A stretch of 64,000 nt of DNA, taken from an uncultured Thiotrichaceae bacterium. GTDB lineage: Bacteria > Pseudomonadota > Gammaproteobacteria > SZUA-229. Location of the stretch: NCBI GenBank assembly GCA_964466455.1, contig CAYXNL010000003.1, positions 7,268 through 71,267 of the forward strand, given 5' to 3'. The notes beneath the pieces were generated by a model. That model ran no database searches, had not been told where the DNA came from, and was given only the letters and a program-made list of their open reading frames with translations. Within the stretch, counting starts at the first letter, position 1, and every line of letters starts with the position of its first letter. Below are positions 1 to 64,000 of the stretch, piece after piece. Both the position numbers and the translations under genes were made by a program.

Positions 1-358
1 CCGATAACCAGACTTTTGATTAAATCGAATCCCCACAATCTTGCTACTGCCGTACACACAAGCAGAAAAACAATGCTGGTAATCAGGGTAATTACCGCCG
101 TTTTACTGAACAAATGCACCAGCCGTTCCGGCTGTAAATTCATTCCAAGTAAAAACAGCAGCAGAATTACGCCAATATGAGATAACTGTTCAATATGTTC
201 TGGCTGTTTGATAATAGCCAGCCCCCACGGACCGGCGATCATCCCTAGTACAATATAGGCAAGAATAATGGGCTGTTTCAGGTAGAGAAATAAGGTGGCG
301 AGAATAGCAGCGCCAGCAAAGATAAGAACAAATTCGAAGATGATATTTTCGAAACCCA
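1..358 (-). CDS. CPA2-family cation:proton antiporter (KefB/KefC-like), N-terminal portion; gene continues beyond window start
   Basis: Hand translation from reverse-strand ATG at 356-358: MGFENIIFEFVLIFAGAAILATLFLYLKQPIILAYIVLGMIAGPWGLAIIKQPEHIEQLSHIGVILLLFLLGMNLQPERL... Hydrophobic helices and the G(M/L)xLxPERL motif are typical of Kef-type antiporters. Absent from the supplied ORF track, probably because it is truncated by the window edge. Confidence 0.5.
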
Positions 359-418
359 TTTGATTAACCTTGCCCGATATTAAGGGGTGCTGATTGTATT
401 TACTAAGGAGAACGGTAA

Positions 419-1243
419 TTAATCAAACGTACAATAAAAACGTCTATGCTGTAACACAGGGAACATCTCGCGAGTACGTTCAAGTCTGGCACTGTCTATC
501 TCAGCGACAACGACACCGGTACCGTTGGGCAGGCGATTTAATATTAGCCCCCAGGGGTCAATAATCATACTGTCACCATGTGTCTCTCTGCCACCAACAT
601 GATAACCGCCCTGATCCGCAGCAATAAAGTAGGAGAGATTCTCAATGGCACGCGCACGCAATAATGATTCCCAGTGAGCCTTCCCGGTTATGCTGGTAAA
701 AGCCGATGGCATCGCACAAACTTCCATTCCCTGGTCTACCAGGGCGCGGAACATCTCCGGAAAACGCAAATCATAACAGACGGCTAGTCCCAGCTTACCA
801 AAAGGGGTATCGGCGACAACCGTTTTGCTTCCGGCTGAAATTGTTTCTGATTCAGTATAGCTCTCGTTTGATGCCTCAATGGTAACATCAAATAGATGTA
901 TCTTGTCGTAACGAGCAACACATTCCCCCTGATCATTATAAAGCATGCAGGCAGCTGATATTTTTGATGGATCTCGCGAATGAAGTGGAATCGTACCGCC
1001 AACCAGCCAAATACCAAGTTTTCTGGCCTGTTCACTTAAAAAGTCCTGCAGCAATCCCTCTCCATAAGTTTCAGCAATTTTCACCTTATCCGTTTCTGAC
1101 GTTCCCATAATGGCAAAATTTTCAGGCAGAACAACCATTTCAGCACGCTGTTGTACGGCAATTTTTATCAATTTCTCCGCTTCAGCAAGATTTGCTTTCA
1201 CATTAGGACCTGATGCCATCTGTACTGCTGCAACTTTACTCAC
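419..1243 (-). CDS. carbon-nitrogen hydrolase family protein (nitrilase superfamily amidohydrolase)
   Basis: 274 aa; N-terminus MSKVAAVQMASGPNVKANLAEAEKLIKIAVQQRAEMVVLPENFAIMG with the catalytic E..K..C pattern (VCYDLRFPE). Sits downstream of yhdP, as in many gammaproteobacteria. Confidence 0.8.
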   Translation of the reverse strand: MSKVAAVQMASGPNVKANLAEAEKLIKIAVQQRAEMVVLPENFAIMGTSETDKVKIAETYGEGLLQDFLSEQARKLGIWLVGGTIPLHSRDPSKISAACMLYNDQGECVARYDKIHLFDVTIEASNESYTESETISAGSKTVVADTPFGKLGLAVCYDLRFPEMFRALVDQGMEVCAMPSAFTSITGKAHWESLLRARAIENLSYFIAADQGGYHVGGRETHGDSMIIDPWGLILNRLPNGTGVVVAEIDSARLERTREMFPVLQHRRFYCTFD

Positions 1244-1324
1244 TTATTACTATCTCCGATAAGATGCTTCTGAATAATCTATCACACAAAATGGAACATC
1301 ACAGTAAAACATAAGCTATCTGTT

Positions 1325-1732
1325 TTATCGTCGTCCGAGTTCAATACCAATCATATCATCTGAATCACTACCTGGCACCATCATAATGCTTTTTGATGGA
1401 ACACCTAAAGCCACCAGCCAGTCAGTCAGTTCCTGTACCCACAGTTCACCTTCTTCACCACCGGGATAATGCAGCAAAATAACCGTATTCGGTTCAGTTT
1501 CATAACGGTTCATCCAGTTTCTGATGACTTTTTTTAAAACCGGTATTTTTACAATCTTGCTCCCACTTCGATTCATTTCCCATTGCTCAGATGTAAGTAC
1601 CCATGGTTTATTCTGCGTTGCATAAACACTGGAAAATGCTGTCAACAGGAAACAGAATATAACAAACGGTAGTGGGCTAATAACTTGTTTGAAAACCATC
1701 ATTTGTTTAAAAACCATCATCACTCTCATCAT
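1325..1732 (-). CDS. hypothetical exported protein; real start probably one of the ATGs at 1702/1699
   Basis: ORF with hydrophobic N-terminal segment (VISPLPFVIFCFLLTAFSSVYA) followed by a ~100 aa soluble region; no recognisable family. N-terminus carries a duplicated MMVFKQ created by an 18-bp tandem DNA duplication at 1685-1720. Confidence 0.4.
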   Translation of the reverse strand: MMRVMMVFKQMMVFKQVISPLPFVIFCFLLTAFSSVYATQNKPWVLTSEQWEMNRSGSKIVKIPVLKKVIRNWMNRYETEPNTVILLHYPGGEEGELWVQELTDWLVALGVPSKSIMMVPGSDSDDMIGIELGRR

Positions 1733-4700
1733 TCTGGCTGTTGTTTATTTTACTTACTATTTTCTTGATTACCGGTTTATCCCATGATCCAGTAATCGTA
1801 TAGATATCATCACTAATGAGACTGATATTGAACACTTTTTGCAATATAGCAAGGCCTGCACCAACGGCCACGCCACCCAGTAAAGCGCCTCCCGCAAAGG
1901 TAAGTCCACTCGCATGAGGCTTGACTCGCATAAGTAAATCATAGTCATGCCTGACCAGTCCAACATTACCAGTCATTTTAATATTTGCAGATGGAGCCTT
2001 AACATCAAAGTTTTCTAATTTGCCCAACCCATTAGAAAAATCGAGCTCGCCATTAATGGTATCGAAAGAGAATCCTTTTCGATAAACATCACCAAAATCC
2101 AGTGACAGGCGGTTGGTAAGCTCAAATATATTCATCAACCCCAACAGGCGCCCCCCGGCTCCCGGATTCATTTCAAGAATCTGGCCATCTTTAAGCTTAA
2201 AATTAATTTTACCACTTACATTTTTCCATGTAACGGCATAGGGCTCATCTTGCCAGTTGGTATTAAAACTTGCCTCCAGATTACCTCTGTCAATACTTTT
2301 TTCAAATCCCAGTCCGGTCAATGTTGAGCCCATATTATTACTACGGATACTACCGCTCAGTTCTGTTTTATTTTTATACCGCCAATTTGATAACCACGTA
2401 CCTTTTGCCCGGAGAGTCATCGACGGCCCATCAAAGTTAAGTGCATTAATCAGCATTCCGTGTCGATTCCAGTCCGTATCAAGTACCAGATTATGGAAAG
2501 TCAAGCCATTCCATAATAGCGTTTTTACCTTCCAGTTTAATGGTGGAAAGTTTACTGGTTTTATTTTTTTACTTCCCTGCTCATTTCCCTTAGAAGCAAG
2601 TAATGAATATAAATCCAGTTTATCCAGCCTGAGCTTTACTGGGGTATCTTTGTTCAGACCTTTCCCAAAAGACCCTTTGCCTGATATTAATCCTGATTTA
2701 ACCGTAAAACTGACCAGTCCAGTAGAATTTCTTTGTGCATAAAGTTGCAATAGATTCTTACTATCTATATCAACATGTAAACCATTGTTATCCAGTACAT
2801 CAATAGATAGTGATAACGGCAATGGTTTTGCCGAAGGTTTGCTAACTACTTTAGATGCCAATATTGACACCCCTTTCAGTTTAGAATCTGCATTAATATG
2901 CGCCAGATAAGTTTCAGGCTTATAGGGAACAGAAACCGATATATTCCAGAGTGAACGTCCCGATAACCAGTTATGCGGAATCCAGTCATAAATTGCTAAC
3001 AGTTTATCGATATTAAATTTTCCATTAATGCCAAAAATAACTTCAGGTGAGCCATTTTTTGTAATGGTACGCGCTGACAGTTTTATAATCTGGCCATTTG
3101 ATTTTGCGCGCACCGATTTTGCAGAAATGCTATCCCTGGTAAAATGAAATACACCATTTATATCATCCAGAGAATACAATAGCTCAGGATAATACCAGCT
3201 AGCATGAATCAGGCGTAAATCCCCCGTGTAATCAGGCACTACCAAATCAGCATATAAAGGTATATTTAATGATAGATTAAGGTTTGTATCACCATCCATC
3301 TGAAATAATTTTAAGGTATTACCAATAGTATCATTCAGCGGGCTATTCCTGATATAGGCATCCATATTTTTCATTGAGGAAGCAATATTTGCATGAAGAT
3401 GTAGAGATGGATGTTGCATATTCTTTATTTGTGCACTTGCCCCTGTTATATTTCCATTCAGCGTTTTACCTGTCCCATCAGTAATAAACATACTCCGGTT
3501 ATAGAATCTTATCTTTGCTGACATATCTGTAATGGCCGGCCATTTATCAAGAAACTTCAACGTCAGGTTAGCGGGCTGGAACACCACTTCCATTACCCCA
3601 CTATTATTTTTATAAGGAAAATCGCTGAGACTTCCATGTAATATAAACTGCCCCTGTTTAACATAGCCATCTGTAACAGCACCATCAAGCCACCTGACCA
3701 GGGCAGGGTCCATAATACCTACTGGCATGTAATAGGCAGCATATTTTCCATAGGCATCATAGAAATTAGCCTGCATATCTATAAATAAATCCTGTTTTTT
3801 TAGTCCCTGTACAGGCTGTTTCTGTGCAACCTTTATAACCGGTGTTACGGTTTGCTTTTGCTGTGCTCTGATAAACAAACGTGAATAAATATCGATATGG
3901 GCATTTTTTATATGCAGCGCGGGCGCCTGTAGCGACCAGCCATGATCCTGATTGAAATTTTTGGATAAGGTAATAACCGCTTTGCCTTCAAGTAAATCAA
4001 AGTGCATTGATTTACGAAACAGGTTGGCAAACCTGATATGTGCATTTTCTGTAAGCAGATTAAGTGACAGGCGATTTTTTCTATAGTGGATATCAGCATC
4101 AATACCACTAATCTTTGCGGGCACATCAGGAAGTGTTACGCCAGCATTAACAAATTCCCCCTGTAACTGCATTGCATCCGGATGATCGTAAGAATAAAGA
4201 AAACGAAGATTATAAATATCCCCAACCGGTTTAATTCTCGTCAACAGGTCAAGTTGTTTATTATTAACACCAAGTCTGGCCAGCTTCAGCATATCCTGAA
4301 TGCGCAGAAAATCAGCATTAATAAAGATATTTTTATTATCAAATCCGGCTGAAATACTGGCCACATGGGGCCAGTATGCTTTACCTGACTGTTGCATTGC
4401 AAGATTGGCAATACGTAATCTCCAGGCCTGATGAAACCGGCTCAGGCGCAGCCTGGCTGATAGTTTGTCAACATGCCATGGTTTAATCTTTTTTTCGATG
4501 CTTGAAAATGAAAACTTACTGGCAGCAATAGTAGCCACTAACTCAGTCGGTTTATTTTTTACCAGATTCCCCCAGATAGAGGTATTTAATATACCGTTAA
4601 ATGTATATTTTGGTAACCATTTGAATTTTTTCTGCCATTGACTCAGTATGATACCCTTACCTTCAACATAAAATTTTCCAGTGGCAGTACTACCCAGATC

Positions 4701-5351
4701 ACCATCAAACCGGGTACTAATTCGAAGTGAACGTCCATAATCCTTCGGCAATTGCATACTTAACTGTAATGCATGATGATCTCCATAATTTTCAGCATCA
4801 ATATTAACGTTATGCAGATCCAGTGATAATTTATTTTCCGTAAAATCCCGATAGTAGATATTACTTTTAAGCAGAGAATAATTGGCATGTTGCAGGGTAT
4901 AAAGTAATTTTTTTGACACCCCGCCAGAGGTGTCATTTTTAAATTCCATCCCCTGTATTACCCATCTGTTGTCAGCATGTCTTTCTATTGAAACATCAAC
5001 ACCAACCAGGCTGATTTCACTTACCGTTAACGACCATCTAAGTAAACTTCTAATGGGATCAAGTGCAAACACAAACTTGTCAAAATGAAAAACCGGTACA
5101 TTATTTTTTGCATTATAGATGGTCACATTGAGCAGCTTCAGCCGTGGTGAAAACCAGTGTATATCAGCACCAATTTTCTCAATATGTACGGGCAAACCAA
5201 TCTGCTGGCTTAACTGTGTCTCAATTTCTGTTTTATACCCGGTAGCATAAGGCAAAATTGCCCGGACAATACTAAATGAAATAGCAGCAAGAATTAATAT
5301 CACTGCCAGCATGACAATAATACAAACACGAAACTGCAGTAACCAGCGCAT
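1707..5351 (-). CDS. yhdP: AsmA-family intermembrane phospholipid transport protein YhdP
   Basis: 1214 aa; N-terminal membrane anchor MRWLLQFRVCIIVMLAVILILAAISFSIVRAILPY aligns with E. coli YhdP N-terminus. Giant beta-rich protein; conserved position downstream of maf-rng. Confidence 0.85.
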   Translation of the reverse strand: MRWLLQFRVCIIVMLAVILILAAISFSIVRAILPYATGYKTEIETQLSQQIGLPVHIEKIGADIHWFSPRLKLLNVTIYNAKNNVPVFHFDKFVFALDPIRSLLRWSLTVSEISLVGVDVSIERHADNRWVIQGMEFKNDTSGGVSKKLLYTLQHANYSLLKSNIYYRDFTENKLSLDLHNVNIDAENYGDHHALQLSMQLPKDYGRSLRISTRFDGDLGSTATGKFYVEGKGIILSQWQKKFKWLPKYTFNGILNTSIWGNLVKNKPTELVATIAASKFSFSSIEKKIKPWHVDKLSARLRLSRFHQAWRLRIANLAMQQSGKAYWPHVASISAGFDNKNIFINADFLRIQDMLKLARLGVNNKQLDLLTRIKPVGDIYNLRFLYSYDHPDAMQLQGEFVNAGVTLPDVPAKISGIDADIHYRKNRLSLNLLTENAHIRFANLFRKSMHFDLLEGKAVITLSKNFNQDHGWSLQAPALHIKNAHIDIYSRLFIRAQQKQTVTPVIKVAQKQPVQGLKKQDLFIDMQANFYDAYGKYAAYYMPVGIMDPALVRWLDGAVTDGYVKQGQFILHGSLSDFPYKNNSGVMEVVFQPANLTLKFLDKWPAITDMSAKIRFYNRSMFITDGTGKTLNGNITGASAQIKNMQHPSLHLHANIASSMKNMDAYIRNSPLNDTIGNTLKLFQMDGDTNLNLSLNIPLYADLVVPDYTGDLRLIHASWYYPELLYSLDDINGVFHFTRDSISAKSVRAKSNGQIIKLSARTITKNGSPEVIFGINGKFNIDKLLAIYDWIPHNWLSGRSLWNISVSVPYKPETYLAHINADSKLKGVSILASKVVSKPSAKPLPLSLSIDVLDNNGLHVDIDSKNLLQLYAQRNSTGLVSFTVKSGLISGKGSFGKGLNKDTPVKLRLDKLDLYSLLASKGNEQGSKKIKPVNFPPLNWKVKTLLWNGLTFHNLVLDTDWNRHGMLINALNFDGPSMTLRAKGTWLSNWRYKNKTELSGSIRSNNMGSTLTGLGFEKSIDRGNLEASFNTNWQDEPYAVTWKNVSGKINFKLKDGQILEMNPGAGGRLLGLMNIFELTNRLSLDFGDVYRKGFSFDTINGELDFSNGLGKLENFDVKAPSANIKMTGNVGLVRHDYDLLMRVKPHASGLTFAGGALLGGVAVGAGLAILQKVFNISLISDDIYTITGSWDKPVIKKIVSKINNSQNDESDDGF

Positions 5352-5397
5352 AATTTATTTAACCGATTCTTCTATTGTTATAGATGGTACAGATCCT

Positions 5398-6861
5398 TTA
5401 GAGGATCACAACATCATACTGTTCCTGCATAAACAGTGCTTCAACCTGAAACTTAATAGGAATACCAATAAAATCCTCCAGCTCGGCAAGACTGTTCGAC
5501 TCCTCATCAACCAGCATATCTACCACGTCCTGTGCTGCAAGTACCAATAGTTCTCTGGCATCAAACTGCCTGGCTTCACGCAGAATCTCACGGAATATTT
5601 CATAACAGATTGTCTCAGCAGTTTTAATCGTTCCTCTGCCTTCACAGGTTGGACAGGTTCCGCACAGCACATGTTCCAGGCTTTCACGTGTTCGTTTGCG
5701 TGTCATCTCAACCAGACCCAATGACGATACTTCACAGATACAGGTTCGAGCATGATCTTTTTCCAGAGCTTTTTCCAGTGCACGAAGCACCTGACGCTTA
5801 TGCTCCTCTTCAAGCATGTCAATAAAGTCCAGTATCACGATCCCGCCCAGATTCCGCAGGCGTAACTGCCTGGCAATACCCTGTGCTGCCTCAAGATTGG
5901 TTTTAAAAATAGTTTCTTCCAGATTACGACTACCCACATAGGCACCGGTATTTACATCAATAGTTGTCATGGCTTCAGTCTGATCAATAATCAGATAACC
6001 ACCGGATTTAAGTTGCACTTTGCGTTCCAGCCCCTTCTGAATTTCATCTTCCACACCGTGTAAATCAAAAATCGGGCGTTCTCCTGGATAGTGCTCAATA
6101 AAATTGACAACTTCAGGCACATATTTTTCGGCAAACTCACGCATCACCTTATAAGTACCACGCGAGTCCACACGTATTACTTCCAGTTCCTCGTCAACCA
6201 TATCACGCAATACACGTAAATATAATGGCAAGTCTCTGTGCACAACATTACCCACATCAATATCATCAGAATGATTCAGGTTTTCCCATAAACGATTCAG
6301 ATATTTGATATCACTGGCGATGGCATTTTCATCCGCTACTTCGGCGGCCGTTCGTAAAATATAGCCGGCATCTTTTATACGATGTTCCTGCTGCAGTATC
6401 AGATTACGCAGACGCTCACGTTCTGTTTCACTTTCAATCCGGGTGGACACGCCGATATTATTTGCATTGGGCATAAACACCAGATAACGTGATGGAATAG
6501 TAATATTTGTCGTTAACCTTGCCCCTTTGGTGCCTAACTGATCCTTAATGACCTGAACCAGAAGGCCCTGTCCTTCGTGCAAGACCTGACCTATATGCGG
6601 TATAGTATTATTTTCGTTGTTAAACGCAACGTCAGAAACATGAAGAAAAGCGGCTTTTTCCAGACCAATTTCTACAAAAGCGGCCTCCATGCCGGGTAGA
6701 ACCCGTACCACCTTGCCTTTATACACATTACCGACCAAACCACGACTGCGATCACGTTCGATATAAAGCTCATGCAACATCCCGTTTTCAAGGAATGCAA
6801 CACGTGTTTCCTGTGGCGTGATATTAATTAATATTTCCTTACTCAATGCTCGACTTACCAT
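5398..6861 (-). CDS. rng: ribonuclease G
   Basis: 487 aa; about 65% identical over the N-terminus to E. coli Rng (MVSRALSKEILINITPQETRVAFLENGMLHELYIER... vs MTAELLVNVTPSETRVAYIDGGILQEIHIER). Contains the S1 domain and RNase E/G catalytic core. Confidence 0.9.
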   Translation of the reverse strand: MVSRALSKEILINITPQETRVAFLENGMLHELYIERDRSRGLVGNVYKGKVVRVLPGMEAAFVEIGLEKAAFLHVSDVAFNNENNTIPHIGQVLHEGQGLLVQVIKDQLGTKGARLTTNITIPSRYLVFMPNANNIGVSTRIESETERERLRNLILQQEHRIKDAGYILRTAAEVADENAIASDIKYLNRLWENLNHSDDIDVGNVVHRDLPLYLRVLRDMVDEELEVIRVDSRGTYKVMREFAEKYVPEVVNFIEHYPGERPIFDLHGVEDEIQKGLERKVQLKSGGYLIIDQTEAMTTIDVNTGAYVGSRNLEETIFKTNLEAAQGIARQLRLRNLGGIVILDFIDMLEEEHKRQVLRALEKALEKDHARTCICEVSSLGLVEMTRKRTRESLEHVLCGTCPTCEGRGTIKTAETICYEIFREILREARQFDARELLVLAAQDVVDMLVDEESNSLAELEDFIGIPIKFQVEALFMQEQYDVVIL

Positions 6862-6892
6862 ATTAAAACCTGCTTCTATTCTTTTATGTTCT

Positions 6893-7555
6893 TCAGTATT
6901 GGGAGGAGGATGGTACTAACGGGTTAATATTTGCCTGCATGAGTAATTCTGCAGTTTCATACAACGGTAAACCCATCACTCCGGAGTAACTTCCCCGTAT
7001 TGCCCGGATAAATTGTGCGCCCTGCCCCTGTATTGCATAGGCTCCGGCCTTCCCCATGGGTTCACCGGTTGCAATATACTGCTGAATACGTTGGACTGAC
7101 AGGCTCGTAAAACAAACTTCAGTACAACTGGTAGCAGTCAGAATTTGCCCGGTGCAGACCAGCGCGACAGCGGTATGCACAGAATGTAACCTGCCTGAAA
7201 GTTTAGCTAATATTTCAGCTGCATGGGCGCAATCATCCGGTTTTCCAAGTATTTCCCCTGCCACTTCGACAGTGGTGTCACAGCCTAATACCGGTATAAT
7301 AGTTTTTGCTGTAATAACATGACTTAAACTACCTGACTGACTGCCTGTTATTTTATGAAATACCTGTGTTGCTTTTGCCAGCGCCAGACGTTGTACATAC
7401 TCCCCTGCGACTTCATCAGGCAATGGTGTTTCATCCAGATCAATCGGATGAACATCACAGCTAACAGCAATTTGCTGGAGTAATTCAAGTCGTCTGGGTG
7501 AGGCAGAAGCCAGTATAATATCAGCTCGAATAGTTGCCAGGCCTGCTTTATTCAC
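6893..7555 (-). CDS. maf: Maf-like nucleoside triphosphate pyrophosphatase (YhdE type)
   Basis: 220 aa; Maf signature ILASASPRRLELLQQI near the N-terminus; located immediately upstream of rng as in E. coli (yhdE-rng-yhdP). Confidence 0.85.
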   Translation of the reverse strand: MNKAGLATIRADIILASASPRRLELLQQIAVSCDVHPIDLDETPLPDEVAGEYVQRLALAKATQVFHKITGSQSGSLSHVITAKTIIPVLGCDTTVEVAGEILGKPDDCAHAAEILAKLSGRLHSVHTAVALVCTGQILTATSCTEVCFTSLSVQRIQQYIATGEPMGKAGAYAIQGQGAQFIRAIRGSYSGVMGLPLYETAELLMQANINPLVPSSSQY

Positions 7556-7574
7556 TGCGACTGATACCTGCTCA

Positions 7575-8046
7575 TTACGCCCGATGATACGGATGATTGT
7601 TTAATATTGACCATGCACGATATAATTGTTCGACTAACATGACACGGATTAAAGTATGTGGAAAGGTCAGTGCCGACAATGATATTTTCAGTTGCACCTT
7701 TGCCAGTAGTTCATCAGAAACACCATCCGGCCCACCAATAATCAGCGCAATATTCTGCCCCTGCAGTAGCCAGTTATCCAGTAATGTGGCCAATTTTGCT
7801 GTACTCAGGGGCTGTCCTGCTACATCGAGCACAACGGGAAGGCTATTGTCGGGAACCGCAGCGAGCAACTTGCGACTTTCATCACGTACAATTCGCCTGA
7901 TATCCGCATTTTTACCGCGTTTAATCAGTGGCAGGGAAACCGTATTGATACGAATTTCCGCCGGCAGGCGTCGTATATAATCGTCACAAGCCTGATCTAC
8001 CCAGACCGGCATTTTATGTCCGATTGCAATTAAATGTATCTGCAAA
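7575..8046 (-). CDS. rlmH: 23S rRNA (pseudouridine1915-N3)-methyltransferase RlmH
   Basis: Aligns with E. coli RlmH (LQIHLIAIGHKMPVWV vs MKLQLVAVGTKMPDWV; C-terminal SLSALTFPHTLIRVMLVEQLYRAWSILNNHPYHRA vs [35 protein letters not shown]). The ORF-track extension to 8117 overlaps rsfS. A TTG at 8046-8044 preceded by AGAGG (rc of 8052-8056) gives a 157-aa protein matching the E. coli length. Confidence 0.85.
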
Positions 8047-8056
8047 CGAACCTCTA

Positions 8057-8425
8057 CTAGTTTATTCCGGGAGTTTGCTGTATTTTTTCCTCTCGGTGGT
8101 GCGCATCCACTCGCCACAGACTTTCGAGGTCGTAAAAACTGCGTACTTCTTTCTGCATGACATGAACAACCACATCGCCCAGATCAACCAGTACCCACTC
8201 TCCGGTATCTTCACCTTCGACACCCAGTGGTTGTGTGCCATTCTTCTTCGCCTGTTCTACAACATTGCCGGCAGCCGATTTCACATGACGGCTGGAGGTA
8301 CCACTGGCAACAATAATCCAGTCGGTAACCGATGTTTTGTTGCCTACATCCATAACACTAATATCTTCCGCCTTCATCTCTTCCAGCGCTGAAATTGCCA
8401 TGGCTTTCAAGCCTGTTTCAGTCAT
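8057..8425 (-). CDS. rsfS: ribosomal silencing factor RsfS (iojap-like)
   Basis: 122 aa; conserved [16 protein letters not shown] and [30 protein letters not shown] motifs of YbeB/RsfS; position between nadD and rlmH as in E. coli. Confidence 0.85.
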
Positions 8426-9041
8426 CTAAAGTAAACCTCTTTAATTGTTCATAAACACCAGCCGGTAGCCAGTGATCCACGGCCTGTCCGTGTTGCAAAC
8501 GCAGCCTGATTTCAGTTGACGAGATCGCAAGCTGTGGTACCGATTGTAACAGGATTTTACCGGTCTGCTGCACCGCTAGCTGTGTTTTATCGTTGATAAT
8601 ACGTGCACGAAGGAAATCACTCATTGCTGATTCTACCAGCTCAAACCCAGGACGCTGGGTAATCACCAGATGACACAGGGTTAATATCGTCTGCCACTGG
8701 TGCCACTGCTCAAAACTGGAAAAAGCATCTACTCCCAGTATCAGGCAAAGACTCTTATCCGGGAAATCTTGCTTTAACGATTGCAGTGTATCCACCATAT
8801 AGGATGGCTCCTCACGCTGCAGTTCACGCCTGTCCAGTACAAACCCCGGGTAAGGCCGTAATGCAATCTCCAGTAATGCCTGTCGTTTCTCCGAACTCAG
8901 CCAGGGTACGGCACGGTGTGGCGGTAGCCGATTTGGAATAAACCGAATCTGACTGAGCGCCAGCGACTGCATGACGGCTTGCGCCGGTTTTAGATGACCA
9001 TAATGCACCGGATCAAAAGTGCCACCAAAAATACCAATCAT
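8418..9041 (-). CDS. nadD: nicotinate-nucleotide adenylyltransferase
   Basis: [17 protein letters not shown] (nucleotidyltransferase HxGH motif) begins at the internal Met. The upstream 27 codons of the ORF-track frame (to 9122) would overlap proA, so the start is taken as 9041. Confidence 0.85.
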
Positions 9042-9096
9042 GACGTAACCGACGACCGGAACCGGACTCCAGTCGCCTGCCTGCTCAGCGCTAGAT

Positions 9097-10380
9097 TCAC
9101 TGGCGGATATGCCCGTCCCCAAGCACTACATATTTCACACTGGTCAGCCCTTCCAGACCAACCGGTCCACGCGCATGCAGTTTGTCGGTACTAATACCTA
9201 TTTCCGCACCCAGACCATATTCAAAACCATCGGCAAAGCGGGTCGAGGCATTCACCATTACCGAGCTGGAATCAACTTCGCGTAGAAAGCGGCGGGCCGT
9301 GGTGTAATTTTCGGTAATAATGGATTCAGTATGCGCCGAGCTATGGCGATTAATAAAATCAATCGCATCATCCACATTATCAACGACTTTTACCGATAGA
9401 ATCGGTGCCAGATATTCCGTATCCCAGTCTGTTTCATCGGCGACAAGCATATCTTCAACAATTTTTATGCAGCGTTCACAACCACGTAACTCTACCTCTT
9501 TCTGCCGGAAATGTTCACACAGAACGGGCAGAATATCTGCGGCAATGGCATTATCCACCAGCAGCGTTTCCATGGTATTACAGGTACCATAGCGCTGGGT
9601 TTTTGCGTTAATGGCCACCTTCAGCGCCTTCTCGGCATCAGCATCTTTGTCAATATAAACATGGCAAATACCATCAAGGTGTTTAATTACCGGCACGGTT
9701 GACTCGCGACTAATACGCTCAATCAGATTTTTGCCACCACGGGGAATAATCACATCGACAAATGCCTGCATCCGCAGCAGTTCTCCCACTGCATCGCGGT
9801 CGGTGGTTGCTACCACCTGTACCACGTTGGCAGATAGTCCTGCTGTTTTCAGCCCGGCTGTAATACATGCCGCCACGGCCTGATTTGAGTGGAATGCTTC
9901 CGAACCACCGCGCAGAATAACGGCATTACCCGATTTAAGACATAATGCGGCGGCATCAGCGGTTACATTCGGCCGTGATTCATAAATAATACCAATCACA
10001 CCCAGCGGCACCCGCATGTGCCCGACCTGAATACCTGATGGCTGACAGGCCAGGCCGGTAATTTCACCGATCGGATCAGGCAACGTTGCTATCTGACGCA
10101 AACCTTCTGCCATTGTACTGATACGCGCAGGGGTAATTTCCAGCCGATCCAGCAGGGCGACTTCCAGACCTTTTTCCCTGCCTGCCTGTAGATCCAGCTG
10201 GTTTGCCTGTAACAGTGTATCGGCCTGTCTTTCTATCTGTGCAGCAATCGCCATCAACGCCCGATTCTTGACCCCAGTTTCTGCCCGACCAATTTCACGT
10301 GATGCAAGACGAGCAAGCCGCCCCACCTCATTCATGTAGTCTTCGATATTCAGTTTTACAGATTTTATATTGGTATTCAT
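9097..10380 (-). CDS. proA: gamma-glutamyl phosphate reductase
   Basis: 427 aa; aldehyde-dehydrogenase-like ProA with conserved [30 protein letters not shown] and catalytic Cys region. No proB is adjacent (Pseudomonas-like proA-nadD arrangement). Confidence 0.9.
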
Positions 10381-10509
10381 AAATCAGGTCGTCATCCTAA
10401 ATATTGAGAAATCAGCCATTATAGCCAATGCAATAGCCAGTTGAAATGGATAAGCATTAGCTGTAGTGAAAAAACAGTCGGTGACAAATAACAGAAACGT
10501 TATAAAAAA

Positions 10510-11511
10510 TCAACGGCTACGCCCGGCAATATGGAAACTCATGCCCATAATTTCATCCCAGACATTTGACTGAGAAAGCCCTTTACTGGCCCGATCAATA
10601 CGCGCACAACGTTTTATCATTGCCTGAAAAAATCGCACTGAATGACGCTGCAAACAGCTCTTGAATAACACAACACGACTAGCCCATATACCGGAACGGC
10701 GTAACAGAGAATCGGCAGAAGAAATATCTTCGGCTGCTTTTGCCAGCAAGCGGATATCTTTCACCAGCATACTGTTAATTAACAATGGTTCCATCCCTTC
10801 TGCTTTTAAGCCGTCCACAATCCGGATCACACGTGACTGGTTACCTTTTAATATCATATCCATCAGTTCAAACAGGCTATAGCGTGACTGTCGGGTCATG
10901 GCCTCGGCAACATCGCTATAATGTACTTTGCCAGGACCGATTAACAGCAGTAACTTATCAATTTCCTGCACAGCAGCCAGTAAGTTACCTTCAATATGCT
11001 GACATACATAAGCAACAACATCTGTATCGGGCTGCATACCCACCCGTAAAAATCGCTGTTTTACCCATGCGGGTAAATTTTCTACCTTTACCTGCCAGCA
11101 CTGCACCACCATTGCGTACTGTTCAATCGCCTTAAACCAGGCGCTTTTTTTAGTGCTCGAATCAACTCTGCCGGCATTCACAAGCACCACAATATCTTCC
11201 ACCGGATGCTGACAGTATTCCTTTATTATCTGCCCTCCCTGCCTGCCAGGTTTAGTTGATGGCAACCGTAACTCAAGTATCCGCCGTTGTGCAAACAGTG
11301 ACATCGTTGCCGTTTCATCGGTAAAACGCTGCCAGTCAAAATTAGCATCAATATCCAGTACTTCTCGTTCGCTATAATCCTGCGTTCTCAAAAACTGGCG
11401 GATCGCATCGCCCGCTTCCATCTGCTGCAGGGGTTCATCACCACAGACAAAATAGAGTGGGAATACTTTATCTGTTAGCGTTGCAGACAACTGATCGGGT
11501 CGAACGTTCAT
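10510..11511 (-). CDS. holA: DNA polymerase III delta subunit
   Basis: 333 aa; position leuS-lptE-holA conserved with E. coli; N-terminal LYFVCGDEPLQQMEAGDAIRQ typical of HolA. Confidence 0.85.
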   Translation of the reverse strand: MNVRPDQLSATLTDKVFPLYFVCGDEPLQQMEAGDAIRQFLRTQDYSEREVLDIDANFDWQRFTDETATMSLFAQRRILELRLPSTKPGRQGGQIIKEYCQHPVEDIVVLVNAGRVDSSTKKSAWFKAIEQYAMVVQCWQVKVENLPAWVKQRFLRVGMQPDTDVVAYVCQHIEGNLLAAVQEIDKLLLLIGPGKVHYSDVAEAMTRQSRYSLFELMDMILKGNQSRVIRIVDGLKAEGMEPLLINSMLVKDIRLLAKAAEDISSADSLLRRSGIWASRVVLFKSCLQRHSVRFFQAMIKRCARIDRASKGLSQSNVWDEIMGMSFHIAGRSR

Positions 11512-11520
11512 GGCGGTACC

Positions 11521-12090
11521 TTACAATACTTTGGCATCCTTACCTGTGCTGTTATGATCATTGTTCTGCGCTGGAATATTTTCTGTCTGCGAAGACAATG
11601 CTTCCAGCTTCAACAGAATACGTAGCGCTGCATCACGTTGCATATCCAGATATAGATTGGCTGATTCATTGGTTGCACCCAGTACCGCGCCAGGATCAAA
11701 CAGCAGGGTTCGTGTTAATACAATACGGTGTTTTATTTCTTTAAAATCCTTTCCCCTGAAGGCAACGGTTACCGTATAGGTCAGCAGGTACTCGTGTGCC
11801 CGTCCATTACTGTCAACGGATAAAACTCGACGATTTTTTGTATCACCAAGTAGAATAATGCTGGATTTCGCCTGAGCAGGTACGCTAACCAGATCAATCC
11901 GATTGCCCAGTAACAGCGCTCTTACCTTACGTGCCAGTTCATAAGAACTGTTTTCCTGCAGATAAACAGGTGACAGTTCGGGGGATAGTACCACCGCGCC
12001 GCGCAGGTGAAAGCCACAGGCCGACAATGTAGTGAAGATAAGCAGTAATACGACTGCCAGTGCATAATGTTGTTTTATATTCTTCTGCAT
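11521..12090 (-). CDS. lptE: LPS-assembly lipoprotein LptE
   Basis: 189 aa; lipobox LSACGFHLRG matching E. coli LptE (ACGWHLRD); sits between leuS and holA. Confidence 0.8.
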   Translation of the reverse strand: MQKNIKQHYALAVVLLLIFTTLSACGFHLRGAVVLSPELSPVYLQENSSYELARKVRALLLGNRIDLVSVPAQAKSSIILLGDTKNRRVLSVDSNGRAHEYLLTYTVTVAFRGKDFKEIKHRIVLTRTLLFDPGAVLGATNESANLYLDMQRDAALRILLKLEALSSQTENIPAQNNDHNSTGKDAKVL

Positions 12091-12109
12091 AGGTTTACGT
12101 TTTTAGCTG

Positions 12110-14617
<2,508 letters not shown>

Positions 14618-14699
14618 CTATATAATATGATAAATATTTGTTGAGCTGGATTTTACATGATATTAGCGTGGAACCCGAGTAGAAATCAGGAGTTAGCCG

Positions 14700-15071
14700 G
14701 TGAATAACAAAACAAATGTTCGTCGCCCCAATTTTATCCGCCGCAATCATCTGTTGATCGCCTACAATCAGATGATTATCGACATGGAAGACATACTCAA
14801 ACAGAGTCCGCATGGCTTGCTTTCGCTACAGGAAACACTGGACACAGCACTGACACGCGCACTGCAATCCGGTAATATCAATAAAGCTGAAGCAGCTGAA
14901 ATAACCTGGTATATTAAAAATGATATCAATGATGTGGCTGATTTCATTATGGAATCAGGCGCTGAATATTATGACTGGCTGTTACTGGATATCGAAATCA
15001 TTGAACACAGGGTGCTGACCCAGTATCTGTCTGCAGCCAGTCTCACCCGAACTATCATGGAAGATCTCTGA
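14700..15071 (+). CDS. hypothetical protein (occupies the ybeL position divergent from leuS; weak resemblance to DUF1451 N-terminal region)
   Basis: 123-aa ORF, acidic and helical, no C-terminal zinc ribbon; only positional and very weak sequence support. Confidence 0.35.
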   Translation: MNNKTNVRRPNFIRRNHLLIAYNQMIIDMEDILKQSPHGLLSLQETLDTALTRALQSGNINKAEAAEITWYIKNDINDVADFIMESGAEYYDWLLLDIEIIEHRVLTQYLSAASLTRTIMEDL

Positions 15072-15155
15072 ATCTTGGACGATTCTAATCTCAGGTTGCC
15101 ATTGCCCGGTAGCCATCTTTTTGCTTAAGGCCGCAATCAATTAATAGAGGTGTCC

Positions 15156-17408
15156 TTAATGTGATTTACCATACGGCGGCACATCCTGCGTTAGATCAGC
15201 CATGGTTAAAGTATCATTATTAGTACGTTGCTGATAAATTAGCGTGTAGGTCAATACAGAGATAACATAGTCGCGTGTTTCCTCGTAGGGAATAGTTTCT
15301 ATCCAGATATCCGCTGGAACCATCTCATTGCGAGGCAACCACCGTTTTACCCGCTCCGGCCCGGCATTATAAGCAGCCAGAGCGATGGCATAATGTCCAT
15401 TATATCTGTTCAGCAATTTCTGATAATAATAGGCACCATATTTTAGATTTTTCACCGGGTCGAACAGGCTCCGGTTACCCCGCCAGCGTTCATTAAAATG
15501 CCTTGCAATCTGGCGAGCCGTACGTGGCATGATCTGCATCAGACCCCGTGCCCCAGTTGGAGAATAGGCATTTTCATTAAACGCACTTTCACGGCGTATC
15601 AGGCCGAAAAGGATTGCCGGGTTTAGTTTCTGCCGCAAAGCATTCCTGTAGACACTTGCAGAATAAGCCAGTGGAAAACGCATAACAACATCATCCCATA
15701 GTTTTACTTTCGCAATGGTAAAAATAGCAATCTCATCCCATTGCCACTGTTGCGCCAGCTTTGCCGCCACAATAATTTCCTGCTTATCAAGTGAACGCAG
15801 CGCATACCACCATTGTAACTTTGCTTCATTAATTTTATTCAGTACGATAAATTCAGATACAGCACGAAATGATTTACGCTGTTTCAGTGCGTTGATTTCA
15901 TCGGCAGTTACCTGTAACGGGCTATCCGATAACTGGTAGATGCGGTTAACTCTGTCTGCGGCAAGATAACCATAATAACTGCGTCGGGTGGATAACCGCG
16001 AAAAAATTTTCTCCGCTTCTTTGGCTTTGCCGGTTTGCAGATAGGCACGTGCCAGCCAGTATTGCCATTTCTCCTGCTGACGATCAACCTTATCCAGCGC
16101 AGTAATGGCATCAATAACACCTGTCCAGTTCTGTTCAATCAGAGCAGCACGAATACGCCATGTGCGGCTGCTGTCATCACGCAGATCTAACTGACTGAAA
16201 CGTGAATAGGCTCCTGGCTCCCGGCTGAATACCAGTGCAAGAGCCAGACATTTTTCCATTTTCTCTGTCTGCGCTTTATCCATAGTAAAGTGTTTTTTGT
16301 CTGCATCCCACAATGAAATGGCCGTATTAACATCTTTAGCCGCCATCCGACTAATTGCATGAAAAAACATAAGTCGTGTCTGCGCATTAACAGGCAGAGC
16401 TAAAAGCTGCTGGAAAGAACGCCGCGGGTGTTTATGTAGTTTTAACCATAAAGAGGCAATGGCCTGATTTTCTGCCGGCATCAGTTTTTTAACATAGAGA
16501 GCCAGAGAAACTTTATTATTACGCAGCGCCGCATTAAAACGTTGCCAGCGAAGATCCTGCGTAAAAAGAGCTGAATGTTTCAGTTGTGTGAAAAGAGGGT
16601 TACATTCTTCAGGCTGCGAATACCCCACCGACCAGAGTTTCTGTGCAGCTTTTAGTGCGAGTTGTTTTTCTCCTAGATAAAACTGTGCACGGTGAAAATA
16701 ACAGACCAGCGTTTTATCGTGATTATCATTATAGTATTGCAGAAAAGTTTTCCAACGCCTGTGTTTTGCCAGATGATATAGCCAACGATATTTCAGCAAC
16801 GGCGCATAACGTGATGCCTTGTTCTGCGCCAGAAAATCCTTTATCTTCTGCGTATCACCCATATGTTTCTTTAACCATTGGTATTGCAGATAAGGATATA
16901 GCGGGTAGCCCTGTAACTGATCGGCCAGTAGAAAATAGTGTCGGTCATCACCCTTTTTTATATAATCTTCTGCGCGCAGAAATAACTGACGCAAATGGGC
17001 AATTTCTTTGCCACTAACCGATTGTTCAATATGGGGCTGTCCGATAGGCGGTTGTTCATTATGCAGGTATTCACTATGCGGGGGCTCACTATACCTGTGA
17101 GAATTTGAGTATACTGAATCATCTATCGTCTGATTTCGTCGGGTATGTATAATTCTTTTCTGCTGCCCGATAGCGCTAATTTTATCCGGCAATAGATCGG
17201 TATTTATTTTTGCCAGCATCTGAGAGGAACCACTACCGGGTAATTCAGCTCGAAATGTTGGTACATTCACCGGGTCACTATCACCAGCCTGAGTTTTTTT
17301 CTCCTGACTTAAAACATCGGCGGAAAAAAACAGGCTGACTGTACACATTAACAGCAGCAAAGTGTGATGGTAAGTATTCATCCTCTGTGACCCATTCAGG
17401 TCTGGCAA
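15156..17408 (-). CDS. slt: soluble lytic murein transglycosylase (Slt70 family)
   Basis: 750 aa; signal peptide, long superhelical N-terminal domain and C-terminal lysozyme-like domain with catalytic motif ESAFNENAYSPTGARGLMQIMPRTA. Confidence 0.85.
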   Translation of the reverse strand: MPDLNGSQRMNTYHHTLLLLMCTVSLFFSADVLSQEKKTQAGDSDPVNVPTFRAELPGSGSSQMLAKINTDLLPDKISAIGQQKRIIHTRRNQTIDDSVYSNSHRYSEPPHSEYLHNEQPPIGQPHIEQSVSGKEIAHLRQLFLRAEDYIKKGDDRHYFLLADQLQGYPLYPYLQYQWLKKHMGDTQKIKDFLAQNKASRYAPLLKYRWLYHLAKHRRWKTFLQYYNDNHDKTLVCYFHRAQFYLGEKQLALKAAQKLWSVGYSQPEECNPLFTQLKHSALFTQDLRWQRFNAALRNNKVSLALYVKKLMPAENQAIASLWLKLHKHPRRSFQQLLALPVNAQTRLMFFHAISRMAAKDVNTAISLWDADKKHFTMDKAQTEKMEKCLALALVFSREPGAYSRFSQLDLRDDSSRTWRIRAALIEQNWTGVIDAITALDKVDRQQEKWQYWLARAYLQTGKAKEAEKIFSRLSTRRSYYGYLAADRVNRIYQLSDSPLQVTADEINALKQRKSFRAVSEFIVLNKINEAKLQWWYALRSLDKQEIIVAAKLAQQWQWDEIAIFTIAKVKLWDDVVMRFPLAYSASVYRNALRQKLNPAILFGLIRRESAFNENAYSPTGARGLMQIMPRTARQIARHFNERWRGNRSLFDPVKNLKYGAYYYQKLLNRYNGHYAIALAAYNAGPERVKRWLPRNEMVPADIWIETIPYEETRDYVISVLTYTLIYQQRTNNDTLTMADLTQDVPPYGKSH

Positions 17409-17495
17409 TTCTGAATTGACACTAACCCGGCCTGAAATAATCAGCCATGATCAACGCGTTCCTGAGCATAATAAAAAAGAAAACATCGGAATAAC

Positions 17496-19091
17496 TTATG
17501 AGCGGCCAATCCCCCTGTTCGCCTTCCGATTTTTTTTCAGTATGTCTACCAGAATTGTAGTTCGCAGCACACAGAAAACCAGCGGCAGCGCACAAAGTAG
17601 TAAAATCAGTGAATCGCCCCAGATAACATAGGGGGTTGATCCGCTATAAGGCTGCACCAGGCCGGTAAGGGCAACCCGTCGAAACTGCGGTGCCAGCTTC
17701 TCTACCCCGCCATCAGGTTCAATAATAGAGCTGATGCCAGTATTGGTTGAACGTACCATATAACGCCCACTTTCCAGTGCCCGCATACGGGCAATATCAT
17801 GATGCTGCCAGGGTTCAGATGAGTCACCAAACCAGGCATCATTACTAACATTCAGTAAAAACTGCGCCTGTGGTAGCGTACTGCGAATATCCCGTGCGAA
17901 AGCATCTTCAAAACAAATTGACAGCCCCGCTGGTACACCTACCAGCCTCATCAACGGCTGATGTGCAGCACCGCTGGCAATATCCGACATCGGAATATTC
18001 ACCCAGCGGCGAAAAAAATCAATCAGAAAACGCAGCGGGATATATTCACCCAGTGGCACCAGGTGGCGCTTATTATAAATTTCGCCATCCGTATTAAGAA
18101 TACTATTCAAAAATTGTCGTTTATTATTTTCAGTAAAAATACCGAATACTAAATCTGTGCCTCTGGCCTGCATGGCCTGTTTCATCTCCTGCAGAAAAGG
18201 CAGCTCCTGTAATCGAAAATCAGGAATCGCTGTTTCCGGCCAGACAATCAGATTAACATCTCTGTTCTGTTCAAGGGTTAACTGGCGGTATATATTCAGC
18301 GTTGGCCGACGCATTTCCGGTCGCCATTTCTGCGATTGCGGAATATTTCCCTGAATAATACTAACCTTGAATGGTTTTCCCTGTGGCTGCGTCCAGTGCA
18401 CCGTTTTCAGCGCAGCACCCAAACCCCAGATAAATATTATAGTAAGCAAACTGAGTAGAATAAAACGAAAATGAATGCTCTGACGTGACTTCAGCAAAGA
18501 ATAAAACCGGGTAAGCAGTAAAGCCAGCGCACCGGCCGTTACCGCAACCAGACCACTAACGCCGTGTGAACCGAATAACGGTGCATAGCCAGCCAGAGCG
18601 GTATCAAGTTGGGTATAACCCGTTTGCATCCAGGAAAATCCGGTTAATACGATTCCCTGTAACCATTCAAAGATAACCCAGGCAGCCGGATAATACAGTA
18701 ATAGACGTAACACCGGACGTTGCGGGCAAAAACGGTTAACCACATAAGCGGTAAAGCCGGTATAGATCCCCAGATAGCAGGCAAGTAAAATAACCAGCAT
18801 GATGGCAAACGGGGCCGGGGTTCCACCGTGAAGGTGCAGGCTGTAATAGATCCAGTTTATTCCCGTTGCCTGTAAACCCGCGCCATATAACCAGCCACTG
18901 AACCAGGCGCGCTTTGGCGTTAACTGCTGCCACAGACTGAAAATAACCGCCTGTGAAACAAACACCAGCCAGACGTGATTATAGGGGGCAAATGCCAGCG
19001 TGGCTCCCGCTCCGGCCACCACACTGATACATAAATACAGATAATAGCGCCGGGACGAAAATAATGGGCTTGCCGATAAAGAGCCGGACAT
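17496..19091 (-). CDS. lnt: apolipoprotein N-acyltransferase
   Basis: 531 aa; multi-pass membrane N-terminus plus CN-hydrolase domain; conserved lnt-corC-ybeY-ybeZ-miaB order. Confidence 0.85.
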   Translation of the reverse strand: MSGSLSASPLFSSRRYYLYLCISVVAGAGATLAFAPYNHVWLVFVSQAVIFSLWQQLTPKRAWFSGWLYGAGLQATGINWIYYSLHLHGGTPAPFAIMLVILLACYLGIYTGFTAYVVNRFCPQRPVLRLLLYYPAAWVIFEWLQGIVLTGFSWMQTGYTQLDTALAGYAPLFGSHGVSGLVAVTAGALALLLTRFYSLLKSRQSIHFRFILLSLLTIIFIWGLGAALKTVHWTQPQGKPFKVSIIQGNIPQSQKWRPEMRRPTLNIYRQLTLEQNRDVNLIVWPETAIPDFRLQELPFLQEMKQAMQARGTDLVFGIFTENNKRQFLNSILNTDGEIYNKRHLVPLGEYIPLRFLIDFFRRWVNIPMSDIASGAAHQPLMRLVGVPAGLSICFEDAFARDIRSTLPQAQFLLNVSNDAWFGDSSEPWQHHDIARMRALESGRYMVRSTNTGISSIIEPDGGVEKLAPQFRRVALTGLVQPYSGSTPYVIWGDSLILLLCALPLVFCVLRTTILVDILKKNRKANRGIGRS

Positions 19092-19100
19092 ACGATACGC

Positions 19101-19994
19101 TCAGGAAGTTTTATCAGCAACCGAATCGGTTGCTATTTCTGTATGCTCACCGGATTGATTATCGGTTTTTGACAACAACGTAATCTGCATGGTATTAATA
19201 CGACGTGAGTTTGCGCTGATAATTTTAAACAGGTATTTTCCCATTTTTATTTCTTCACCACGTTGTGGTAAATGCCCTGCTTCGTGAGTTACCAGCCCTG
19301 CCATAGTGTCAAATTTATCCTCTGACAGCGTGTCATTAAAAAAATGGTTAAATTCGTCAATTGGAGTCAGACCACGGATATTATAGCGCCTGAAGCCACT
19401 GCGTTGGATATTTGTCACATCGGCAGCGTCATGCTCATCGTCAATCTCACCGACAATTTCTTCCAGCACATCTTCAATCGTCACCACCCCCGCAACACCG
19501 CTGTACTCATCGATGACGATAGCCATATGATTACGACTTTTACGGAAATCCTTGAGTAGAACATTCAGGCGTTTACTTTCCGGTACAAAGACAGCCGGAC
19601 GCATAATATCCTTCAGTTCAAAACTGGCACGTCTGTTTTCATCCTGATAATGCGCCAGATCTTTGGCCAGCAAAATACCTTCCACATTATCTAAACTTTC
19701 ATCCACTACCGGAAAACGTGAATGGCCGGAATTTGCAATAATGACCAGCATATCCTCCACACTCATATCATTAAATATCGCCACTACGTGTGAACGAGGC
19801 ACCATAATATCGCGTACCCGCATTTCAGAAACCTGAAACACCCCCTCAATCATCATCAGGGAATCCAGATTGATAATACCTTCGTGTTGCGCGTCACGTA
19901 AATGCTGCAATAATAAAGCACGCTCATCTTTATCCTTGCTGAAATAACGCTTTAACGTAGTGATAAAGGATCCTTTCTCTAGCTGACTATTCAT
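19101..19994 (-). CDS. corC: Mg2+/Co2+ efflux-associated CBS-domain protein CorC (YbeX)
   Basis: 297 aa; tandem CBS domains plus CorC_HlyC C-terminal domain; synteny. Confidence 0.85.
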   Translation of the reverse strand: MNSQLEKGSFITTLKRYFSKDKDERALLLQHLRDAQHEGIINLDSLMMIEGVFQVSEMRVRDIMVPRSHVVAIFNDMSVEDMLVIIANSGHSRFPVVDESLDNVEGILLAKDLAHYQDENRRASFELKDIMRPAVFVPESKRLNVLLKDFRKSRNHMAIVIDEYSGVAGVVTIEDVLEEIVGEIDDEHDAADVTNIQRSGFRRYNIRGLTPIDEFNHFFNDTLSEDKFDTMAGLVTHEAGHLPQRGEEIKMGKYLFKIISANSRRINTMQITLLSKTDNQSGEHTEIATDSVADKTS

Positions 19995-19998
19995 TGTA

Positions 19999-20535
19999 TT
20001 ACTGATACGGATCGGGGTAACCCAGTTGGTTTAATAAAGACACTTCAAGCCGTTCCATCTCCTTTGCCTGTGCCGGTTCGATATGATCATACCCCTGTAA
20101 ATGTAACATACCATGCACAATCATATGCGCCCAGTGTGATAACGGGGTTTTGTTCTGTGTCTGCGCTTCGTGTTTAATTACCGGTGCACACAACACAATA
20201 TCCCCCAGTGGCTGACAGGAAATATCATCAGCGCCAGGCACATCGATAAATGGCATGGAGAATGAAAGTACATTCGTGGGTTTGTTTTTATGACGGAACT
20301 GCATATTAAGTTGTTGTATTTCTTCCATACCGGTAATGCGCAGACTGACACTGGCTGGTGGTTCTTTTTCCATTACTTTTTTTTCCATGCTGATCTGTTT
20401 AGCGATGGTTTCTTTAGCAGGAAAATAAGCCTTTAGTACCCATTTTTCCAGTAATGCTGTCTCCGGCACATCCTCAATATCAGAATCAGGCATTTCAGAC
20501 AGGCTGATATCAACCGTCAACTCGGCACTACACAT
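19999..20535 (-). CDS. ybeY: rRNA maturation endoribonuclease YbeY
   Basis: 178 aa; metal-binding motif HGMLHLQGYDH. Confidence 0.9.
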   Translation of the reverse strand: MCSAELTVDISLSEMPDSDIEDVPETALLEKWVLKAYFPAKETIAKQISMEKKVMEKEPPASVSLRITGMEEIQQLNMQFRHKNKPTNVLSFSMPFIDVPGADDISCQPLGDIVLCAPVIKHEAQTQNKTPLSHWAHMIVHGMLHLQGYDHIEPAQAKEMERLEVSLLNQLGYPDPYQ

Positions 20536-20537
20536 AA

Positions 20538-21665
20538 TTAATTTGATTCATCCAGTTCATAGGCGTGAACAATTTTTTTCACCAGTGGATGACGGACAAT
20601 ATCATCTTTATGAAATCGGATGATTCCCACCTCTTTAATATCAGACAGGATTTTTAATGCATGGCGTAAGCCCGAAGTTTTTTCTCTGGGTAAATCCACC
20701 TGTGAGATATCACCAGTTACTACCGCCTTAGAACCAAAACCAATACGTGTTAAAAACATCTTCATTTGATCAATGGTCGTATTCTGAGCTTCATCAAGAA
20801 TAATAAAGGAATCATTAAGGGTACGCCCGCGCATATAGGCAAGCGGTGCAATCTCGATTATATTCCGCTCCAGTGCTTTGGCTACTTTCTGCTGCCCCAT
20901 CAGATCAAATAATGCATCGTACATCGGACGCAGATAAGGGTCTATTTTCTGCGCCAGGTCGCCCGGCAAAAACCCCAGTCTTTCACCGGCCTCAACGGCC
21001 GGTCGAACCAGAATCACCCGATCAACCCGGTTATTTTCAAGCGCTTCTACCGCACAGGCAACTGCCAGATAAGTTTTGCCAGTACCCGCAGGCCCGACTC
21101 CAAGTGTCAGATCATTATTTTTTATCTGTTCCAGATATTGCTGCTGACTTCTGCCACGGCCATTAACTTGTCCGTGTCCATTTCTAACACTGCTGTATGG
21201 TTGTCGTATTTGTGCTGCTTCACCGGTTTCCAGATTTACATCGGGTTGTGGAGAGTCAAACACTGCATCGACTTCCGGCTGTGATCTGTCGGTATCCTGA
21301 TTCACTGTGGCTAAACCTGACGCAGCTTCTTTTTTATTTGCCCTGGTTATACTGCCAGCAGAGTTGATATTATTCGTCATATTATCATTAAGATATAGCT
21401 GCACACTGGCAGGTGACAATGTTTCATGCCCGGCAACATTGTATAAGGTCTGAATTACTGTCTTGACTGCTTTCAGCCCACGCCCGTCACCCTGCACTTC
21501 AAACTGGTTACTACGACAATCAATACTGACATTAAACCAGGATCCAATCTGCTGCAAATACTCATTAAACGGGCCACACAAATTTGCTAATCTGGCATTA
21601 TCAATCGGTATTAATTCAAACTGAATACAGGTAATTTGAGGCTGATCTGAAAGTTTATGGTTCAT
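20538..21665 (-). CDS. ybeZ: PhoH-like ATPase YbeZ
   Basis: 375 aa; Walker [14 protein letters not shown]; N-terminal extension relative to E. coli YbeZ; synteny. Confidence 0.85.
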
Positions 21666-21680
21666 AAAAGGCAGACAGGA

Positions 21681-23099
21681 CTACTGGGTGGAAAATTCCG
21701 CAACGGATAAATTTACTGCTTCTCGGCCATGAGAATCTATCCCGGCTTTTATTTCACCCTGAAGCGAATTAGTTAAAGCTTCCGTAATTCGTACCTCAAC
21801 AAACTGGCCGATAAGGGAGTGATCACCAGCAAAATTCACCACCCGATTATTTTCTGTGCGGCCGGATATCTGTGTTTCACTTTTCTTTGAAACTCCTTCT
21901 ATCAGTACACGTTGAATGCTTCCAACCATTTGCCGGTTAATCACGGCAGCGTTTGCGCTAATAGCTGCCTGTAATATCGCCAACCGGTGTTTTTTTATTA
22001 AATCGGTAGTTGTATCACTGAGTATGGATGCGGGTGTACCGGGTCGCGCACTGTAGATAAAACTGAATGACTGGTCAAAACCAATTGCATCAATCAGTTT
22101 CATGGTATCAGCAAAATCCGCATCGGTTTCACCGGGGAAACCAACAATAAAATCCGATGAGATGCTAATACCCGGCCGCGCCTGCTGCAGTCGGTGAATA
22201 ATATTAATATACTCGTCTGTAGTATGACCGCGTTTCATTGCTGCCAGAATACGGTTGGAGCCAGACTGTACCGGCAGATGCAGGAAACTTACCAGTTCCG
22301 GCACATCGGCATACGCCTGAATTAAATCATCGTTAAACTCAATTGGGTGTGAAGTGGTAAAACGAATTCGGTCAACACCATCAATCTGCGCCACATAATG
22401 CAGCAACAAGGCGAGATCTGCCTGCTCGCCATCATTCATTTCACCTCGGTAAGCATTAACATTCTGCCCCAGCAGATTAACTTCACGCACACCCTGCTGC
22501 GCCAGCGCGACGATTTCTGCCAGCACATCATCAAAAGGTCGGCTAACTTCTTCACCCCGTGTATAGGGCACCACACAATAAGTACAGTATTTACTGCACC
22601 CTTCCATAATAGAAACAAAAGCACTCGGACCATCGGCCTCAGGCTGAGGCATACAGTCAAACTTTTCAATTTCCGGGAAACTGATATCCACCACTTTTTT
22701 ATGCAAATGGCCCACGCTGTCCAGCATATCGGGCAGACGATGAATCGTCTGTGGACCAAAAACTATATCCACATAGGGCGCACGTTTCTGAATATTTTCG
22801 CCCTCCTGACTGGCTACGCAACCACCCACGCCAATTACCAGATCGGGTTTCTCCTGCTTCCAGTTTTTCCAGCGTCCGAGTTGGGAAAACACCTTTTCCT
22901 GTGCTTTTTCGCGAATGGAACAGGTGTTAAGCAGTAATACATCCGCTTCTTCTGGTTTACTGGTTAATTCAAGCTGGTGGGATTGCTCCAGCACCTGTGA
23001 GATACGCGAGGAGTCGTACTCATTCATCTGACAGCCGAATGTTTTGATATACAGTTTCCGGATGGATAAAGAACTGGACTGATTTTCGGGTTTACTCAT
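21681..23099 (-). CDS. miaB: tRNA-2-methylthio-N6-dimethylallyladenosine synthase
   Basis: [16 protein letters not shown] matches E. coli Mia[17 protein letters not shown]; radical-SAM CxxxCxxC (CSKYCTYC) and TRAM domain present. The first ATG of the ORF-track frame is at 23129; internal Met at 23099 gives an N-terminus closer to E. coli length. Confidence 0.85.
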
Positions 23100-23201
23100 T
23101 AAATAATAAGAAAAATGGTTCACAAGCACTTAGAATACCATGCCGACCACCCTGATTTCTATCTGTAGATAGGGATAATTTATGGTTTCTCATATAGTTT
23201 C

Positions 23202-24089
23202 TCAGGCAATATCTTCCATACACATCTGTAACCCCTGTTTCCAGTCCGGAATTTTCACTGCAAAATGACTTTCCAGTCGGGTCAGTTGCAAACGCGAATT
23301 CATCGGGCGTTGTGCTGGCGTCGGGTATGCGTCGGTAGCAATCGCTTTAATGGCACTAACTTTTAATGGCTGCCTGAAGATATTACGGGCAAGGCGAATA
23401 ATTTCTTCGGCAAAGCCCTGCCAACTGGTTTCCCCTGCTGCGGTGAGATGATACAGATCCGATGAAAAAACACCTGCCACCCGCTCTTTAACCGCCTGCT
23501 GCATACACAAAATACTGGTATCAGCGATCAGTCTGGCTGATGTGGGTGAACCAATCTGGTCGCTAACAATACTTAATTCGTCCCTCTGTGCAGCCAGCCT
23601 TAAAATAGTGAGTAAAAAATTATGTCCCCTGGAAGCATAGACCCATGAGGTGCGAAAAATCAGATAGTCACAGCCCGAGGCCTGAATCACCTGTTCGCCA
23701 CCCAGTTTACTTCGACCATAGGCATTCACCGGACGGGGTATATCCGTTTCCGTATAGGACGTTACTTTAGTGCCATCAAAAATATAATCTGTCGAATAAT
23801 GAACCAGCAGAGCACCCAGTTTTCCGGCCTCTTCCGCCAGCACACCGGGGGCTGTTTTATTGATAATCGTAGCAAGTTCTTCTTCGTCTTCAGCTTTATC
23901 CACCGCAGTATAGGCGACAGCATTGACAATAATATCCGGCTGAATTTGCCAAATGCGTCCTCTCAGGCTATCCGGGTCAGAAAAATCCACATCATTACGC
24001 CCCAGCGCAACAACATCACCCAGTGGTTGTGCACTACGGTTCAATTCCCAGCCTAGCTGGCCATTTTTTCCAAACAGGAGAATTTTCAT
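23202..24089 (-). CDS. rmlD: dTDP-4-dehydrorhamnose reductase family protein (RmlD-like), orphan
   Basis: 295 aa; MKILLFGKNGQLGWEL Rossmann N-terminus and YxxxK (YGRSKLGGE) of RmlD-type SDR; no rmlA/B/C in the window. Confidence 0.75.
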   Translation of the reverse strand: MKILLFGKNGQLGWELNRSAQPLGDVVALGRNDVDFSDPDSLRGRIWQIQPDIIVNAVAYTAVDKAEDEEELATIINKTAPGVLAEEAGKLGALLVHYSTDYIFDGTKVTSYTETDIPRPVNAYGRSKLGGEQVIQASGCDYLIFRTSWVYASRGHNFLLTILRLAAQRDELSIVSDQIGSPTSARLIADTSILCMQQAVKERVAGVFSSDLYHLTAAGETSWQGFAEEIIRLARNIFRQPLKVSAIKAIATDAYPTPAQRPMNSRLQLTRLESHFAVKIPDWKQGLQMCMEDIA

Positions 24090-24105
24090 TTAATGAGTAT
24101 CTTTG

Positions 24106-24765
24106 CTACTTTTGCTGTAAAGGCTGTTCCAGTTTCTGAAAATCAGCGGGGTTTACATATTGTAAAACATCTTTCTTCTCTTCGCTAAGGACGATATCCA
24201 ATCCTTTTGTCGGATAGAGATAGTGAACCAGTTTTTTATTTACCCGTATTATTTTGCTCGCCTTGCCAAAACGTGCGTTAAGAATATCCTCGTCCAGATT
24301 AATCGCTGGAATAAAAGTGATACTCTCAATGGTGGAATGTAAAATTTCAGGAAGTTGATCAGAATCAAGCAGATACTCACGTGCTTTTCCGCTGGGCATG
24401 TAGTTCACCTTTACTGCCTCACGTTTCCATTTTTCAAGTTGTTTATTAGCAATTTTTGCCTGTAGAATTATCTTGCCAGTAATCAGACTGGCGCGATAAT
24501 GTCCATAATACATTTCCAGCGTACCGACCTCATTTCTACTAGCAATAATAGCCAGTTTGGCATCATTACCAAGAACAGAAACGGCATCGGCCAGCGTACT
24601 TTTCCCCGGCTTTAATCCAAAAACTTCTGTCGAGCCATCTGCCTGCACACTTATCTGCCACGGCAAACCCTGTACAATTACCGGAGCAGTTTTATCCGTG
24701 AAGACGAAGTCGTACGCCAACAGGGCGATAATAACCAGTGCAAAAAGAGAAAAAAAAGGTTTCAT
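24106..24765 (-). CDS. hypothetical exported protein
   Basis: 219 aa; N-terminal signal/anchor MKPFFSLFALVIIALLAY; no recognisable family; 16 bp from rmlD-like gene on the same strand. Confidence 0.5.
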   Translation of the reverse strand: MKPFFSLFALVIIALLAYDFVFTDKTAPVIVQGLPWQISVQADGSTEVFGLKPGKSTLADAVSVLGNDAKLAIIASRNEVGTLEMYYGHYRASLITGKIILQAKIANKQLEKWKREAVKVNYMPSGKAREYLLDSDQLPEILHSTIESITFIPAINLDEDILNARFGKASKIIRVNKKLVHYLYPTKGLDIVLSEEKKDVLQYVNPADFQKLEQPLQQK

Positions 24766-24799
24766 AGAGGCTACAGGCTAATAATGTAATTAATTATCA

Positions 24800-25378
24800 T
24801 CAGGTTTTAGGCAGAGTAACGCCCCGCTGCCCCTGATATTTACCTCCACGATCTGCATAAGAGGTATCACAAACTTCATCCGATTCAAAAAATAACATCT
24901 GTGCCACGCCCTCATTGGCGTAAATTTTTGCCGGTAGCGGGGTGGTATTGGAAAACTCCAGTGTTACATGCCCTTCCCATTCCGGCTCTAATGGCGTTAC
25001 ATTCACAATAATGCCACAACGCGCATAGGTAGACTTACCCAGACAGACAGTTAATACGCTACGTGGAATACAAAAATATTCAACCGTGCGGGCAAGTGCA
25101 AACGAATTCGGCGGGATAATACAGACGTCCCCTTTAAAATCAACAAAACTGTGTTCGGAAAAATTCTTGGGATCTACTATCGCTGAATTAATATTGGTGA
25201 ATATTTTAAACTCATCAGCGCAGCGTACGTCATAGCCATAACTGGATGTGCCATAGGAAATAATGCGTTCATTATTTTCATTAATCCGCATCTGCCCGGC
25301 TTCAAATGGAGAAATCATGCCTGTTGCGGCCGCTCGGCGAATCCATTTGTCAGATTTAATACTCAAAATATACTCCAC
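24800..25378 (-). CDS. dcd: dCTP deaminase
   Basis: 192 aa; highly similar to E. coli Dcd ([11 protein letters not shown]..., GYDVRC motif). Confidence 0.9.
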
Positions 25379-25389
25379 AGGGAAAGAAT

Positions 25390-25448
25390 AGATACTAACA
25401 GGATGGATGAAAAAGATAAGTATCCTTTTTATCCGTTTCAGTAATAAT
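25390..25448. repeat. short (internally deleted) copy of the same repetitive element, directly upstream of the dcd start
   Basis: agatactaacaggatggatgaaaaagataagtatcctttttatccgtttcagtaataat; the first 21 nt are identical to the long copy and the right end is about 85% identical. Confidence 0.65.
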
Positions 25449-25627
25449 TGCGGGAATTGTACCAGACTAGCAGGCTACTGGCTAAAACTACCCGTACTGA
25501 CCAATCACCGTACAGCCCGTTGTAAATATATACGCCTTGCGAACACTCGCGGTACAATCAAACACATATTAAAAGACTGACCTTTACCCTGAAACTACAG
25601 CTTTTTTCTTACGGAGCATCTGCAATA

Positions 25628-27322
25628 ATGGCAAATAAATATGTAATTATCGGTGGTGTTGCCGGTGGCGCATCCACCGCAGCAAGACTGAGAAGATTAA
25701 GTGAAGATGACCAGATCATCATGTTTGAAAAAGGGCCCCACGTCTCCTTTTCCAACTGCTCATTACCGTATTATTTAAGCGGTACCGTCAGCAGAATTGA
25801 TAACCTGCTGATGATGACACCGGAAAAATTTATCAATCAGTACAATATTGAGGCCAGAGTTAATAATGAAGTAATCAATATTGACCGTGAGAAAAAAGAA
25901 GTTGAAGTTAAAGACCTCAGTAATGGTAAGACCTATCGTGAATCCTATGACAAGCTGGTACTTTCTCCGGGTGCAAAACCGATTGTTCCCAACATTCCAG
26001 GTATTGATAAAATTCAGCCATTCACCCTGCGCAATGTAGTTGATATTGACAAACTGAAACAGTACGTTGATAAAATAAAACCGTCACGTATCACTGTCAT
26101 TGGCGGTGGTTTTATCGGTATTGAGTGTGTAGAGAATTTTGTTGAAGCCGGTTATCAGGTGTCCCTGGTAGAAGCCCGACCACAGGTGCTTATTCAGTTC
26201 GATAACGAAATGGTACAGATACTGCATAAAGAAATGTATGATCGGGGCGTTGATCTGCATGTCGGCGACAAAGTGACTGGCTTTGATACGAACCGGGTCT
26301 TACTTGCATCAGGCACAGAAATTAATAGTGAAGTGATCGTACTTGCTATCGGCGTACAACCGGATACCTTCCTGGCCAGGAAAGCTAAACTAACTATCGG
26401 CAAAACCGGTGGTATCAAGGTTGACCAGAACTACCGTACCAATGATTCAGATATTTATGCGGTTGGGGATGCCATTGAGGCATACAATCCACTGACTCAG
26501 GACAACTTTATTATTGCACTGGCTGGCCCGGCACAGAAACAGGCACGCTCTGTTGCCGACCACATCCACGACAGACCCATCCGTAATACCGGCTATATCG
26601 GTTCCTCGGTGGTCAAGGTATTTAACTATTCAGCTGCGGCCACCGGTTTGAATGAAAAAATACTGGCTGATATGAATATTGAATATGACTATGTCGAAAT
26701 TATTCCCAAGGACAAGGTGGGGATAATGCCCGATGCCGAAGAAGTGCATTTCAAACTGCTGTTTGAAAAACCTACTGGCCGCGTACTGGGAGCACAGGCA
26801 ATCGGATGTGGCGATGTCGTCAAACGAATTGATGTCATTGCAACAGCCATTAAATTTCGCGCCACTATTCAACATTTACGTGATCTGGAACTGTGTTACG
26901 CCCCGCCTTTCGGTACCGCCAAGGATGTAGTCAACTTTGCCGGTTATGTTGCCTCCAATCTGCTGCATGATACATTCAGGCAGGTAAAAATGAGCCAGGT
27001 ACGTGAACTTGTAGAAGAGGGTGAATATATTCTTGATGTACGTGAAAAAAATGAATGGGATGAAGGACACATCATCAATGCCCGACATATTCCTCTGTCT
27101 GAGCTGCGTGATAGAATCAATGAAATTCCACGCGATCAGCCGGTTTATATCCACTGCCGTTCCGGCCAGCGCTCCTACAATGCGGCACTGGCACTACAGC
27201 ATCGGGGGCATAGCAACGTATACAATATCTCCGGCGGTTTTATGGGTATCTGCTTCTACGAATATTTTAATGATAAAATTTCCGGTAGAAAACCAATTGT
27301 TAATAAATATAACTTTAGTTAA
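25628..27322 (+). CDS. CoA-disulfide/persulfide reductase with C-terminal rhodanese domain (CoADR-RHD, NADH-dependent)
   Basis: 564 aa; FAD GGVAGG motif, redox-active Cys in SFSNCSLPYY, second NAD(P) Rossmann motif, and C-terminal rhodanese active-site Cys (IHCRSGQRS). Confidence 0.85.
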   Translation: MANKYVIIGGVAGGASTAARLRRLSEDDQIIMFEKGPHVSFSNCSLPYYLSGTVSRIDNLLMMTPEKFINQYNIEARVNNEVINIDREKKEVEVKDLSNGKTYRESYDKLVLSPGAKPIVPNIPGIDKIQPFTLRNVVDIDKLKQYVDKIKPSRITVIGGGFIGIECVENFVEAGYQVSLVEARPQVLIQFDNEMVQILHKEMYDRGVDLHVGDKVTGFDTNRVLLASGTEINSEVIVLAIGVQPDTFLARKAKLTIGKTGGIKVDQNYRTNDSDIYAVGDAIEAYNPLTQDNFIIALAGPAQKQARSVADHIHDRPIRNTGYIGSSVVKVFNYSAAATGLNEKILADMNIEYDYVEIIPKDKVGIMPDAEEVHFKLLFEKPTGRVLGAQAIGCGDVVKRIDVIATAIKFRATIQHLRDLELCYAPPFGTAKDVVNFAGYVASNLLHDTFRQVKMSQVRELVEEGEYILDVREKNEWDEGHIINARHIPLSELRDRINEIPRDQPVYIHCRSGQRSYNAALALQHRGHSNVYNISGGFMGICFYEYFNDKISGRKPIVNKYNFS

Positions 27323-27340
27323 CCGGTTTATATAATAGAG

Positions 27341-29293
27341 TTACACAGGCAATCCCGGTGGCATCGGGCAGTCCATGCAACTGGCAAAGGCACGTAGTAA
27401 TTCATAACCGCGCACAGTTACTTTACCGTCCTCGGCGATGCAGGCGGCAGCCGCTTTGAGAAAGCGTTGTTTTAATGGATATTTGAGCAATACCAGGTCA
27501 TCCATTGCCCGATCCAGCTTATCCAGTGAGATATCCTTTTTTTTCAGCATGGTCAACGCCCCGGCACCTATGGCTTTTTTTCCGGCATTAAATGCCACCA
27601 GGGCTTTTTCAGCAGAACTGTGTTCGATATGCGCAAGTAGCGACAGGGCCATTTCACAGGCTGGTTTTGCCGAACCCAGCACAAAATATTTTGCTATCGG
27701 TTTACGACGCAGATGGTAGCTATCATCAAGATGTTGCAGGACAAGGCGCTGCACCACCCATTCTTTTATATTAATTTTATTATCCGCCAGAATAAATGCC
27801 TGTACGGCCTCTCTGAATATCGTATATTGCTGTGGGGTCATTTCACGCAAAGTTGGCATAGACAGATCAATCAGTGGCAGAATCTGATTGTGCGCTAACA
27901 CAGCAACTTCCTTATACAGCTTTTCGGCATTGTTACGATGCGATACACCATATTTTTTCTCGATCAGCGAATACTGTTTTGCCCTGATTTGTGTGTGTTT
28001 ATCCAGCAATATTACCAGTATTAACAATTGTGCACCGTAGGGGTTTTCTGCCTGCTGACGAATATAATCCGGTAATGCCTGCTGTATTGCCGTTGCCACT
28101 TCAACTTGTTGTTTGCCTATCTCACCAATGGAATCAATCGCATTGACAGCCGCATCCACCGAACCAGCCGCAGTGATCACTGCCGCCGTTTCCATCACAG
28201 TTTTTTCTTTGCTAGATCGGCTTTTTTCCGCATTAGCATTGCTACCAGCATGTTCGGCTTTTTTTTCAGGAAAAATAAACCGTCCGTTCCAGTCCGGTTG
28301 AAGACGCATGATGCGTTGGTCTAATGGTGGATGAGTAGAAAAATTAAGCAGGCTGATATTGGTATTGCCACGGGCAAAAAAAGCATGGCTGTATTCATCG
28401 GCAGATGCCGCCAACATGGTCGAGCCCTGCACCGAACCGCCGATTTTTTTCAGCGCATTAGCAATACCATCCGGGCTACGAGTAAACTGTACGGCAGAAG
28501 CATCAGCCAGAAATTCACGTTGACGGCTAATAAGGGCTTTAATCCAGCCACCAAAAAAGCTACCGGAATAACCGATAATAAGCAGCGCGGAGCCAGCAGC
28601 AAAAACGGCCAGCAGAGCCTGCGCATTTTTATCATTACGTGAACGCCCGCTATAACGTAATGAACGTACGATCATACCACCGAGTAAACCAAGCAGTAAA
28701 ATACCATGTAAAACAGCAACCAGTCGCAGATTTAACCGCATATCACCATTAAAAATATGACTGAATTCATGCGCAATAACCCCCTGTAGTTCTTCCCGGC
28801 TTAATGTTTCCAGCGCCCCCTGAGTGATGCCGATTACCACACTGGTTGTTTTCCAGCCTGCCGCAAAGGCATTGATACCGGTTTCATTCAACACGTAGAC
28901 CTGTGGCACTGGTGTACCGGATGCAATGGCCATTTCTTCTACTATATTCAGGATCCGCCGGTGCAGCGGATCCTGACTACTACGCGGGATGTGTGTCCCT
29001 CCCAGCGATTCTGCAATGGCTTTGCCCCCAGCGGAAAGTTGAACAAGCTTATAAGCACTACCCAGCACAATAAACAGCAGGATAGCAGCACTGATCATAA
29101 TACTGATGCTCGGGTCAAATACCTGTCTAAAGTCGGTGATACTGACAGCAAGAGCACCAGTACGGCTAGCAAACAGAAACTCGTAAAACAGAAAATTAGT
29201 CAGGCTGAGCAGACTGAAAATCGCCAGCAGAAATAAACCAACCAGAATACCGGTGCGCCGACGAGCTGAGTCCTGTGCGGTGAAAAAATTCAT
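27341..29293 (-). CDS. membrane-anchored M48-family zinc metallopeptidase with large C-terminal cytoplasmic extension
   Basis: 650 aa; HEFSHIFNGDMRLN (HExxH) flanked by TM segments like HtpX; about 330 extra C-terminal residues of unknown fold; immediately downstream of lemA. Confidence 0.75.
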   Translation of the reverse strand: MNFFTAQDSARRRTGILVGLFLLAIFSLLSLTNFLFYEFLFASRTGALAVSITDFRQVFDPSISIMISAAILLFIVLGSAYKLVQLSAGGKAIAESLGGTHIPRSSQDPLHRRILNIVEEMAIASGTPVPQVYVLNETGINAFAAGWKTTSVVIGITQGALETLSREELQGVIAHEFSHIFNGDMRLNLRLVAVLHGILLLGLLGGMIVRSLRYSGRSRNDKNAQALLAVFAAGSALLIIGYSGSFFGGWIKALISRQREFLADASAVQFTRSPDGIANALKKIGGSVQGSTMLAASADEYSHAFFARGNTNISLLNFSTHPPLDQRIMRLQPDWNGRFIFPEKKAEHAGSNANAEKSRSSKEKTVMETAAVITAAGSVDAAVNAIDSIGEIGKQQVEVATAIQQALPDYIRQQAENPYGAQLLILVILLDKHTQIRAKQYSLIEKKYGVSHRNNAEKLYKEVAVLAHNQILPLIDLSMPTLREMTPQQYTIFREAVQAFILADNKINIKEWVVQRLVLQHLDDSYHLRRKPIAKYFVLGSAKPACEMALSLLAHIEHSSAEKALVAFNAGKKAIGAGALTMLKKKDISLDKLDRAMDDLVLLKYPLKQRFLKAAAACIAEDGKVTVRGYELLRAFASCMDCPMPPGLPV

Positions 29294-29317
29294 ACTTATA
29301 AGGAAAATTTTATGATA

Positions 29318-29914
29318 TTAAAAAGAGACCTTCGGTGCCGCCTGAATGCTGGCGCTATCTTCAAATTCCAGCAGGCTGGCATCGGCAGCATGGCCAAAAG
29401 CTCCCGCAAAAAAGTTTTGCGGGAAAGACTGTTTATACGTATTGTACGCCATCACACTGTCATTAAATGCCTGGCGGGCAAAGGCAACCCGGTTCTCGGT
29501 ACTGGTTAGTTCTTCTGATAATTGCATCATATTCTGGTTGGCTTTTAGATCCGGGTAGGCTTCCATCACCATATTAAACCGGCCCATAGCGCCAGAAAGT
29601 TTACCTTCCGCCTGTGATAGATTACTCATCACTCCGCTTTCACCGGGGTTGCTTTTCGCGGCTTCCAGCCCGCTGGAGGCCGCATTACGCGCACTGATCA
29701 CCGCATCGAGTGTTTCGCGTTCATGTTTCATATAACCTTTGGCCGTTTCAATTAAATTAGGGATTAAATCGTAACGGCGCTTTAGCTGAACTTCGATTTG
29801 TGCGAAGGCATTTTTATAACGGTTTTTCAGGGAAACCAGCGAATTAAATATACTGATAATATAAAAGATAACCAGCCCGATAATAACCAGTGTAACGATA
29901 GTGGAAGTCGCCAT
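29318..29914 (-). CDS. lemA: LemA family protein
   Basis: 198 aa; single N-terminal TM helix then conserved LemA region ([47 protein letters not shown]). Confidence 0.85.
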
Positions 29915-30001
29915 GAAAAGATGCCTCTATGGATAATTTTTAACTAACAGGACTATAGTCCGATCAATCCAGAATGAGAAGGTTCATACCGGTATCACAA
30001 C

Positions 30002-30030
30002 AAAAAAAGCAGCCCGAAGACTGCTTTTTT
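30002..30030. terminator. symmetric terminator-like hairpin (A7-AGCAG-loop-CTGCT-T6) in divergent intergenic region
   Basis: caaaaaaAGCAGcccgaagaCTGCTtttttc; would function on either strand, yet lies between the 5' ends of lemA (-) and the phosphatase-family gene (+). Confidence 0.35.
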
Positions 30031-30179
30031 CTGTTTCCTGATATTTAAATTAACCGTGACACAGAATTATGAACGCTCTCTGATCCTGTCACAAAAATGT
30101 CATATATCTGTCATAATTCATACTTATTAAGAATCTACAGTAATCTAATTGTGACATAAATAATTATTGTAGGCGTATT

Positions 30180-31034
30180 ATGGTTAACAAAACAATATTG
30201 GTGGTGCTTGATGGCCTGGCTTATGAAGTCGCCGAACAGTGCATGGGTTTCCTTCATGCTCTTAACGAGCATGGAATAGCCACAGTTTATAAGATGCAAT
30301 GCGAATTACCGTCTATGTCGCGCCCACTATATGAAACGATACTCACTGGTGTGCCCCCGGCCCTAAGCGGTATTGTAAATAATCAGGTGGCACGTAACTC
30401 CAATCAAAAAAGTGTGTTCAGTTTAGCTCGTCGTGCGGGGTTGACTACCGCTGCCGCAGCGTTCCATTGGTATAGTGAACTATATAATTGTAGCCCTTAT
30501 AATGCGGTGCGTGATCGTCATACTCAAGACCCAGAGCAGTTAATCCAGTATGGTTGCTTTTATCATGGGGAACACTACGCAGATAGTTATTTATACCTTG
30601 ATGCAGAATCCTTAAGGCTTCGTTACAACCCGGATTTTCTGTTGGTACACCCGATGAACATTGATAACGCAGGACATAAAGCGGGCATTGATAGTGCCCA
30701 TTACCGAAATACGGTACGTAATTCAGACAGTGAATTATCTAAATATCTGCCCAGATGGATCGATGAAGGCTATCAGATTCTGATTACGGCCGACCACGGC
30801 ATGAATGATGATAAAAGTCATGGAGGGACTCTCTCTAAAGAACGCGACATTCCATTTTTTGTGATTGGCAAACGTTTCTCCCATCAACAAAGTTGCATAC
30901 CTAAACAAACTGAAATTTGCGGCGTTATCTGTGAATTGCTTGGTATTGAAAATTACAACAAGCCAGTCACCGAAAACTTGTTGATTAAAGAGCAATTAAT
31001 GGATAAACAATACTTGCAGGCAATAGCTTTATAA
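30180..31034 (+). CDS. alkaline-phosphatase-superfamily protein, nucleotide pyrophosphatase/phosphodiesterase (NPP)-like
   Basis: 284 aa; N-terminal metal-ligand motif ILVVLDGLAYE; SMSRPLYETILTGVPPALSGIVNNQ aligns with the NPP [20 protein letters not shown] block (Ser in the nucleophile position); ITADHGM metal-binding motif. Confidence 0.7.
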   Translation: MVNKTILVVLDGLAYEVAEQCMGFLHALNEHGIATVYKMQCELPSMSRPLYETILTGVPPALSGIVNNQVARNSNQKSVFSLARRAGLTTAAAAFHWYSELYNCSPYNAVRDRHTQDPEQLIQYGCFYHGEHYADSYLYLDAESLRLRYNPDFLLVHPMNIDNAGHKAGIDSAHYRNTVRNSDSELSKYLPRWIDEGYQILITADHGMNDDKSHGGTLSKERDIPFFVIGKRFSHQQSCIPKQTEICGVICELLGIENYNKPVTENLLIKEQLMDKQYLQAIAL

Positions 31035-31223
31035 TTTTTTGACTGTAAGGGTACTGCAATAACGTTAAATCTTATAGTATTTTTCAAGATTCACTATTCA
31101 ATTTTCCAGTCAGTGAAAAAGACGGCTTCTCATCACCTGATCGTAATCAAAAACGCGGGCGATTTTGAACACAAAAGCCTGTAATAATGCGATTTGCAAC
31201 TCGTTACAAAGAAAATCCAGACA

Positions 31224-31281
31224 AATAAAAAACCACCAGAAATAAATTAGTACACAATTAGCACAAAAGTATTTCTGGTGG
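31224..31281 (-). terminator. Rho-independent terminator of apbC
   Basis: 12-bp perfect stem CCACCAGAAATA/TATTTCTGGTGG with 25-nt loop, followed on the minus strand by a T-rich run (rc of aaataaaaaa); 85 bp past the apbC stop. Confidence 0.6.
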
Positions 31282-31362
31282 TCACCATAGCACAATGTAT
31301 ATTTAGGGAACGACTACTATACAAGCACCATATATATTTGCCATGGTCGATTTCAAGGGAAA

Positions 31363-32490
31363 TCAGTTATTCTGAATAACGATGTTCGGAAATTTAGCCG
31401 AATAATCTTTTGCTTTCAATGACAGTTTCGCTGCCGTGCGGCGAGCAATATCACGATAAATTTGACTGGTCTTGCTTTCAGGGTCATCCGTCACGCTGGG
31501 GTGACCTTCATCGGCATTCACCCGGATATTGATATCCAGCGGCAGCGCACCAAGGAAATCAACATTATATTGTTCACTCATGCGGTTACCACCGCCTTCA
31601 CCGAAAATGTGCTCGGCATGACCACATTCGGAGCAGATATGAATACTCATATTCTCGACAATGCCCAGTACCGGTACTTCCACTTTCTCGAACATCTTCA
31701 GGCCTTTGCGCGCATCCAGCAGGGCGATATCCTGTGGGGTCGTCACAATAATCGCACCACTAACCGGCACTTTCTGCGCCAGCGTTAACTGCACATCACC
31801 CGTGCCCGGTGGCAGGTCGATAATCAGATAATCCAGTGATTTCCAGCGGGTATCGCGCAGCAGTTGCTCCAGTGCCTGGGTTACCATCGGGCCGCGCCAG
31901 ATCATCGGGGTTTCTTCATCAATCATAAAACCGATTGACATGGCCTGCAGGCCATGACCACCCATTGGTTCCAGTGACTTGCCATCAGATGATTCGGGCT
32001 TGCCCTCAATACCTAACATACGTGGAATACTCGGGCCATAAATATCTGCATCGAGAATACCGACCCGTGCGCCTTCCTGCTGTAAGGCCAGCGCCAGATT
32101 CACGGCGGTGGTGGATTTACCCACCCCACCTTTACCGGAAGCCACTGCAATCACGTTTTTAATCCCTTCCAGCGGATTCATGCCACCCTGTACTGTATGG
32201 CTGACAATTTCCCAACTGACATCAAGCTCGGCGGTAGAAACACCGTCTAATGCTTCAATTTTCTGCTTCAGATCGGCACTTAATTTATCGACAAAACCAT
32301 AAGCCGGATAACCCAGTACAATTTTTACTTTAACATTATTGCCGTCAACGCTAATATCCTTTACCACCCCAGCAGTAACCGGGTCTCTTTCCAGGTTAGG
32401 ATCAATATACTGCTTTAGTGCCTCTTCAATTTGCTCTTTAGTTACGCTCATGGCGAAAACTCCACAACTGGTAATTTTTACTGACCGCAC
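31363..32490 (-). CDS. apbC: Fe-S cluster carrier ATPase ApbC/Mrp
   Basis: 375 aa; deviant Walker A SGKGGVGKSTTAVNLALAL, CxxC motif (CSECGH); divergent from metG as in E. coli. Confidence 0.9.
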   Translation of the reverse strand: MRSVKITSCGVFAMSVTKEQIEEALKQYIDPNLERDPVTAGVVKDISVDGNNVKVKIVLGYPAYGFVDKLSADLKQKIEALDGVSTAELDVSWEIVSHTVQGGMNPLEGIKNVIAVASGKGGVGKSTTAVNLALALQQEGARVGILDADIYGPSIPRMLGIEGKPESSDGKSLEPMGGHGLQAMSIGFMIDEETPMIWRGPMVTQALEQLLRDTRWKSLDYLIIDLPPGTGDVQLTLAQKVPVSGAIIVTTPQDIALLDARKGLKMFEKVEVPVLGIVENMSIHICSECGHAEHIFGEGGGNRMSEQYNVDFLGALPLDINIRVNADEGHPSVTDDPESKTSQIYRDIARRTAAKLSLKAKDYSAKFPNIVIQNN

Positions 32491-32774
32491 ATTCTACAGG
32501 AATAAACTTCTGCTTTAACCCTATTTTACAGAGATAATAGCAACCATTAGTAGATAGAAGCGATGACAGATGTCTTTTGGGACTCGCTTACCAGTACCTG
32601 AACTGGCGTCGGAGTCAATGCTGTTCTGACTCCAATACCTTTTGCTACCTGCTTTCCTGCACATAATCGGCATCGAAAAAAGCCGACTCCGACACTGAGG
32701 CTATATAAAATCAAGCAAATCAGTCAGTTTGGTGCTAAATTATGCGCCCCTGAAAAATACTGTTTGAATTAGCC

Positions 32775-34808
32775 ATGACGACCAAACGCCATATACTTGT
32801 TACCAGCGCCCTGCCCTATGCTAACGGCCCGATTCACCTCGGTCATCTGGTGGAATATATTCAGACCGATATCTGGTCACGTTTCCAACGTTTAAGGGGC
32901 AATACCTGTTACTACGTTTGTGCTGACGATGCACATGGTACACCTATCATGCTACGCGCGCGTCAGGATGGCATTAGCCCCGAAGAATTAATTGCTACCA
33001 CGCAACGCGATCATGAAGCGGATTTTGCCGGTTTTCATATCAGCTTTGATAATTATTACAGCACACATTCAGAAGAAAACCGTGAATTTGCCAGCAGTAT
33101 CTACCTGAAGCTACGCGACGGTGGCCATATTGCTATGCGTACAATCAAACAGGCCTATGACCCGCAAGCAAACATGTTTCTGCCCGACCGGTTTATTAAA
33201 GGCAGCTGCCCGAAATGTGGTGCCGAGGATCAATACGGCGATAACTGTGAAGTCTGCGGGGCAACCTATGACTCGACCGAGCTGATAAACCCGACCTCTG
33301 CCGTCAGTGGTGCCACCCCGATTGAAAAAGATTCGGAGCAGTATTTCTTTAAACTGGCTGACTTCACCGATATGTTAAAAAAATGGCTCAACGAGGGCCA
33401 TGTTCAGAGTGAAACCGCCAACAAGCTCAACGAATGGTTTGAAGAAGGCCTGCAGGACTGGGATATCTCCCGTAACGCTCCTTACTGGGGTTTTGAAATC
33501 CCTGATGCACCGAACAAGTATTTTTATGTCTGGATGGATGCGCCGATGGGGTATATGGCGAGTTTTAAAAACCTGTGTGATAACCATGCAATAAATTTTG
33601 ATGATTACTGGGCAGCAGACAGCAAAAATGAACTCTACCATTTCATCGGCAAGGATATTGCCCGCTTCCATACTCTATTCTGGCCAGCCGTATTAGAAGG
33701 GGCTGGCTATCGCAAACCCACGGCTGTTTTTTGCCACGGCTTTCTCACTGTAAACGGGCAGAAAATGTCCAAATCACGTGGTACCTTTATTAAAGCCCGC
33801 ACTTACCTTGATAACCTGAACCCGGAATATTTACGTTATTACTACGCCGCCAAACTCTCTGCCGGGGTCGATGATATCGACCTTAATCTTGATGATTTTA
33901 TGCAGCGGGTAAATGCTGACCTGGTGGGTAAAGTGGTTAACATTGCCAGCCGTTGCGCCGGGTTTATTAAAAAGAAATTTGATAACCAGTTATCCGCACA
34001 ACTAGCCGAACCCGATTTATATAATGAAATGGCAAAAGCCAGCGTACAGATTGCCGCTTTTTTTGAACGACGTGAATTTAATAAGGCAATACGTGAAATT
34101 ATGGCGCAGGCAGATAAAGCTAATGTGTATATTGATAATAAAAAACCCTGGCTATTAATAAAACAGGAAGGTAAAGAAAATGAGGTGCAACAGGTCTGCA
34201 CCCAGGGTATTAATATGTTCCGTCTGCTAATGATCTGGTTAAAACCAGTGCTACCTGTCACGGCAGAAAAATCAGAGGCTTTTTTAAATAGCATTCTTGA
34301 CTGGACAGGCATTGAACAACCATTGTTACAGCACACAATCAATCCATTCAAGCCCCTTGTTACCCGTATTGAAAAAGAGCAGATTAACGCCATGACAGAT
34401 GCTTCCGTAGAAAATATCCCTGCACCGAAAATAGAAAAAACAAAATCAGCAGATATTCCGTTAACAACCGACCCGGTTGCCGATGAAATATCCTTTAATG
34501 ACTTTGCCAAAATTGATTTGCGTATTGCAAAAATTATCACTGCTACTCATGTTGATGGTGCCGATAAATTATTACAGTTAACACTGGATATCGGTGGTGA
34601 AACACGCAATGTGTTTGCCGGAATCAAATCGGCCTATAAGCCGGAGGATCTGGAAGGAAAACTAACAGTTATGGTAGCAAATCTGGCACCAAGAAAAATG
34701 CGTTTTGGTGTTTCCGAGGGAATGGTACTAGCCGCCGGACCGGGAGGAAAAGAGCTGTTTATTCTTCACCCGGATGACGGCGCAGCACCTGGAATGAAAG
34801 TAAAATAG
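32775..34808 (+). CDS. metG: methionyl-tRNA synthetase
   Basis: 677 aa; HIGH ([10 protein letters not shown]), KMSKS, Zn knuckle CPKCG...CEVCG, C-terminal tRNA-binding (EMAP-like) domain. Confidence 0.95.
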
Positions 34809-34989
34809 CCTTTACCAGTTTATTCAATCTCCAGGGGGGGGAGCCAAAAAATACAGGGGAAGATAACAGATATAAACGCATTTATTACTCCCCTGATAGT
34901 AATAACCACACCAGTTATCATATAAATTCGGCAGTTCATCCATCAGATGAGGTAACAGGCGGCAAAAATACTCTACACTCATAACTATA

Positions 34990-36318
34990 ATGAATGTATT
35001 AATTCTTGAAAATAGCCGTTTATTCCAGAAAATGCTGTTCGACCTGCTAACCGATCTTGGCTGTACAGCAACCTGTCTGCGCACGGGTGAAGAAGGGTTA
35101 CAACTGCTACAGAAAAAAAAAGAGGGATATTTTAATCTAATTATTGCCTCGCAACATATTTTTGATAGTAGCGGCAGTGATTTTATTAGTTATTGCCGGA
35201 ATTCAGCACAACATATTCCTATTATTTTACTCACCTCTGAACCCAACGATACGCTATTGAAGAATGCACGGTCAGCCGGAGTGCAGGATATTTTCCCAAA
35301 AACCAATCTGACCTACCTGAAATCCAGCATCCGTTATTATATTAAAGGTAAGAACAGCTTCAACTTTGAGGATGGCAAGGTCTTATATGTGGAAGACAGC
35401 CCTTCCGTATCCCTCGTCGTTACCCGTTATCTGCAGAAAATGAAGCTTACGGTGACGCATTTTGAATCCGCCGAAGAAGCTTTTCTCGCCTTTACCAATA
35501 ACGAATACGATCTCGTTATTACCGATGTTATGTTGCGTGATACGATGGATGGTCTGTCTCTGGTCAGAATGATCCGCGCGCAGAATACTCATATTGCCAA
35601 CACCCCTATCCTGGCAATGACCGGTAATGAAGATACCCGGCTAAAAATTAACCTGTTACATGCCGGAATTAATGACTATGTAACCAAACCGCCAATAGAA
35701 GAAGAACTGGCAGCCAGAGTCAACAATCTGATTACTAATAAACGTCTTGCCGATCAGGTACGCAAACAGCAACGATCTCTCTATCAGATTGCGATGACCG
35801 ATCAGCTAACTACCTGTCACAATCGCCACAGCCTGTCTGAATATGCCCCCAGATACATTCGCGATGCACATCGCTATGAATTTCAGCTCTGTGTGATGAT
35901 TCTTGATCTGGATCATTTTAAACGAATCAATGATGAATTTGGTCATGCCGCAGGAGATACCGTTTTACATGAAATCGGTAAGCTACTGATGACAACCTGC
36001 CGTCAGGGTGATGTGGTTGCCCGTATTGGTGGTGAAGAGTTTCTAATTTTGCTACCGCATTGCACCCTGCATGATGCCGGCTGTAAAGCAGAAAAATTAC
36101 GCAGTTTAATTGAATCTTCCCAACCGGAGAATATTCAGGTAACCGCCAGCATTGGTATTGCCCTGCTCAATGAAGCCCATAATAGTAACTTTGAAAAGTT
36201 GTACAAAGCGGCGGATAACGCCGTTTATCTGTCGAAAAAGAATGGTCGTAACCAGGTAACTGTCGATATTAAAAGTACCAGTTCATCGCCTCAGCCAAAA
36301 ATAATTTCTTCACAATAA
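34990..36318 (+). CDS. response regulator with tandem receiver domains and GGDEF diguanylate cyclase domain (PleD-like)
   Basis: 442 aa; REC1 degenerate (LILENS, IIASQ lacks the acceptor Asp), REC2 canonical (YDLVITDVMLRDTMDG), GGDEF active site RIGGEEF and an RxxD-like I-site. Confidence 0.85.
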   Translation: MNVLILENSRLFQKMLFDLLTDLGCTATCLRTGEEGLQLLQKKKEGYFNLIIASQHIFDSSGSDFISYCRNSAQHIPIILLTSEPNDTLLKNARSAGVQDIFPKTNLTYLKSSIRYYIKGKNSFNFEDGKVLYVEDSPSVSLVVTRYLQKMKLTVTHFESAEEAFLAFTNNEYDLVITDVMLRDTMDGLSLVRMIRAQNTHIANTPILAMTGNEDTRLKINLLHAGINDYVTKPPIEEELAARVNNLITNKRLADQVRKQQRSLYQIAMTDQLTTCHNRHSLSEYAPRYIRDAHRYEFQLCVMILDLDHFKRINDEFGHAAGDTVLHEIGKLLMTTCRQGDVVARIGGEEFLILLPHCTLHDAGCKAEKLRSLIESSQPENIQVTASIGIALLNEAHNSNFEKLYKAADNAVYLSKKNGRNQVTVDIKSTSSSPQPKIISSQ

Positions 36319-36402
36319 CTATCTCTTCCTAGATACTATATTTTCTGCCTTTTTTGCGACAAATCAAATCACTCTACGAATCTGATCTGTTAGAATGAGT
36401 GT

Positions 36403-36984
36403 ATGACTGAATACGCACTTATTTTACTTAGTACCATTCTGGTAAACAACTTTGTCCTGGTTAAATTTCTCGGACTTTGCCCCTTTATGGGTGTATCACG
36501 TAAACTGGAAACGGCCATGGGCATGGCAATGGCAACCACTTTCGTATTAACATTGTCTTCCGTGTGCAGCTACCTGGTCGATGCCTATATCCTGTCACCA
36601 CTTGGTCTGCAATATATGCGCACCATTATGTTTATTCTTGTTATTGCTGTGGTCGTACAATTTACCGAAATGGTGGTGCATAAAACCAGCCCTCTGCTCT
36701 ATAACGTACTGGGAATTTTCCTGCCATTGATCACAACAAACTGCATAGTACTGGGCGTAGCTCTGTTGAACGTACAGGAAAAACACGGCTTTATGCAATC
36801 TCTATTCTATGGTTTTGGTGCTGCTGTAGGTTTTTCACTGGTACTGATTCTCTTCGCGGCTATGCGCGAACGGATCCTCGTTGCCAACGTTCCCGAGGCA
36901 TTTCGAGGAACATCTATCGCACTGATTACCGCGGGTATTATGTCACTTGCATTTATGGGTTTTTCTGGACTTATCAAAATATAA
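36403..36984 (+). CDS. rsxA: ion-translocating oxidoreductase complex subunit A
   Basis: 193 aa polytopic membrane protein; first gene of the rsxABCDGE-nth operon. Confidence 0.9.
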
Positions 36985-36990
36985 GCTCTC

Positions 36991-37551
36991 ATGCTAACTG
37001 TCATTATTACTCTTGCTATTATGGCAGCACTGTTCGGGCTGATTCTGGGCTATTCTGCTATTCGTTTTAAGGTTAAAGGCGATCCACTTGTTGATAAAAT
37101 CGACTCTTTGCTACCCCAGACACAGTGCGGGCAATGTACTTTTGCGGGTTGCCGATCTTATGCACAAGCCATTGCAAAGGGGGAAGTCGATATTAACCAG
37201 TGCCCACCCGGAGGCGGGACAACCATTATCACCCTGGCAAAACTGCTTGATATAGACGTAAAGCCACTCAGTGCAGAGCATGGTGAAGAAAAACAATATC
37301 CGACGGTAGTAACCATCGATGAACAGACCTGTATTGGCTGCACCCTTTGTATTCAGGCCTGTCCGGTAGATGCCATTGTTGGCGCTGCAAAACAGATGCA
37401 TACGGTAATTGAATCGGCGTGTACTGGTTGCAACCTGTGTATTCCACCCTGCCCAGTGGACTGCATTCATATTATTGAAATTAAACCCACGGTACGTAAC
37501 TGGGTTGCCGAGCCACCTGATGTAGACGCTACGACTCCGCATGCACGTTAA
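36991..37551 (+). CDS. rsxB: ion-translocating oxidoreductase complex subunit B (Fe-S)
   Basis: 186 aa; N-terminal TM anchor, CxxCxxC 4Fe-4S motifs ([24 protein letters not shown]). Confidence 0.9.
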
Positions 37552-37604
37552 GTATGCCGGACACCCCGGTAAAGTAAAAAATAGGCCGTAACGAATAAAA
37601 AATC

Positions 37605-39173
37605 ATGACAGCAGTAAAGGATCTTTCAAAATTTAATGGCGGACTGGTACTCGATGGGCATAAAGATTTGTCCACTGCACAACCTGTTATGCCGATGGCG
37701 GCTGTGCGTCATTATATTATTCCTTTACAACAACATATTGGAGAAATCAGCAAACCATTGGTTAAGGTAGGAGAACACGTCTTAAAGGGGCAGATGCTGG
37801 CATGTCCCGGTGGCGTAATAAGTGCAAGTATTCATACGCCGGTATCCGGTACGGTGGTTGCCATCGACAATCAGGATATCCCCCATGTTTCCAGTCTGCC
37901 GGATCTATGTATTAGCATTGAAAATGATTTTAAAGAGCAATGGGTTGAAACAAAACCACTGGGTGAAGACTATAACAACACCTCATCACGTGATCTAAGG
38001 CAGCTATTGTGTGATGCTGGTGTCGTCGGCCTGGGTGGTGCCACGTTTCCCGCACATATCAAAGAGACCGAAATGCACATCCACAGCCTTATTCTCAACG
38101 GCGTGGAATGTGAACCGTATATTACCTGCGATGATATGCTGATGCGTGAACATGCCACACAGGTACTGGCTGGTGCAGATATCATCGGGCATATTATCAA
38201 AGCGAGAGAATGCATTATCGCTATTGAAGACAACAAACCCGAAGCCATTAGCGCCATACAGGCAGCTATTGACGAGGATGCAACGGGTTTCTTCCGTTTA
38301 CAGGTTATTCCCACTCTCTATCCCAGTGGTGGCGAAAAACAGTTAATCAAAATCATTACCGGCAAAGAAGTACCGGTCGGACGTCTGCCTGCAGAAATCG
38401 ATATTTTATGTCACAACGTTGCAACCGCCTATGCCGTTTATCAGGCCGTTTTTGAAGCAAGACCGGTAATATCACGAATTATGACTGTTACCGGAGAGGC
38501 TATAAAACAGCCACAGAATATTGAGGTTTTAATTGGTACCCCGGTTGGCGACTGTATTGCTCAGTGTGGCGGTTATACAGAAGATAGTTACGAACTGATT
38601 ATGGGGGGTCCGATGATGGGTTTTACCCTGCAATCCGAGCATATCCCGGTAACCAAAGCCAGTAATTGCGTACTGGTGATGCCTTACGGGGAAATCACCT
38701 CTTCCACACAACACCTGCCCTGTATCCGCTGCGGGAAGTGTGTCGACGTCTGCCCGGTACGTCTGCTACCGCAGCAGATGTACTGGTATGCCAGCAGTAA
38801 AAATATGGAACGGATTCAGGATCACCACTTATTTGACTGTATTGAGTGCGGTTGTTGCGCCTACGTCTGCCCCAGTTCCATTCCACTGGTACAATATTAC
38901 CGTTATGCTAAAACAGAAATTCGTGCGCAGGAGCGCGAACGCACTACTTCGGATATTGCCCGTAAACGCCATGAGGCACATCAACAGAGACTGGAACGAC
39001 AGAAACAGGAACGTGAGGCTCGCCTGCGTAAAAAACGTGAAATGCTAAAAGATAAAAACGAAGGAGGAGATAACCATAAACAGGCCGTTATTGCCAACGC
39101 GGTTGCCCGTGCCAAAAACAAACAGGTGCAGCGAAAAAACACGGAAAAGAATAAAGTAGAGGAAACACAATAA
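37605..39173 (+). CDS. rsxC: ion-translocating oxidoreductase complex subunit C
   Basis: 522 aa; NADH/FMN-binding domain, 2x[4Fe-4S] (CIRCGKCVDVCP, CIECGCCAYVCP), Lys/Glu-rich C-terminal tail. Confidence 0.9.
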   Translation: MTAVKDLSKFNGGLVLDGHKDLSTAQPVMPMAAVRHYIIPLQQHIGEISKPLVKVGEHVLKGQMLACPGGVISASIHTPVSGTVVAIDNQDIPHVSSLPDLCISIENDFKEQWVETKPLGEDYNNTSSRDLRQLLCDAGVVGLGGATFPAHIKETEMHIHSLILNGVECEPYITCDDMLMREHATQVLAGADIIGHIIKARECIIAIEDNKPEAISAIQAAIDEDATGFFRLQVIPTLYPSGGEKQLIKIITGKEVPVGRLPAEIDILCHNVATAYAVYQAVFEARPVISRIMTVTGEAIKQPQNIEVLIGTPVGDCIAQCGGYTEDSYELIMGGPMMGFTLQSEHIPVTKASNCVLVMPYGEITSSTQHLPCIRCGKCVDVCPVRLLPQQMYWYASSKNMERIQDHHLFDCIECGCCAYVCPSSIPLVQYYRYAKTEIRAQERERTTSDIARKRHEAHQQRLERQKQEREARLRKKREMLKDKNEGGDNHKQAVIANAVARAKNKQVQRKNTEKNKVEETQ

Positions 39174-39247
39174 AATGCTGTCGCTAGCAAACGCTTCTAT
39201 AAACCCTTCAATTTCAGCTAAGGAAGCTCTGAATAAGTCTATTTAAC

Positions 39248-40294
39248 ATGTTATTTAACAAAACCCCATCACCGCATATTAAAACTAACATCAATGTTCA
39301 GACAATGATGTTTCAGGTTATTTACGCACTCATCCCCGGTGCACTTGCCTCCATATACTTTTTTGGCTGGGGGGTACTTTTTAATCTGATTACTGCCATT
39401 ACTGTTTGCCTTGGCAGTGAAGCTCTGATGTTGAGATTCCGCAACTATAATATCCGCAGTCATCTTGGCGATGGTAGTGCTTTAGTCACCGCCTGCCTGC
39501 TGGCATTGGCACTGCCACCACTGGCACCCTGGTGGCTCACCACCATTGCTTCGTTATTCGCTATCGTGGTTGCCAAGCATCTATATGGTGGACTTGGTTT
39601 CAACCCGTTTAACCCTGCCATGGTCGGATACATTGTGGTGATGATATCCTTCCCGCTGCAAATGACATTATGGACTGCACCAATGGGTGTTGGCGCTGGC
39701 TGGCCTGATTTTGTCACTACCTTCCACTGGGTATTTGGCGGTATTATTCCGCCTGGTCACACACTTGATTCATTGTCTATGGCTACACCCATTGACGTTA
39801 TTAAGACGCAACTGAATCAATTCCATTATATTGCTGAAACGCGTAACAGTAGTGAATACAAAGCGATATTCGGTACCCTGAGTGGTATCGGCTGGGAATG
39901 GATAAATGCCCTCTATCTGGCTGGAGGAATCTGGCTGATTAAAAAGAAGGTTGTAGACTGGCGCATTCCCACTGCGTTCTTACTTGCACTGGCCTTCCTC
40001 GCTAATTTATTTGCCGTTATCGACTTTTCCAGCCATGCTTCTGCTCTGTTTCATCTATTCAGTGGCGGAACAATGTTAGCTGCTTTTTTTATTGCCAGCG
40101 ATCCGATTACTGCCAGCACAACACCAAAAGGTCGATGGATCTACGGGCTTGGCATCGGCACTCTGGTCTTTGTTATACGCAGTTGGGGCGGTTATCCCGA
40201 TGGTATTGCCTTTGCCGTTGTACTAATGAATATAGCCGCACCCATTATCGACTACTACACCATGCCAAAAGTCTATGGCGACCCAGATCGCTAA
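39248..40294 (+). CDS. rsxD: ion-translocating oxidoreductase complex subunit D
   Basis: 348 aa membrane protein; covalent-FMN Thr motif region (SDPITASTT). Confidence 0.9.
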   Translation: MLFNKTPSPHIKTNINVQTMMFQVIYALIPGALASIYFFGWGVLFNLITAITVCLGSEALMLRFRNYNIRSHLGDGSALVTACLLALALPPLAPWWLTTIASLFAIVVAKHLYGGLGFNPFNPAMVGYIVVMISFPLQMTLWTAPMGVGAGWPDFVTTFHWVFGGIIPPGHTLDSLSMATPIDVIKTQLNQFHYIAETRNSSEYKAIFGTLSGIGWEWINALYLAGGIWLIKKKVVDWRIPTAFLLALAFLANLFAVIDFSSHASALFHLFSGGTMLAAFFIASDPITASTTPKGRWIYGLGIGTLVFVIRSWGGYPDGIAFAVVLMNIAAPIIDYYTMPKVYGDPDR

Positions 40295-40334
40295 CCGCCT
40301 GATCGCTAACTATTAGAAACAATGATTACAAACT

Positions 40335-40991
40335 ATGAAACTACTCAAGGAAAACCCGAAAAAAATTATTAATACTGCCCTGATATTAATGACTTTCGCC
40401 GCAGTCGGCGCAGCCATGGTAGGGTTCACGCATAGCAAAACAAAAAATGCTATCCTTTACAATGAGAAACTGACCCTGCTGCGCAAACTCAACACTATTA
40501 TTCCGGCACAGCAATATGATAACAAACTGCTTGAAGATACGATAAAAATACCTGCCGATACTTTACTCGGCACCAGTAAGCCGGAAACCGTTTACCGCGC
40601 ACGCAAACAGGGAAAACCCGTTGCCGTCGTAATACCGGCAATTGCCTCTAATGGTTATAATGGCTCGATAGAAATGCTGGTTGGTATTTATCATAATGGG
40701 ATAATTGCCGGTGTACGCATCGTCAGCCAGCATGAAACCCCGGGGCTGGGGGATCAGGTTGACAGCGCCCATTCCAACTGGATTAAAGGCTTCACCGGAA
40801 AAAGCCTGAAACAGCCGGATGAAAGACACTGGAAAGTGAAACGTGATGGGGGTGCCTTCGATCAGTTTACCGGAGCCACTATTAGCCCACGCGCAGTGGT
40901 TAAAGCGGTTCATGCGGCCCTGCTCTATTACAGCAAACACAAAGATAAATTATTTGCCGGAAAAACCCACACCCAGGAGAGCACAAAATGA
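40335..40991 (+). CDS. rsxG: ion-translocating oxidoreductase complex subunit G
   Basis: 218 aa; N-terminal anchor and FMN-binding domain ([10 protein letters not shown]). Confidence 0.9.
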
Positions 40992-41698
40992 AACATCTCT
41001 CTTTTGAAAAACAGGCAGAAATTATACGTAACGGCCTGTGGAACAATAATATGTCACTGGTACAGCTACTCGGTCTGTGTCCGTTATTAGCTGTTTCAAG
41101 TACCGTTGTTAATGGCCTCGGTCTGGGTTTTGCTACTCTGCTTACACTGGTGCTGTCCAATAGCAGCATATCTCTGATTCGCCCCTGGTTAAAATCAGAG
41201 ATTCGTATTCCAATTTTTGTACTAATTATCGCCTCCATCGTCACCTGTATTGAACTAATCATGAACGCCTGGTGGCATGAACTTTATCTGGTACTGGGTA
41301 TCTTTATTCCACTGATTGTTACCAACTGCGCCATTATCGGTCGTGCCGAAGCCTTTGCTTCAAAGAATAATGTGCTGAATTCTGCTCTGGATGGCTTTAT
41401 GACAGGATTAGGCTTTACTCTGGTTCTGGTGGTACTCGGTGGTATGCGTGAACTAATTGGTCAGGGTACGCTGTTTGCCAATGCTCAGTTAATGTTTGGG
41501 CAATACGGCAAGGCACTCACCTTAACCGTCATCCCTCACTATCCGGGGTTTTTGCTAGCCATATTGCCACCCGGTGCCTTTATCGGACTCGGGCTGCTAA
41601 TTGCACTGAAAAACATCATCGACAAACGCCAGGCCCAACGCAAAGCGGCTCGCATAAAACTCACCACTACAACCGAAGCAGCAGTGCAATGTAGGTAA
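40988..41698 (+). CDS. rsxE: ion-translocating oxidoreductase complex subunit E
   Basis: 236 aa RnfA-paralog membrane protein; ATGA overlap with rsxG. Confidence 0.9.
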
Positions 41699-41751
41699 AT
41701 ACAGCAAGGTAACCACATAAGGTAGACAGATAACACCGCTGTAAAATATTA

Positions 41752-42387
41752 ATGAACAGACATAAACGCCACGAAATATTTTCACGACTACAGCAGGCAA
41801 ACCCAGAACCCACCACTGAGCTTCATTACCACTCTACCTTCGAATTACTGATAGCCGTGATTCTTTCGGCCCAGGCAACCGATAAAAGTGTCAACAAAGC
41901 CACAGAAAAATTATTTACTGTGGCGAATACCCCGGAAGTTATGGTTGCATTGGGAGAAAACGATTTAAAATCATATATAAAAACGATCGGCCTGTATAAC
42001 ACCAAGGCAAAGAATATTATAAATACCTGCCGACTGCTTATTGAACAACATCACAGCATGGTACCCGATGACCAGAAAGCCCTGGAAGCTCTGCCCGGTG
42101 TTGGTAGAAAAACGGCAAATGTGGTTAGAAATACTGCTTTTAATCACCCGACTATTGCCGTGGATACCCACATTTTCCGCGTCGCCAACCGCAGCAAAAT
42201 CGCAACCGGGAAAAATGTACTGGAGGTTGAAAAGAAATTACTAAAAGTTACCCCAGATGGGTTTTTGCATAACGCCCATCACTGGTTGATTCTACATGGA
42301 CGTTATACCTGTATTGCGCGCAAACCACGTTGCGGCTCATGTATTATTGAAGATTTGTGTGAGTACAGACAGAAAACTGAAATATAA
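41752..42387 (+). CDS. nth: endonuclease III
   Basis: 211 aa; HhH-GPD (LPGVGRKTANVV) and C-terminal 4Fe-4S CxxxxxxCxxC...C; closes the rsx operon as in E. coli. Confidence 0.9.
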   Translation: MNRHKRHEIFSRLQQANPEPTTELHYHSTFELLIAVILSAQATDKSVNKATEKLFTVANTPEVMVALGENDLKSYIKTIGLYNTKAKNIINTCRLLIEQHHSMVPDDQKALEALPGVGRKTANVVRNTAFNHPTIAVDTHIFRVANRSKIATGKNVLEVEKKLLKVTPDGFLHNAHHWLILHGRYTCIARKPRCGSCIIEDLCEYRQKTEI

Positions 42388-42543
42388 TCCGGTCTGCCTT
42401 TTTGACTCAAGAATTACCTTGGGCCTGAGTGTTGACTGAAGTGGACGTATCCTGCACGATAATAAGCTTTACACGGCTCCACTTGACTACACTGCATTTC
42501 GCAACCATAATGCAACCATGCGCAATTGATGGAGACTTTATAT

Positions 42544-42786
42544 ATGCCTGCTTTAACCATAAAGAATATCCCCGATGATCTCTACGATGAGATAAAAAAC
42601 ATTGCAAAACAACACCATAGGAGCATCAATAGCGAGGTTATTGTGTGTCTTAAACGCTCCCTGTTTCCTAAACGAATCAGCCCAGATGAACGACTTAGCA
42701 CGATTCAGGCTATTCGCTCCCAAATTAAACCTAACACCATTACAGCGGAAGATATTGACCAGGCCATAAATGAAGGAAGGCCATGA
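42544..42786 (+). CDS. vapB: ribbon-helix-helix antitoxin (FitA/VapB-like)
   Basis: MPALTIKNIPDDLYDEIKNIAKQHHRSINSEVIVCLKRSL is a typical RHH/Arc-fold N-terminus; GGAG 9 nt upstream of the ATG at 42544 (ORF-track frame begins at a TTG at 42526); 4-nt overlap (ATGA) with the downstream PIN gene. Confidence 0.75.
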   Translation: MPALTIKNIPDDLYDEIKNIAKQHHRSINSEVIVCLKRSLFPKRISPDERLSTIQAIRSQIKPNTITAEDIDQAINEGRP

Positions 42787-43190
42787 TTATCGCTGATACT
42801 AATATTATTTCTTATCTTCTACTCCCGACTTCATATACAGATTCAGTTGAAAGCCTTTATAAAATTGATCCTGACTGGGCTGCTCCCATACTTTGGAAAA
42901 GTGAATTTCGTAACGTCATGGCGCTTTACCTTAGAAAGAAGATTATCCGCCTGGAAAAAGCAATGCAGATTCAAGATACCGCTGAGTCAATTATAATTCA
43001 AAATGAATATGACGTTTCATCATCACAGATACTCACACTCATAGATGAAAGTAACTGCTCATCATACGACTGTGAATTCGTAGCACTCGCGCATCATTTT
43101 GATACAAAATTAGTTACTCAAGATAAAAAAATATTACGCGAATTTCCATCTACTGCCATATCCGTATCAGATTATCTCTCCCAGCTATAA
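42783..43190 (+). CDS. vapC: PIN-domain toxin (VapC/FitB-like)
   Basis: 135 aa; N-terminal MIIADTNII (first conserved PIN acidic residue), additional acidic positions (DES, DCEFVA), size typical of VapC. Confidence 0.75.
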   Translation: MIIADTNIISYLLLPTSYTDSVESLYKIDPDWAAPILWKSEFRNVMALYLRKKIIRLEKAMQIQDTAESIIIQNEYDVSSSQILTLIDESNCSSYDCEFVALAHHFDTKLVTQDKKILREFPSTAISVSDYLSQL

Positions 43191-43239
43191 ACTACCCTGG
43201 ACATACACACAGTGGATAAAAGGCGGGCTGCTGGAAACT

Positions 43240-46200
43240 TTAACCCCGCTTCTGCGACCAGTCTCGAATATGAATCAGGCCGTTTTCAACCAGCGAATAT
43301 ACCACCGGTACAACGATTAGCGTGAGCAGGGTTGAACTAAACATTCCACCGATTACAGCAATCGCAAGTGGTGCATTGGTATCTGAACCAGCACCGATCC
43401 CCATTGCTGCTGGCAGCATAGCAATAATAATCGTCAGTGATGTCATCAGTATCGGTCGCATTCTTATCGGGCAGGCCTGTAGCAGGGCTGCATTGACACT
43501 TTTCCCCTGTGCGCGTAACTGATTGGTTAGATCAATCAACAGGATAGAGTTTTTCGCCACCAGGCCAATCAGTAACACCATGCCGATCATGGAATAAATA
43601 TTTAATGTCTGATGCATCAGCCAGAGCCCGAATACCCCGCCAATAACCGCCAGCGGCTGGGCAGTCATTACAATTAACGGCTGGATAAATGAATTAAACT
43701 GACTGGCCAGTGTCATGTAAACCAGGATCAGACCCGTGACAATCGCAAACATCACATAACCAACCGTTTTACTGAATGCCTTGGCGCGACCAATCAGCTC
43801 AACCCGATAGCCAGTCGGCAACATCGATTTGGCAACTTTTAATACAATTTCTGCCGCATCCCCTTCGGCAATGGTCGGGGTAGCAAAAAAAGTTGCCGCA
43901 TACTGCAATTTATAGCGACCAATCACCGCCGGACCCAACTTCGATGTCAGTTTGGCGACCGTATCCAGGCGTACCAGCTGACCACGATGGTTACGCAAAT
44001 AGATCTGCTTCAGGTCATTGGCATGATGCAAACCCGAGCCAGCCTTAAGGCGAATATCGTAACGCTCACCATCACCCGGATCATCATTATACTTTGCTAC
44101 ATCCATACCCCCTACCAGCACACGCAGGGTATTGGCGATGGTACGGGTATCCAGACCAACGCTATAGGCTTTTTCCCGATCAATACTAAGTACCGTCTGG
44201 GGCATATTTAGTTCCAGATCAGTATCAAGTTTTCCAATTTGAGGAATTTGCTGTAGTTTTCTGGTTAGTTTTTTTGATAATGCGGCAACCTTATCAAGGT
44301 TCGGACCTTTCAGCACAAATTGCAGTGGCTCGCCGCGTTGCCCGCCGACAATCGGTACCGGTGCGGCAAAGGCTTTAATGCCTGCCACCGTTGCCATTTC
44401 CTGTCGCACACGCTTGATAATTTCAACCTGATTATGCTTACGCTGCTGTCGTGGTATCAGGCTGACATATATTTGTCCCTGATTCACCTGACCACGATCA
44501 CCCGTGCCAATGGTACTGAACAGACCGCGTATTTCAGTGTCTTTTTTGAGAATTTTCTCCACCTGCTGCATTCGATCACGGGTATAGTCGATACTGGAAC
44601 CAAGAGGCGTTTTGATGGAAACAATAAATCGCCCCTCATCTTCATCTGGCATAAAGCCTTTACCCAGCTGCCCCATAAACCAGCCACTGCTATAGACCAC
44701 CAGTGCGGCAAGAATAAGAACAAACACACGCTTGCGAATCACAAAATGCAGTATTTTCTGATAGTGACTGTCCATGGCGTGAAAGCCGGTTTCCAGTAAA
44801 CGATACAGATGGCCATGACGTTTGCGCACACGCAGAAAGCGGGCACATAGCATAGGCGTCAATGTTAGTGAAACAAACAGTGAAATGATAACGCCAATAA
44901 CCACTACCACCGCAAAAGAACTGATAAAGCGCCCGATAATTCCACCCATAAATACAACTGCACCGAACAGGGAAACCAGGGTTATCGTCGAGGCCATAAC
45001 AGCGAAGATTACCTGTAATGTACCTTTTTCGGCTAATACATCTGCCGGTGCATCCGGGTCTTCCTCCATATGCCTGAATATATTTTCCAGCACCACAATA
45101 GCATCATCCACCACTACCCCGATTAGTAACAGCAGACCTAACATGGTCATGGTATTAAAGGTATAACCGGCAAAATAAATACCCGCAATGGCGCCAAGCA
45201 GGGATACCGGGATCGCCGTAGCAACAATAAGTGTTGAGCGCAAGTTACGTAAGAACAGCCACACCACTAGCGCCGCCAGTAATGTACCCTCAAACAGATG
45301 AGACTTTAATCCATCAATAATAGCGGTAATCAGGCTGGCATCATCAACCACAATATGTAACTTCATGCTCGGTGGTAACTGTGGCAAAATTTCCGTTCGT
45401 AAACGTTTTTTGGCCTCGTTAATAATAGCCACCGTATTACTGCCTGAAATTTTAATCAACCCCAGCCCTACAGCAGGTTTACCGTTATAACTGGCGTAAC
45501 GACGAAAATCTTCCAGCCCGTCTTTAATCCGGCTAATTTCCTTCAGATAAACGGGTAGATGATCGCGGTAGGCGACAATCAGTTTGCCAAGGTTGGCCAC
45601 ATGATGATATTCCAGATCGAGTTTGAGCTCACGCTCCTGGTTTCCACTGGTTAAAAAACCACCCGGTAATTTGATATGTTCCCGGCCAAAAGCCTGTATT
45701 ACCTGATTTACCGTAATACCTAATGCCGCCATCCGCTTAATATTTAGTTCAATGCGAATAGTACGTTTGCGTTCACCGGCAATTACCACATCACCTACAC
45801 CACTGATGGTTTCGAGACGTTTTTTAATAACATTACGGGCATATACATTTAACTGCTGCAGGGTATTATCTCCCTGTAGCGCCAGCCACATTATCGGTTG
45901 CGAACCAGCCTCAATTTTTTTTAGTACCGGTGTTTTTGCATCGGCTGGCAGTTGTTGTAATACTTCATTCAGTTTGGCCTGTACCTCATTAAAGGCAGTA
46001 TTAATATTCTTTTTCAGCTCAAACTGTATGACGACAACAGAAACCCCGGCAAGTGAGGAAGACTGAACACTTTCTATCCCCGAAACACCGTTTACCGCCG
46101 ACTCAATGACATTGGTTACCGAGGCATCAATCACATCCGGGTCAGCACCTGGCAGTACTGTGGCGATAGACAGCATAGGGAAATCAATTTTTGGCAGCCG

Positions 46201-46305
46201 GTCAACACCAATGCGCTGATAACTGATTACACCAAACAAAACCAGTACCAGACTTAACATGGTAGTCAGCACATACTGTCTGATCGACAGCTCAGGCAGA
46301 TTCAT
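43240..46305 (-). CDS. RND multidrug efflux transporter (HAE1 family, AcrB/AcrD-like)
   Basis: 1021 aa; 12-TM RND topology with two large periplasmic loops; N-terminus MNLPELSIRQYVLTTMLSLVLVLFGVISYQRIGVDRLP. Confidence 0.9.
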   Translation of the reverse strand: MNLPELSIRQYVLTTMLSLVLVLFGVISYQRIGVDRLPKIDFPMLSIATVLPGADPDVIDASVTNVIESAVNGVSGIESVQSSSLAGVSVVVIQFELKKNINTAFNEVQAKLNEVLQQLPADAKTPVLKKIEAGSQPIMWLALQGDNTLQQLNVYARNVIKKRLETISGVGDVVIAGERKRTIRIELNIKRMAALGITVNQVIQAFGREHIKLPGGFLTSGNQERELKLDLEYHHVANLGKLIVAYRDHLPVYLKEISRIKDGLEDFRRYASYNGKPAVGLGLIKISGSNTVAIINEAKKRLRTEILPQLPPSMKLHIVVDDASLITAIIDGLKSHLFEGTLLAALVVWLFLRNLRSTLIVATAIPVSLLGAIAGIYFAGYTFNTMTMLGLLLLIGVVVDDAIVVLENIFRHMEEDPDAPADVLAEKGTLQVIFAVMASTITLVSLFGAVVFMGGIIGRFISSFAVVVVIGVIISLFVSLTLTPMLCARFLRVRKRHGHLYRLLETGFHAMDSHYQKILHFVIRKRVFVLILAALVVYSSGWFMGQLGKGFMPDEDEGRFIVSIKTPLGSSIDYTRDRMQQVEKILKKDTEIRGLFSTIGTGDRGQVNQGQIYVSLIPRQQRKHNQVEIIKRVRQEMATVAGIKAFAAPVPIVGGQRGEPLQFVLKGPNLDKVAALSKKLTRKLQQIPQIGKLDTDLELNMPQTVLSIDREKAYSVGLDTRTIANTLRVLVGGMDVAKYNDDPGDGERYDIRLKAGSGLHHANDLKQIYLRNHRGQLVRLDTVAKLTSKLGPAVIGRYKLQYAATFFATPTIAEGDAAEIVLKVAKSMLPTGYRVELIGRAKAFSKTVGYVMFAIVTGLILVYMTLASQFNSFIQPLIVMTAQPLAVIGGVFGLWLMHQTLNIYSMIGMVLLIGLVAKNSILLIDLTNQLRAQGKSVNAALLQACPIRMRPILMTSLTIIIAMLPAAMGIGAGSDTNAPLAIAVIGGMFSSTLLTLIVVPVVYSLVENGLIHIRDWSQKRG

Positions 46306-47489
46306 TATTGCTTACCTGACGGGGCAACACGATTAGCTTTGTGCGATCGTATTTTTACCTGTGGCTCATTGCGCTGAATTTGAACACGCACGCCGTTACT
46401 GAGATAGGCAGCGCCATCGAGTGCAATATGCACACCCGCTTTAAGGCCAGTTTTAATTTCAACTCGCCTGCCCTGCCGAATACCGATGACTACCGGCTTT
46501 TCCTCCGCCCTGCCATTATCTAACTGATACACCACAAAACCAGCCGGACGCTGCACCAGCACCGCCTGTGGAACAATAACAGCATGATCATGTTGCATCA
46601 GTACCACTGATGCTGTAATAGATTCACCCGGTTTCCACTGTTTGCTGTTGTTAAATTCTACCAGCGCCTGAAGGGAGTGGTTCTGCTGCTCCAGCATAGG
46701 TCTGATACGTGTGATTTTCGCCTTCAGACTATCTTTACCTCTGTTCAGGGCAACACCCATACCCGGTTTAATTTCATCTGCCAGTGTTTCAGGAAAGTAC
46801 AGTCTGGCCCTCACATGATGCGTATCTATAATCTGAAACAGTGGCTTGCCTGAGGGTGACATCGGGTTAATATAGTCCCCTTTCGATACCGAACGTTTCT
46901 GTATTACCCCGGAAATGGGTGCAACGATACGCGTATGTGAGAGTTCATAACTGGCAATATTAAGCTGTGCTTTCGCCTGCCTGATCTGCGCCTGAGTTTG
47001 TTTGACAAGCGTTCTTGATGCGTCCAGTTTTGAATCGGATATTGTCTTCTTTTTAAATAAAGACTGGTCACGTTTGAGCAATAGCTGCTGATTTTCCAGT
47101 TGCGCCTGCAAACCTTCGATATTCGCTTTAGCCGCCATTTTATTCAGTCTAAAACGTTCACTATCCATCTGAGCCAGCACCTGCCCGGCCACTACCTTGT
47201 CGCCTTCATCGACATTAACCTTTACCACCTCAGCCGATACCATGGATGAAATTTGTGGCGCATGCATCGTTTCAATCACTCCCTGTACTGTGGTAATCAG
47301 GCTGATAGAGCCACTCATAACCTGAATTTCAGTTACCGGAACACCCGATTGATATGTCTTTTTCTCTCCAGCACGGGCATGCGATGGAGCGGATACAAGG
47401 GCTATCGCGGCAAATAGAAAAATAGATATAAATACGGAATGATGCAATCGTAATACAGAAAAAAATGGTGGGGAATAAAACAGCTTCAT
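46305..47489 (-). CDS. RND efflux periplasmic adaptor (membrane fusion protein)
   Basis: 394 aa; signal/anchor, coiled-coil hairpin and lipoyl/beta-barrel domains; stop/start overlap with the RND gene. Confidence 0.85.
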   Translation of the reverse strand: MKLFYSPPFFSVLRLHHSVFISIFLFAAIALVSAPSHARAGEKKTYQSGVPVTEIQVMSGSISLITTVQGVIETMHAPQISSMVSAEVVKVNVDEGDKVVAGQVLAQMDSERFRLNKMAAKANIEGLQAQLENQQLLLKRDQSLFKKKTISDSKLDASRTLVKQTQAQIRQAKAQLNIASYELSHTRIVAPISGVIQKRSVSKGDYINPMSPSGKPLFQIIDTHHVRARLYFPETLADEIKPGMGVALNRGKDSLKAKITRIRPMLEQQNHSLQALVEFNNSKQWKPGESITASVVLMQHDHAVIVPQAVLVQRPAGFVVYQLDNGRAEEKPVVIGIRQGRRVEIKTGLKAGVHIALDGAAYLSNGVRVQIQRNEPQVKIRSHKANRVAPSGKQ

Positions 47490-47576
47490 ACAGTTATACC
47501 CAGAGATCCGGTTAATATTGTCATTACGCAGGCAGTGGCAACTATCGGTAGTTGTTAAGGAACGTCTGATTAACGT

Positions 47577-47915
47577 TTATTTCTTCTGCCAGCTTGCTCC
47601 CGGTTTTATATACATACCGGGTTTTGACCTCTCAATGGCTTTTTTACCCGCCAGTGCCTCAACAGCAGCAACAGTGGTTCCATTGCGTCGGGCAATTGCT
47701 TCATACAATTGCTTTCGCTTCTGGTTTATATCCTGTATCAGGGCTTTCACCTCACTATTAGGCACGGTTACCGCCTGAAGATAACCACTGGTCGTTTCAC
47801 CAACCAGCCCCCGTTGCTTGGCAGTGTGTAAATCAATAGCCATCGCATAGCTGGAAAAAACCAGCAGAAAAAAGGCCATAAAAGAGAATGATAAGTTTCT
47901 GTTAACTTTATTCAT
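47577..47915 (-). CDS. ydbL: YdbL (DUF1318) periplasmic protein
   Basis: 112 aa; signal peptide and conserved DLHTAKQRGLVGE...GYLQAV motif of YdbL family; last gene of the ydbH-ynbE-ydbL operon. Confidence 0.75.
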   Translation of the reverse strand: MNKVNRNLSFSFMAFFLLVFSSYAMAIDLHTAKQRGLVGETTSGYLQAVTVPNSEVKALIQDINQKRKQLYEAIARRNGTTVAAVEALAGKKAIERSKPGMYIKPGASWQKK

Positions 47916-48115
47916 TAGAATAACCCACTGTCTTTATTAAACGCATTATCGAGCTGTTTATCCACTTTTATCCGTATTTCCTGCTGGATTTTTATATTGA
48001 GATTAATGGTTATGGGCTTATCCGGTGCCTCCACCTTAACCGTTGGCGAGCAACCATATAGTAAAACAGGAACGACCAGGGAAAACAGTAGAAAAAAAGA
48101 AACCGGTAATTTCAT
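47915..48115 (-). CDS. ynbE: YnbE-like small lipoprotein
   Basis: 66 aa; lipobox LLYGCSPTVKVEAPDKPITINLNI matching E. coli YnbE. Confidence 0.75.
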   Translation of the reverse strand: MKLPVSFFLLFSLVVPVLLYGCSPTVKVEAPDKPITINLNIKIQQEIRIKVDKQLDNAFNKDSGLF

Positions 48116-48156
48116 ATAAGTATTTCCATCGTAGTTTTACTGTCGGGCCTGACCGA

Positions 48157-50721
48157 CTAATGATATTTTTTTCTAACGGCTGCGTCGATACTGTCATTCA
48201 GGCCCTGTGTATAGCGTAAGCTTTTAAGCAGGTCTTTTATATTCTGTTGTGTATTAATGTTCAGCTTCACCCGCTGGTTCTTACCCAGCTCGGGGCTGAC
48301 TCCTGCCAGATGGAGTGCCGCACTCATCCTGCCATCCGGAGTATAGGACAAATTAGCCGCCAGTTTACTGTAACGAAAATCCCGCAATGCCTTTAACACA
48401 ATAGTTGACAGCGGGCTGGTTGAAATTTGTCCTTTGCCAGTTTTCGGCTGATAGCGAATATACCCTTTTCTGCCTGCATTATCAAAATAACCCTGATGAA
48501 TATAAATACCCTGTTGATTTAATTCAATGGGTAATACGCCATCGAGTTTACCATCAACAGATAACCCCGGTAATGGCTGTGATCGGGCAATGCTAGCTAA
48601 ATTAATATTACGTATTTTCAGGGTAAACCGGTTTACCGGATGATTAAAATCCAGCGTTATCTTTCTGCTATAAAAACGTCCATCAAAAATATGACCTTCC
48701 AGGTTATGAAGAGTAATAACCGGCAGGTAATATTTTTTTTCATGATTCAACACAAGTTGCAGATGAATATTACTGATTAATACACCGCTATCAAGGTGTT
48801 TCAGCCGGATTAAACCGGTATGACCAATACGTTTTTCTGGCATAGATTTCACCGTTTGCAATACCGGCAGTATATTAAAATTCTGCACCGTATTTAACCC
48901 TGAGAACACGATTTGCTGATAAAAACCACCCACATTTTTCATCTGTAACCGGGTTGACAGCTGAAAAGGTTTATTTGCCCACCATTGCATAGAGGCATGA
49001 AGAGCAACCCTGCCGCTTATGATATCCACAAGATAAGGCCACGGTTTAACAAGCCGGCTCAGTCTGTCTGAATCAGCAGACAGCTTAATTTCCCTGTCTG
49101 TATCAATTGTCAGCATACCATGATTATGCTGAATATTGTGACTGCCGTTAAAGCTAAACTTTGCCGGTAACTCGGCAGAAAATAAATGGCCATTAAATTT
49201 TATTTTTTCATTAGCCTTAGTAATATGCAATATAACATCCCTGCCTTTTAGCTGAATTAACCTGCCATTAGTAAAACGCTGAAGAGCCAGAATCGATCTA
49301 CTTGCAATATTTATAGCAAAGGCAGTATCACTACCATAGGCTGCGTTTTTTTCATTAGCCGGATTAATATCAATATTCCCATACAGCTTAATTACCGCAT
49401 TCTTTATTTGTGTATCGTCAATATCCAGCTTTTTATAGCGAATAAAACTGCCACGATGCAGGACAATTTGCGAGCCATTTTTTAAGGCGTTAATATTAAA
49501 AATAAAACTCGCCTCAGGATGCTCAACACCACCACCCTGCCATCGAATCTGATTACCTGTTAATGTAACCAGCGCAAGCTCTTTACGAGCAGATTGTTTT
49601 TCCCTGATAATATTTTTATCTGCATTATTTATGCGCTGATTTTTAGGTGGCATACCATCCTGTAGCAACATAGCAACAGGAAGAGTTATTTTTCCACTGA
49701 TCGGATCAATAATAAATGCCGCCACCTGTTTTTTTGTTACCCGTTCTTTTGTTACCCGTTCTTTTGTTATCTGCTCTTTTGTTACCTGTTCTTTTCTACC
49801 AGCAGATAGCCTGCTGTTTTTTATATCCATAAAATCCAGTTTTTGTAACAGTTTTATTATTTTCTGTATATTAAGCTGATATTCAGCCCTGATTACTTTG
49901 TCACTCAGGATAATATGTAATAATGCCGTACGCGATTGATCCAGATTGATACTGATGGTATTCGCTGAAGAAATTTTTACTGTTAATTCCTCTGGCAGGT
50001 CAGGTATATTTAATCTTAGTGATAGCTCTGTATTTTCTTTTGCGGTTTCTATTTTATGGAAATCGAGGCTAATACGCCGGTTATTGAACCCCTTAAAAGG
50101 GTTTCCATGTAGTTGTAATGTATCAATATAAAGCTGCTTAAAGGGTATTTTTTCTCGCCAGTTAGTCTGAAACTGCCTGAATAGCTGCCGCAATACTACA
50201 GATTGTGAAACTAACGGGCGTTTTTTCGCTGCAATTTTATTAGTAGACGGTTTTATATTGGCGGGAACATTCTGCCTACTTTTATCAGCAGGGACTGATG
50301 CATTACTGGCTACGGCCATCCCCGATGTTAAACTGGAGAATGTCTTTTTTGGCGTGGTAAGTTTTGTTATCTGCAAGTCTCTGATCATTATTTTATCTAT
50401 AACCACTTTACCCTGAGCAGCAATAAACAGATCCTGATTACTGTATTGCAGCTTTATCCCTTTTACCCGCACTTGATAAACTGCCGAAGATGCTGTCTGA
50501 TCAACCGGATTCAGATTAAAGATTAGTGAAGAAATTTGTGTTTGATGTCCACCAATTTTATCTATTTTTAATTGCTGCAGACGAATACCTGCCTGATATA
50601 ATTTTTCTTCTGCCAGTAACGGTAATAATGATTGAACAATAGCCGCACGATATGCCAGGCCAGTAATAATAGCCAGTATTAATATAATCAGAAAAATAAA
50701 TATCCACTTTAATACTTTCAT
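48157..50721 (-). CDS. ydbH: AsmA-like intermembrane phospholipid transport protein YdbH
   Basis: 854 aa; N-terminal anchor MKVLKWIFIFLIILILAIITGLAY, beta-rich body; conserved ydbH-ynbE-ydbL gene order. Contains in-frame VTKEQ/VTKER pentapeptide repeats. Confidence 0.8.
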   Translation of the reverse strand: MKVLKWIFIFLIILILAIITGLAYRAAIVQSLLPLLAEEKLYQAGIRLQQLKIDKIGGHQTQISSLIFNLNPVDQTASSAVYQVRVKGIKLQYSNQDLFIAAQGKVVIDKIMIRDLQITKLTTPKKTFSSLTSGMAVASNASVPADKSRQNVPANIKPSTNKIAAKKRPLVSQSVVLRQLFRQFQTNWREKIPFKQLYIDTLQLHGNPFKGFNNRRISLDFHKIETAKENTELSLRLNIPDLPEELTVKISSANTISINLDQSRTALLHIILSDKVIRAEYQLNIQKIIKLLQKLDFMDIKNSRLSAGRKEQVTKEQITKERVTKERVTKKQVAAFIIDPISGKITLPVAMLLQDGMPPKNQRINNADKNIIREKQSARKELALVTLTGNQIRWQGGGVEHPEASFIFNINALKNGSQIVLHRGSFIRYKKLDIDDTQIKNAVIKLYGNIDINPANEKNAAYGSDTAFAINIASRSILALQRFTNGRLIQLKGRDVILHITKANEKIKFNGHLFSAELPAKFSFNGSHNIQHNHGMLTIDTDREIKLSADSDRLSRLVKPWPYLVDIISGRVALHASMQWWANKPFQLSTRLQMKNVGGFYQQIVFSGLNTVQNFNILPVLQTVKSMPEKRIGHTGLIRLKHLDSGVLISNIHLQLVLNHEKKYYLPVITLHNLEGHIFDGRFYSRKITLDFNHPVNRFTLKIRNINLASIARSQPLPGLSVDGKLDGVLPIELNQQGIYIHQGYFDNAGRKGYIRYQPKTGKGQISTSPLSTIVLKALRDFRYSKLAANLSYTPDGRMSAALHLAGVSPELGKNQRVKLNINTQQNIKDLLKSLRYTQGLNDSIDAAVRKKYH
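49726..49800. repeat. 15-bp in-frame tandem repeat (about 4.5 copies of CCGTTCTTTTGTTAC) inside ydbH
   Basis: gtttttttgttac ccgttcttttgttac ccgttcttttgttat ctgctcttttgttac ctgttcttttctacc; encodes (VTKEQ/VTKER)n on the minus strand. Confidence 0.85.
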
Positions 50722-50799
50722 ATATCCGTCATTACTGCTGCATTAAGCAATCTTTCATTCAGTCCGAGTCGAACAGATTACGGTGTAATCGCAGGTTGT

Positions 50800-53532
50800 T
50801 TAGTGATCAAGTAATGCTCTGATTTTCATACTCAGATCAATCTGGGTATACGGCTTATTAAGCAGATTCGCTCTGAACCGTGACTGGCCATTGCGTGCGA
50901 TGGCTTTTTCCGTATAACCGGAGGTTAATAATACTTTAAGTGACGACTGCAATGTCGTCAGCTTTTCTGCCAGTTCAAATCCATTTAGACCACCCGGCAT
51001 AACAACATCACTAAACAATAGATCAATGGATGATTCTTCTTCAAATTTCGTCAATGCCTGCGCAGCGTTACTGGCAGTAATAATCCGATAACCCTGCCGG
51101 GATAATGTCTCTTCAACCAGCTCAACCAATCCAGGTTCATCATCAACAACCAGAATGGTTTCATTCCCTTTGGGGAAAGCCGTGCGGGAGGGAGAAGGTT
51201 TCGGTTGTTCTTCTTTTTCCTGACGGACACGTGGTAGATAAATTCGAAAGGTTGAGCCAATACCCTGTTCTGAATAAACCTTTATGGCGCCAGCTGAGCG
51301 TTTTACAAAACCGAACACCATCGCCAGACCTAAACCGGTTCCCTTGCCCTGTTTTTTTGTACTGAAAAAAGGTTCAAAAACACGTTCCTGAACCTCTGTA
51401 GACATGCCTTCCCCATTGTCACTCACCGCTAGCTCAACATATTGCCCAGGTATCACCTCTGGGTCATAGCGGCAATAATCTTCATCCAGTACAACATTAG
51501 CGGTTTCTATGGTTAACAAACCGCGCCCTTTCATTGCGTCACTGGCATTAATAATAAGGTTTAGCAAGGCATCTTCAAAATCACCGGAGGAAATTTCCGT
51601 TAGCCATATCGGCTGACAGAAATTATGTTCAATTTCCACCTGCGGTGTTAACGAACGGGCGATTAAATTACTCATGTCTTTAATCCGCCGGTTAATATCA
51701 GTAACCGCCGAACTGGATACATCACTGCGCGAAAACCCGAGTAACTGCCGGGTAAGATCAACAGCACGTTGCGCTGCATGGCGAATGCCCTTTATCCTTT
51801 TCTGTATTTCCTCATCAGTTTCAATATGCGGCTCAAGCAGATCAAGATTCCCTAGTATAATACCAAGAATATTATTAAAATCATGGGCAATACCTCCTGT
51901 CAGTTGGCCGATTGCCTCCATTTTCTGTGTCCGACGCAGGGCAATTTCAGTTCGCTGATGCTCACTAATATCGCGCCATACCGCATGCAATACGGTTTCA
52001 TCACCGAAGGGAATAGCCGTAAACAAAACTTCTACCGGAAAGGTTTGACCATTTTGTCGCTTATGTACCCATTCAAAACGATGACTACCTTTTTCCCTGG
52101 CAATAGCCATCATTTCATTGGCTTTTTCAATGGACTCTCTACCATCCGGTTGTAGCGGTGGTGATAGATCGGAGGGACTAGTTTGCAATACGGCCTTTTT
52201 ATCCGCATACCCCAGCATGCTGACCATTGCCTGGTTACAGTCAACAAATCGTCCTTCTTCAAGAATAAGCAACGCATCGGTTGATTTTTCAAACAGAGTA
52301 ACATATTTTTTCTCGCTTTCCTGTAGCGTTTTCTCCGCCTGTTTACGTCTGCTTATATCGGTATAAACACCGCAGACGGCATAAATTTTATTTTCGCTGT
52401 CAAATAGCGGAAACTGGTCTGATATATAATGATGCACACCCCCATTATGCAAAATAGTTTCCTCAGATTTTATCCTCCTCCCGTTTGCAATAATGGCTTC
52501 ATCATCACTGAAAAACACATCGTTACGACCGGAAGAAGAAACTTCTTTATCTGTTTTACCAATAATGTCTTCATGCGCAGTATGAAACAGCGTTTCATAC
52601 TGCCGGTTAACAAAAATATAACGCCCGGCAAGATCTTTTGCATAAACGATGGCCGGGGAATGGTCCATAATCGCCTGTAAATTACGCTGGTTTCTGGCAT
52701 TCATCTCTCGCAACCGGTACCGTTCCGTAACATCACTGAACACCAGCACCATACCTTGAACCTCAGCATTGTCACCATTGCGAATCGGCGCAGCAGAATC
52801 GGCAATCTGGTACTCACACCCGTCTCTGGCTATTAATGTGGTGTGGTTGCTCAGGTAAACCGTTTTACCGGTGGCAATGACTTTTTCAACTGGATTTTCG
52901 ATTGACGCCCGAGTACTGGCATCAATAATAGGGAAAACTGTTTTAACCGGTAAGCCTTTTGCCTCATTATTAGACCAGCCGGTTAACTGCTCGGCAACCG
53001 GATTCAACAGGGTCAGATTGCCTGCCTGATCCGTAACCATCACCGCATCACCGATAGAATTCAGCGTAATAGACAAATTTTCCTCACTCAGGCGCAGACG
53101 CTCACGGCTACGTTCCAGCTTCCTGAGCAACCGCTTCTGCTTGTCAATTTCGCGATTTAGTGCAATAAAGGTATTTGCCCGTGAACCGACCGGCTTCATC
53201 CGTAATATAATCTGTGCCGACTGTTCATTCTGACTCGGTACCAACAGAAAACCTTCACAACTCGACATAGGTGATTCGCGGTTAGCGTGCGCACACATTA
53301 ATGCCAGTCTCATCGGGGTTCGAGAACGGGTACAGGGTCGTAGTCGAGAACGGATCTCAGTGGATGACAGATTGGTTAGTTCAGCTAGATTAATGCCTGT
53401 CAGCTCTTCGGCGCTGTGTTGTAAAATACGTGAAGCGGCACGGTTGATCGCCAGGATTTCCCCCTCAGCGCTTACCATCAGCATGCCCTCAGGCAACAGA
53501 TCAGCCAGAAAAAGAAATTCAGATGCCTGCAT
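50800..53532 (-). CDS. cytoplasmic multi-PAS hybrid sensor histidine kinase (PAS x ~4, HisKA, HATPase_c, C-terminal receiver)
   Basis: 910 aa; no TM segments; H-box IAHDFNNIL, ATPase G-boxes (DNGEGM, GTGLGLAMV), C-terminal REC (ILVVDDEPGLVEL...DLLFSDVVMPGGLNG). Confidence 0.85.
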   Translation of the reverse strand: MQASEFLFLADLLPEGMLMVSAEGEILAINRAASRILQHSAEELTGINLAELTNLSSTEIRSRLRPCTRSRTPMRLALMCAHANRESPMSSCEGFLLVPSQNEQSAQIILRMKPVGSRANTFIALNREIDKQKRLLRKLERSRERLRLSEENLSITLNSIGDAVMVTDQAGNLTLLNPVAEQLTGWSNNEAKGLPVKTVFPIIDASTRASIENPVEKVIATGKTVYLSNHTTLIARDGCEYQIADSAAPIRNGDNAEVQGMVLVFSDVTERYRLREMNARNQRNLQAIMDHSPAIVYAKDLAGRYIFVNRQYETLFHTAHEDIIGKTDKEVSSSGRNDVFFSDDEAIIANGRRIKSEETILHNGGVHHYISDQFPLFDSENKIYAVCGVYTDISRRKQAEKTLQESEKKYVTLFEKSTDALLILEEGRFVDCNQAMVSMLGYADKKAVLQTSPSDLSPPLQPDGRESIEKANEMMAIAREKGSHRFEWVHKRQNGQTFPVEVLFTAIPFGDETVLHAVWRDISEHQRTEIALRRTQKMEAIGQLTGGIAHDFNNILGIILGNLDLLEPHIETDEEIQKRIKGIRHAAQRAVDLTRQLLGFSRSDVSSSAVTDINRRIKDMSNLIARSLTPQVEIEHNFCQPIWLTEISSGDFEDALLNLIINASDAMKGRGLLTIETANVVLDEDYCRYDPEVIPGQYVELAVSDNGEGMSTEVQERVFEPFFSTKKQGKGTGLGLAMVFGFVKRSAGAIKVYSEQGIGSTFRIYLPRVRQEKEEQPKPSPSRTAFPKGNETILVVDDEPGLVELVEETLSRQGYRIITASNAAQALTKFEEESSIDLLFSDVVMPGGLNGFELAEKLTTLQSSLKVLLTSGYTEKAIARNGQSRFRANLLNKPYTQIDLSMKIRALLDH

Positions 53533-54062
53533 CAGCTTTTGTAATACTCAATACCCGAAACCGCATCCGCTTCATCGGTATGGGACAGATACACGATTAC
53601 ATGACAGCCCGCATCACCATTGGCTATGGTTTGTGCCAGATGGACTTTTGCATAGCCTAGATTCTCCGCAGTAATGATACCAAACACATTTGATGTCATC
53701 ATACACAGACTGGGCCGTCCAATGACTTTTTCTGCAAAGGGGCAGGACTGGCTTTCCAGTACAATCTTGTCTATCCCCTGTGAAACAACTTTAAAATCGC
53801 CCTGAATACGCTGCTTAAAATCAGCCAGCACAGCGCCAACCTGTTCACGGTTAAGACTGGACACGTTCAAGGCCCGACAATAATCCTGATTGATTGCATC
53901 TCCCATGCTCTGGCCGACAATGGAAACAAACCCGGCGGCTTCTTCCACACCGACTACATCCTGCAATGTACCGGACAGTTGCCGTAATAACTCACGCATA
54001 AAACCATCGCGTTCTAGCGGAATTTCAAGACTGGACAGATCACAATCGGTTAACAGGGGCAT
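53532..54062 (-). CDS. small cytoplasmic putative ligand-binding sensor protein (V4R/XylR-N-like?) translationally coupled to the hybrid kinase
   Basis: 176 aa; soluble; Cys-containing motifs ESQSCPFAEKVIGRPSLCMM and GDAGCHVIVYL; its TGA overlaps the kinase ATG (ATGA at 53530-53534). Confidence 0.5.
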   Translation of the reverse strand: MPLLTDCDLSSLEIPLERDGFMRELLRQLSGTLQDVVGVEEAAGFVSIVGQSMGDAINQDYCRALNVSSLNREQVGAVLADFKQRIQGDFKVVSQGIDKIVLESQSCPFAEKVIGRPSLCMMTSNVFGIITAENLGYAKVHLAQTIANGDAGCHVIVYLSHTDEADAVSGIEYYKS

Positions 54063-54337
54063 TGATTACTCCTTACCTTAATAAGCAGGTAATATCAGGG
54101 AACTTCTGATCAAGTCGTACTTGAATATCTTGAATTTAGACTTTATCAAAAACTATTTTTATCTCAAAGCAGAGGAATACTCTACGTATATTATTACAAT
54201 AAAACGCGCTTATAGTAATAAAATAAACGGCAAAAATACAATATAAATACAATATGATTAAACCCTGGTTATTTAGACAGGTCATAATTTCTCGGTATTA
54301 CCCATAAAAAAGCACACAACTAATAGCAGAAAAAATC

Positions 54338-54766
54338 ATGACTGCAAAAAAAACGATTAGCATTGCCGCCCGGCTGGCCGGGATAGGTATTGAAACCATA
54401 CGCTACTATCAGCGTACTGGATTAATTGAGGAACCGGAAAAACCGGTTTCCGGTTTTCGCGTGTATCCACAATCGACGATTAATCGTATCCGCTTTATTC
54501 AACGCGCTAAAAAGCTGGGGTTCAGTCTGGCGGAAATTACTCGTTTACTGAAACTTGATGACGGTAACTGCGCACAAACCCGTGCCATTGCTGAACACAA
54601 ATACGCATTAATTACCGAAAAGATAAAAGATTTGCAAATCATGGCGACTGTACTTGAAAAACAGATCAATAACTGCAAGATAAATATGGACATAGATCAT
54701 TGCCCACTAATATCTTCCCTGGCTGACACTCAGGAAACAGCAAAAAAGCTGCTGACAGATAACTGA
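54338..54766 (+). CDS. MerR-family heavy-metal-responsive transcriptional regulator (ZntR/CadR/PbrR-like)
   Basis: 142 aa; N-terminal wHTH (ISIAARLAGIGIETIRYYQRTGLIEEPEKPVSGFRVY), dimerisation helix, and Cys78/Cys113/Cys122 at the positions of the metal-binding triad of PbrR/CadR/ZntR. Confidence 0.8.
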   Translation: MTAKKTISIAARLAGIGIETIRYYQRTGLIEEPEKPVSGFRVYPQSTINRIRFIQRAKKLGFSLAEITRLLKLDDGNCAQTRAIAEHKYALITEKIKDLQIMATVLEKQINNCKINMDIDHCPLISSLADTQETAKKLLTDN

Positions 54767-54808
54767 CATTGTATAATCGCACCACTTTTTACTTCACCGA
54801 GAGTTACC

Positions 54809-56032
54809 ATGTCTTTAATTCGCCCCTTTGCCGGTTTACGTCCTGTTCCTGAACGTGCAGAAGAAGTCATTGCACCACCCTATGATGTACTGAATTCTGT
54901 CGAAGCCCGTGAACAGGTAAAGGGGCGTCCGTGGAGCTTCCTTCATATCTCCAAAGCTGAAATTGACCTACCGGAAGGTATCGACCCCTATGACCCGGAA
55001 GTATATGAAAAATCAGCAGAAAACCTGAGAAAAATGTTGGACGAAGGTATTTTGATGCGCGAAAACAAAGACTGTTACTATGTTTACCGTCTAATTATGA
55101 ACGATCATATCCAGCTTGGTCTGGTCGCGACCGCTTGCGTTGCCGATTACGATACCAATCGTATTCGCAAGCACGAATTTACCCGCCCGGCAAAAGAAGA
55201 TGACCGCGTACGTCAGATTGAAGCACTCAACGCGCAAACCGGCCCGGTATTACTGGCATACAAATCACAGCCAGATATGGATGCCATTCTGGCAACAACC
55301 ACCCGGCAGCGGCCACTGGTTGATGTAACCGCCGACGATGGCGTACAGCATACTTTCTGGAAAATTGATAGCGATGATACTATCAAAAAAATTACGGCAG
55401 GATTTGATGCCATGACCGCTTTGTATATTGCAGATGGTCACCACCGTTCTGCTTCCGCTTCACGAATTGCCAAAAGCCGTGGTGGTAATGGTAACCAGAA
55501 CAGTGATTATTTTCTCTCGGTAATTTACCCGCATAACCAGATGAATATTCTCGATTATAACCGTGTTATTACCGACTTAAACGGTTTAACTAAACAGCAG
55601 GTACTGGAAAAAACCCAACTGTCATTTAATGTAACAGAAGAGAATGAAGCGGTTCATCCAACCAGGGCAACAGAATTCGGTATGTATCTGGATGGTCAGT
55701 GGTATCGTCTGACAATTCACCCACAATTGATTCCCAATGACCCGGTGCAGTCGCTTGATGTCAGCCTGCTGGCTAATCATTTAATTGAACCGGTTTTAGG
55801 CATTTCTGACCCGCGCACAGATAACCGTATCGACTTTGTCGGTGGTATTCGTGGCCTTGCTGAACTGGAAAAACGGGTTAATAGCGGAGAGATGGCGATT
55901 GCTTTTTCCTTCTTTCCAACCAGTATGAACGCCTTAATGGCCGTTGCGGACGCAGGTGAAGTAATGCCGCCAAAATCAACCTGGTTTGAGCCCAAACTGG
56001 CTGATGGCCTGGTCTCACACGTTCTGGATTAA
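54809..56032 (+). CDS. DUF1015 family protein
   Basis: 407 aa; family-typical N-terminus MSLIRPFAGLRPVPERAEEVIAPPYDVLNSVEARE. Confidence 0.7.
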   Translation: MSLIRPFAGLRPVPERAEEVIAPPYDVLNSVEAREQVKGRPWSFLHISKAEIDLPEGIDPYDPEVYEKSAENLRKMLDEGILMRENKDCYYVYRLIMNDHIQLGLVATACVADYDTNRIRKHEFTRPAKEDDRVRQIEALNAQTGPVLLAYKSQPDMDAILATTTRQRPLVDVTADDGVQHTFWKIDSDDTIKKITAGFDAMTALYIADGHHRSASASRIAKSRGGNGNQNSDYFLSVIYPHNQMNILDYNRVITDLNGLTKQQVLEKTQLSFNVTEENEAVHPTRATEFGMYLDGQWYRLTIHPQLIPNDPVQSLDVSLLANHLIEPVLGISDPRTDNRIDFVGGIRGLAELEKRVNSGEMAIAFSFFPTSMNALMAVADAGEVMPPKSTWFEPKLADGLVSHVLD

Positions 56033-56051
56033 TACAGCAGAGAATAGCATT

Positions 56052-57620
56052 TTGTACGATTTATTACACCAGCGCCTGGCAAAAATCCGCCAGTCGGGTA
56101 AAGAAGAAACCCTGTCCGGTTCAAAAATCGGACTGGAAAAAGAAAGCCTGCGGGTATCCCCTGATGGCGGACTTTCACAACACCCTTCGCCTGCGGCATG
56201 GGGTTCGATGCTAACCAATCCCATGATTACCACCGACTTTTCAGAAGCACTGGCAGAGTTAATCACGCCGCCATGTGATTCAGTTAATGAGGTAATTCAG
56301 TCACTCGATGATATTCAGCATTTTGTCTATCGCCACCTCGATAATGAAATTCTCTGGGCAACCAGTATGCCCTGCGTGGTTGCCGGTGAAACCAGTATTC
56401 CACTGGCTCGTTATGGACGTTCTAACGCCGCACAGATGAAAACAATTTATCGCAAAGGGCTGGGGCTGCGTTACGGTCGCGCCATGCAGGTCATTGCCGG
56501 GGTACATTTTAATTATTCTTATGCTGAAGAATTCTGGTGCTGTTTTCAGCAACTGGAACGAGGCTCGGGTCAACTACAGGATTTTATTTCCGATCACTAC
56601 ATGGGGCTGGTCAGGAATCTGCTGCGTTATGGCTGGTTAGTCCCCTACCTGTTCGGTGCCTCACCCGCTGTATGTAAATCTTTTCTTAACGGACAAAAAA
56701 CACTGTTACAGGAGTTTAATGATAATACCTGTTATGAACCCTACGCCACTTCATTGCGTCTGGGTAATATCGGTTATCAAAATAACAAGGAAGACCTGGC
56801 AGGCATTAAGGCCTGTTATGATTCCGTAGACTGTTATGCGGAAAGTCTGCAATGCGCCATTCGTACCCCGAATCCAGCGTACCAGAAAATCGGCGTAAAG
56901 GTAAACGGTGAATACCGCCAACTGAACACCAATATTCTACAGATAGAGAATGAGTATTACAGTACCGTGCGCCCGAAACCGCTGCTGCACACCAATGAAA
57001 GCCCGGCTTATGCCCTGAAAAAACACGGCATTGCCTATATCGAACTACGTTCCGTTGATGTTAATGCCTATGACCCACATGGCATTCATTCCGAGCAGTT
57101 ATATTTCCTCGAGGTTTTTATGCTGTTTTGCCTGTTGCACGACAGCCCACCACTTAGCAGCAACGAAATCAATACCATTGACCAGAATCTACTGCTGGTT
57201 GCTCATCAGGGTCGCAAACCCGGGCTTACCCTGCAACGCAATAACCACCCCATCAACCTGCAACAGTGGGCAGGTGAGTTATGCCGTGAAATGAAAACCG
57301 TTGCAACATTGCTGGATCAGGCAAATTTCTGCGAAAACTATTTTTCCAGTGTAAAGGCTCAGATTGCCAGCGTTTATGACCCGGATCTAACACCTTCGGC
57401 AAGAATGCTGGCTGAAATGCGTGAACATGAAGAGGGCTTTTATCATTATGCCAAACGTATGTCACAGCATCATTATCTGTATTATAAAAAACAATCCCTC
57501 CCTGCCGAGAAAATTCGTTTTTTTAAACAGTTGGCTGAGCAGTCCATACAACAGCAACAACAGATAGAACAGACCGACCAGATCAGTTTTGATCAGTATC
57601 TTGCCCGGTACTATGCCTAA
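56052..57620 (+). CDS. gshA: glutamate-cysteine ligase (gamma-glutamylcysteine synthetase)
   Basis: Strong alignment with E. coli GshA (LEKESLRV / ITTDFSEALAELITP / MPCVVAGE / YLFGASPAVCKSFL / LRLGNIGYQN / YIELRSVDVN). A TTG at 56052 gives an N-terminus the same length as E. coli GshA (which itself uses TTG) and avoids overlap with DUF1015. The alternative ATG at 56004 overlaps DUF1015 by 29 nt; the ORF-track frame begins at 55986. Confidence 0.85.
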   Translation: MYDLLHQRLAKIRQSGKEETLSGSKIGLEKESLRVSPDGGLSQHPSPAAWGSMLTNPMITTDFSEALAELITPPCDSVNEVIQSLDDIQHFVYRHLDNEILWATSMPCVVAGETSIPLARYGRSNAAQMKTIYRKGLGLRYGRAMQVIAGVHFNYSYAEEFWCCFQQLERGSGQLQDFISDHYMGLVRNLLRYGWLVPYLFGASPAVCKSFLNGQKTLLQEFNDNTCYEPYATSLRLGNIGYQNNKEDLAGIKACYDSVDCYAESLQCAIRTPNPAYQKIGVKVNGEYRQLNTNILQIENEYYSTVRPKPLLHTNESPAYALKKHGIAYIELRSVDVNAYDPHGIHSEQLYFLEVFMLFCLLHDSPPLSSNEINTIDQNLLLVAHQGRKPGLTLQRNNHPINLQQWAGELCREMKTVATLLDQANFCENYFSSVKAQIASVYDPDLTPSARMLAEMREHEEGFYHYAKRMSQHHYLYYKKQSLPAEKIRFFKQLAEQSIQQQQQIEQTDQISFDQYLARYYA

Positions 57621-57636
57621 CAGTAACCATAACCCA

Positions 57637-58041
57637 ATGCGCCAGATATTTTATGACTGCTGGCAATTAAAACACAGCGGGCAGCCACTGGACGCTATGC
57701 AATCCATCATTGCCACCATTATTGAACTTCATCCCGAATACCACGCTTTACTGGAAGATCCATCTTCTCTGGAAAAAGACTTTTCTGTTGAAAATGGGGA
57801 AAGTAATCCATTTCTACATTTAAGCATGCATATTGCTCTGCACGAACAGCTTAGCGGCAACCGACCTGCTGGAATAAAAAATATATATCAGCAACTGTGT
57901 TATCAGCACGGTAGCGCACATGATGCAGAACACGCCATGATGGAATGTCTGGGAGAAAGCCTCTGGCAGGCACAACACAATGGCTGTACACCGGATGAAA
58001 CAGCCTATCTACACTGCCTTAAAAAGTTGGAAAAGCGCTGA
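57637..58041 (+). CDS. DUF1841 family protein
   Basis: MRQIFYDCWQLKHSGQPLD...EYHALLEDP...ENGESNPFLHLSMHIALHEQLSGNRPAGI...AEHAMMECLGESLW matches the DUF1841 consensus. Upstream in-frame ATGs at 57613 and 57589 (ORF-track start) are alternatives. Confidence 0.7.
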   Translation: MRQIFYDCWQLKHSGQPLDAMQSIIATIIELHPEYHALLEDPSSLEKDFSVENGESNPFLHLSMHIALHEQLSGNRPAGIKNIYQQLCYQHGSAHDAEHAMMECLGESLWQAQHNGCTPDETAYLHCLKKLEKR

Positions 58042-58050
58042 CTAATGTAG

Positions 58051-58188
58051 AGATACTAACAGGATGGATGAGAGGGATACTTATTGTTCAAGACCGTCAG
58101 CCGCAGGGATGCGGGTGTCGAGCTTACATGGAGGTACTTACAGCGTGTCCTGAACAATAAGTATCCCTTTTACCCGTTTCAATAATAT
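58051..58188. repeat. MITE/REP-like palindromic element, long copy (21-bp terminal inverted repeats GGGATACTTATTGTTCAAGAC / GTCCTGAACAATAAGTATCCC)
   Basis: Left part agatactaacaggatggatga and right part cttttacccgtttcaataatat are shared with the short copy at 25390-25448. Internal nested hairpin CCGCAgggaTGCGG. Confidence 0.7.
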
Positions 58189-58343
58189 ACATTTACTGCA
58201 AAAAATATTATTTTTTTATTCCAATTGACTGAACTTGCTATTTTCCTGCTTGTCTTTTTTTGTCGGAACCGTGTAGACTGAAATTATTCAGGTTTCATTC
58301 CCCCATCCTGGCGGATGATATTAATTTTTCTGGAGAAAAACGA

Positions 58344-58685
58344 ATGGTAAATAAAACGACGAAAAGAACCCTTTCTGTGGCAATAGGAGCCGCCTTTGCT
58401 GTAGCAATGATGACCGCACCAATAGCAAAAGCAGATACCAATCCATTTGGAATGCAAAACCTGAAAACCAGTTATCGGGAAATTGCAAGTAACAAATGTG
58501 CTGCCAGTATGAAGAAGCAGACCAGTGGCAAGTGTGGTGCTGCAGAGTTGAAGAAAAAAGAAGAAATGAAGAAAATGGAGATGATGAAAAAGGAAGGTAA
58601 ATGCGGTACCAATAAAATGAAAAAAATGGAAAAAGAAGGTAAATGTGGCGCCAATAAAATGAAAAAAATGGAACATGAAGGTTAA
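58344..58685 (+). CDS. secreted Met/Cys/Lys-rich repeat protein with tandem EGKCG...MKKME modules; putative periplasmic Cu/soft-metal-binding protein or RiPP-metallophore-like precursor
   Basis: GGAG at 58332-58335 then ATG at 58344. Sec signal peptide MVNKTTKRTLSVAIGAAFAVAMMTAPIAKA|DT. Mature region contains four KCG/EGKCG units interleaved with MKKME(M)MKK Met-rich motifs. The last two modules are a 42-bp tandem DNA repeat (58596-58679). Strong terminator follows. Confidence 0.7.
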   Translation: MVNKTTKRTLSVAIGAAFAVAMMTAPIAKADTNPFGMQNLKTSYREIASNKCAASMKKQTSGKCGAAELKKKEEMKKMEMMKKEGKCGTNKMKKMEKEGKCGANKMKKMEHEG

Positions 58686-58715
58686 AAACAGAACATACCC
58701 TTTTCTTTCTTTAAA

Positions 58716-58741
58716 AGCCCCGTAACTCCGGGGCTTTTTTA
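58716..58741 (+). terminator. Rho-independent terminator after the EGKCG-repeat gene
   Basis: AGCCCCG-taactc-CGGGGCT followed by TTTTTTATT. Confidence 0.8.
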
Positions 58742-58931
58742 TTACAGAGAATAACTGAAAAAACACGCGAAAAATAAAAAAGTGGTTACAATATAGTTAT
58801 CACGATATTGTAACCACGATATAGAGCAGGGTATTGTATACCTCCCCGTGAACCTGTTCGATTGTACCATAACGATAAGGAGACACTGATTAATCATGAG
58901 TCTCCATAATTAAGATACCGGGGCCACCCTT

Positions 58932-60428
58932 ATGTTTTCAGCAGAATCATTCGGAATAGAAGTACTCGCATGGATGGCAACAATATTTTTCATCACCATC
59001 AGCCTGCTACTTATTTTTCTTGTTGGTGTTTACATTGCGGATGTTACTCAGACCAAACAGGCCATCCGCCGGAACTATCCAGTTATTGGTCATTTTCGTT
59101 ATTATTTCGAACACCTCGGTACTTTTTTCCGTCAGTATTTTTTTACCATGGATCGGGAGGAAATGCCCTTTAATCGCGCCCAGCGCTCATGGGTATATCG
59201 TGCAGCAAAAAATATCGAGAATACCGTTGGTTTCGGTTCTACACGTGACCTACGCCCGGTCGGTACCATTTTATTTATTAATACCGCCTTTCCAACACTT
59301 GGCAGGGAGGCGGTTGACGCCAAACCGGTTATTATTGGTGGGGATTCTGCCCGACAACCCTTTACAGCCTGTTCTTTTTTTAATATTTCCGGGATGAGCT
59401 ATGGCGCCATTTCCAAACCTGCAATACAGGCTTTATCCTATGGTGCAAAAAAAGCCAATGCCTGGATGAATACCGGTGAAGGCGGTCTGTCTTCCTACCA
59501 TCTTGAAGGTGGTGCTGATATTGTGTTTCAGATTGGAACAGCCAAATATGGTGTCAGAGACGAAAACGGCAAATTATCTGATGAAAAACTAACTAAAATT
59601 GCTGCACACGAAAATGTCCGCATGTTTGAAATAAAGATGTCTCAGGGTGCAAAACCCGGTAAAGGCGGCATTCTACCGGGAAAAAAAGTAACCGCAGAAA
59701 TAGCTCGTATCCGCGGTATACCTGCTGGTGAAGATTCTATCAGCCCCAATCGCCACCCTGAAATCAGAACAAATGATGACCTTATTGATATGATTAATCA
59801 TATACGGGAAGTTACCGGCAAACCCGTTGGTTTCAAGGCCGTACTGGGAGATGACATCTGGTTAAAAGAATTTTTCCAGGCGGTTAACAAACGCGGAAAA
59901 CATAGCGCTCCTGATTTTATTACCATCGACAGTGCCGATGGCGGTACGGGCGCTGCACCGGTGAGTCTGATGGATTATGTTGGTCTGCCGATTCAGGAAA
60001 GCCTGCCTATCGCGATTGACAATATTGTACAGGCGGGTCTGCGTGAACGCATCAAGGTAATTGCCTCAGGCAAATTAATTAACCCGGCCGAAGTCGCCTG
60101 GGCATTATGCGTAGGGGCTGACTTTATTAGTTCAGCACGTGGCTTTATGATGTCTCTGGGATGCATTCAGGCTTTGCAGTGTCATCAGAATACCTGCCCA
60201 ACCGGTATTACCACTCATGATAAAAAATTACAACACGGCCTGGTTGCTGAGCAGAAATCTTCACGTGTATGTAACTATATTAATAATATCCGTTATGAAG
60301 TGGGTCTTATCGCCCATTCCTGTGGTGTCTCTAATGCCAGGAAACTGAGCCGATGTCATGCCCGCATTGTCCAGCAAAATGGAAAGTCAATAACACTGAA
60401 AGACCTGTACCCCGGTAAACAGGAATAA
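58932..60428 (+). CDS. FMN-binding glutamate synthase family protein (GltB domain-2-like), membrane-anchored
   Basis: 498 aa; N-terminal TM helix (IEVLAWMATIFFITISLLLIFLVGVYIA) then glutamate-synthase central domain motifs (ISGMSYGAIS, GEGG, QGAKPGKGG, IDSADGGTGAAP, ASGKLINP) and a C-terminal Cys cluster. Confidence 0.8.
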   Translation: MFSAESFGIEVLAWMATIFFITISLLLIFLVGVYIADVTQTKQAIRRNYPVIGHFRYYFEHLGTFFRQYFFTMDREEMPFNRAQRSWVYRAAKNIENTVGFGSTRDLRPVGTILFINTAFPTLGREAVDAKPVIIGGDSARQPFTACSFFNISGMSYGAISKPAIQALSYGAKKANAWMNTGEGGLSSYHLEGGADIVFQIGTAKYGVRDENGKLSDEKLTKIAAHENVRMFEIKMSQGAKPGKGGILPGKKVTAEIARIRGIPAGEDSISPNRHPEIRTNDDLIDMINHIREVTGKPVGFKAVLGDDIWLKEFFQAVNKRGKHSAPDFITIDSADGGTGAAPVSLMDYVGLPIQESLPIAIDNIVQAGLRERIKVIASGKLINPAEVAWALCVGADFISSARGFMMSLGCIQALQCHQNTCPTGITTHDKKLQHGLVAEQKSSRVCNYINNIRYEVGLIAHSCGVSNARKLSRCHARIVQQNGKSITLKDLYPGKQE

Positions 60429-60525
60429 TAATTAACCGCACCGCTCATGGTATGATACTACCAGATGGTAGAATCCCATCGTACATCGCAAAACCAGAAC
60501 TTATTTCTATGTTAACAGTATAGTA

Positions 60526-60768
60526 GTGATGAAATATCGAATAATAACAGGCATCATGCCCGTTCTATTGTTGTGTTCCACCATGATTACGGCCTGCAGC
60601 ACACAGGACTGGTACCAGGGAGCGCAGTCTATGCACGAGTTGTCATGCCAGAAATTACCAAAAGCTGAATACTATGACTGTATGAAGGAATCGGATAAAA
60701 GCTACAATAGTTACAAAAAAAATCGTGAACAGTTAAATAAACCCAACCCAGATATTAAAACACGCTAG
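60526..60768 (+). CDS. small lipoprotein, hypothetical
   Basis: 80 aa; signal peptide with lipobox TMITAC|S. Confidence 0.5.
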   Translation: MMKYRIITGIMPVLLLCSTMITACSTQDWYQGAQSMHELSCQKLPKAEYYDCMKESDKSYNSYKKNREQLNKPNPDIKTR

Positions 60769-60974
60769 TCAATTTTTTTATCCCTGAATATTCCTCTGAA
60801 AAAAATTAGTCCCGGACAAATTCCAGTTATCGCGGAGAATATAAAAAATATTGCCGGTAAATAAAGTACCCAGTTAACCACATCAAAACCGGTTAACCAT
60901 ATTCCCAGCCATAAAATTGCACCCACAAACAGAAAAAATGCTTTCATTGCCGGATCCATTTTATCCATCATCAA
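60765..60974 (-). CDS. DUF2892 (YgaP C-terminal-like) small membrane protein
   Basis: 69 aa; two TM helices and the conserved GxCP motif (ITGICPGLIFF). Confidence 0.6.
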   Translation of the reverse strand: MMMDKMDPAMKAFFLFVGAILWLGIWLTGFDVVNWVLYLPAIFFIFSAITGICPGLIFFRGIFRDKKID

Positions 60975-61058
60975 TACCTGCTATGTATCAGTAGAGAAGA
61001 TCACAATAAAATAAATTTACAGAAAATTCAACAACCACCCGTCTTTTCCACATATTTT

Positions 61059-61499
61059 TTACTGAAATATTTTCTGCCACCAACGCTGTCTGTTCATGGG
61101 CGGGTAAAGAGCCTCTTCCAGTGCAACAGGCGGTATTCGTGATAGTATCCAGCCCGGCAGCGGCGGTTTTTCACTGTACCCGCAGGATACACCCAAATTA
61201 TTCGGATCAAAAATTTTAATAAATTCAGGATGCTGCTGATTATCAATATACACTATTGCACAGTAATCCTCATCATGTTCCTTACGTAGTAACCTGTCTA
61301 TTTCGGTAATAAAAGTTAAAAACTGTTGTCTGGTGACAGCGCTTTGTGGTGGTTCCTGCCCAACGGCATATATATACCAGCCATCATCTGCCAGCTCACG
61401 TAATATCACCCAGAATTCATCCAGCTGCGGCCAGCGCATTACCGAGGTAAACTTACCGCGGAAAGCGGACAGATAAGTCTGTTGCATTGATACATCCAT
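61059..61499 (-). CDS. hypothetical protein
   Basis: 146-aa ORF, soluble, no recognised family. Confidence 0.45.
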   Translation of the reverse strand: MDVSMQQTYLSAFRGKFTSVMRWPQLDEFWVILRELADDGWYIYAVGQEPPQSAVTRQQFLTFITEIDRLLRKEHDEDYCAIVYIDNQQHPEFIKIFDPNNLGVSCGYSEKPPLPGWILSRIPPVALEEALYPPMNRQRWWQKIFQ

Positions 61500-61557
61500 A
61501 ACCAGTACCTCACGGGATTCTTGTTGCTATTGGTTACCCCTACTACAACCTTTACAC

Positions 61558-62133
61558 TCAGGGGTTAGCTGTTTTTCTATTTACCCATTGCTTCAGTTCA
61601 TTTACGCTACGCTGTAAAAAGGCAGCATCTTTAAAGGCACAGGCCATAACAATAATCCCCTGCATACGTGCCATCATATCCATTGCCAGTTCACTGGCAT
61701 TGTTCATTTCTAAAGCTGTAAACTGTTTGCCTGCCCATTCGAGAATGACTTCAAATACCAGTCTGGATTTCTGCTGCAGGTCAGCCTCCTCCTTTGCCAG
61801 CTCAGTACTTAATGACCCTATCGGGCAACCGGATACCAGCACACTGTCCTGATTTATTTTTAGTAGTTCAACAAGTAGTAACAGGCGTTCCCGCGGGTTC
61901 TCGGTACTCTTGTCATAGCGCTGTAGCTGTTCAATAAACGTTTTACCGCGTGCCTGAACCACCGCTTCGAGAATATCATCCTTGGTTTTAAAATAATAAT
62001 AAAAATTACCACGTGGAATGTCCGTAGCATCCGAAATATCCTGAAACGATGTCTGGTTATAACCGTGTTGATAAAACAGTGTATCCGCTGCCTGTATTAT
62101 CCGTTGACGGTTACCTTCCCCTTTTGTGCCCAT
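61558..62133 (-). CDS. TetR/AcrR family transcriptional regulator
   Basis: 191 aa; N-terminal HTH RQRIIQAADTLFYQHGYNQTSFQDISDATDIPRGNFYYYFKTKDDIL. Confidence 0.85.
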   Translation of the reverse strand: MGTKGEGNRQRIIQAADTLFYQHGYNQTSFQDISDATDIPRGNFYYYFKTKDDILEAVVQARGKTFIEQLQRYDKSTENPRERLLLLVELLKINQDSVLVSGCPIGSLSTELAKEEADLQQKSRLVFEVILEWAGKQFTALEMNNASELAMDMMARMQGIIVMACAFKDAAFLQRSVNELKQWVNRKTANP

Positions 62134-62288
62134 ACGCTACTCTCTTCATCCAACATATACGCCCGAATATGATATTCTAGTTATCATAAAATTCATTATC
62201 AGACGATCGTATTACTATAGCAAACACTGTAACATCACCTTTATATAGATGACAATAACCAGGCTAAATATTTTAGCAAGCCCCTACC

Positions 62289-63299
62289 ATGAATGCGCTG
62301 ACAATTAAAAATCTACAAAAAACCTATAACAACGGCGTTATTGCGCTTAAAGGCGTTGATCTTACGGTAAAAAAAGGTGATTTCTTTGCCCTCCTCGGCG
62401 CTAATGGTGCCGGAAAATCAACCGTTATTGGTATTATTACTTCATTAGTCAGGAAGTCTGCCGGCAAAGTAGAGGTTTTCGGTCACGATATTGATACTGA
62501 TGCGGCTGTCGCACGTAAATATATCGGTCTGGTTCCACAGGAGTTCAATTTTAATATTTTTGAACCCATTGAAGAAATCCTTATCAATCAGGCTGGCTAT
62601 TATGGCATCAATCGTCGCCTGGCTCGACAACGTGCGGAGCAGTATTTAAAACAACTGGATCTGTGGGAAAAACGCCATACGATGGCAAAGGAATTATCCG
62701 GTGGCATGAAACGCCGTCTGATGATTGCCCGCGCGTTGATGCACCGACCACAGTTACTGATACTCGATGAACCAACCGCCAGTGTTGATATTGAAATTCG
62801 CCGCAGTATGTGGGCATTTCTGATAGAAGCTAACAGGCAGGGGACAACTATCATCCTCACTACACATTATCTCGAAGAGGCAGAAAGACTGTGTCAGAAT
62901 ATCGCCATTATTGACCACGGGATAACCATTGAACAAACCAGTATGCGAACCTTACTGAGCCGATTGCATCAGGAGACTTTTGTGCTATATCTCAGGAAAA
63001 AAATAACCAGCCTGCCTCATTGTGATAGCTTTACGGTGCGCTGTATTGATGACACCACGCTTGAAGTAGATATTGAGAAAACACAGTTACTGAGTGATGT
63101 TTTTGATATGCTGACAAAATGTGGGGCAGAAATTTATAGCATGAAAAACAAAACCAACCGCCTTGAGCAACTATTTATGTCTATGGTTGGACCACAGCCA
63201 GTTAAAACTTCTGAATCACCCCCGTCTGGATCACCCGTGTCTGAATCACCTCTGGCAGAATTAAAACGCAGGGAAACACTAAAGGTTACGGACAACTGA
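62289..63299 (+). CDS. ABC transporter ATP-binding protein (ABC-2 exporter type, YadG-like) with Ser/Pro-rich C-terminal tail
   Basis: 336 aa; Walker A GANGAGKST, signature LSGGMKRRL, Walker B LLILDEPT. Confidence 0.85.
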   Translation: MNALTIKNLQKTYNNGVIALKGVDLTVKKGDFFALLGANGAGKSTVIGIITSLVRKSAGKVEVFGHDIDTDAAVARKYIGLVPQEFNFNIFEPIEEILINQAGYYGINRRLARQRAEQYLKQLDLWEKRHTMAKELSGGMKRRLMIARALMHRPQLLILDEPTASVDIEIRRSMWAFLIEANRQGTTIILTTHYLEEAERLCQNIAIIDHGITIEQTSMRTLLSRLHQETFVLYLRKKITSLPHCDSFTVRCIDDTTLEVDIEKTQLLSDVFDMLTKCGAEIYSMKNKTNRLEQLFMSMVGPQPVKTSESPPSGSPVSESPLAELKRRETLKVTDN

Positions 63300-64000
63300 T
63301 GAAATTTTCAGAGAAAAGAATTGCCCTGCAAACTATTGTTATTAAAGAATTTTTACGTTTTATCCGGATCTGGATACAAACAATACTGCCACCTGCGATT
63401 AGTATTGGTTTATATTTTATTATTTTTGGTCGATTGATCGGGTCACAGATTTCAGATATCGAAGGCTACAGCTATATGCAATATATTGTTCCCGGACTGA
63501 TCTTAATGTCCGTGATTACCAATGCATACTCCAATGTTGTTTCTTCTTTTTTCAGTGCTAAATTTCAACACAGTATTGAAGAAATGCTGGTTTCCCCTTT
63601 ATCGAACAATATCATTTTAATCGGTTTTATATCCGGTGGTGTCGCCCGGGGTATGATTGTCGGTATTACCGTTACGATCGTTTCTCTGTTTTTTACCCAC
63701 CTACAAATACACAGCTACCTGATCAGTTTTGCTGTCTTTATTCTGACATCAATACTCTTCTCACTCGCGGGATTCATTAATGCTGTTCACGCAAGAAACT
63801 TTGACGACATCACTATTGTTCCAACCTTTGTATTAACACCACTAACCTATCTGGGTGGCGTTTTTTATTCCATAAAAATGCTGCCGGATTTCTGGCAGCA
63901 CGTTTCGCTTGCCAACCCGATTTTATACATGGTCGATGCCTTCCGTTATGGGTTTCTGGGTATCAGTGATATTAAACTGAGTACTGCTTTCACCTTAATA
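63300..64000 (+). CDS. ABC-2 type transporter permease (YadH-like), 3'-truncated by window end
   Basis: Hand translation from ATG at 63300: MKFSEKRIALQTIVIKEFLRFIRIWIQTILPPAISIGLYFIIFGRLIGSQI...; multiple TM helices; start overlaps the ATPase stop (TGATG). Confidence 0.7.

Follow-up and report, generated by a model that had tools for sequence, protein, structure and literature searches.

A MetOD1-family protein encoded beside a PAS-containing hybrid histidine kinase as a probable accessory input sensor

Among the closest described counterparts of the gene pair discussed here is the H-NOX/HnoK system of Shewanella oneidensis and Vibrio cholerae, where the gene for a stand-alone sensor of about 180 amino acids (aa) immediately precedes that for a soluble cytoplasmic histidine kinase. 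H-NOX regulates autophosphorylation by protein-protein contact, and its partners are kinases and c-di-GMP enzymes. A similar logic is found in NosP/NahK, where a soluble FIST-domain NO sensor and a soluble multi-PAS hybrid kinase with no adjacent regulator share a transcript. V. cholerae H-NOX also contains a heme-independent Zn-thiolate redox switch: its C-terminal subdomain has a Cys3+1 metal site in which one Cys starts a long helix and another follows 33 residues on (Zn ligands C149-C182), and oxidation of this site makes H-NOX inhibit its co-operonic kinase HnoK (PMC7108781). V4R domains of the same superfamily act as N-terminal input domains that hold an aromatic ligand in an enclosed cavity beside a Cys/Glu zinc site and transmit through a coiled-coil linker; in DmpR, the Zn ligands are C151, E172, C177, and C185 (Cys-x20-Glu-x4-Cys-x7-Cys) (PMC7264223). 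MetOD1 (methanogen output domain 1) was related by its describers to HNOB, V4R, and ATC hydrolase, with three conserved Cys noted. The domain was described as confined to methanogens, where it lies C-terminal to a receiver and was named an output domain, and a stand-alone architecture was listed too (PMC5847659).

The locus compared here with these systems lies in a window of 64,000 nucleotides (the whole stretch of DNA that was analysed) from an uncultured Thiotrichaceae bacterium. An earlier note on this DNA had proposed that a 176-aa protein with conserved-looking cysteines probably supplies the input signal to a 910-aa soluble kinase encoded directly downstream. Both open reading frames (ORFs) are present in the window, and the features of the region are as follows.

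54338..54766, plus strand: MerR-type gene, divergent from the pair.
54063..54337, unstranded: spacer of 275 nt and 29% G+C, common to the small gene and the MerR-type gene (length, composition).
54191-54221, unstranded: dyad TTATTAC-N17-GTAATAA in the spacer (one match in the window against 0.06 expected).
54069..54074, minus strand: Shine-Dalgarno AAGGAG of the small gene, 6 nt before its ATG (read from the sequence).
53532..54062, minus strand: small-protein gene, MetOD1 family, proposed accessory sensor (ORF, PF18546, AlphaFold2, Foldseek, homologues).
53604..53744, minus strand: Cys-triad segment with C107 (codon 53742-53744, invariant CPF), C120 (53703-53705, SLCMMTSN), C153 (53604-53606), and invariant G128.
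53532..53546, minus strand: 3' end encoding GxEY (G170-x-E172-Y173), with the TGATG stop/start overlap (alignment, junction sequence).
50800..53532, minus strand: soluble hybrid histidine kinase gene, 910 aa (ORF, Pfam).
53128..53532, minus strand: PAS_N, kinase residues 1-135, a PAS fold with a conserved helical linker, proposed docking/transmission domain (jackhmmer profile, alignment).
51961..53064, minus strand: three further PAS domains, residues 157-268, 290-398, and 409-524 (Pfam PAS, PAS_4, PAS_9).
51229..51909, minus strand: transmitter, HisKA 542-604 (H550) and HATPase_c 653-768 (Pfam; H-box GGIAHDFNNIL).
50821..51156, minus strand: fused receiver, residues 793-904 (D842) (Pfam Response_reg, 62.3 bits).

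The junction between the two genes reads ...AGC TGA TG CAG..., and the A at 53532 is common to the stop TGA and the start ATG (a 1-nt overlap), as had been described. The Shine-Dalgarno sequence is kept in a diverged relative (L005). Searches upstream of the small gene for sigma-32, sigma-54, and sigma-70 promoters gave no convincing match. Together the two genes probably make up a single operon for a split sensor kinase.

The small protein belongs with confidence to the MetOD1 family, PF18546 (E=2e-19; score 70.5 bits, cut-off 23.8), with residues 26-157 aligned to profile positions 2-141 of 142. Its homologues, about 60-70% identical, make up more than 5450 clusters, and all 120 homologues listed carry PF18546. 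The earlier note had pointed to a V4R/XylR-N-type sensor module and had set H-NOX aside. The Pfam search that it suggested led to MetOD1, a relative of V4R according to its describers; it gave no match to V4R (PF02830) or XylR_N (PF06505) at E<=0.1 and none to HNOB (PF07700). An AlphaFold2 model (pLDDT 88.2, pTM 0.81) has the Bet3/V4R/H-NOX fold, and Foldseek matches it to Bet3, PoxR, MopR, DmpR, and H-NOX at TM 0.55-0.64. The best bacterial structural match is the V4R domain of the sigma-54 activators DmpR, MopR, PoxR, and XylR (TM 0.58-0.64), with PoxR 5frw/5frx, MopR 5kbe, and DmpR 6iy8 found at probability 1.00 and TM 0.57-0.64, whereas H-NOX (6bde, TM 0.55) ranks below V4R or Bet3. The proposed resemblance to V4R and XylR-N was thus borne out for the fold and not for the sequence profiles. 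H-NOX had been rightly rejected, as neither an invariant His nor YxSxR occurs in the conserved columns of the small-protein alignments and a heme ligand is lacking. A PDB sequence search with the family profile and with a Methylobacter MetOD1 domain returned no meaningful matches, so solved structures are linked to MetOD1 by fold comparison only. PYP-V4R fusions (PMC12826048) and the V4R proteins of Synechocystis Slr0144-0149 were considered and judged not directly relevant.

The cysteines that the earlier note had picked out (SQSCPFAE, SLCMM, GDAGCHVIV) correspond to C107, C120, and C153, which form the signature of the family. C107 in SCPF, C120 in SLCMM, and C153 in GCH are invariant across 51 close homologues and are conserved at 97%, 100%, and 98%, respectively, in a set of 76 representatives (50% identity clustering). 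No more than 11 alignment columns of this set are at least 90% conserved, and the triad and G128 are almost the only family-wide conserved ones; C7 and C62 are not conserved. In the C-terminal tail, G170, E172, and Y173 are invariant in the close-homologue alignment and are retained at the fusion point of fused kinases. Judging from spacing and secondary structure, the three cysteines are likely to cluster in space. Their pattern, C-x12-C-x32-C with no conserved (acidic) fourth ligand, differs from the Zn motif of V4R and H-NOX (C-x24/25-C-x7-C), so one ligand is not homologous. C120, at the start of the long helix, and C153, 33 residues further on, are placed as in the Zn site of V. cholerae H-NOX. 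Compared with V4R, identity is only 12-15% and the Zn pattern of DmpR is not reproduced, with the outer pair alone being comparable (spacing 33 versus 34 for C151-C185). The small protein further differs from DmpR-type V4R in being a separate polypeptide with a PAS partner, and the phenol-positioning His/Trp fall outside its conserved columns. Archaeal REC-MetOD1 response regulators, such as MA2445 of Methanosarcina acetivorans, share the Pfam family, the three-Cys signature, and the two-component context (PMC5847659; bioRxiv 10.1101/2024.10.04.616672). In contrast to these, bacterial MetOD1 stands alone upstream of PAS_N proteins or is fused at the kinase N-terminus, which is a subfamily difference and not an exclusion from PF18546.

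The description of the partner as a kinase with several PAS domains, a HisKA/HATPase transmitter, a fused receiver, and no membrane segment was accurate. Pfam places a first PAS stretch at about 9-115, for four PAS in all, and the scores of HisKA (36.4 bits), HATPase_c (63.3 bits), and Response_reg (62.3 bits) all exceed their cut-offs, as befits a hybrid HisKA-type kinase. The Kyte-Doolittle maximum is 1.23 (19-residue mean), so a membrane segment is not expected. The kinase cannot be named as CckA, PRK13557, or NahK given its scores below the NCBIfam cut-offs (PRK13557 415 versus 631, CckA 333 versus 1000, NahK/ErcS C-terminal 81.8 versus 400). By tblastn, the fused receiver is the only receiver domain detectable in the 64-kb window, in agreement with the claim that no cognate response regulator is adjacent. 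Within PAS_N, generic PAS models match 50 of 60 members, and the linker has conserved residues F122, L125, L132, E135, and R139. The second kinase PAS (157-268), with the motif NHT..DG.E..I.DSAAPI, recurs in many, not all, partners. In PAS_N, Cys67 is nearly invariant and lies within a C-S/A-R-S-R motif. A covalent chromophore of the PYP-like or LOV-like type on Cys67 was considered and rejected, as Ala, Gly, or Ser stands at this position in several pairs with an intact small protein (L046, L060, L062, L063, L086, and Streptomyces).

Comparison across genomes provides the evidence that the two proteins belong together. Loci were taken from the best 80 matches to the small protein, and 77 genomes besides the window had enough downstream DNA to be informative. 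In all 77, from about ten phyla, the next gene downstream begins with PAS_N as recognised by a jackhmmer profile, although this high figure is partly biased by the way the loci were picked; the PAS_N start lies a median of 13 nt after the small gene. A reciprocal search starting from PAS_N found the small gene directly upstream in 24 of 26 metagenome loci, a test biased to one clade because it used mainly a cyanobacterial-type PAS_N sub-alignment. This pairing is far beyond chance. Members of the subfamily occur in no fewer than 592 bacterial species genomes, among them Nostoc, Anabaena, Planctomycetes, Cereibacter sphaeroides, and Streptomyces; a homologue on a Priestia plasmid (about 33% identity) has no PAS_N partner. 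What PAS_N is attached to varies. Among 62 partners, HATPase occurs in 58, HisKA in 56, REC in 31, GAF in 11, and GGDEF+EAL in one, and an HWE-type kinase (C. sphaeroides) and a PP2C phosphatase (Streptomyces) carry PAS_N as well. The earlier expectation that the small ORF is conserved next to the kinase therefore holds for PAS_N, the first ~135 residues, and not for the kinase as a whole. Such interchangeable outputs are typical of a portable input module. Natural fusions place MetOD1 accordingly: in MetOD1-(PAS)-(GAF)-HisKA-HATPase(-REC) proteins it is N-terminal, the classical sensor position, and in a Methylobacter MetOD1-sigma54-AAA+-HTH activator it occupies the place of V4R in DmpR/XylR. 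Apparent single-chain MetOD1-PAS_N "fusions" among short representatives (P0253, P0250, P0183) were judged from their sequences to be frameshift or assembly artefacts and were not used. Conservation is far higher in the small protein than in PAS_N (median pairwise identities of 70.7% and 37.1%), and their distance matrices correlate (r = 0.76). No third conserved gene occurs near the pair, with at most 4 of 148 neighbours sharing a family, so the cassette is self-contained and gene context offers no recurrent neighbour from which to read the signal.

Taken with the fold, the pairing, and the N-terminal fusions, the proposal that the small protein supplies the kinase input is well supported. 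Our preferred reading is that it is probably a portable accessory input sensor that, in the manner of H-NOX and HnoK, controls its kinase through PAS_N. We picture a protein of the H-NOX/V4R/Bet3 superfamily that lacks heme and is probably a homodimer, with a metal ion most likely bound at the invariant Cys3 site and one of its coordination positions open or variable. As a stand-alone input subunit, the protein would bind PAS_N, and events at the Cys3/metal site or inside an internal cavity would alter the complex. Oxidation, the binding of metal or ligand, and a small hydrophobic compound are the candidate triggers. Their effect could then travel along the helical linker after PAS_N to set autophosphorylation of H550, with the phosphoryl group passing to D842 of the fused receiver and from there to an Hpt or response regulator encoded elsewhere. 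We would put the chance that the signal is a thiol/metal-centred redox or metal-ligand one at roughly one in three, with a cavity-bound small molecule as the main alternative. The range of outputs resembles that of H-NOX and the logic resembles that of NosP/NahK; the FIST and V4R/H-NOX sensor folds are unrelated, however, and HnoK-type kinases are not known to need a dedicated PAS_N such as the window kinase carries.

The same data can be read in the opposite direction, with the small protein as an output that the kinase controls through PAS_N or its receiver, either a C-S bond enzyme resembling ATC hydrolase or a binding protein. The archaeal REC-MetOD1 regulators suggest as much, since the domain was defined as a REC-associated "output" for which its describers thought an enzymatic activity related to ATC hydrolase possible; one close homologue (P0026) also matches PF14196 ATC hydrolase, and a Cys3 site that leaves a position open is characteristic of catalytic metal centres. 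We nevertheless consider this distinctly unlikely. With PAS_N constant and the outputs ranging from kinases to c-di-GMP enzymes and PP2C, many transmitters would have to steer a single effector via a PAS domain, which is hard to credit; fused MetOD1 lies N-terminal to PAS-HisKA or AAA+, and the describers themselves allow that REC-associated domains may be inputs. The methanogen REC-MetOD1 order, read as an output position, was counted against the input reading. Alternatively, PAS_N itself might sense while the small protein, carrying no signal, acts as a maturation or cofactor-delivery factor or as a constitutive structural subunit. Strict co-occurrence with one PAS subtype, the near-invariance of Cys67, a degree of conservation unusual for a sensor, and the scaffold role of Bet3-fold proteins in TRAPP would all suit such a role. 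Loss of Cys67 beside an intact small protein speaks against it, as does MetOD1 fused directly to HisKA or sigma-54 AAA+, which works without PAS_N and indicates that MetOD1 is by itself capable of regulation; we regard this alternative as very unlikely. That the adjacency is functionally meaningless, with an unrelated or spurious small ORF overlapping the kinase start by chance, has next to no probability. Short overlapping ORFs are common and nothing more specific favours it, and it is already refuted by the comparative data, namely the Pfam membership, the homologous clusters, the reciprocal linkage, and the natural fusions.

A further proposal concerns regulation only and is compatible with the accessory-sensor reading. 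The divergent Hg-type MerR homologue could bind the spacer dyad and control the pair, alone or together with its own merR-DUF1015-gshA-DUF1841 operon, as part of a metal/thiol-stress regulon. The divergent layout with its AT-rich shared region, which the earlier note had described, is real and is kept in a 91%-identical relative (L005), where the arms of the dyad are conserved and the centre is variable. The MerR homologue scores 144.7 bits on TIGR02051, just under the cut-off of 150.85, and its C78, C113, and C122 have the Hg-MerR spacing (35 and 9 residues); no mer transport or reductase genes are adjacent. By eye, -35-like and -10-like hexamers 19 bp apart flank the dyad on both strands, but such hexamers are expected by chance in a spacer of this G+C content, and sigma-70 and terminator scans of the region are at chance level. 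We know of no MerR operator with the 7-17-7 geometry of this dyad. A MerR-like gene lies within 6 kb of the pair in 0 of 80 other genomes, so MerR is not part of the module, and the neighbour and shared spacer are lineage-specific, limited to close relatives of the window. Control of the pair by MerR here is unlikely.

The possible reach of these observations goes beyond one locus. There is somewhat less than an even chance that the family represents a previously unrecognised and very widespread class of accessory sensor, in which a heme-less H-NOX/V4R fold with an open-site Cys3 metal centre docks on a dedicated PAS and reports one universal intracellular cue to four output chemistries (His-Asp phosphorelay, c-di-GMP, PP2C partner switching, and sigma-54 transcription) across more than 10 phyla. 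Candidates for the cue would be a metal, oxidant stress, thiol stress, and small molecules that bind metal, such as sulfide or NO. If true, the class would be as important as H-NOX and NosP. No signal is known for most cytoplasmic PAS kinases, and a large set of them here has in common a separable, extremely conserved input subunit and a docking domain; identifying one ligand or redox mechanism would thus allow every kinase in the set to be annotated together. The open-access literature yielded no experimental work on any bacterial MetOD1 member or bacterial pair, and, where bacterial members are concerned, the Pfam name "methanogen output domain" and the database labels "transcriptional regulator" and "ArsR family" appear misleading. 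Being small, soluble, and transferable from one output to another, the module is also an attractive biosensor part. A genetically tractable host with the pair is C. sphaeroides 2.4.1, where it lies in the RSP_4193 operon, within the RpoHI stress regulon.

The small gene and the kinase gene lie on the minus strand of the window and are divergent from a MerR-family gene.

50800-53532, minus strand: large ORF (ORF call), 910 aa, the kinase
53532-54062, minus strand: small ORF (ORF call), 176 aa, the small protein
54191-54221: dyad TTATTAC-N17-GTAATAA, within the intergenic spacer that separates small gene and MerR gene
54338-54766, plus strand: MerR-family gene, divergent from the small gene across a spacer of 275 nt with 29% G+C

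Both ORFs fall where the earlier note had placed them. The junction reads AGC-TGA-TG-CAG, so the small-ORF stop codon and the kinase ATG have one base in common, which bears out the overlap described there, and a ribosome-binding site, AAGGAG, lies 6 nt 5′ of the small ORF. Pfam matches account for the whole of the claimed architecture of the 910-aa protein: four PAS stretches, HisKA (542-604), HATPase_c (653-768), and a fused receiver (793-904), with H550 as the phospho-accepting His and D842 as the receiver Asp. The Kyte-Doolittle maximum over a 19-residue window is a mean of just 1.23, and the kinase is therefore a soluble protein lacking a membrane segment, as had been proposed. A tblastn search with the kinase receiver as query found no second receiver domain in the 64-kb window, in agreement with the statement that no cognate response regulator is adjacent. 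With the divergent MerR gene and its AT-rich spacer likewise in place, every described element is found where it was said to be, and the observation is therefore fully present.

When the 176-aa protein was searched against Pfam, as the earlier note had proposed, it matched PF18546 ("MetOD1, methanogen output domain 1") at 70.5 bits against a cut-off of 23.8 (E = 2e-19), over essentially the entire model; no NCBIfam model matched. MetOD1 was defined by Galperin and co-workers from methanogen response regulators, in which it accompanies a receiver; their iterative searches tied it to the HNOB (H-NOX), V4R, and ATC-hydrolase domains, with three conserved cysteines common to MetOD1 and V4R (PMC5847659). 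Its function is still given as unknown (bioRxiv 10.1101/2024.10.04.616672). Sequence searches detected no solved structure for MetOD1. The AlphaFold2 model of the small protein, made with 51 homologues as input, is confident (pLDDT 88.2, pTM 0.81). Foldseek matched this model to Bet3/TRAPPC3 and the phenol-sensing V4R domains of PoxR, MopR, and DmpR (TM 0.57-0.64), and more weakly to H-NOX (TM 0.55), all at 12-17% identity. Together with the iterative searches of the MetOD1 describers, these matches make the weak V4R resemblance first noticed by eye a real superfamily relationship. H-NOX membership was rightly rejected because neither a His nor YxSxR is conserved.

What is conserved beside the small protein is a single domain of its partner. 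ORFs were called at the 80 best genome loci and searched with pieces of the window kinase, including a jackhmmer profile from its residues 1-135, the N-terminal PAS domain referred to here as PAS_N. PAS_N is encoded on the same strand, 3′ of the small gene, at every one of the 77 loci where the downstream DNA extends for 300 nt or more. The median distance from the small-gene stop to the PAS_N start is 13 nt, and the two genes overlap by 4 nt at ten loci. A reciprocal search from a PAS_N alignment found the small gene directly upstream in 24 of 26 metagenome loci, so that co-occurrence holds in both directions. At the two exceptions among these metagenome loci, L108 and L109, no small gene occurs in the 737-799 nt available upstream of PAS_N. 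Inspection of L108 (738-1508) showed that PAS_N there belongs to a truncated ORF of 256 aa that lacks a catalytic domain and is apparently decaying. The expectation that the small ORF is kept beside its partner in related genomes thus stands, but the kinase as a whole is not what is kept: the conserved unit consists of the small protein and PAS_N, and the rest of the partner varies. Judged from its sequence, PAS_N has a PAS fold, generic PAS models matching 50 of 60 copies, with the signature residues F6, E15, G24, an invariant N30, a C-S/A-R-S-R motif, R91-x-x-G94, and R111-L112, followed by a conserved helical linker, F122-x-x-L-N-x-x-I-x-x-L-x-x-E-I-x-x-R. At the closest named genome, a gammaproteobacterial MAG with 72% identity (L008, 2283-4668), the partner appears as a 610-aa kinase that precedes and overlaps a separate receiver ORF of 210 aa, which is either a frameshift or a natural division of the hybrid kinase.

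Beyond PAS_N the partner is not conserved. Among 62 partners, HATPase_c was found in 58, HisKA in 56, a receiver in 31, and GAF in 11, and one (Marinobacter denitrificans) is a PAS-GGDEF-EAL protein. The Cereibacter sphaeroides 2.4.1 partner, a HisKA_2/HWE kinase of 344 aa, has PAS_N at its start (E = 9e-21), and a response regulator comes next. On a Streptomyces sp. plasmid (L115, 4992-7099), a MetOD1-like gene shares 4 nt with the gene for a PP2C/SpoIIE phosphatase that also begins with PAS_N (E = 1e-23). Genes for an RsbA-type anti-sigma protein, a STAS protein, and an anti-sigma kinase surround this pair, and therefore the module also feeds partner-switching cascades. Eleven longer proteins among the 50%-identity representatives carry MetOD1 at the N-terminus, its end likewise marked by a G-x-E-Y motif, and continue with PAS and/or GAF, HisKA or HisKA_2, HATPase_c, and sometimes REC. 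A Methylobacter sp. plasmid (L116, 2716-4383) encodes a sigma-54 AAA+/HTH_8 activator with MetOD1 fused at its N-terminus, the position of V4R in DmpR and XylR. The observations agree with a portable input device of two parts, because a fixed sensor subunit and docking domain are joined to interchangeable outputs, MetOD1 is N-terminal in fusions, and the small gene lies upstream.

This device is spread broadly. Homologues of the small protein form more than 5450 clusters at 90% identity and 568 at 50%, and when a single genome was scanned for each species, at least 592 genomes encoded a close relative. These belong to Gamma- and Betaproteobacteria, Planctomycetota, Cyanobacteria (Nostoc, Anabaena, and others), Acidobacteriota, Verrucomicrobiota, Gemmatimonadota, Myxococcota, Armatimonadota, Chloroflexota, and Oligoflexus; Alphaproteobacteria (Cereibacter, Sulfitobacter, Paracoccus) and Streptomyces join the list through plasmid records. 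The source of the window is a gammaproteobacterium of a marine or hydrothermal metagenome, with identical contigs in GCA_006240755.1 and JGI sample 3300001391 (contig prefix SWIR1). Two module copies occur in Luteitalea sp. (L068, L087) and in Stenomitos frigidus, there on plasmids pSFB (L066) and pSFA (L070), which implies that paralogues are specific and that the cassette moves horizontally. A distant stand-alone MetOD1 protein (33% identity) on a Priestia megaterium plasmid (L117, 4007-4624) has no PAS_N partner, and more remote MetOD1 subfamilies therefore use other partners; its gene adjoins a divergent STAS-domain gene, with a sigma-factor gene nearby.

Within the close subfamily, C107-P108-F109, R116, C120-M-x-T-S-N, G128, C153, and the C-terminal G170-x-E172-Y173 are invariant. 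Only eleven columns are at least 90% conserved when 76 representatives at 35-60% identity are compared, and they include C107 (97%), C120 (100%), C153 (98%), and G128 (100%). The cysteines that had looked conserved in the window sequence are indeed so, and C7 and C62 are not conserved in homologues. At 59 loci among L008-L087 (alignments A3 and sm60), the small proteins have a median pairwise identity of 70.7%, partly inflated by locus selection, versus 37.1% for their PAS_N partners, and the two distance matrices correlate at r = 0.76, all of these values being affected by shared phylogeny and choice of loci. The figures are consistent with co-inheritance and with an unusually strong constraint on the small protein; conservation so far above that of the accompanying PAS_N is unusual for a sensor.

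Among working systems, the nearest analogue is H-NOX, whose operon also encodes the soluble kinase HnoK; H-NOX binds HnoK and, in the signalling state, inhibits its autophosphorylation (PMC7108781). The small protein and kinase would work like H-NOX/HnoK and V4R-type sensors, while lacking the defining sequence features of both. Vibrio cholerae H-NOX also senses oxidants independently of heme: at a Zn site of C149, C174, C182, and Q171, oxidation of Cys to disulfides yields the kinase-inhibiting conformation, and C149 sits at the N-terminus of helix alphaG near a glycine hinge (PMC7108781). The homologous Zn site of DmpR (C151, E172, C177, C185) lies beside the phenol cavity (PMC7264223). In the AlphaFold2 model, C120 is at the N-terminus of a long helix (117-135) that contains the invariant G128. 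The C120-C153 spacing is 33, compared with 33 for C149-C182 in V. cholerae H-NOX and 34 for C151-C185 in DmpR, and C107 stands in for the middle Zn ligand from a different loop. From this placement of C120, G128, and C153 we infer a putative Cys3 metal site at the position of the H-NOX/DmpR Zn site. No fourth protein ligand is found among the conserved columns, which suggests an open or exchangeable coordination position.

Either Zn or an Fe-S cluster could occupy such a site, and candidate signals are oxidation, a metal, a small molecule that binds metal, and a hydrophobic ligand occupying the cavity. Our preference for a thiol- or metal-centred signal is tentative, held at well below even confidence. 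Genomic context at the 80 loci gave no clue to the signal. The C. sphaeroides MetOD1-like gene, RSP_4193 (L114, 5901-7996, plasmid pDE), originally annotated as a "sigma-54 dependent transcriptional regulator", provides one experimental hint: it is in the RpoHI (heat-shock/singlet-oxygen) regulon list of Dufour et al., whose predicted promoter sequence (PMC3441632) stands 18 nt 5′ of the CDS in the plasmid record. Its operon of small gene, HWE kinase, and response regulator is directly 3′ of heme oxygenase and EAL-domain genes. The Methylobacter fusion is flanked by genes for a ZIP metal transporter, a carbonic anhydrase, a zinc-ribbon protein, and a cupin, neighbours that possibly hint at metal sensing.

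Clustering of all neighbouring ORFs at the 80 loci gave no third conserved gene family near the pair, and the largest family in a Pfam census of 148 flanking proteins occurs in at most 4. MerR, DUF1015, gshA, and DUF1841 on one side and YdbH-like genes on the other are common only to close relatives of the window. With no recurring neighbour and lineage-restricted flanking genes, the cassette is thus self-contained. A separate receiver protein is near the pair at only eight of the 80 loci; the response regulator of the cassette is usually encoded elsewhere.

The MerR neighbour has the Hg-MerR cysteine spacing (C78, C113, C122) and scores 144.7 bits on TIGR02051, slightly under the cut-off of 150.85. 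The spacer dyad occurs once in the 64-kb window (0.06 expected), and in a diverged relative (L005) its arms are kept and its centre is variable. Promoter-like hexamers flanking it, picked by eye with 19-bp spacers, are TTACAA/TAAAAT (plus strand) and TTACTA/TAATAT (minus strand). Dyad and hexamers make local co-regulation of MerR and the pair possible; a match in so AT-rich a spacer may be fortuitous. No MerR-like gene is near the pair at any of the 80 loci, and MerR co-regulation is no property of the module.

The MetOD1 family is already catalogued, and existing genome annotation calls these genes "methanogen output domain 1-containing protein". In the open-access literature we found no description of the bacterial stand-alone subfamily, of its obligate pairing with a dedicated PAS domain, or of the output range of the bacterial module. 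The pair belongs with systems of an accessory sensor and a soluble signalling enzyme and is real and very widespread.

Other features of the window lie around the pair. The MerR gene is first in a same-strand cluster, merR-DUF1015-gshA-DUF1841 (54338-58041), without mer transport or reductase genes, which may be a thiol/metal-stress operon. Its gshA ORF (55986-57620, 544 aa) has a TTG start and a 47-nt overlap with the DUF1015 gene end; in related contigs the called product has 538 aa, which probably places the true start slightly further 3′. Directly 3′ of the kinase gene is a ydbH-ynbE-ydbL type cluster (47577-50721), with a large AsmA-like lipid-transport gene of YdbH-like type (854 aa) followed by small Lipoprotein_19 and DUF1318 genes, and a second large AsmA-like lipid-transport gene, of YhdP-like type (1214 aa), occupies 1707-5351.

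Follow-up and report, generated by a model that had tools for sequence, protein, structure and literature searches.

A MerR-family regulator, a DUF1015 protein, the glutamate-cysteine ligase GshA, a DUF1841 protein and a secreted EGKCG/Met-rich protein are encoded one after another on the plus strand of the 64-kb genome stretch analyzed here (the window), which raises the question of whether these genes form a coherent metal/thiol-stress island or are neighbors by chance. The former was proposed in the first-pass annotation. According to that scheme, merR-DUF1015-gshA-DUF1841 would be a MerR-controlled, soft-metal-inducible operon that boosts glutathione synthesis; DUF1015 and DUF1841 would take part in the homeostasis of thiols or metals, with the EGKCG protein as the periplasmic arm of this response. 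We compared the window with about 170 related loci. The five ORFs, their common strand and, with Pfam and NCBIfam profiles, their family assignments were confirmed (Table 1), apart from the subtype of the regulator.

By analyzing sequences and gene orders, we classified the region, with a probability of roughly 0.7, as a mosaic peculiar to this lineage rather than a dedicated metal/thiol-stress system. Its four units (MerR; DUF1015 and GshA; DUF1841; the EGKCG protein) would be independent of each other and, according to the comparison, united in this lineage only. Among the hallmarks of islands, neither a tRNA nor a compositional break was found, and the scanned ORFs include no integrase or transposase. 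All genes are under purifying selection (dN/dS 0.05-0.27). merR, DUF1015, gshA and DUF1841 all point in the same direction, and no plus-strand terminator is predicted between them. Their junctions are as tight as described: the 42-bp distance between merR and DUF1015 was confirmed, and gshA and DUF1841 overlap by 8 nt, whereas the supposed overlap of DUF1015 and gshA proved to be a gap. Such an arrangement speaks for the proposed operon and makes co-transcription of merR through DUF1841 plausible in this lineage.

Table 1. Location of the features discussed in the text (window coordinates)
Feature	Position	Strand	Evidence and properties
nth, endonuclease III, end of rnf operon	41752..42387	+	Pfam HhH-GPD and EndIII_4Fe-2S
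MetOD1-domain gene, first of the divergent MetOD1-hybrid histidine kinase pair	53532..54062	-	PF18546
merR, orphan Hg-type MerR	54338..54766	+	142 aa; Cys78, Cys113, Cys122; motif HCPLISSL
Promoter-like element	54763..54793	+	CTGACA, 19 bp, TTTACT; TATAAT within at 54772-54777
DUF1015 protein	54809..56032	+	407 aa, DGHHR motif; PF06245, 351 bits
gshA, glutamate-cysteine ligase	56052..57620	+	PF04262, 518 bits; TIGR01434, 547.5 bits (cutoff 393.3)
DUF1841 protein	57613..58041	+	142 aa, all-alpha, four invariant His; PF08897, 179.5 bits
MITE-like element	58043..58187		29-nt inverted arms; inverted repeat at 58066-58175
Stand-alone degenerate HvfA/oxazolin (Buf_EGKCG) RiPP precursor	58344..58685	+	ATG start, Sec signal peptide
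Intrinsic-terminator-like hairpin	58713..58738	+	Perfect 10-bp stem, then T run; ends precursor gene
FMN-type glutamate-synthase-domain protein (GltS-like)	58932..60428	+	498 aa; PF01645, 301 bits
Site of relatives' hvfB (MNIO) and hvfC	60429..61058		blastn, window vs L088

DUF1015 and its pairing with gshA

The DUF1015 protein is 79-92% identical among many γ-proteobacterial MAGs and would be a highly conserved enzyme of core metabolism. Like DUF1841, it had been described as lacking an assigned function; for DUF1015 this no longer holds, since the family, including CBO1128, BT1151 and CDIF630erm_01132, has been proposed as SerBK, a serine kinase and SerB substitute, a proposal that includes serB complementation by a clostridial homolog (bioRxiv 10.1101/2024.10.14.618325, preprint). 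Metagenomic homologs of the window protein at 50-54% identity adjoin serC and serA in other phyla (serC-serA-DUF1015 arrays). The window protein is probably a SerBK-type serine kinase or SerB substitute, an assignment that leans on a preprint and on homologs of about 50% identity. Its structure model is of low confidence (pLDDT 47).

The longest ORF of gshA opens at 55986, a merely mechanical choice that we rejected, as the conserved N-terminus MYDLLHQRL begins at a TTG codon at 56052. TTG is also the start codon in L086, L090 and L093, with GTG in L088; hence the previously noted TTG start is conserved, although its position had to be moved, and 19 nt therefore separate gshA from DUF1015. The E. 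coli gshA gene likewise has a non-ATG (TTG) start. The window contains no gshB.

The DUF1015-gshA order was found in the window, L086, L088, L090, L092, L093, L176 and L178. However, the synteny is limited to a part of the clade with at least 82% DUF1015 identity (L086-L093, L176): the pair is missing from the equally close L094/L177 and L175, and from all 72 loci at 50-80% identity, with every locus at 50-68% among them. The intergenic distance varies widely (19, 20, 127 and ~600 nt), and an HTH_3 gene is inserted between the two genes in L176. It can be speculated that DUF1015-gshA(-Sel1/SH3)-DUF1841 is a selected, MerR-independent metabolic operon, in which SerBK would channel serine or O-phosphoserine to cysteine for γ-glutamylcysteine. 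Serine is the precursor of both cysteine and glycine, thus a SerBK-gshA pairing is metabolically sensible, and the recurrence of the pair and the conserved non-ATG start of gshA near the DUF1015 stop are in line with this scenario. Nevertheless, we consider such an operon unlikely, because the variable gaps, the insertion in L176 and the patchy occurrence are better explained by a local gene order passed on by descent than by selection to express the two genes together. Under the mosaic reading, GshA would be an ordinary glutamate-cysteine ligase, encoded beside DUF1015 only in a narrow γ-proteobacterial clade.

The mercury-type regulator and the merR-DUF1015 spacer

The regulator, which matches PF13411, PF09278 and PF00376, had been labeled PbrR/CadR-like. 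We rejected this label, as the protein scores 144.7 bits with the mercury model TIGR02051, just below the equivalog cutoff of 150.85, and about half of that (74.5 bits) with the CadR/PbrR model TIGR02047. Among solved structures, Tn501 MerR (5CRL) gives 107 bits versus 47-48 bits for PbrR and CadR (5GPE, 6JGV). The genomic context of relatives is also of the mer type: those at 54-72% identity adjoin merC (L172) or merT-merP (L174), with a canonical merO (TTGACT-CTGTAC-N4-GTACGG...TATACT) between merR and the mer genes. To judge by these matches, the regulator is Hg-MerR-like. The Cys78/Cys113/Cys122 triad, correctly recognized before, is present in the translation, pairs with C82, C117 and C126 of Tn501 MerR, and is kept in relatives as low as ~45% identity; the dN/dS ratio is 0.27 between the window and L086.

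No mer system accompanies the regulator in the window. No merO was detected in the 64 kb at two or fewer mismatches, the 35 matches at three mismatches compare with 30 expected by chance, and no mer, ars or CDF homologs were found. The adjacency of merR to DUF1015-gshA is confined to the window and its two nearest lineages, L178 and L086, whereas L088, L090 and L176 retain DUF1015-gshA and have no merR. In these three lineages merR is always accompanied by the divergent MetOD1-histidine kinase pair, a layout absent from L088 and L090. The mercury-type MerR may have arrived, or may persist, along with this pair, and it would have lost, or at this locus never had, the merO promoter and the mer transport genes regulated by its relatives. 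Being under purifying selection, MerR probably regulates either the divergent operon or some target outside this locus. Metal(loid) genes do occur at related loci: the slot 5' of DUF1015-gshA holds a CDF exporter in both L088 and L090, and L088 has ArsR-Acr3 there as well. In L173, the same YdbH-like gene is followed by a MerR that adjoins ArsR-ArsC-Acr3; DUF1015 does not occur on the stretch examined.

We also scanned for -35/-10-like hexamers with 19-20-bp spacers and identified a promoter-like element in the merR-DUF1015 spacer. Its 19-bp hexamer distance is the MerR-type geometry, it sits where relatives have PmerT, and the spacer is 92% conserved over the window, L178 and L086, which exceeds the conservation of synonymous sites (dS ~0.4). 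However, the dyad of the MerR-type promoter anticipated here was not found within the spacer, and the three lineages diverge precisely at the expected right half-site. By our own count, 10 of 20 bases are identical to the L172 merO spacer. The element is possibly a decayed PmerT/merO. Because of its conservation, geometry and position, a rewired MerR-dependent promoter ahead of DUF1015 is possible. DUF1015 and gshA would probably be transcribed from this conserved promoter-like sequence, with read-through from merR as a possible addition.

DUF1841, the EGKCG gene and the hvf-type cluster

The most likely start of DUF1841, according to gene calls, is the ATG that overlaps the end of gshA. None of 80 β- and γ-proteobacterial loci has gshA, DUF1015 or MerR within 8 kb of DUF1841; its usual partner is nth, located immediately 5' of it in 58 of 73 loci, and clustering of neighbors identified rnf-nth-DUF1841 as its conserved context. 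In the window, the rnf genes (39248-41698) and nth lie upstream, with 15.2 kb between nth and DUF1841, and DUF1841 abuts gshA only because the Sel1/SH3 gene of relatives is missing here. DUF1841 would be a stand-alone His-rich helical protein, parted by a 15-kb block from nth, its presumed ancestral upstream neighbor. The thiol or metal roles previously suggested for DUF1015 and DUF1841 from their coupling to gshA are unsupported, as the linkage is absent outside a narrow clade; the gene order at this locus tells little of the function of either protein.

A repeat element had been noted ahead of the EGKCG gene, and it is a genuine inverted repeat. It is absent from the same site in the closest relative, L086, and copies with 80-85% identity are present in L088/L089 (5' of DUF1015) and in L009.

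The EGKCG protein (113 aa) was rightly described as secreted and Met-rich: it has an n-h-c signal peptide ending AKA/DT, the motif SGKCG once and EGKCG twice, and a truncated last repeat (...EHEG), and it contains 4 Cys and 13 Met. It is assigned to the metal-binding HvfA/oxazolin family, although it scores 25.3 bits with NF050188 (cutoff 95) and 18.0 bits with NF050137 (cutoff 19.5); its orthologs in L091, L010, L012 and L007 pass NF050137. The dN/dS ratio of the precursor is 0.20. HvfA/oxazolin-type RiPP precursors bind copper (PMC11252979, PMC12452194, bioRxiv 2025.11.18.689057), and stand-alone precursor genes do occur (PMC12452194). The gene has its own hairpin-plus-T-run terminator, and therefore appears to be a separate, presumably monocistronic, transcription unit.

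The proposed link of this protein to gshA was not upheld, since in relatives it belongs with the downstream hvf-type cluster. In near relatives, the GltS-like gene lies 3' of DUF1841, directly or past the precursor gene; it is present in L006, L007, L010, L012 and L014, and in L088, L007 and L012 it is part of an hvf-type cluster with the orthologous order precursor, GltS-like, HvfB, HvfC (in L088, HvfB 435 bits, cutoff 360; HvfC 307 bits, cutoff 142). MNIO-HvfC follow DUF1841 in L015, L020 and L053. At the corresponding site of the window there are just two small ORFs, one lipoprotein-like and the other on the minus strand, and tblastn gave no match to MNIO or HvfC in the 64 kb. At this locus, an hvf/oxazolin-type copper-binding RiPP cluster would have lost hvfBC and kept its precursor, the EGKCG protein.

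A MerR-controlled glutathione operon is therefore distinctly improbable: the tight co-directional genes, the intact Cys triad, the element at the PmerT-homologous position, the copper binding of the EGKCG family and the metal genes of relatives favor it, but the spacer lacks a dyad and the window lacks merO, three lineages keep DUF1015-gshA without MerR, DUF1841 is unlinked to gshA elsewhere, serA and serC accompany DUF1015 in other phyla, and a separate terminator ends the EGKCG gene, which goes with hvfBC in relatives. The coherent island is likewise unsupported, as DUF1015 and DUF1841 are largely not syntenic with gshA in relatives. For the mosaic of four units, the data establish the gene identities, the synteny counts and the lack of merO and hvfBC in the window; the boundaries of the transcription units, the SerBK activity and whether genes were gained or lost are inferred.

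Comparison with known systems

GshA is far above the equivalog cutoff of the E. coli-type model TIGR01434, and nothing notable differs from the E. coli enzyme. The E. coli-type rsx/rnfABCDGE-nth operon is matched by the rnf genes and nth of the window; unlike in the rnf-nth-DUF1841 relatives, 15 kb separate nth from DUF1841 further downstream. E. coli is not known to encode DUF1841. The DUF1015 protein shares a full-length PF06245 match with SerBK, but in contrast to the SerBK-type arrays it has gshA as a neighbor and no serA or serC nearby.

Tn501/Tn21 MerR was the top match of the regulator in both HMM and PDB searches. The two proteins have the same spacing of metal-ligand cysteines (35 and 9 residues), C-P-L-I-(A/S)-S-L in common and the conserved HTH segment IETIRYYQR. 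Unlike the Tn501/Tn21 system, the window merR has no merO or mer structural gene within 64 kb, precedes DUF1015, is divergently paired with the MetOD1-histidine kinase operon, and encodes a 14-residue C-terminal tail. PbrR and CadR share the MerR fold with the regulator, and the Cys triad of PbrR bears the same numbering (78, 113, 122).

Compared with HvfA/oxazolin and Buf_EGKCG, the window precursor has just 4 Cys, single rather than doubled EGKCG, Met-rich spacers (xNKMKKMEK) and a truncated last repeat, falls under both NCBIfam cutoffs, and has no MNIO or HvfC within 64 kb. Its Sec signal, EGKCG repeats and conserved N-terminal segment are common to HvfA/oxazolin of H. influenzae, fontiphorin, gonophorin and Buf_EGKCG, and it is orthologous to the precursors that adjoin HvfB and HvfC in L088, L007 and L012.

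Gene content and chromosomal setting

We verified five co-directional genes in the window by combining the ORF list with Pfam and NCBIfam scans (see table below). The first-pass annotation had read them as a coherent soft-metal/thiol-stress island: a MerR-family regulator, DUF1015, gshA, DUF1841 and a secreted protein with EGKCG motifs. The five genes, their families and their tight packing were confirmed, whereas the regulator sub-type and two start codons had to be revised. The DUF1015 protein is a full-length match to PF06245 (351 bits, model positions 1-325 of 325), as is the DUF1841 protein to PF08897 (179.5 bits, positions 3-135 of 135), and GshA scores 547.5 bits against TIGR01434 (cutoff 393.3, positions 3-512). 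All the components add new members to known families, and we read the region as a lineage-specific mosaic of independent units. The main value of the analysis is a correction, since roles for two DUFs had been suggested by adjacency in a single genome, an inference that fails in a survey of ~170 loci. Loci fetched for comparison include DUF1841 loci (L006-L085), DUF1015 relatives (L086-L094 and L175-L178, of which L178 and L086 are closest to the window) and MerR relatives (L172-L174).

Coordinates of features in the window and in related loci
Feature	Sequence	Position	Basis or remark
nth (endonuclease III), end of rnf operon	window	41752-42387	
PIN-domain (toxin-like) gene	window	42783-43190	
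Histidine kinase, MetOD1 and MerR genes	window	50800-54766	
MerR-family regulator, 142 aa	window	54338-54766	Pfam/NCBIfam
DUF1015	window	54809-56032	Pfam PF06245
gshA, glutamate-cysteine ligase	window	ORF to 57620; likely TTG start 56052	TIGR01434
DUF1841	window	57613-58041; likely ATG start 57613	PF08897, gene calls
MITE-like element	window	58043-58187	
Small Cys/Met-rich protein	window	58344 (ATG) to 58685	3' of inverted-repeat element
Hairpin and T run	window	58713-58738	
16-nt inverted repeat	window	58782-58817	
GltS-like gene	window	58932-60428	
Segment in place of hvfBC	window	60429-61058	630 bp
ArsR-Acr3 and CDF exporter	L088	5989-9735	YdbH-DUF1015 slot
CDF exporter and rhomboid protease	L090	8514-9305	YdbH-DUF1015 slot
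MerR-ArsR-ArsC-Acr3	L173	5001-7533	YdbH-DUF1015 slot
Precursor, GltS-like, HvfB, HvfC	L088	14350-18561	
GltS-like gene	L088	15165-16670	
MITE copies	L088	9768-9911 and 4365-4403	
MITE copy	L009	11048-11113	

A non-ATG start of gshA is real, but its position differs from the one first proposed. The TTG at 55986, which gives the longest ORF, is an unlikely start; the downstream TTG opens the conserved N-terminus MYDLLHQRL, and this codon is also TTG in L086, L090 and L093 and is GTG in L088. Of the overlapping or near-overlapping junctions described earlier, that between gshA and DUF1841 was retained as an 8-nt overlap, whereas DUF1015 and gshA are separated by a 19-nt gap. The overlap arises because neither the window nor L086 has the Sel1/SH3 gene that separates gshA and DUF1841 in L088 and L090.

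The window is ordinary chromosomal backbone with leuS-lptE-holA-type genes, the rnf operon, nth and an RND efflux pump, and among named entries it comes closest to uncultured Thiotrichaceae and to gammaproteobacterial MAGs. Hallmarks of a genomic island were not found: the window contains no tRNA, the scanned ORFs include no integrase or transposase, and GC content varies between 0.37 and 0.50 without a compositional step. The Rfam scan of the whole window gave no hits at the gathering threshold, and sigma-70 promoter and terminator scans returned no more sites than in shuffled controls. The sole mobile element found is the repeat already noticed between DUF1841 and the secreted-protein gene, a MITE-like element ~145 bp long whose terminal inverted arms measure 29 nt. 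L086 lacks it at the corresponding site, and copies occur at other sites in L088, L009 and L089, one of the L088 copies lying directly upstream of DUF1015. Within this clade the element thus seems to be mobile.

The MerR regulator and its candidate operators

The regulator matches PF13411, PF00376 and PF09278, which cover the N-terminal MerR HTH and the dimerisation helix. It narrowly misses the cutoff of the mercury MerR equivalog TIGR02051 (144.7 bits, cutoff 150.85) and scores 74.5 bits against the CadR/PbrR model TIGR02047 (cutoff 151.45). Among PDB sequences, it reaches 107 bits with Tn501 MerR (5CRL), 83 bits with Bacillus MerR and 47-48 bits with PbrR and CadR. By both measures it is nearer to mercury MerR than to the PbrR/CadR type to which it had been assigned. 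The proposed Cys78/Cys113/Cys122 triad is present and aligns with the Hg ligands C82, C117 and C126 of Tn501 MerR. It is kept among the relatives of the regulator down to ~45% identity, so that no objection arises from a non-conserved triad. A dN/dS of 0.27 against L086 indicates a regulator that still works, probably at the divergent MetOD1-histidine kinase operon or at a site elsewhere.

Homologues of the regulator are followed by merC in L172 (72% identity) and by merT-merP in L174 (54% identity). In both loci a merO promoter of textbook form, TTGACT-CTGTAC-N4-GTACGGAG-TATACT, lies between merR and the mer genes. The homologue in L173 (66% identity) adjoins arsR-arsC-acr3 and lies directly 3' of a YdbH-like gene, which also precedes the regulator in the window. 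No merO-like site was detected in the window at up to 2 mismatches, and the 35 sites found at 3 mismatches compare with 30 expected by chance. Homologues of MerC, MerT, MerP, ArsR, Acr3 and CDF proteins are absent from the 64 kb.

A search for a MerR-type dyad on either side of the regulator gene had been suggested. Upstream of merR, the candidates drawn from 54063-54337 were two repeats, both of which we rejected as MerR operators: a TACGTA-centred palindrome (54176-54195) is conserved neither in L178 nor in L086, and TTATTAC-N17-GTAATAA has 5-7-bp arms 17 bp apart, unlike MerR-family sites. The latter repeat is contained in a ~70-bp block (54176-54250) that is conserved among the window, L178 and L086 within an otherwise divergent, indel-rich MetOD1-merR intergenic region. 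This block is probably the shared promoter/regulatory region.

Downstream, the merR-DUF1015 spacer is 92% conserved across the same three lineages. A promoter scan with 19-20-bp spacers, which recovered both positive controls, gave only weak candidates in the window. The best of them, CTGACA (54763-54768), 19 bp, TTTACT (54788-54793), sits where relatives have PmerT, and 10 of 20 bases of its spacer are identical to the L172 spacer. The spacer has promoter-like spacing but no dyad symmetry, the three lineages diverge exactly at the expected right half-site, and a perfect TATAAT (54772-54777) lies inside the element. We take it for a PmerT in decay or else for a normal promoter of DUF1015. The idea of a soft-metal/thiol-stress island, which has a low probability, would find support in this conserved element with its 19-bp spacer, in the tight same-strand packing of the genes and in the recurrence of metal(loid) genes (CDF exporter, ArsR-Acr3, MerR) at this chromosomal neighbourhood in relatives; the absence of the merO operator that relatives possess speaks against it.

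In relatives, the slot from the YdbH-like gene to DUF1015 is a hot spot whose metal(loid)-resistance genes vary from locus to locus. We found merR only in the three closest lineages (the window, L178 and L086), where it is always accompanied by a divergent MetOD1-hybrid histidine kinase pair, and DUF1015-gshA is retained without merR in L088, L090 and L176. L088 and L090 lack all three genes, those for the hybrid PAS histidine kinase, the MetOD1 protein and MerR. Their joint presence and joint absence suggest a three-gene module, and MerR may act on the divergent MetOD1-histidine kinase operon.

Genomic context of DUF1015 and DUF1841

The DUF1015 protein is 79-99% identical to the matches listed (at least 120, mainly from gammaproteobacterial MAGs and metagenomes), and this high conservation suggests a core enzyme. 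Its synteny was followed in a metagenome survey of 80 loci and by contig look-ups. Among the surveyed relatives, gshA lies 3' of DUF1015 solely in L176 and in L086-L093, each with at least 82% identity; L175 and L177/L094, which are just as close, lack it at this position, as do all 72 loci whose identity is 50-80%. Where the two genes are paired, the gap is 19, 20, 127 or ~600 nt, and in L176 an HTH_3 gene lies between them. Judged by gene order, the pattern is one of inherited local synteny within a single clade rather than of conserved functional coupling, and the role in thiol or metal homeostasis proposed for DUF1015 from its link to gshA largely loses its basis. Serine is the source of both cysteine and glycine, from which we infer a metabolic rationale for the pairing.

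Attention is thereby redirected to serine metabolism. A 2026 preprint (bioRxiv 10.1101/2024.10.14.618325) proposes DUF1015 proteins as serine kinases ("SerBK") that replace phosphoserine phosphatase, on the grounds of serA/serC linkage, complementation of serB by CBO1128, BT1151 fitness data and a remote SbnI-like fold. We found serC-serA-DUF1015 arrays with homologues 50-54% identical to the DUF1015 protein of the window (representative SerC, 497 bits against a cutoff of 253; representative SerA, a PGDH, 369 bits). Such linkage is absent from the window and its near relatives. The AF2 model of DUF1015 reached a pLDDT of 46.7 and was too poor for a fold search because the alignment was shallow (23 sequences, 79-92% identity), and phmmer against PDB gave nothing significant; the putative SbnI/SerK-like kinase fold with an ATP site is a claim of the preprint.

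DUF1841 was surveyed by an alignment-based scan with one genome per species, which yielded 80 loci from γ- and β-proteobacteria. None of the 80 has a match to GshA, DUF1015, MerR or the EGKCG protein within 8 kb of DUF1841, so the suggested coupling to gshA fails in relatives. The usual partner is nth: neighbour clustering revealed a conserved order of rnfB-C-D-G-E, nth and DUF1841, and of the 73 loci long enough to judge, 58 have nth as the immediate upstream neighbour on that strand. We regard nth-DUF1841, on this evidence, as a conserved gene pair without assigned function. The window has rnf and nth at ~35.0-42.4 kb, and thus a 15-kb block parts nth from DUF1841. The block comprises a PIN-domain gene, an RND pump, DUF1318, the YdbH-like gene, the histidine kinase, MetOD1, MerR, DUF1015 and gshA; the PIN-domain gene opens it immediately 3' of nth.

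Every DUF1841 protein of L006-L085 stands alone as a helical protein of ~140 aa in which four histidines (H40, H69, H73 and H107) are invariant. It has no fold match in PDB, and a literature search returned nothing on the family. The nth/rnf pairing and the invariant histidines form a better starting point for the function of DUF1841. A functional link between DUF1841 and the hvf genes was set aside, their adjacency being found in only 4 loci, gammaproteobacterial ones, of the 69 with enough downstream sequence.

The HvfA-like precursor and the overall reading

The secreted protein is Cys/Met-rich, as described, and appears exported by inspection: its N-terminus resembles a signal peptide, with a basic n-region, a hydrophobic core and a cleavage site between AKA and DT. 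It contains two EGKCG motifs, one SGKCG and one NKCA. Its membership of the gshA island was not upheld, and attention shifts to the hvf/oxazolin RiPP family. The parts consulted of three sources (PMC11252979, PMC12452194, bioRxiv 2025.11.18.689057) describe HvfA proteins as Sec-exported precursors with EGKCG repeats, whose cysteines are converted by HvfB (MNIO) and HvfC (DUF2063-type) into copper-binding heterocycles; these parts do not name a GltS-like protein among the partner genes of the cluster. A member of the family would have its Cys converted to thiooxazole or oxazolone-thioamide. The window protein lies below the curated cutoffs (25.3 versus 95 for NF050188 and 18.0 versus 19.5 for NF050137), and orthologous precursors in L091, L010, L012 and L007 pass NF050137.

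In L088 (DUF1015 84% identical), DUF1841 is followed by the precursor, a GltS-like FMN protein, HvfB (435 bits, cutoff 360) and HvfC (307 bits, cutoff 142). The order of these four genes recurs in L007 and L012, and MNIO-HvfC lies 3' of DUF1841 in L015, L020 and L053. The precursors share a common signal peptide and the segment ADTNPFGMQNL-GY-QLA-KCG, and those of L007 and L012 carry canonical EGKCGEGKCGG repeats. HvfB and HvfC are absent from the whole window; the window and L086 retain the precursor and the GltS-like gene and appear to have lost hvfBC from an ancestral four-gene cluster. The gene order places the precursor with the genes downstream of it, not with gshA, and it probably forms its own transcription unit, as it is followed by its own perfect 10-bp hairpin and T run. 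The window peptide has 4 Cys and 13 Met, its last repeat is truncated (...EHEG), and a dN/dS of 0.20 points to purifying selection. Unless the peptide now works unmodified, its maturase has to be encoded elsewhere.

Precursors are markedly Met-rich, with GKCGANKMKKME repeats, in lineages without a nearby maturase (the window, L086 and L090/L091); the L088 precursor, with HvfBC kept, has only 4 Met. The GltS-like gene product is membrane-anchored with a glutamate-synthase FMN domain. Three loci (L088, L007 and L012) have its gene between those of the precursor and the MNIO maturase; in other loci it follows DUF1841, either immediately or with the precursor gene in between. In the window, a near-perfect inverted repeat with 16-nt arms 4 nt apart (GTGGTTACAATATAGT / ACGATATTGTAACCAC) lies ~115 bp upstream of this gene and looks like a candidate operator; none of the fetched loci contains its exact 10-mer core.

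With DUF1841 synteny failing, DUF1015 synteny largely so, the relatives' operator missing and the secreted protein belonging to a separate, already described system, a MerR-controlled soft-metal/thiol-stress island is unlikely. An equally doubtful joint reading holds that, in one lineage only, MerR lost its mer genes and was rewired through a remodelled PmerT (CTGACA-19 bp-TTTACT) to DUF1015, gshA and DUF1841, which soft metals may then induce, and that the precursor, its MNIO maturase lost, may serve as an unmodified Met/Cys-rich periplasmic Cu(I) binder. If true, serine-to-cysteine supply (through SerBK) and glutathione synthesis would be coupled to metal sensing, and MerR control of gshA would exemplify the exaptation of a regulator; the evidence speaks against such control.

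Under the preferred reading of a mosaic of independent units, the most useful leads come from two side findings: DUF1841 paired with nth, and an HvfA-like precursor that is enriched in Met and has no maturase beside it. The lineage appears to have kept the precursor, gained Met enrichment and lost the maturase. Canonical HvfA/oxazolin members carry more EGKCG motifs, and these are doubled, whereas the motifs of the window peptide are fewer and single.

Follow-up and report, generated by a model that had tools for sequence, protein, structure and literature searches.

The palindromic sequence at positions 58051-58188 of the 64,000 nucleotides analysed here, hereafter called the window, raised the question of whether it is a member of a dispersed family of mobile repeats, a structured RNA or regulatory module of its host, or a local duplication belonging to no family. 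The initial annotation had described it as an unannotated, lineage-specific element resembling MITEs or REPs and present in a long and a short form, and this description was borne out by dispersed copies, by empty orthologous sites in related species and by a short copy with a full-length orthologue. With a probability of about 80%, the repeat represents a new family of miniature, non-coding and non-autonomous TA-flanked elements (bacterial MITE) in a Thiotrichaceae-like gammaproteobacterium and its close relatives. The family is previously undescribed and is of an ordinary, well-known kind of mobile element, without any new class or principle.

Extent of the unit and its copies in the window

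The palindrome was as claimed. Its two 21-nt arms, GGGATACTTATTGTTCAAGAC (58074-58094) and GTCCTGAACAATAAGTATCCC (58147-58167), were complementary with one mismatch, and shuffled sequences gave no such matches; in the repeat finder the arms reached 29 nt at 86% complementarity (Table 1). The nested GC hairpin was also confirmed. RNA folding of the long copy gave -58.6 and -53.9 kcal/mol for the two strands (z = -5.5 and -5.6 against shuffles), so that both strands were far more stable than the shuffled sequences; the short copy folded only modestly better than its shuffles.

The outer flanks of the long copy were found again at 25390-25446, the left one identical in 21 of 21 positions and the right one 90% identical over 31 nt, in agreement with the short form reported near position 25390. 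The 20-mer GATACTAACAGGATGGATGA occurred twice in the window (0.00 occurrences expected). A third, degenerate trace proposed further downstream was a chance resemblance, having no match to the family profile at E <= 190 and more than three mismatches from the 20-mer.

From the family alignment and its consensus, the complete unit spans (A/T)TACTAACAG to GTTTCAGTAAT. It is canonically about 134 nt long and has conserved, imperfectly inverted termini, 5'-(A/T)TACTAACAGGATGGATGA ... CNGTTTCAGTAAT-3' (in brief, TACTAACAGG...CAGTA). As terminal inverted repeats, ATACTAACAG and ATTACTGAAACAG (the right end as reverse complement) agree at 10 of 13 positions with small indels and are followed by the identical GATGAAAAGG; the outermost 10 nt of both ends agree only when small indels are allowed. 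Since the unit runs to what had been called its flanks (ATACTAACAG... and ...GTTTCAGTAAT), these are the true termini, and the 21-nt repeats, which had been taken for the termini, are an inner part of the stem. The whole unit thus forms one long imperfect hairpin with end-to-end pairing, topped by a small apical hairpin.

The long copy does lie just past the stop codon of the DUF1841 gene (58039-58041), at a distance of 11-14 nt and not of the 10 bp first given. The 12 bp assigned to the interval between the short copy and the dcd start come close to the 13 nt that separate it from a GTG at 25378, but the TTG start at 25366, which fits the 188-aa product called in public assemblies, is 25 nt away.

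Table 1 Features of the repeat copies and adjoining genes in the window
Feature	Position	Strand	Description
Full-length family copy	58053..58186	+	134 nt, ATACTAACAGG...GTTTCAATAAT; profile match over model positions 1-134, 148 bits
Unit missing from relatives, long copy	58056-58187		132 nt; site empty in L048 and L050
Left flanking TA, long copy	58054..58055		Putative target-site duplication; ATA also possible; L048 empty site reads GTAGAGATA/TATC
Right flanking TA, long copy	58186..58187		Putative target-site duplication
Left arm of long stem	58066..58094	+	Includes the hypervariable, compensated mid-stem; repeat finder and covariation
Apical region, conserved	58095..58146	+	Contains the small hairpin CCGCA-GGGA-TGCGG at 58101-58114
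Right arm of long stem	58147..58175	+	Repeat finder and covariation
Short family copy	25392..25445	+	54 nt; both termini kept; about 80 nt (inner stem and apical region) gone
Unit missing from relative, short copy	~25395-25446		Site empty in L054
Proposed third trace	60455..60480		Not a family member
dcd	24800..25366	-	dCTP deaminase, 188 aa, TTG start with GGAG Shine-Dalgarno; PF22769; adjoins short copy
DUF1841 gene	57613..58041	+	142 aa; PF08897; upstream neighbour of long copy
Promoter-like site toward dcd	25456..25484	-	TAGCCA-17-TACAAT with TG; consensus match only; outside the element

Dispersed copies, insertion sites and derivatives

The proteins of the window were present, identical, in the NCBI metagenome assemblies VAOW, VAOX, VAPF, VAPG and VAOZ and in Logan assemblies of SRR6439355 and related runs. 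The nearest named genome was a MAG, 'uncultured Thiotrichaceae bacterium', with about 72-74% DNA identity in orthologous genes. When the 20-mer was searched for in 185,579 species, each represented by one genome, the single match was a solo 23-nt left end in this same MAG (CAYTUK01). This solo terminus (L007:7404-7426, identical with L017:1429) is the same as in the window copy, including four flanking bases, lies 34 nt upstream of a gene and is the sole trace of the family in that GTDB representative. It prompted the idea that the left end is a common promoter or operator motif, which was rejected because the ends face genes and gene tails equally.

The single match among the species representatives, together with the presence of only two copies in the 64-kb window, would fit a local duplication or a chance palindrome without any family. 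This explanation is excluded by the copies found at unrelated loci and by the shuffles, which gave no chance matches. The exact left-end 19-mer ATACTAACAGGATGGATGA occurred in 36 metagenome stretches, nearly all from one assembly series, corresponding to 27 distinct sites after removal of duplicates between samples; two of these (L037 and L044) are probably chance matches, since they show only 19-21 nt of the terminus, leaving about 25 distinct sites. A profile built from 12 full copies detected 46 distinct copies in about 470 kb, which settles the copy-count check proposed in the initial annotation against a local duplication. About 24 of the 46 were near full length (128-136 nt, canonically 134), without coding capacity, and the remainder were short or truncated. 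Two sequence subfamilies could be distinguished by their left ends, ..CAGGATGGATGA and ..CAGTACAGATGA.

Five copies lay within the window and the 6.4 kb past its end. The latter stretch (L008, adjoining the right end of the window) contributed three of them, one full, one short (45 nt) and one fragment at a gene end. In this fragment, about 3.2 kb past the window (L008:11559-11590), the end of a ROK-family gene, with its final codons and stop, is made up of the right end of a truncated copy; the remnant is longer at the same place in L050, and there is none in L048. At another locus (L031) a copy was found in nearly every intergenic spacer across a 7-kb run of housekeeping genes. Copies were either intergenic or overlapped gene ends only; three of 43 lay inside heuristically called ORFs, and these ORFs are apparently spurious. 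They occurred in both orientations, and according to heuristic gene calls the neighbouring genes were arranged divergently in 13 cases, convergently in eight, in sense in seven and in antisense in six. Orientation was mixed even inside stretches of 7-12 kb (+,+,-,+,- in the window with L008; -,+,-,-,+ in L031).

Nothing similar to the family was detected in plasmid, E. coli and phage collections. In viral contigs the apical region was absent, with only two chance 18-mer matches. The window had no Rfam match at the gathering thresholds, the best weak match over the element scoring 15.6 bits where the cut-off is 70. No sites polymorphic for filled and empty states were found among the metagenome loci themselves. 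Assemblers break contigs at repeats, and four independent Logan short-read contigs (L003-L006) started exactly at the apex of the short copy (position 1 = window 25420). The contigs end there because the repeat breaks assemblies; the repeat thus accounts for breaks in short-read assemblies of this organism at these points.

Syntenic loci from two related species were obtained by searches with the DUF1841 protein (88% and 84% identical; L048 is the 88% relative) and with a 219-aa protein beside dcd (84%), which served in place of the dcd protein because the latter was too conserved for ranking relatives. At four orthologous sites the window species carries the element and relatives with 84-88% protein identity lack it. 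At site 1, that of the long window copy, the empty junction in L048 reads GTAGAGATA/TATCTTTC.., where the slash marks the point of insertion, compared with GTAGAGATA(CTAAC...CAATAATA)TACATTT.. in the window, with the element in brackets. Site 2 (L008:9034) was empty in both relatives. Site 3 carries the 45-nt short copy in L008 (L008:10873) and a full copy at the same position in L048 (L048:17765-17896, 132 bits), and is empty in L050; it provided the cleanest junction, CCGGTAAATA/AAGCCGG in L050 compared with CTGGTAAATA(CTAAC...CAGTAATA)AATCTGG in L048. Site 4, that of the short window copy, was empty in L054. Insertions that differ between relatives at 84-88% protein identity are usable as markers for comparing strains or species.

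The insertion gain at site 3 was 132 nt, with 134 nt from TA to TA. A TA preceded CTAACAG at 33 of 37 left ends and followed CAGTAA at 27 of 31 right ends, and a TA was present at the junction of all four empty sites (ATA in three, CTA in one). The flanking TA dinucleotides are a putative target-site duplication. Published bacterial MITEs have 5'-TA-3' termini that duplicate the target, so that the difference between filled and empty sites is the length minus 2 (PMC2229807). The junctions of the present family match that signature; since the right end of the element reads ..AATA, they also fit insertion after (W)TA without duplication. The left flank had A at -5 in 28 of 37 copies and C at -4 in 18 of 37, and the right flank was merely A/T, giving a one-sided preference for A-N-A-T-A on the left that is lacking on the right. 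Such asymmetry is unusual for a symmetric DDE transposase.

Two further differences were seen in L048. A palindromic insertion of about 150 nt, unrelated to the present family, lies in the DUF6580/GltS spacer (about 15911-16110); neither the window species nor L050 has it, and it probably represents a second MITE-like family. Additionally, a 76-aa remnant (L048:11107-11337) is what is left there of the 498-aa glutamate-synthase-family gene at 58932-60428 of the window.

Short forms of 41, 45, 54 and 57 nt kept both termini and lacked varying amounts of the hairpin tip. The 45-nt copy at L008:10873 corresponds to the full copy at the same site in L048, which identifies the short forms as deletion derivatives, as had been proposed for the short window copy; they arise through deletion of the hairpin tip. 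An unstable palindrome is expected to undergo deletion. In four of the 24 full copies (L008:9034, L041:1720, L031:7013 and L016:6231) the 52-nt apical segment was the exact reverse complement of that in the others, and the order of the asymmetric termini was unchanged. As the flipped loops resemble different unflipped sub-lineages, flipping probably occurred repeatedly; the simplest cause would be recombination or template switching between the arms. A nested arrangement, with an inner MITE of about 80 bp inserted in either direction in an outer palindrome of about 55 bp, was considered and rejected, because the inner part is always accompanied by the outer ends, a short copy is orthologous to a full copy and the inverted segment is the 52-nt loop only; a single unit that undergoes loop inversion and tip deletion was preferred.

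Hairpin conservation, mobilisation and neighbouring genes

In an alignment of 17 copies, 41 consensus pairs were recognised, with 95.5% of cells paired. Double changes were found at 10 pairs, compared with 5.5 +/- 1.4 in shuffles (0 of 500) and at most 4 in controls with slid partners; compensatory changes keep the stem paired. Pairwise identity was 88% in the termini, 83-90% in the inner stem and 88% in the apical region, and 61-67% in the mid-stem (about 14 bp), which was still paired. The mid-stem variant CCTGGTG/CACCAGG, for example, was found in L022 and L036, and in L035 with mismatches in the right arm. Identical variants at unrelated loci indicate that the changes arose in propagating lineages, which implies that pairing itself and the apical sequence would count in propagation. 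Recognition of the terminal repeats alone is insufficient to account for a conserved apex together with a variable mid-stem.

No conserved reading frame was present across the 17 full copies. A mini-ORF (ATG GAT GAA...CAG TAA), in frame in two short copies, was rejected because neither its frames nor its stops are conserved in them; the three differences between the window copies fall on its third codon positions.

G-U pairs occupied 55 cells at 15 sites, compared with nine cells at six sites for A-C mismatches, and the strand running from ATAC to TAAT folded better as RNA in 18 of 20 copies. The G-U excess and the better folding of one strand hint at a strand-specific single-stranded form, both counts being inflated by shared descent.

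The preferred reading is that of a bacterial MITE. A transposase acting in trans would recognise the conserved termini and move the element, and, by analogy with the proposals for RUP and Correia elements, the enzyme would most likely be a TA-duplicating DDE transposase of the IS630/Tc1-mariner type (PMC2229807). After insertion, palindrome-driven deletion would let the copies decay, the loop would invert by recombination or template switching between the arms, and neighbouring transcripts would carry the copies passively. No transposase and no longer element with the family termini was found in 586 kb of related loci, nor were IS-sized repeats found among these loci. The truncated copies were also considered as ends of a full IS, an idea that was rejected since their neighbours are housekeeping genes, with no transposase and no IS-sized repeats. 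Against an enzyme of the IS630 type stand the lack of a partner IS in the 586 kb, the asymmetric flank, the conserved apex and the G-U excess.

Several of these features would suit the main rival, an improbable explanation, a hairpin element moved as a single strand by an HUH/Y1 enzyme (like REPIN/RAYT or the PATEs of IS200/IS605) and inserting 3' of A-N-A-T-A without duplication. It would be consistent with a mid-stem selected for pairing and not for sequence, with the predominance of G-U (G-T) over A-C in the better folding strand, with the one-sided flank and its A at -5, with the conserved small hairpin within the element, and with junctions that can be read as CTAAC...CAGTAATA inserted after ..ATA. 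Elements of the IS200/IS605 type are strongly strand-biased. Within stretches of 7-12 kb, where the direction of replication must be the same throughout, copies of the present family point both ways; this argues against the replication-strand bias typical of those elements. Moreover, the termini are mutually inverted and TA-flanked, as in MITEs of the DDE type, the GTAG-type head of REPs is absent, and no Y1 transposase was present in the 586 kb, a sample far smaller than the whole genome.

A broader reading, that the element depends on its hairpin (folded single strand, apical module working in either orientation and one-sided A-N-A-T-A target) or that its apical domain has been taken over by the host as an RNA or DNA signal, is unlikely; it is retained because of the compensated mid-stem as opposed to the conserved loop, the G-U asymmetry, the flipped loops and the asymmetric flank. 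If hairpin dependence were true, the family would represent a new kind of miniature mobile element, mediated by ssDNA or RNA.

To the right of the short copy lies the promoter-like site toward dcd, both hexamers of which are invariant in L054, the relative without the element. If this site is real, the short copy would constitute the first 52 nt or so of the dcd leader, at the start of its likely 5' UTR. If transcription reads through, the long copy would give the DUF1841 3' UTR a hairpin of about -56 kcal/mol. For these two genes of the window, the predicted consequence is a strong hairpin in the 3' UTR of DUF1841 and one at the beginning of the dcd leader, and it is possible that either copy alters RNA stability or expression. 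The suggestion that the long copy acts as a terminator was not supported: the scan of both window copies revealed no terminator-like site inside them and no U/T tract after the hairpin, and copies stand in either orientation to neighbouring genes. The single terminator-like site in the scanned regions was at 58304-58317, downstream of the long copy, whose right end reads ..GTTTCAGTAAT.

That the primary nature of the family is a structured RNA or cis-regulatory module of the host (small-RNA gene, mRNA stabiliser or terminator family) is very improbable. A hairpin held by compensatory changes, the conserved apical region, the G-U asymmetry in favour of one strand, the position of copies beside gene ends and an extended -10-like TGTTAGTAT in the left end read outward would all be in keeping with such a function. 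However, copies have all four orientations to their neighbours with no sense bias (seven compared with six), and these arrangements, together with the mixed orientation, argue against a strand-specific RNA role. The relatives lack the element at orthologous sites where the flanking regulatory DNA is conserved, the internal deletions and truncations are varied, no pair of promoter and terminator and no U-tract is present, and there is no Rfam family. A dedicated host function is not indicated.

Other sequences near or beside these genes deserve mention. Downstream of the long copy, positions 58344-58685 encode a protein of 113 aa with a signal peptide, a high content of Lys, Met and Cys and a 42-nt tandem repeat (KKMEKEGKCG units); it has a weak likeness to HvfA-type RiPP metallophore precursors (NF050188, E = 8e-6, short of the cut-off). 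The approximately 146 nt before this gene (58199-58343) show next to no change in relatives with a protein identity of only 84-88%, which suggests a conserved leader or promoter; no Rfam match was found for this region. Elsewhere in the window, an 854-aa ORF on the minus strand, the orthologue of which in L048 is called YdbH-like, contains 4.8 tandem copies of a 15-nt repeat (ACCTGTTCTTTTGTT) at 49724-49795.

Comparison with known repeat families

The family is a well-resolved case of a MITE from an uncultured lineage resembling sulfur bacteria, with an unusually clear natural history, documented by filled and empty sites, a full copy decaying to a short one, inversion of the loop and compensatory evolution of the stem. 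MITEs in general are shorter than 200 bp and have terminal inverted repeats, TA termini, long stem-loops and long and short forms (PMC2229807). The present elements are likewise small and non-coding, with terminal inverted repeats, many intergenic copies and presence or absence at orthologous sites. In its working the family, judged by analogy, most resembles the Correia, RUP and ERIC elements.

Correia elements (CREE/NEMIS) of Neisseria are also non-coding, intergenic and present in many copies of about 100-155 bp, with a difference between filled and empty sites of the length minus 2; their long terminal inverted repeats form one long hairpin with TA at both ends, and an internal block of about 50 bp distinguishes their long from their short forms (PMC2229807). 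They are co-transcribed with neighbouring genes (PMC2229807; PMC2649163). The Correia elements belong to another host lineage, and the likeness is one of description only. They have one defined short variant, whereas the tip deletions found here are heterogeneous (41-57 nt), and the apical loop occurs here in both orientations. The IHF site, promoter activity and RNase III processing of Correia elements are not part of the likeness.

RUP of Streptococcus pneumoniae, of about 107 bp, is similarly intergenic, non-coding, inserted at TA and thought to be moved in trans (PMC2229807). It differs in having a partner IS (IS630-Spn1) with matching terminal repeats, of a kind not found here in the 586 kb, and the stem of the present element is much longer. 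ERIC (IRU) of enterobacteria, an imperfect palindrome of about 127 bp, also comes in shorter and longer variants, is transcribed with its neighbours and affects mRNA stability according to its orientation (PMC2229807). Its terminal repeats are short, unlike those described here, and blastn against 5,426 genomes of E. coli, which carries ERIC, gave no match, so that the family is not a sequence member of ERIC.

REPINs are dispersed hairpin repeats whose two arms change in concert, so that pairing is kept, and in this respect the REPIN and REP-RAYT systems resemble the present family. REPs themselves are 20-40 nt long, usually GC-rich, and have a GTAG-type head and a single-copy RAYT. None of these features was seen here: the family consensus is AT-rich at its ends and without a GTAG head, and no RAYT was seen near repeat clusters, the genes of L031 being housekeeping genes. 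Integron attC sites (RYYYAAC ... GTTRRRY) were considered and rejected, as TACTAAC and GTTTCAG misfit the cores and the flanking genes are syntenic housekeeping genes between which only the repeat is gained or lost.

The loop found in both orientations with unchanged arms (four of 24 copies) is like the small inversions in hairpins known as 'flip/flop' isomers. These are found mainly in non-coding DNA of organelles and in the terminal hairpins of parvoviruses, and they are not known to occur regularly in bacterial MITEs.

Among related sulfur bacteria, the giant Candidatus Thiomargarita nelsonii has abundant palindromic MITEs for which no parental IS was identified (PMC4853749). With their 10-bp direct and 19-bp inverted repeats, or TATAG ends, they are set apart by description from the family of the window, with which they share TA-rich termini and large hairpins (PMC4853749).

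Follow-up and report, generated by a model that had tools for sequence, protein, structure and literature searches.

The window, that is, the whole 64-kb stretch of DNA that was analysed, contains an open reading frame at positions 58344–58685 of the forward strand (stop codon included), which encodes a product of 113 amino acids. The features of this gene and its surroundings are as follows:

57613–58041, forward strand: DUF1841 gene, immediately upstream (PF08897, 179.5 bits)
58231–58256, forward strand: ECF/sigma-E-like promoter motif GAACTT-N15-GTCTT (enriched upstream of relatives; aligned in five loci)
58272–58282, forward strand: conserved TGTAGACT(CAG)-like block containing TAGACT at 58274–58279 (alignment)
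58332–58335, forward strand: ribosome-binding site GGAG, 8 nt 5' of the ATG (alignment)
58344–58685, forward strand: coding sequence of a putative HvfA/oxazolin-family (EGKCG-type) precursor (open reading frame, profile and homology searches, dN/dS)
58344–58433, forward strand: Sec signal peptide, residues 1–30, with predicted cleavage between AKA and DT (by eye; conserved across the alignment)
58434–58475, forward strand: N-terminal region of the mature peptide, DTNPFGMQNLKTSY, with the family motif NPF-x4-L-x2-GY (homologue alignment)
58491–58682, forward strand: core, residues 50–113, consisting of NKCA, SGKCG, a helix-prone Lys/Glu/Met spacer and two 14-residue modules EGKCG-xN-KMKKME-x (sequence; Cys conserved in the alleles P0002 and P0163)
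58586–58682, forward strand: 42-bp tandem DNA repeat coding for the last two modules (Tandem Repeats Finder)
58713–58744, forward strand: intrinsic terminator with a 10-bp stem (6 G-C pairs), a 6-nt loop and a T-run (folding against shuffles)
58932–60428, forward strand: membrane-anchored Glu_synthase-family gene (PF01645)
60429–61058, no strand: site held by hvfB/hvfC in syntenic relatives, here with two small ORFs only (comparison with the loci L007 and L008)
60526–60768, forward strand: small lipoprotein-like ORF in this site
60765–60974, reverse strand: YgaP-like membrane ORF in this site

The start was placed at the conserved ATG 58344; the mechanical ORF call begins farther 5' at TTG 58260. 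The GGAGAAAAA block preceding the ATG showed no variation in an alignment of five related loci, in agreement with an earlier interpretation of this DNA made without database searches (the sequence-only reading), which had given the gene its own ribosome-binding site. That reading described a Cys/Met repeat protein of 114 amino acids; the Lys/Met/Glu-rich repeats and four Cys were found, but the length had to be corrected to 113. The clean Sec signal it proposed was recognized by eye as a basic n-region (KTTKRT), a 19-residue hydrophobic core and the predicted cleavage site, a layout that was the same in all aligned homologues. In the AlphaFold2 model, a helix at residues 5–23 lies within the predicted signal peptide. 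The model as a whole, obtained with a 35-sequence alignment, had a pLDDT of 50.7, a pTM of 0.19, and no usable fold, and it thus gives no structural support to the explanation that we prefer below. An antisense ORF of 160 amino acids (58284–58766, reverse strand) was attributed to the AAG/GAA richness of the coding strand.

The mature part comprises 83 residues, including 21 Lys, 10 Met, 10 Glu, 8 Gly, 4 Cys, and a single His. The Cys residues (positions 52, 64, 87, and 101) lie in NKCA (50–53), SGKCG (61–65), EGKCG (84–88), and EGKCG (98–102), so that GKCG occurs three times, twice as EGKCG, and KCA once; the tandem form EGKCGEGKCG is absent. MxxM motifs are located at 75, 78, 92, and 106, and MEH occurs once. 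Among 35 aligned homologues N33, P34, and F35 were invariant and L40 and Y44 nearly so, and the NPF-x4-L-x2-GY motif was found in 80 of 80 genome loci. C64, G65, C87, G88, C101, and G102 were also invariant or nearly invariant in the homologue alignment. The first Cys motif, KCA in the window protein, is KCG in at least 90% of relatives. The sequence-only reading had named a Lys-rich family with non-conserved Cys as an outcome that would speak against it, and we found the Cys conserved across the homologues. Tandem Repeats Finder recovered the 42-bp repeat reported there (period 42, 2.3 copies, 89% matches, score 150). The suggested variability in module number was observed only among more distant relatives; all three window-type alleles have two terminal modules.

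A search of the protein against NCBIfam matched only two HvfA models, both below threshold. The score with NF050137 ('KCGExKCG_twice', HvfA-family domain) was 18.7 bits (E 0.001) against a cut-off of 19.5, i.e., 0.8 bits short. With NF050188 (HvfA equivalog, H. influenzae-type) it was 26.3 bits, the cut-off being 95, so the protein is not an equivalog. Pfam yielded only noise (DUF7155 at 14.6 bits, Peptidase_S49_N, EMC3), with no match to DUF2282 (Buf1 bufferins) even at E up to 10, and neither Pfam nor NCBIfam gave a match to a SilE/PcoE-type or other Met-rich metal-binding family. The HMM search recommended in the sequence-only reading thus returned HvfA models, neither DUF2282 nor an unrelated family. 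NF050137 was passed by the orthologue P0002 (22.2 bits; 88% identical to the window protein in pairwise alignment) and by P0003 (29.1 bits), P0004 (41.0 bits), and P0005 (26.2 bits), and gave no match to P0011, which adjoins hvfBC. The threshold of this model therefore cuts through the Met-rich subclade.

With phmmer, 42 homologous proteins were found (E-values 1e-62 to 1e-3), each combining a signal peptide with (E)GKCG repeats and the NPF..L..GY motif, and tblastn confirmed 161 related genome loci. The architecture common to these database homologues and genome-encoded relatives marks this as a genuine gene and no chance ORF. Several sources label the relatives merely 'low-complexity protein'; the best match among the GTDB representatives scanned was 51% identical. 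On the basis of these comparisons, we assign the window protein to the HvfA/oxazolin (Buf_EGKCG, EGKCG-type captophorin) precursor family. The likeness to HvfA-type Cys-Gly-repeat MNIO precursors, proposed in the sequence-only reading, is borne out by the HvfA models, the orthologues above the cut-off, the EGKCG homologues, and the presence of hvfBC in relatives. An earlier survey covers the Buf_EGKCG family, puts it at about 2,000 members, and notes precursor genes that stand alone (PMC12452194).

The curated cut-off missed by 0.8 bits and the lack of the tandem EGKCGEGKCG count against the explanation that we prefer.

Of 77 related loci, 42 have the motif AACT[TA]-N14-16-GTCnT in the 200 nt upstream of the precursor, compared to 0.8% of random 200-nt segments, and it occurs once in the 64-kb window, both strands counted. 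ECF control of hvf-type operons has been published (PMC7907618). The sequence-only reading had proposed a promoter TTGTCT-18 nt-TAGACT; both hexamers proved conserved in relatives, but the match to sigma-70 is 8 of 12 positions, which is under the scanner threshold. TTGTCT (58250–58255) overlaps the −10 element of the ECF-type motif; it is probably better read as this −10, and the promoter is more likely of ECF type than sigma-70. The TGTAGACT/TGTACACT block keeps a constant distance from GTCTT throughout the window clade and among relatives; the block at 58272–58282 may be an additional −10 of the sigma-70 type or, alternatively, an element of the 5'-UTR or an operator. The strong terminator noted earlier was confirmed by folding against shuffles (hairpin 58713–58738 plus T-run, dG −18 kcal/mol, z −4.25); a simple scanner did not pick it up. 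A search of positions 57900–59000 against Rfam (E up to 1) gave nothing near a gathering score, which argues against a leader or riboswitch. The gene gshA and a MerR-like regulator gene (product with three conserved Cys) lie upstream of the precursor. Scanned for inverted repeats, the regions 5' of the precursor and the MerR-like gene contained only AT-rich palindromes and no MerR-type operator.

In 55 of the 61 related loci with enough flanking sequence, hvfB (MNIO) lies directly downstream of the precursor, and hvfC is nearly always next. Of 75 related loci, 45 have a DUF1841 gene on the same strand no more than 1.5 kb upstream. In 11 loci the Glu_synthase-family gene separates the precursor from HvfB, in 6 it follows HvfBC, and in MAG NORP24 a Glu_synthase-like gene travels with DoxX-HvfB-HvfC. 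In L118, DUF1841 is followed by a precursor with EGKCGANKMKKMEQEG modules and then by HvfB; near-identical Met-rich modules adjoin hvfB in a sister lineage. A direct comparison is possible with the syntenic relative L007, which belongs to the sister lineage and has the same flanking genes (65–84% amino acid identity) plus hvfB-hvfC at L007:12538–14212. The order in L007 and L008 is Glu_synthase, MNIO (PF05114), HvfC (PF09836/PF22106), a 146-aa gene, and TetR; in the window it is Glu_synthase, the small ORFs, the 146-aa gene, and TetR. The same site is devoid of hvfBC in L011 and L182.

Searching the 64-kb window with tblastn for MNIO/HvfC gave a best E of about 1 and no remnant at the syntenic site. 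Profile HMMs built from 142 HvfB, 126 HvfC, and 98 DoxX sequences detected nothing in all six-frame segments of the window (best E 0.38; for DoxX 0.35), which upholds the earlier statement that the window has no MNIO or DUF2063 gene. MNIO and HvfC were also absent from a further 4.7 kb covered by L001. The comparison of gene orders indicates that hvfB and hvfC have been deleted from the place they hold in related genomes, with the precursor kept.

In L182, which carries the allele P0163 of MAG GCA_054033155.1 (JBPNOF01), the Glu_synthase-family gene is internally deleted. This fits erosion of the whole pathway and counts against our preferred explanation.

We also searched for a maturase elsewhere. 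With the sister HvfB as query, a protein search returned the query itself (100%) and then nothing above 84%; the two best non-self matches came from other samples and had canonical clusters. In a metagenome scan (best 80 matches, shared 8-mers required), each HvfB contig of the same sample series had its own canonical precursor. HvfB is 80–84% identical even in distant relatives, so identity cannot assign an HvfB to an organism. These searches yielded no maturase attributable to the organism of the window, which counts against our preferred explanation. A precedent for a split locus is MAG NORP24, with the precursor on NVWZ01000008 and GluS-DoxX-HvfB-HvfC on NVWZ01000051.

In the three lineages without hvfBC at this site, the precursor is under purifying selection. 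Comparisons involving two orthologues gave dN/dS values of 0.09, 0.20, and 0.24 at dS 0.33–0.37, similar to neighbouring genes. All three window-type alleles are intact, the sole indel is in frame, and all four Cys are kept, including in P0002 and P0163. The EGKCG pentapeptides are unchanged in the three alleles, and the residues just after them vary. With four Cys and three KCG, the window protein has the lowest Cys count among full-length relatives. P0011, beside intact hvfBC, likewise has only four Cys, and low Cys count was therefore rejected as a sign of decay. Met-richness as a compensation for maturase loss was rejected as a general rule, since Met-rich precursors also adjoin hvfB: this is the case for Thiohalobacter-type precursors (10–13 Met) and for P0003, which has window-type modules. 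The position of P0003 beside HvfB implies that the Met-rich modules predate the maturase loss.

HvfA/oxazolin of nontypeable Haemophilus influenzae (NTHI1441; hvfABC + DoxX operon; PMC11252979, bioRxiv 10.64898/2026.07.17.739211) is a small Sec-exported precursor, as predicted for the window protein (95 vs. 113 amino acids). Both have Cys in (E)GKCG motifs, and the relatives of the window gene have HvfB and its DUF2063 partner HvfC immediately downstream. HvfA is under ECF control via RpoE2 (PMC7907618), a likeness to the ECF-type promoter motif of the window gene. Two N-terminal Cys of HvfA outside the repeat motif may have their counterparts in C52 and C64. In HvfA, AEGKCGEGKCG is repeated three times in tandem, with six Cys being modified; the GKCG motifs of the window protein stand singly at 14-residue spacing, with Met-rich KMKKME spacers between them, and its Cys number four. 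Unlike the HvfA operon, the window has no hvfB, hvfC, or DoxX. The modification typical of the HvfA/oxazolin family turns Cys into 5-thiooxazole (−4 Da per Cys, absorbance at ~302–305 nm), and DoxX is frequent in the cluster but not universal. The EGKCG-type captophorins of the Buf_EGKCG/oxazolin family, e.g., FonA/fontiphorin (PMC12452194, PMC13097082), share with the window protein Lys-Cys-Gly repeats, a signal peptide, and hosts within Pseudomonadota, and stand-alone precursor genes are reported for them as well; the window modules differ in having 14 residues with a single EGKCG plus Met clusters. Neither PMC12452194 nor PMC13097082 mentions the DUF1841 neighbour or the Glu_synthase-like gene.

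The bufferins Buf1 (DUF2282) and Buf2 (Buf_6/12Cys) are periplasmic MNIO-modified copper-binding RiPPs with the same MNIO/DUF2063/DoxX core genes, and sizeable fractions of their precursors, too, have no linked MNIO gene (PMC12452194). They differ from the window protein, which has no match to DUF2282 or another Pfam family, in Cys pattern and fold. In the methanobactin system, MbnBC, again an MNIO and a partner, modify the precursor MbnA to give Cys-derived heterocycle/thio copper ligands. MbnA is a short leader-core peptide that leaves through a dedicated transporter and serves copper acquisition; the window protein, by contrast, combines a Sec signal with repeats and probably serves detoxification. 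The Met/His-rich periplasmic Cu(I)/Ag(I) binders, among them SilE/PcoE and Met-rich regions in CusF, CopC, and CueO, have no Cys-Gly repeats and no MNIO ancestry. SilE/PcoE-type binders resemble the window protein in predicted periplasmic location and in MxxM/MxH motifs within helix-prone, Lys/Glu-rich sequence that is likely disordered without metal; the likeness concerns composition and a possible mode of action, with no homology detected.

We explain the locus as that of a HvfA/oxazolin-family precursor whose hvfB and hvfC partners were deleted from their syntenic place, with a probability of about 0.8. Expression would be driven by an ECF sigma factor answering envelope, oxidative, or metal stress. 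The product would be exported by Sec, cleaved after AKA, and would buffer copper (or silver and other soft metals) in the periplasm, with the Lys-Cys-Gly/Ala sites and, in this subclade, the MKKM/MEH methionine-histidine clusters as candidate ligands. Modified members of the family bind copper (PMC11252979, PMC13097082). Because the maturase genes are absent and the precursor is constrained, the peptide would either be matured by enzymes encoded elsewhere or be an unmodified periplasmic Cys/Met soft-metal binder. Maturation by an MNIO-HvfC pair encoded outside the window has, in our estimate, slightly under an even chance. FonBC accepts K-C-G and K-C-A contexts, within which the window motifs fall; it left a single-repeat peptide unmodified in vitro, which counts against our explanation (PMC13097082).

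We hold it possible, with some reserve, that the peptide works unmodified, Met thioethers being the main ligands and the four Cys being present as thiols or two disulfides. It would then be a disordered or helical Lys/Glu/Met-rich binder of periplasmic Cu(I)/Ag(I), independent of MNIO and acting in the manner of SilE/PcoE. Consistent with this are the absence of hvfB, hvfC, and DoxX both from the window and at the corresponding locus of two further lineages, in one of which the Glu_synthase-like accessory gene is deleted as well, and an intact precursor under purifying selection over dS ~0.35. The 10 Met, four MxxM, and MEH of the mature part and the KCA in place of the usual first KCG point the same way. 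As the Met-rich modules are older than the loss, a Met-based function could have rendered the enzyme dispensable. On the other side, EGKCG remains constant in the three alleles while the following residues vary, as would fit continued recognition by an enzyme; other orphan precursors can have their maturase on a separate contig; no Met-rich metal-binding family matched; and free thiols are unstable in the periplasm. The fuller scenario, in which hvfB/hvfC were lost in the clade ancestor and the pre-existing Met-rich modules let the precursor outlive its maturase by buffering periplasmic Cu(I)/Ag(I) in unmodified form, we consider somewhat unlikely.

A relic gene without function, left behind when an hvf cluster was lost, could likewise lack maturase genes, be poor in Cys, score just under the family threshold, and adjoin an accessory gene that is deleted in one strain. 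We regard this as very improbable: three alleles are intact with dN/dS of 0.09–0.24, the only indel is in frame, no Cys has been lost, and the promoter motif, ribosome-binding site, and terminator are conserved, while P0011, beside intact hvfBC, is just as Cys-poor and has no HMM match. The Lys content (21 of 83 residues), the low complexity, the name 'low-complexity protein' given to relatives, and the lack of an AlphaFold2 fold could also suit a generic Lys-rich secreted or nucleic-acid-binding protein with incidental Cys. Such a protein is hardly conceivable here, since the Cys positions are a conserved feature of the family, the linkage to MNIO/HvfC is tight (55 of 61 loci), and no other family matched.

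The oxazolin/fontiphorin/bufferin family has been characterized only recently; it is thought to protect many Pseudomonadota from copper and oxidative stress, and its member in H. influenzae is a virulence factor. Curated HMM cut-offs miss part of the Met-rich subclade, and genes of this kind will therefore go unnamed in annotation pipelines. The ECF-type promoter motif, the DUF1841 gene, which in this gammaproteobacterial group nearly always stands directly upstream, and the membrane-anchored Glu_synthase-like gene found inside many clusters are family-level leads without mention in PMC12452194 and PMC13097082. The locus represents a natural experiment, with flanks as in relatives, the maturase pair removed, and the precursor constrained in three lineages. 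It allows one to ask whether EGKCG precursors are useful without MNIO modification or whether, in split clusters, maturation takes place in trans. If the peptide indeed acts as an unmodified buffer, it would be a natural captophorin precursor turned into an MNIO-independent metal-binding protein, and thiooxazole installation would not be obligatory for function in this family.

The region 58260-58745 contains a genuine gene, which encodes a precursor protein. Its start was placed at ATG 58344 because GGAG lies 8 nt before this codon and the GGAGAAAAA block is invariant in an alignment of five related loci, in agreement with the ribosome-binding site that a sequence-only reading had assigned to the gene. 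The features of the gene are as follows.

58260-58685, + strand: mechanical ORF, opening with TTG
58344-58685, + strand: precursor coding sequence with the comparison-backed start, 113 aa
Residues 1-30, + strand: Sec-like signal peptide judged by eye (KTTKRT, hydrophobic stretch, AKA|DT)
58586-58682, + strand: 42-bp tandem repeat, 2.3 copies, 89% matches, encoding the final two 14-residue modules
58713-58738, + strand: terminator hairpin followed by a T-run, -18 kcal/mol, z -4.25

By eye, residues 1-30 resemble a Sec signal peptide, and this layout recurs in all the aligned homologues. The mature part of 83 aa contains 21 Lys, 10 Met, 10 Glu, 8 Gly, 4 Cys, and 1 His. The Cys residues (positions 52, 64, 87, and 101) lie in the motifs NKCA, SGKCG, EGKCG, and EGKCG, and MxxM occurs four times. 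The secreted Cys/Met repeat protein of the sequence-only reading was thus recovered with its signal, repeats, and motifs, at a length of 113 rather than 114 aa; the 42-bp period and the strong terminator claimed there were also found. A simple terminator scanner did not pick up the hairpin, probably because stem extension swallowed the T-run. The AF2 model of the precursor was uninformative. An antisense ORF (58284-58766, - strand, 160 aa, Phe/Leu/His-rich) spans the whole gene and seems to be a side effect of the AAG/GAA/ATG-rich sense strand.

In NCBIfam the precursor matched two HvfA models only, both below cut-off: NF050137, the family domain (18.7 bits vs. 19.5), and NF050188, the H. influenzae equivalog (26.3 bits vs. 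95). Pfam gave no meaningful match. The closest relatives passed NF050137 (P0002, 22.2; P0003, 29.1; P0004, 41.0; P0005, 26.2 bits). A search among 5.8 billion proteins yielded 42 homologues, all with a signal peptide, an invariant NPF within an NPF-x4-L-x2-GY block, and subsequent (E)GKCG repeats. On sequence homology the precursor was filed in the HvfA/oxazolin family, at the edge of HMM reach. It is homologous to HvfA/FonA-type captophorin precursors and would act like them; it is not an HvfA equivalog and misses the NF050137 threshold by 0.8 bits. The HvfA-type likeness suspected earlier is borne out by these matches and by the hvfBC genes downstream in relatives.

HvfA/oxazolin of nontypeable H. 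influenzae is a Sec-exported protein of 95 aa with six Cys in AEGKCGEGKCG repeats, which is modified by the MNIO enzyme HvfB and its partner HvfC and then binds copper (PMC11252979). The family modification is now assigned as 5-thiooxazole (PMC13097082; bioRxiv 10.64898/2026.07.17.739211). The catalogued Buf_EGKCG/oxazolin precursors number about 2,000, with core clusters of precursor, MNIO, DUF2063, and DoxX genes and with modules described as 17-residue double-motif repeats or EF-hand fusions (PMC12452194). In contrast, each 14-residue module of the window precursor has a single EGKCG and a KMKKME spacer, and the defining cluster partners are missing from its surroundings. In eight related loci (L038, L045, L048, L072, L076, L087, L089, and L090), EGKCG blocks are separated by an EF-hand-like insert (DADGDGxxTxxEF), with hvfBC still downstream; such fusions were reported previously (PMC12452194).

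The gene order in the window is MerR-like, DUF1015, gshA, DUF1841, precursor, Glu_synthase-family, two small ORFs, a 146-aa gene and TetR (both on the minus strand), and an ABC transporter. Loci L007/L008 (precursor P0011), from the same metagenome series, have these genes at 65-84% amino-acid identity and, in addition, MNIO (PF05114, 293 aa) and HvfC (PF09836/PF22106, 266 aa), flanked by the Glu_synthase-family gene and the 146-aa gene. The corresponding place in the window is occupied as follows.

60429-61058: syntenic gap, with two small ORFs instead of hvfBC
60526-60768, + strand: lipoprotein-like ORF (MMKYRIITGIMPVLLLCSTMITAC...) in place of hvfB-hvfC
60765-60974, - strand: YgaP-like transmembrane ORF in place of hvfB-hvfC

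This ORF pair is also present in L011 and, in part, in L182. The earlier statement that the window has no MNIO or DUF2063 gene held: tblastn searches of the whole window with L007 HvfB and HvfC reached a best E of ~1, and HvfB, HvfC, and DoxX profile HMMs (from 142, 126, and 98 sequences) against all 458 six-frame segments 50 aa or longer gave a best E of 0.35. All three genes were also absent from the ~4.7 kb past the window that is covered by contigs with an identical precursor protein. Two more lineages share the hvfBC-less state: L011, whose P0002 is 88% identical to the window precursor pairwise (81% by BLASTP), and L182 (MAG GCA_054033155.1), whose P0163 differs by seven substitutions.

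The locus scan covered one genome for each GTDB species; 161 loci with relatives were detected, 80 of which were fetched. For 61 loci, 2.5 kb or more of downstream sequence was available; in 55 of these HvfB directly followed the precursor, HvfC being nearly always next, and the other six had neither within ~10 kb on either side. Outgroup loci, among them L019, L021, L022, L032, L040, L041, and L057, have the order DUF1841 - precursor - Glu_synthase - HvfB - HvfC - 146-aa gene - TetR; therefore, by parsimony, hvfBC was present in the clade ancestor and lost in the window lineage. In the sister lineage L118, a 1,780-bp contig carries DUF1841 - P0003 - HvfB, the HvfB being 87% identical to that of L007. 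P0003 has three EGKCGANKMKKMEQEG modules, nearly identical to EGKCGANKMKKMEHEG of the window, so Met-rich modules of the window type occur next to the enzyme.

The precursor itself is under purifying selection. Nei-Gojobori dN/dS was 0.20 for the window vs. L011, 0.09 for the window vs. L182, and 0.24 for L011 vs. L182 (pairwise dS 0.33-0.37), and 0.05-0.27 for neighbouring genes. All four Cys and each (E/S)GKCG pentapeptide are identical in the three alleles, and the sole indel is in frame. The promoter motif, ribosome-binding site, and terminator are retained. A decaying remnant of a lost hvf cluster is therefore very improbable.

Five related upstream regions share CTGAACTT, CTTGTCTTT 15-16 nt on, and TGTA(G/C)ACT ~18 nt further. 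The first two blocks form a putative ECF/sigma-E-type promoter, whose -35 element would contain AAC and whose -10 element would contain GTC. In more distant relatives (Thiohalobacter and others), AAACTTT-N-GGTCGTA stands at equal spacing, and the TAGACT block is lacking. A match to AACT[TA]-N14-16-GTCnT lies no more than 200 nt before the precursor in 42 of 77 loci, compared with 0.8% of random windows of that length drawn from these loci; counting both strands, the 64-kb window has a single such site, at 58232. Operons of the hvf type are controlled by ECF sigma factors, RpoE2 in H. influenzae and SigE in Neisseria (PMC7907618). Because of this motif and the published control, TTGTCT is more likely a -10 than a -35 element; the sigma-70 promoter proposed earlier (TTGTCT-18 nt-TAGACT) has 8 of 12 consensus positions and fell below the scanner threshold.

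The TGTAGACTCAG / TGTACACTCAG block (58272-58282), ~18 nt downstream of the ECF-type -10, holds the same position in L016-L034, L047, and L057-L060; it is kept in the window clade and nearer relatives and missing in more distant ones. For this conserved TAGACT block, candidate roles are a second promoter (sigma-70 -10), an operator, and a 5'-UTR element. An additional leader stretch of ~17-50 nt (58280-58330) with a small hairpin CATCCTGGCGGATG is present in the window, L011, and L182 and absent from L007, L013, and L118; no Rfam family matched this stretch.

By analogy with the characterised family, the precursor would be transcribed on stress, Sec-exported, and cleaved, and the exported peptide would be a periplasmic binder of copper or of other soft metals. 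We put the probability of maturation in trans by MNIO-HvfC encoded elsewhere at about 45%. Several lineages carry orphan precursors (L023, L059, and the Methylophaga-like group L080/L085/L086/L091). In the one case examined, MAG NORP24, the precursor and DUF1841 lie on NVWZ01000008, and NVWZ01000051 carries Glu_synthase - DoxX - HvfB - HvfC without a precursor ORF, with binning error as a caveat. The GTDB representative set that was scanned does not contain the window organism's own genome, the samples are complex metagenomes, and HvfB is too conserved for assignment to an organism by identity. FonBC takes Gly or Ala after Cys (PMC13097082), and the K-C-G/K-C-A contexts of the window are within this tolerance. 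The EGKCG pentapeptides are fully conserved across the three window-clade alleles.

We hold with less confidence the possibility that the precursor functions unmodified. The hvfBC genes are gone from their ancestral place in all three lineages, and the accessory Glu_synthase-family gene is eroding in one of them, L182, where an internal deletion of ~1,150 bp leaves a C-terminal remnant split over two reading frames. The Met-rich modules supply thioether ligands that tolerate oxidation, as in periplasmic Cu(I)/Ag(I) proteins. FonBC left a single-repeat peptide unmodified in vitro (PMC13097082), and the window precursor has no tandem double motif. The share left by maturation in trans, unmodified function, and decay falls to something else.

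Several neighbours accompany the precursor. The MerR-family regulator (54338-54766; TIGR02051 MerR, 144.7 bits vs. cut-off 150.85) has Cys78, Cys113, and Cys122, at spacings of 35 and 9 residues, as between the Hg-binding Cys82/117/126 of MerR. In the window clade it immediately precedes DUF1015-gshA-DUF1841, a position taken in L007 by a CDF cation-efflux gene; genes for mer transport or a mer reductase did not turn up, nor did a clear MerR operator. A DUF1841 gene (PF08897; window 57613-58041, also in loci L016-L095) precedes the precursor by at most 1.5 kb, in the same orientation, in 45 of 75 related loci, and it stays there where hvfBC is elsewhere (L059) or lost (window). The membrane-anchored Glu_synthase-family gene (PF01645; window 58932-60428, L007:10816-12321, L180:5482-7005, L182:10511-10946) separates the precursor from hvfB in 11 loci and follows hvfC in six. 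Neither gene is mentioned in PMC12452194 or PMC13097082; DUF1841 may be an unrecognised component of the system, and the placement of the Glu_synthase-family gene in these clusters, together with its deletion in L182, suggests an accessory redox role.

The family assignment is no surprise to a specialist, and the orphan state is not new in kind, since stand-alone precursor genes were already noted (PMC12452194). Specific here is the clean evidence of an orphan that arose by hvfBC deletion at a conserved site and was then maintained by selection. The locus makes the question of whether MNIO modification is obligatory directly testable.
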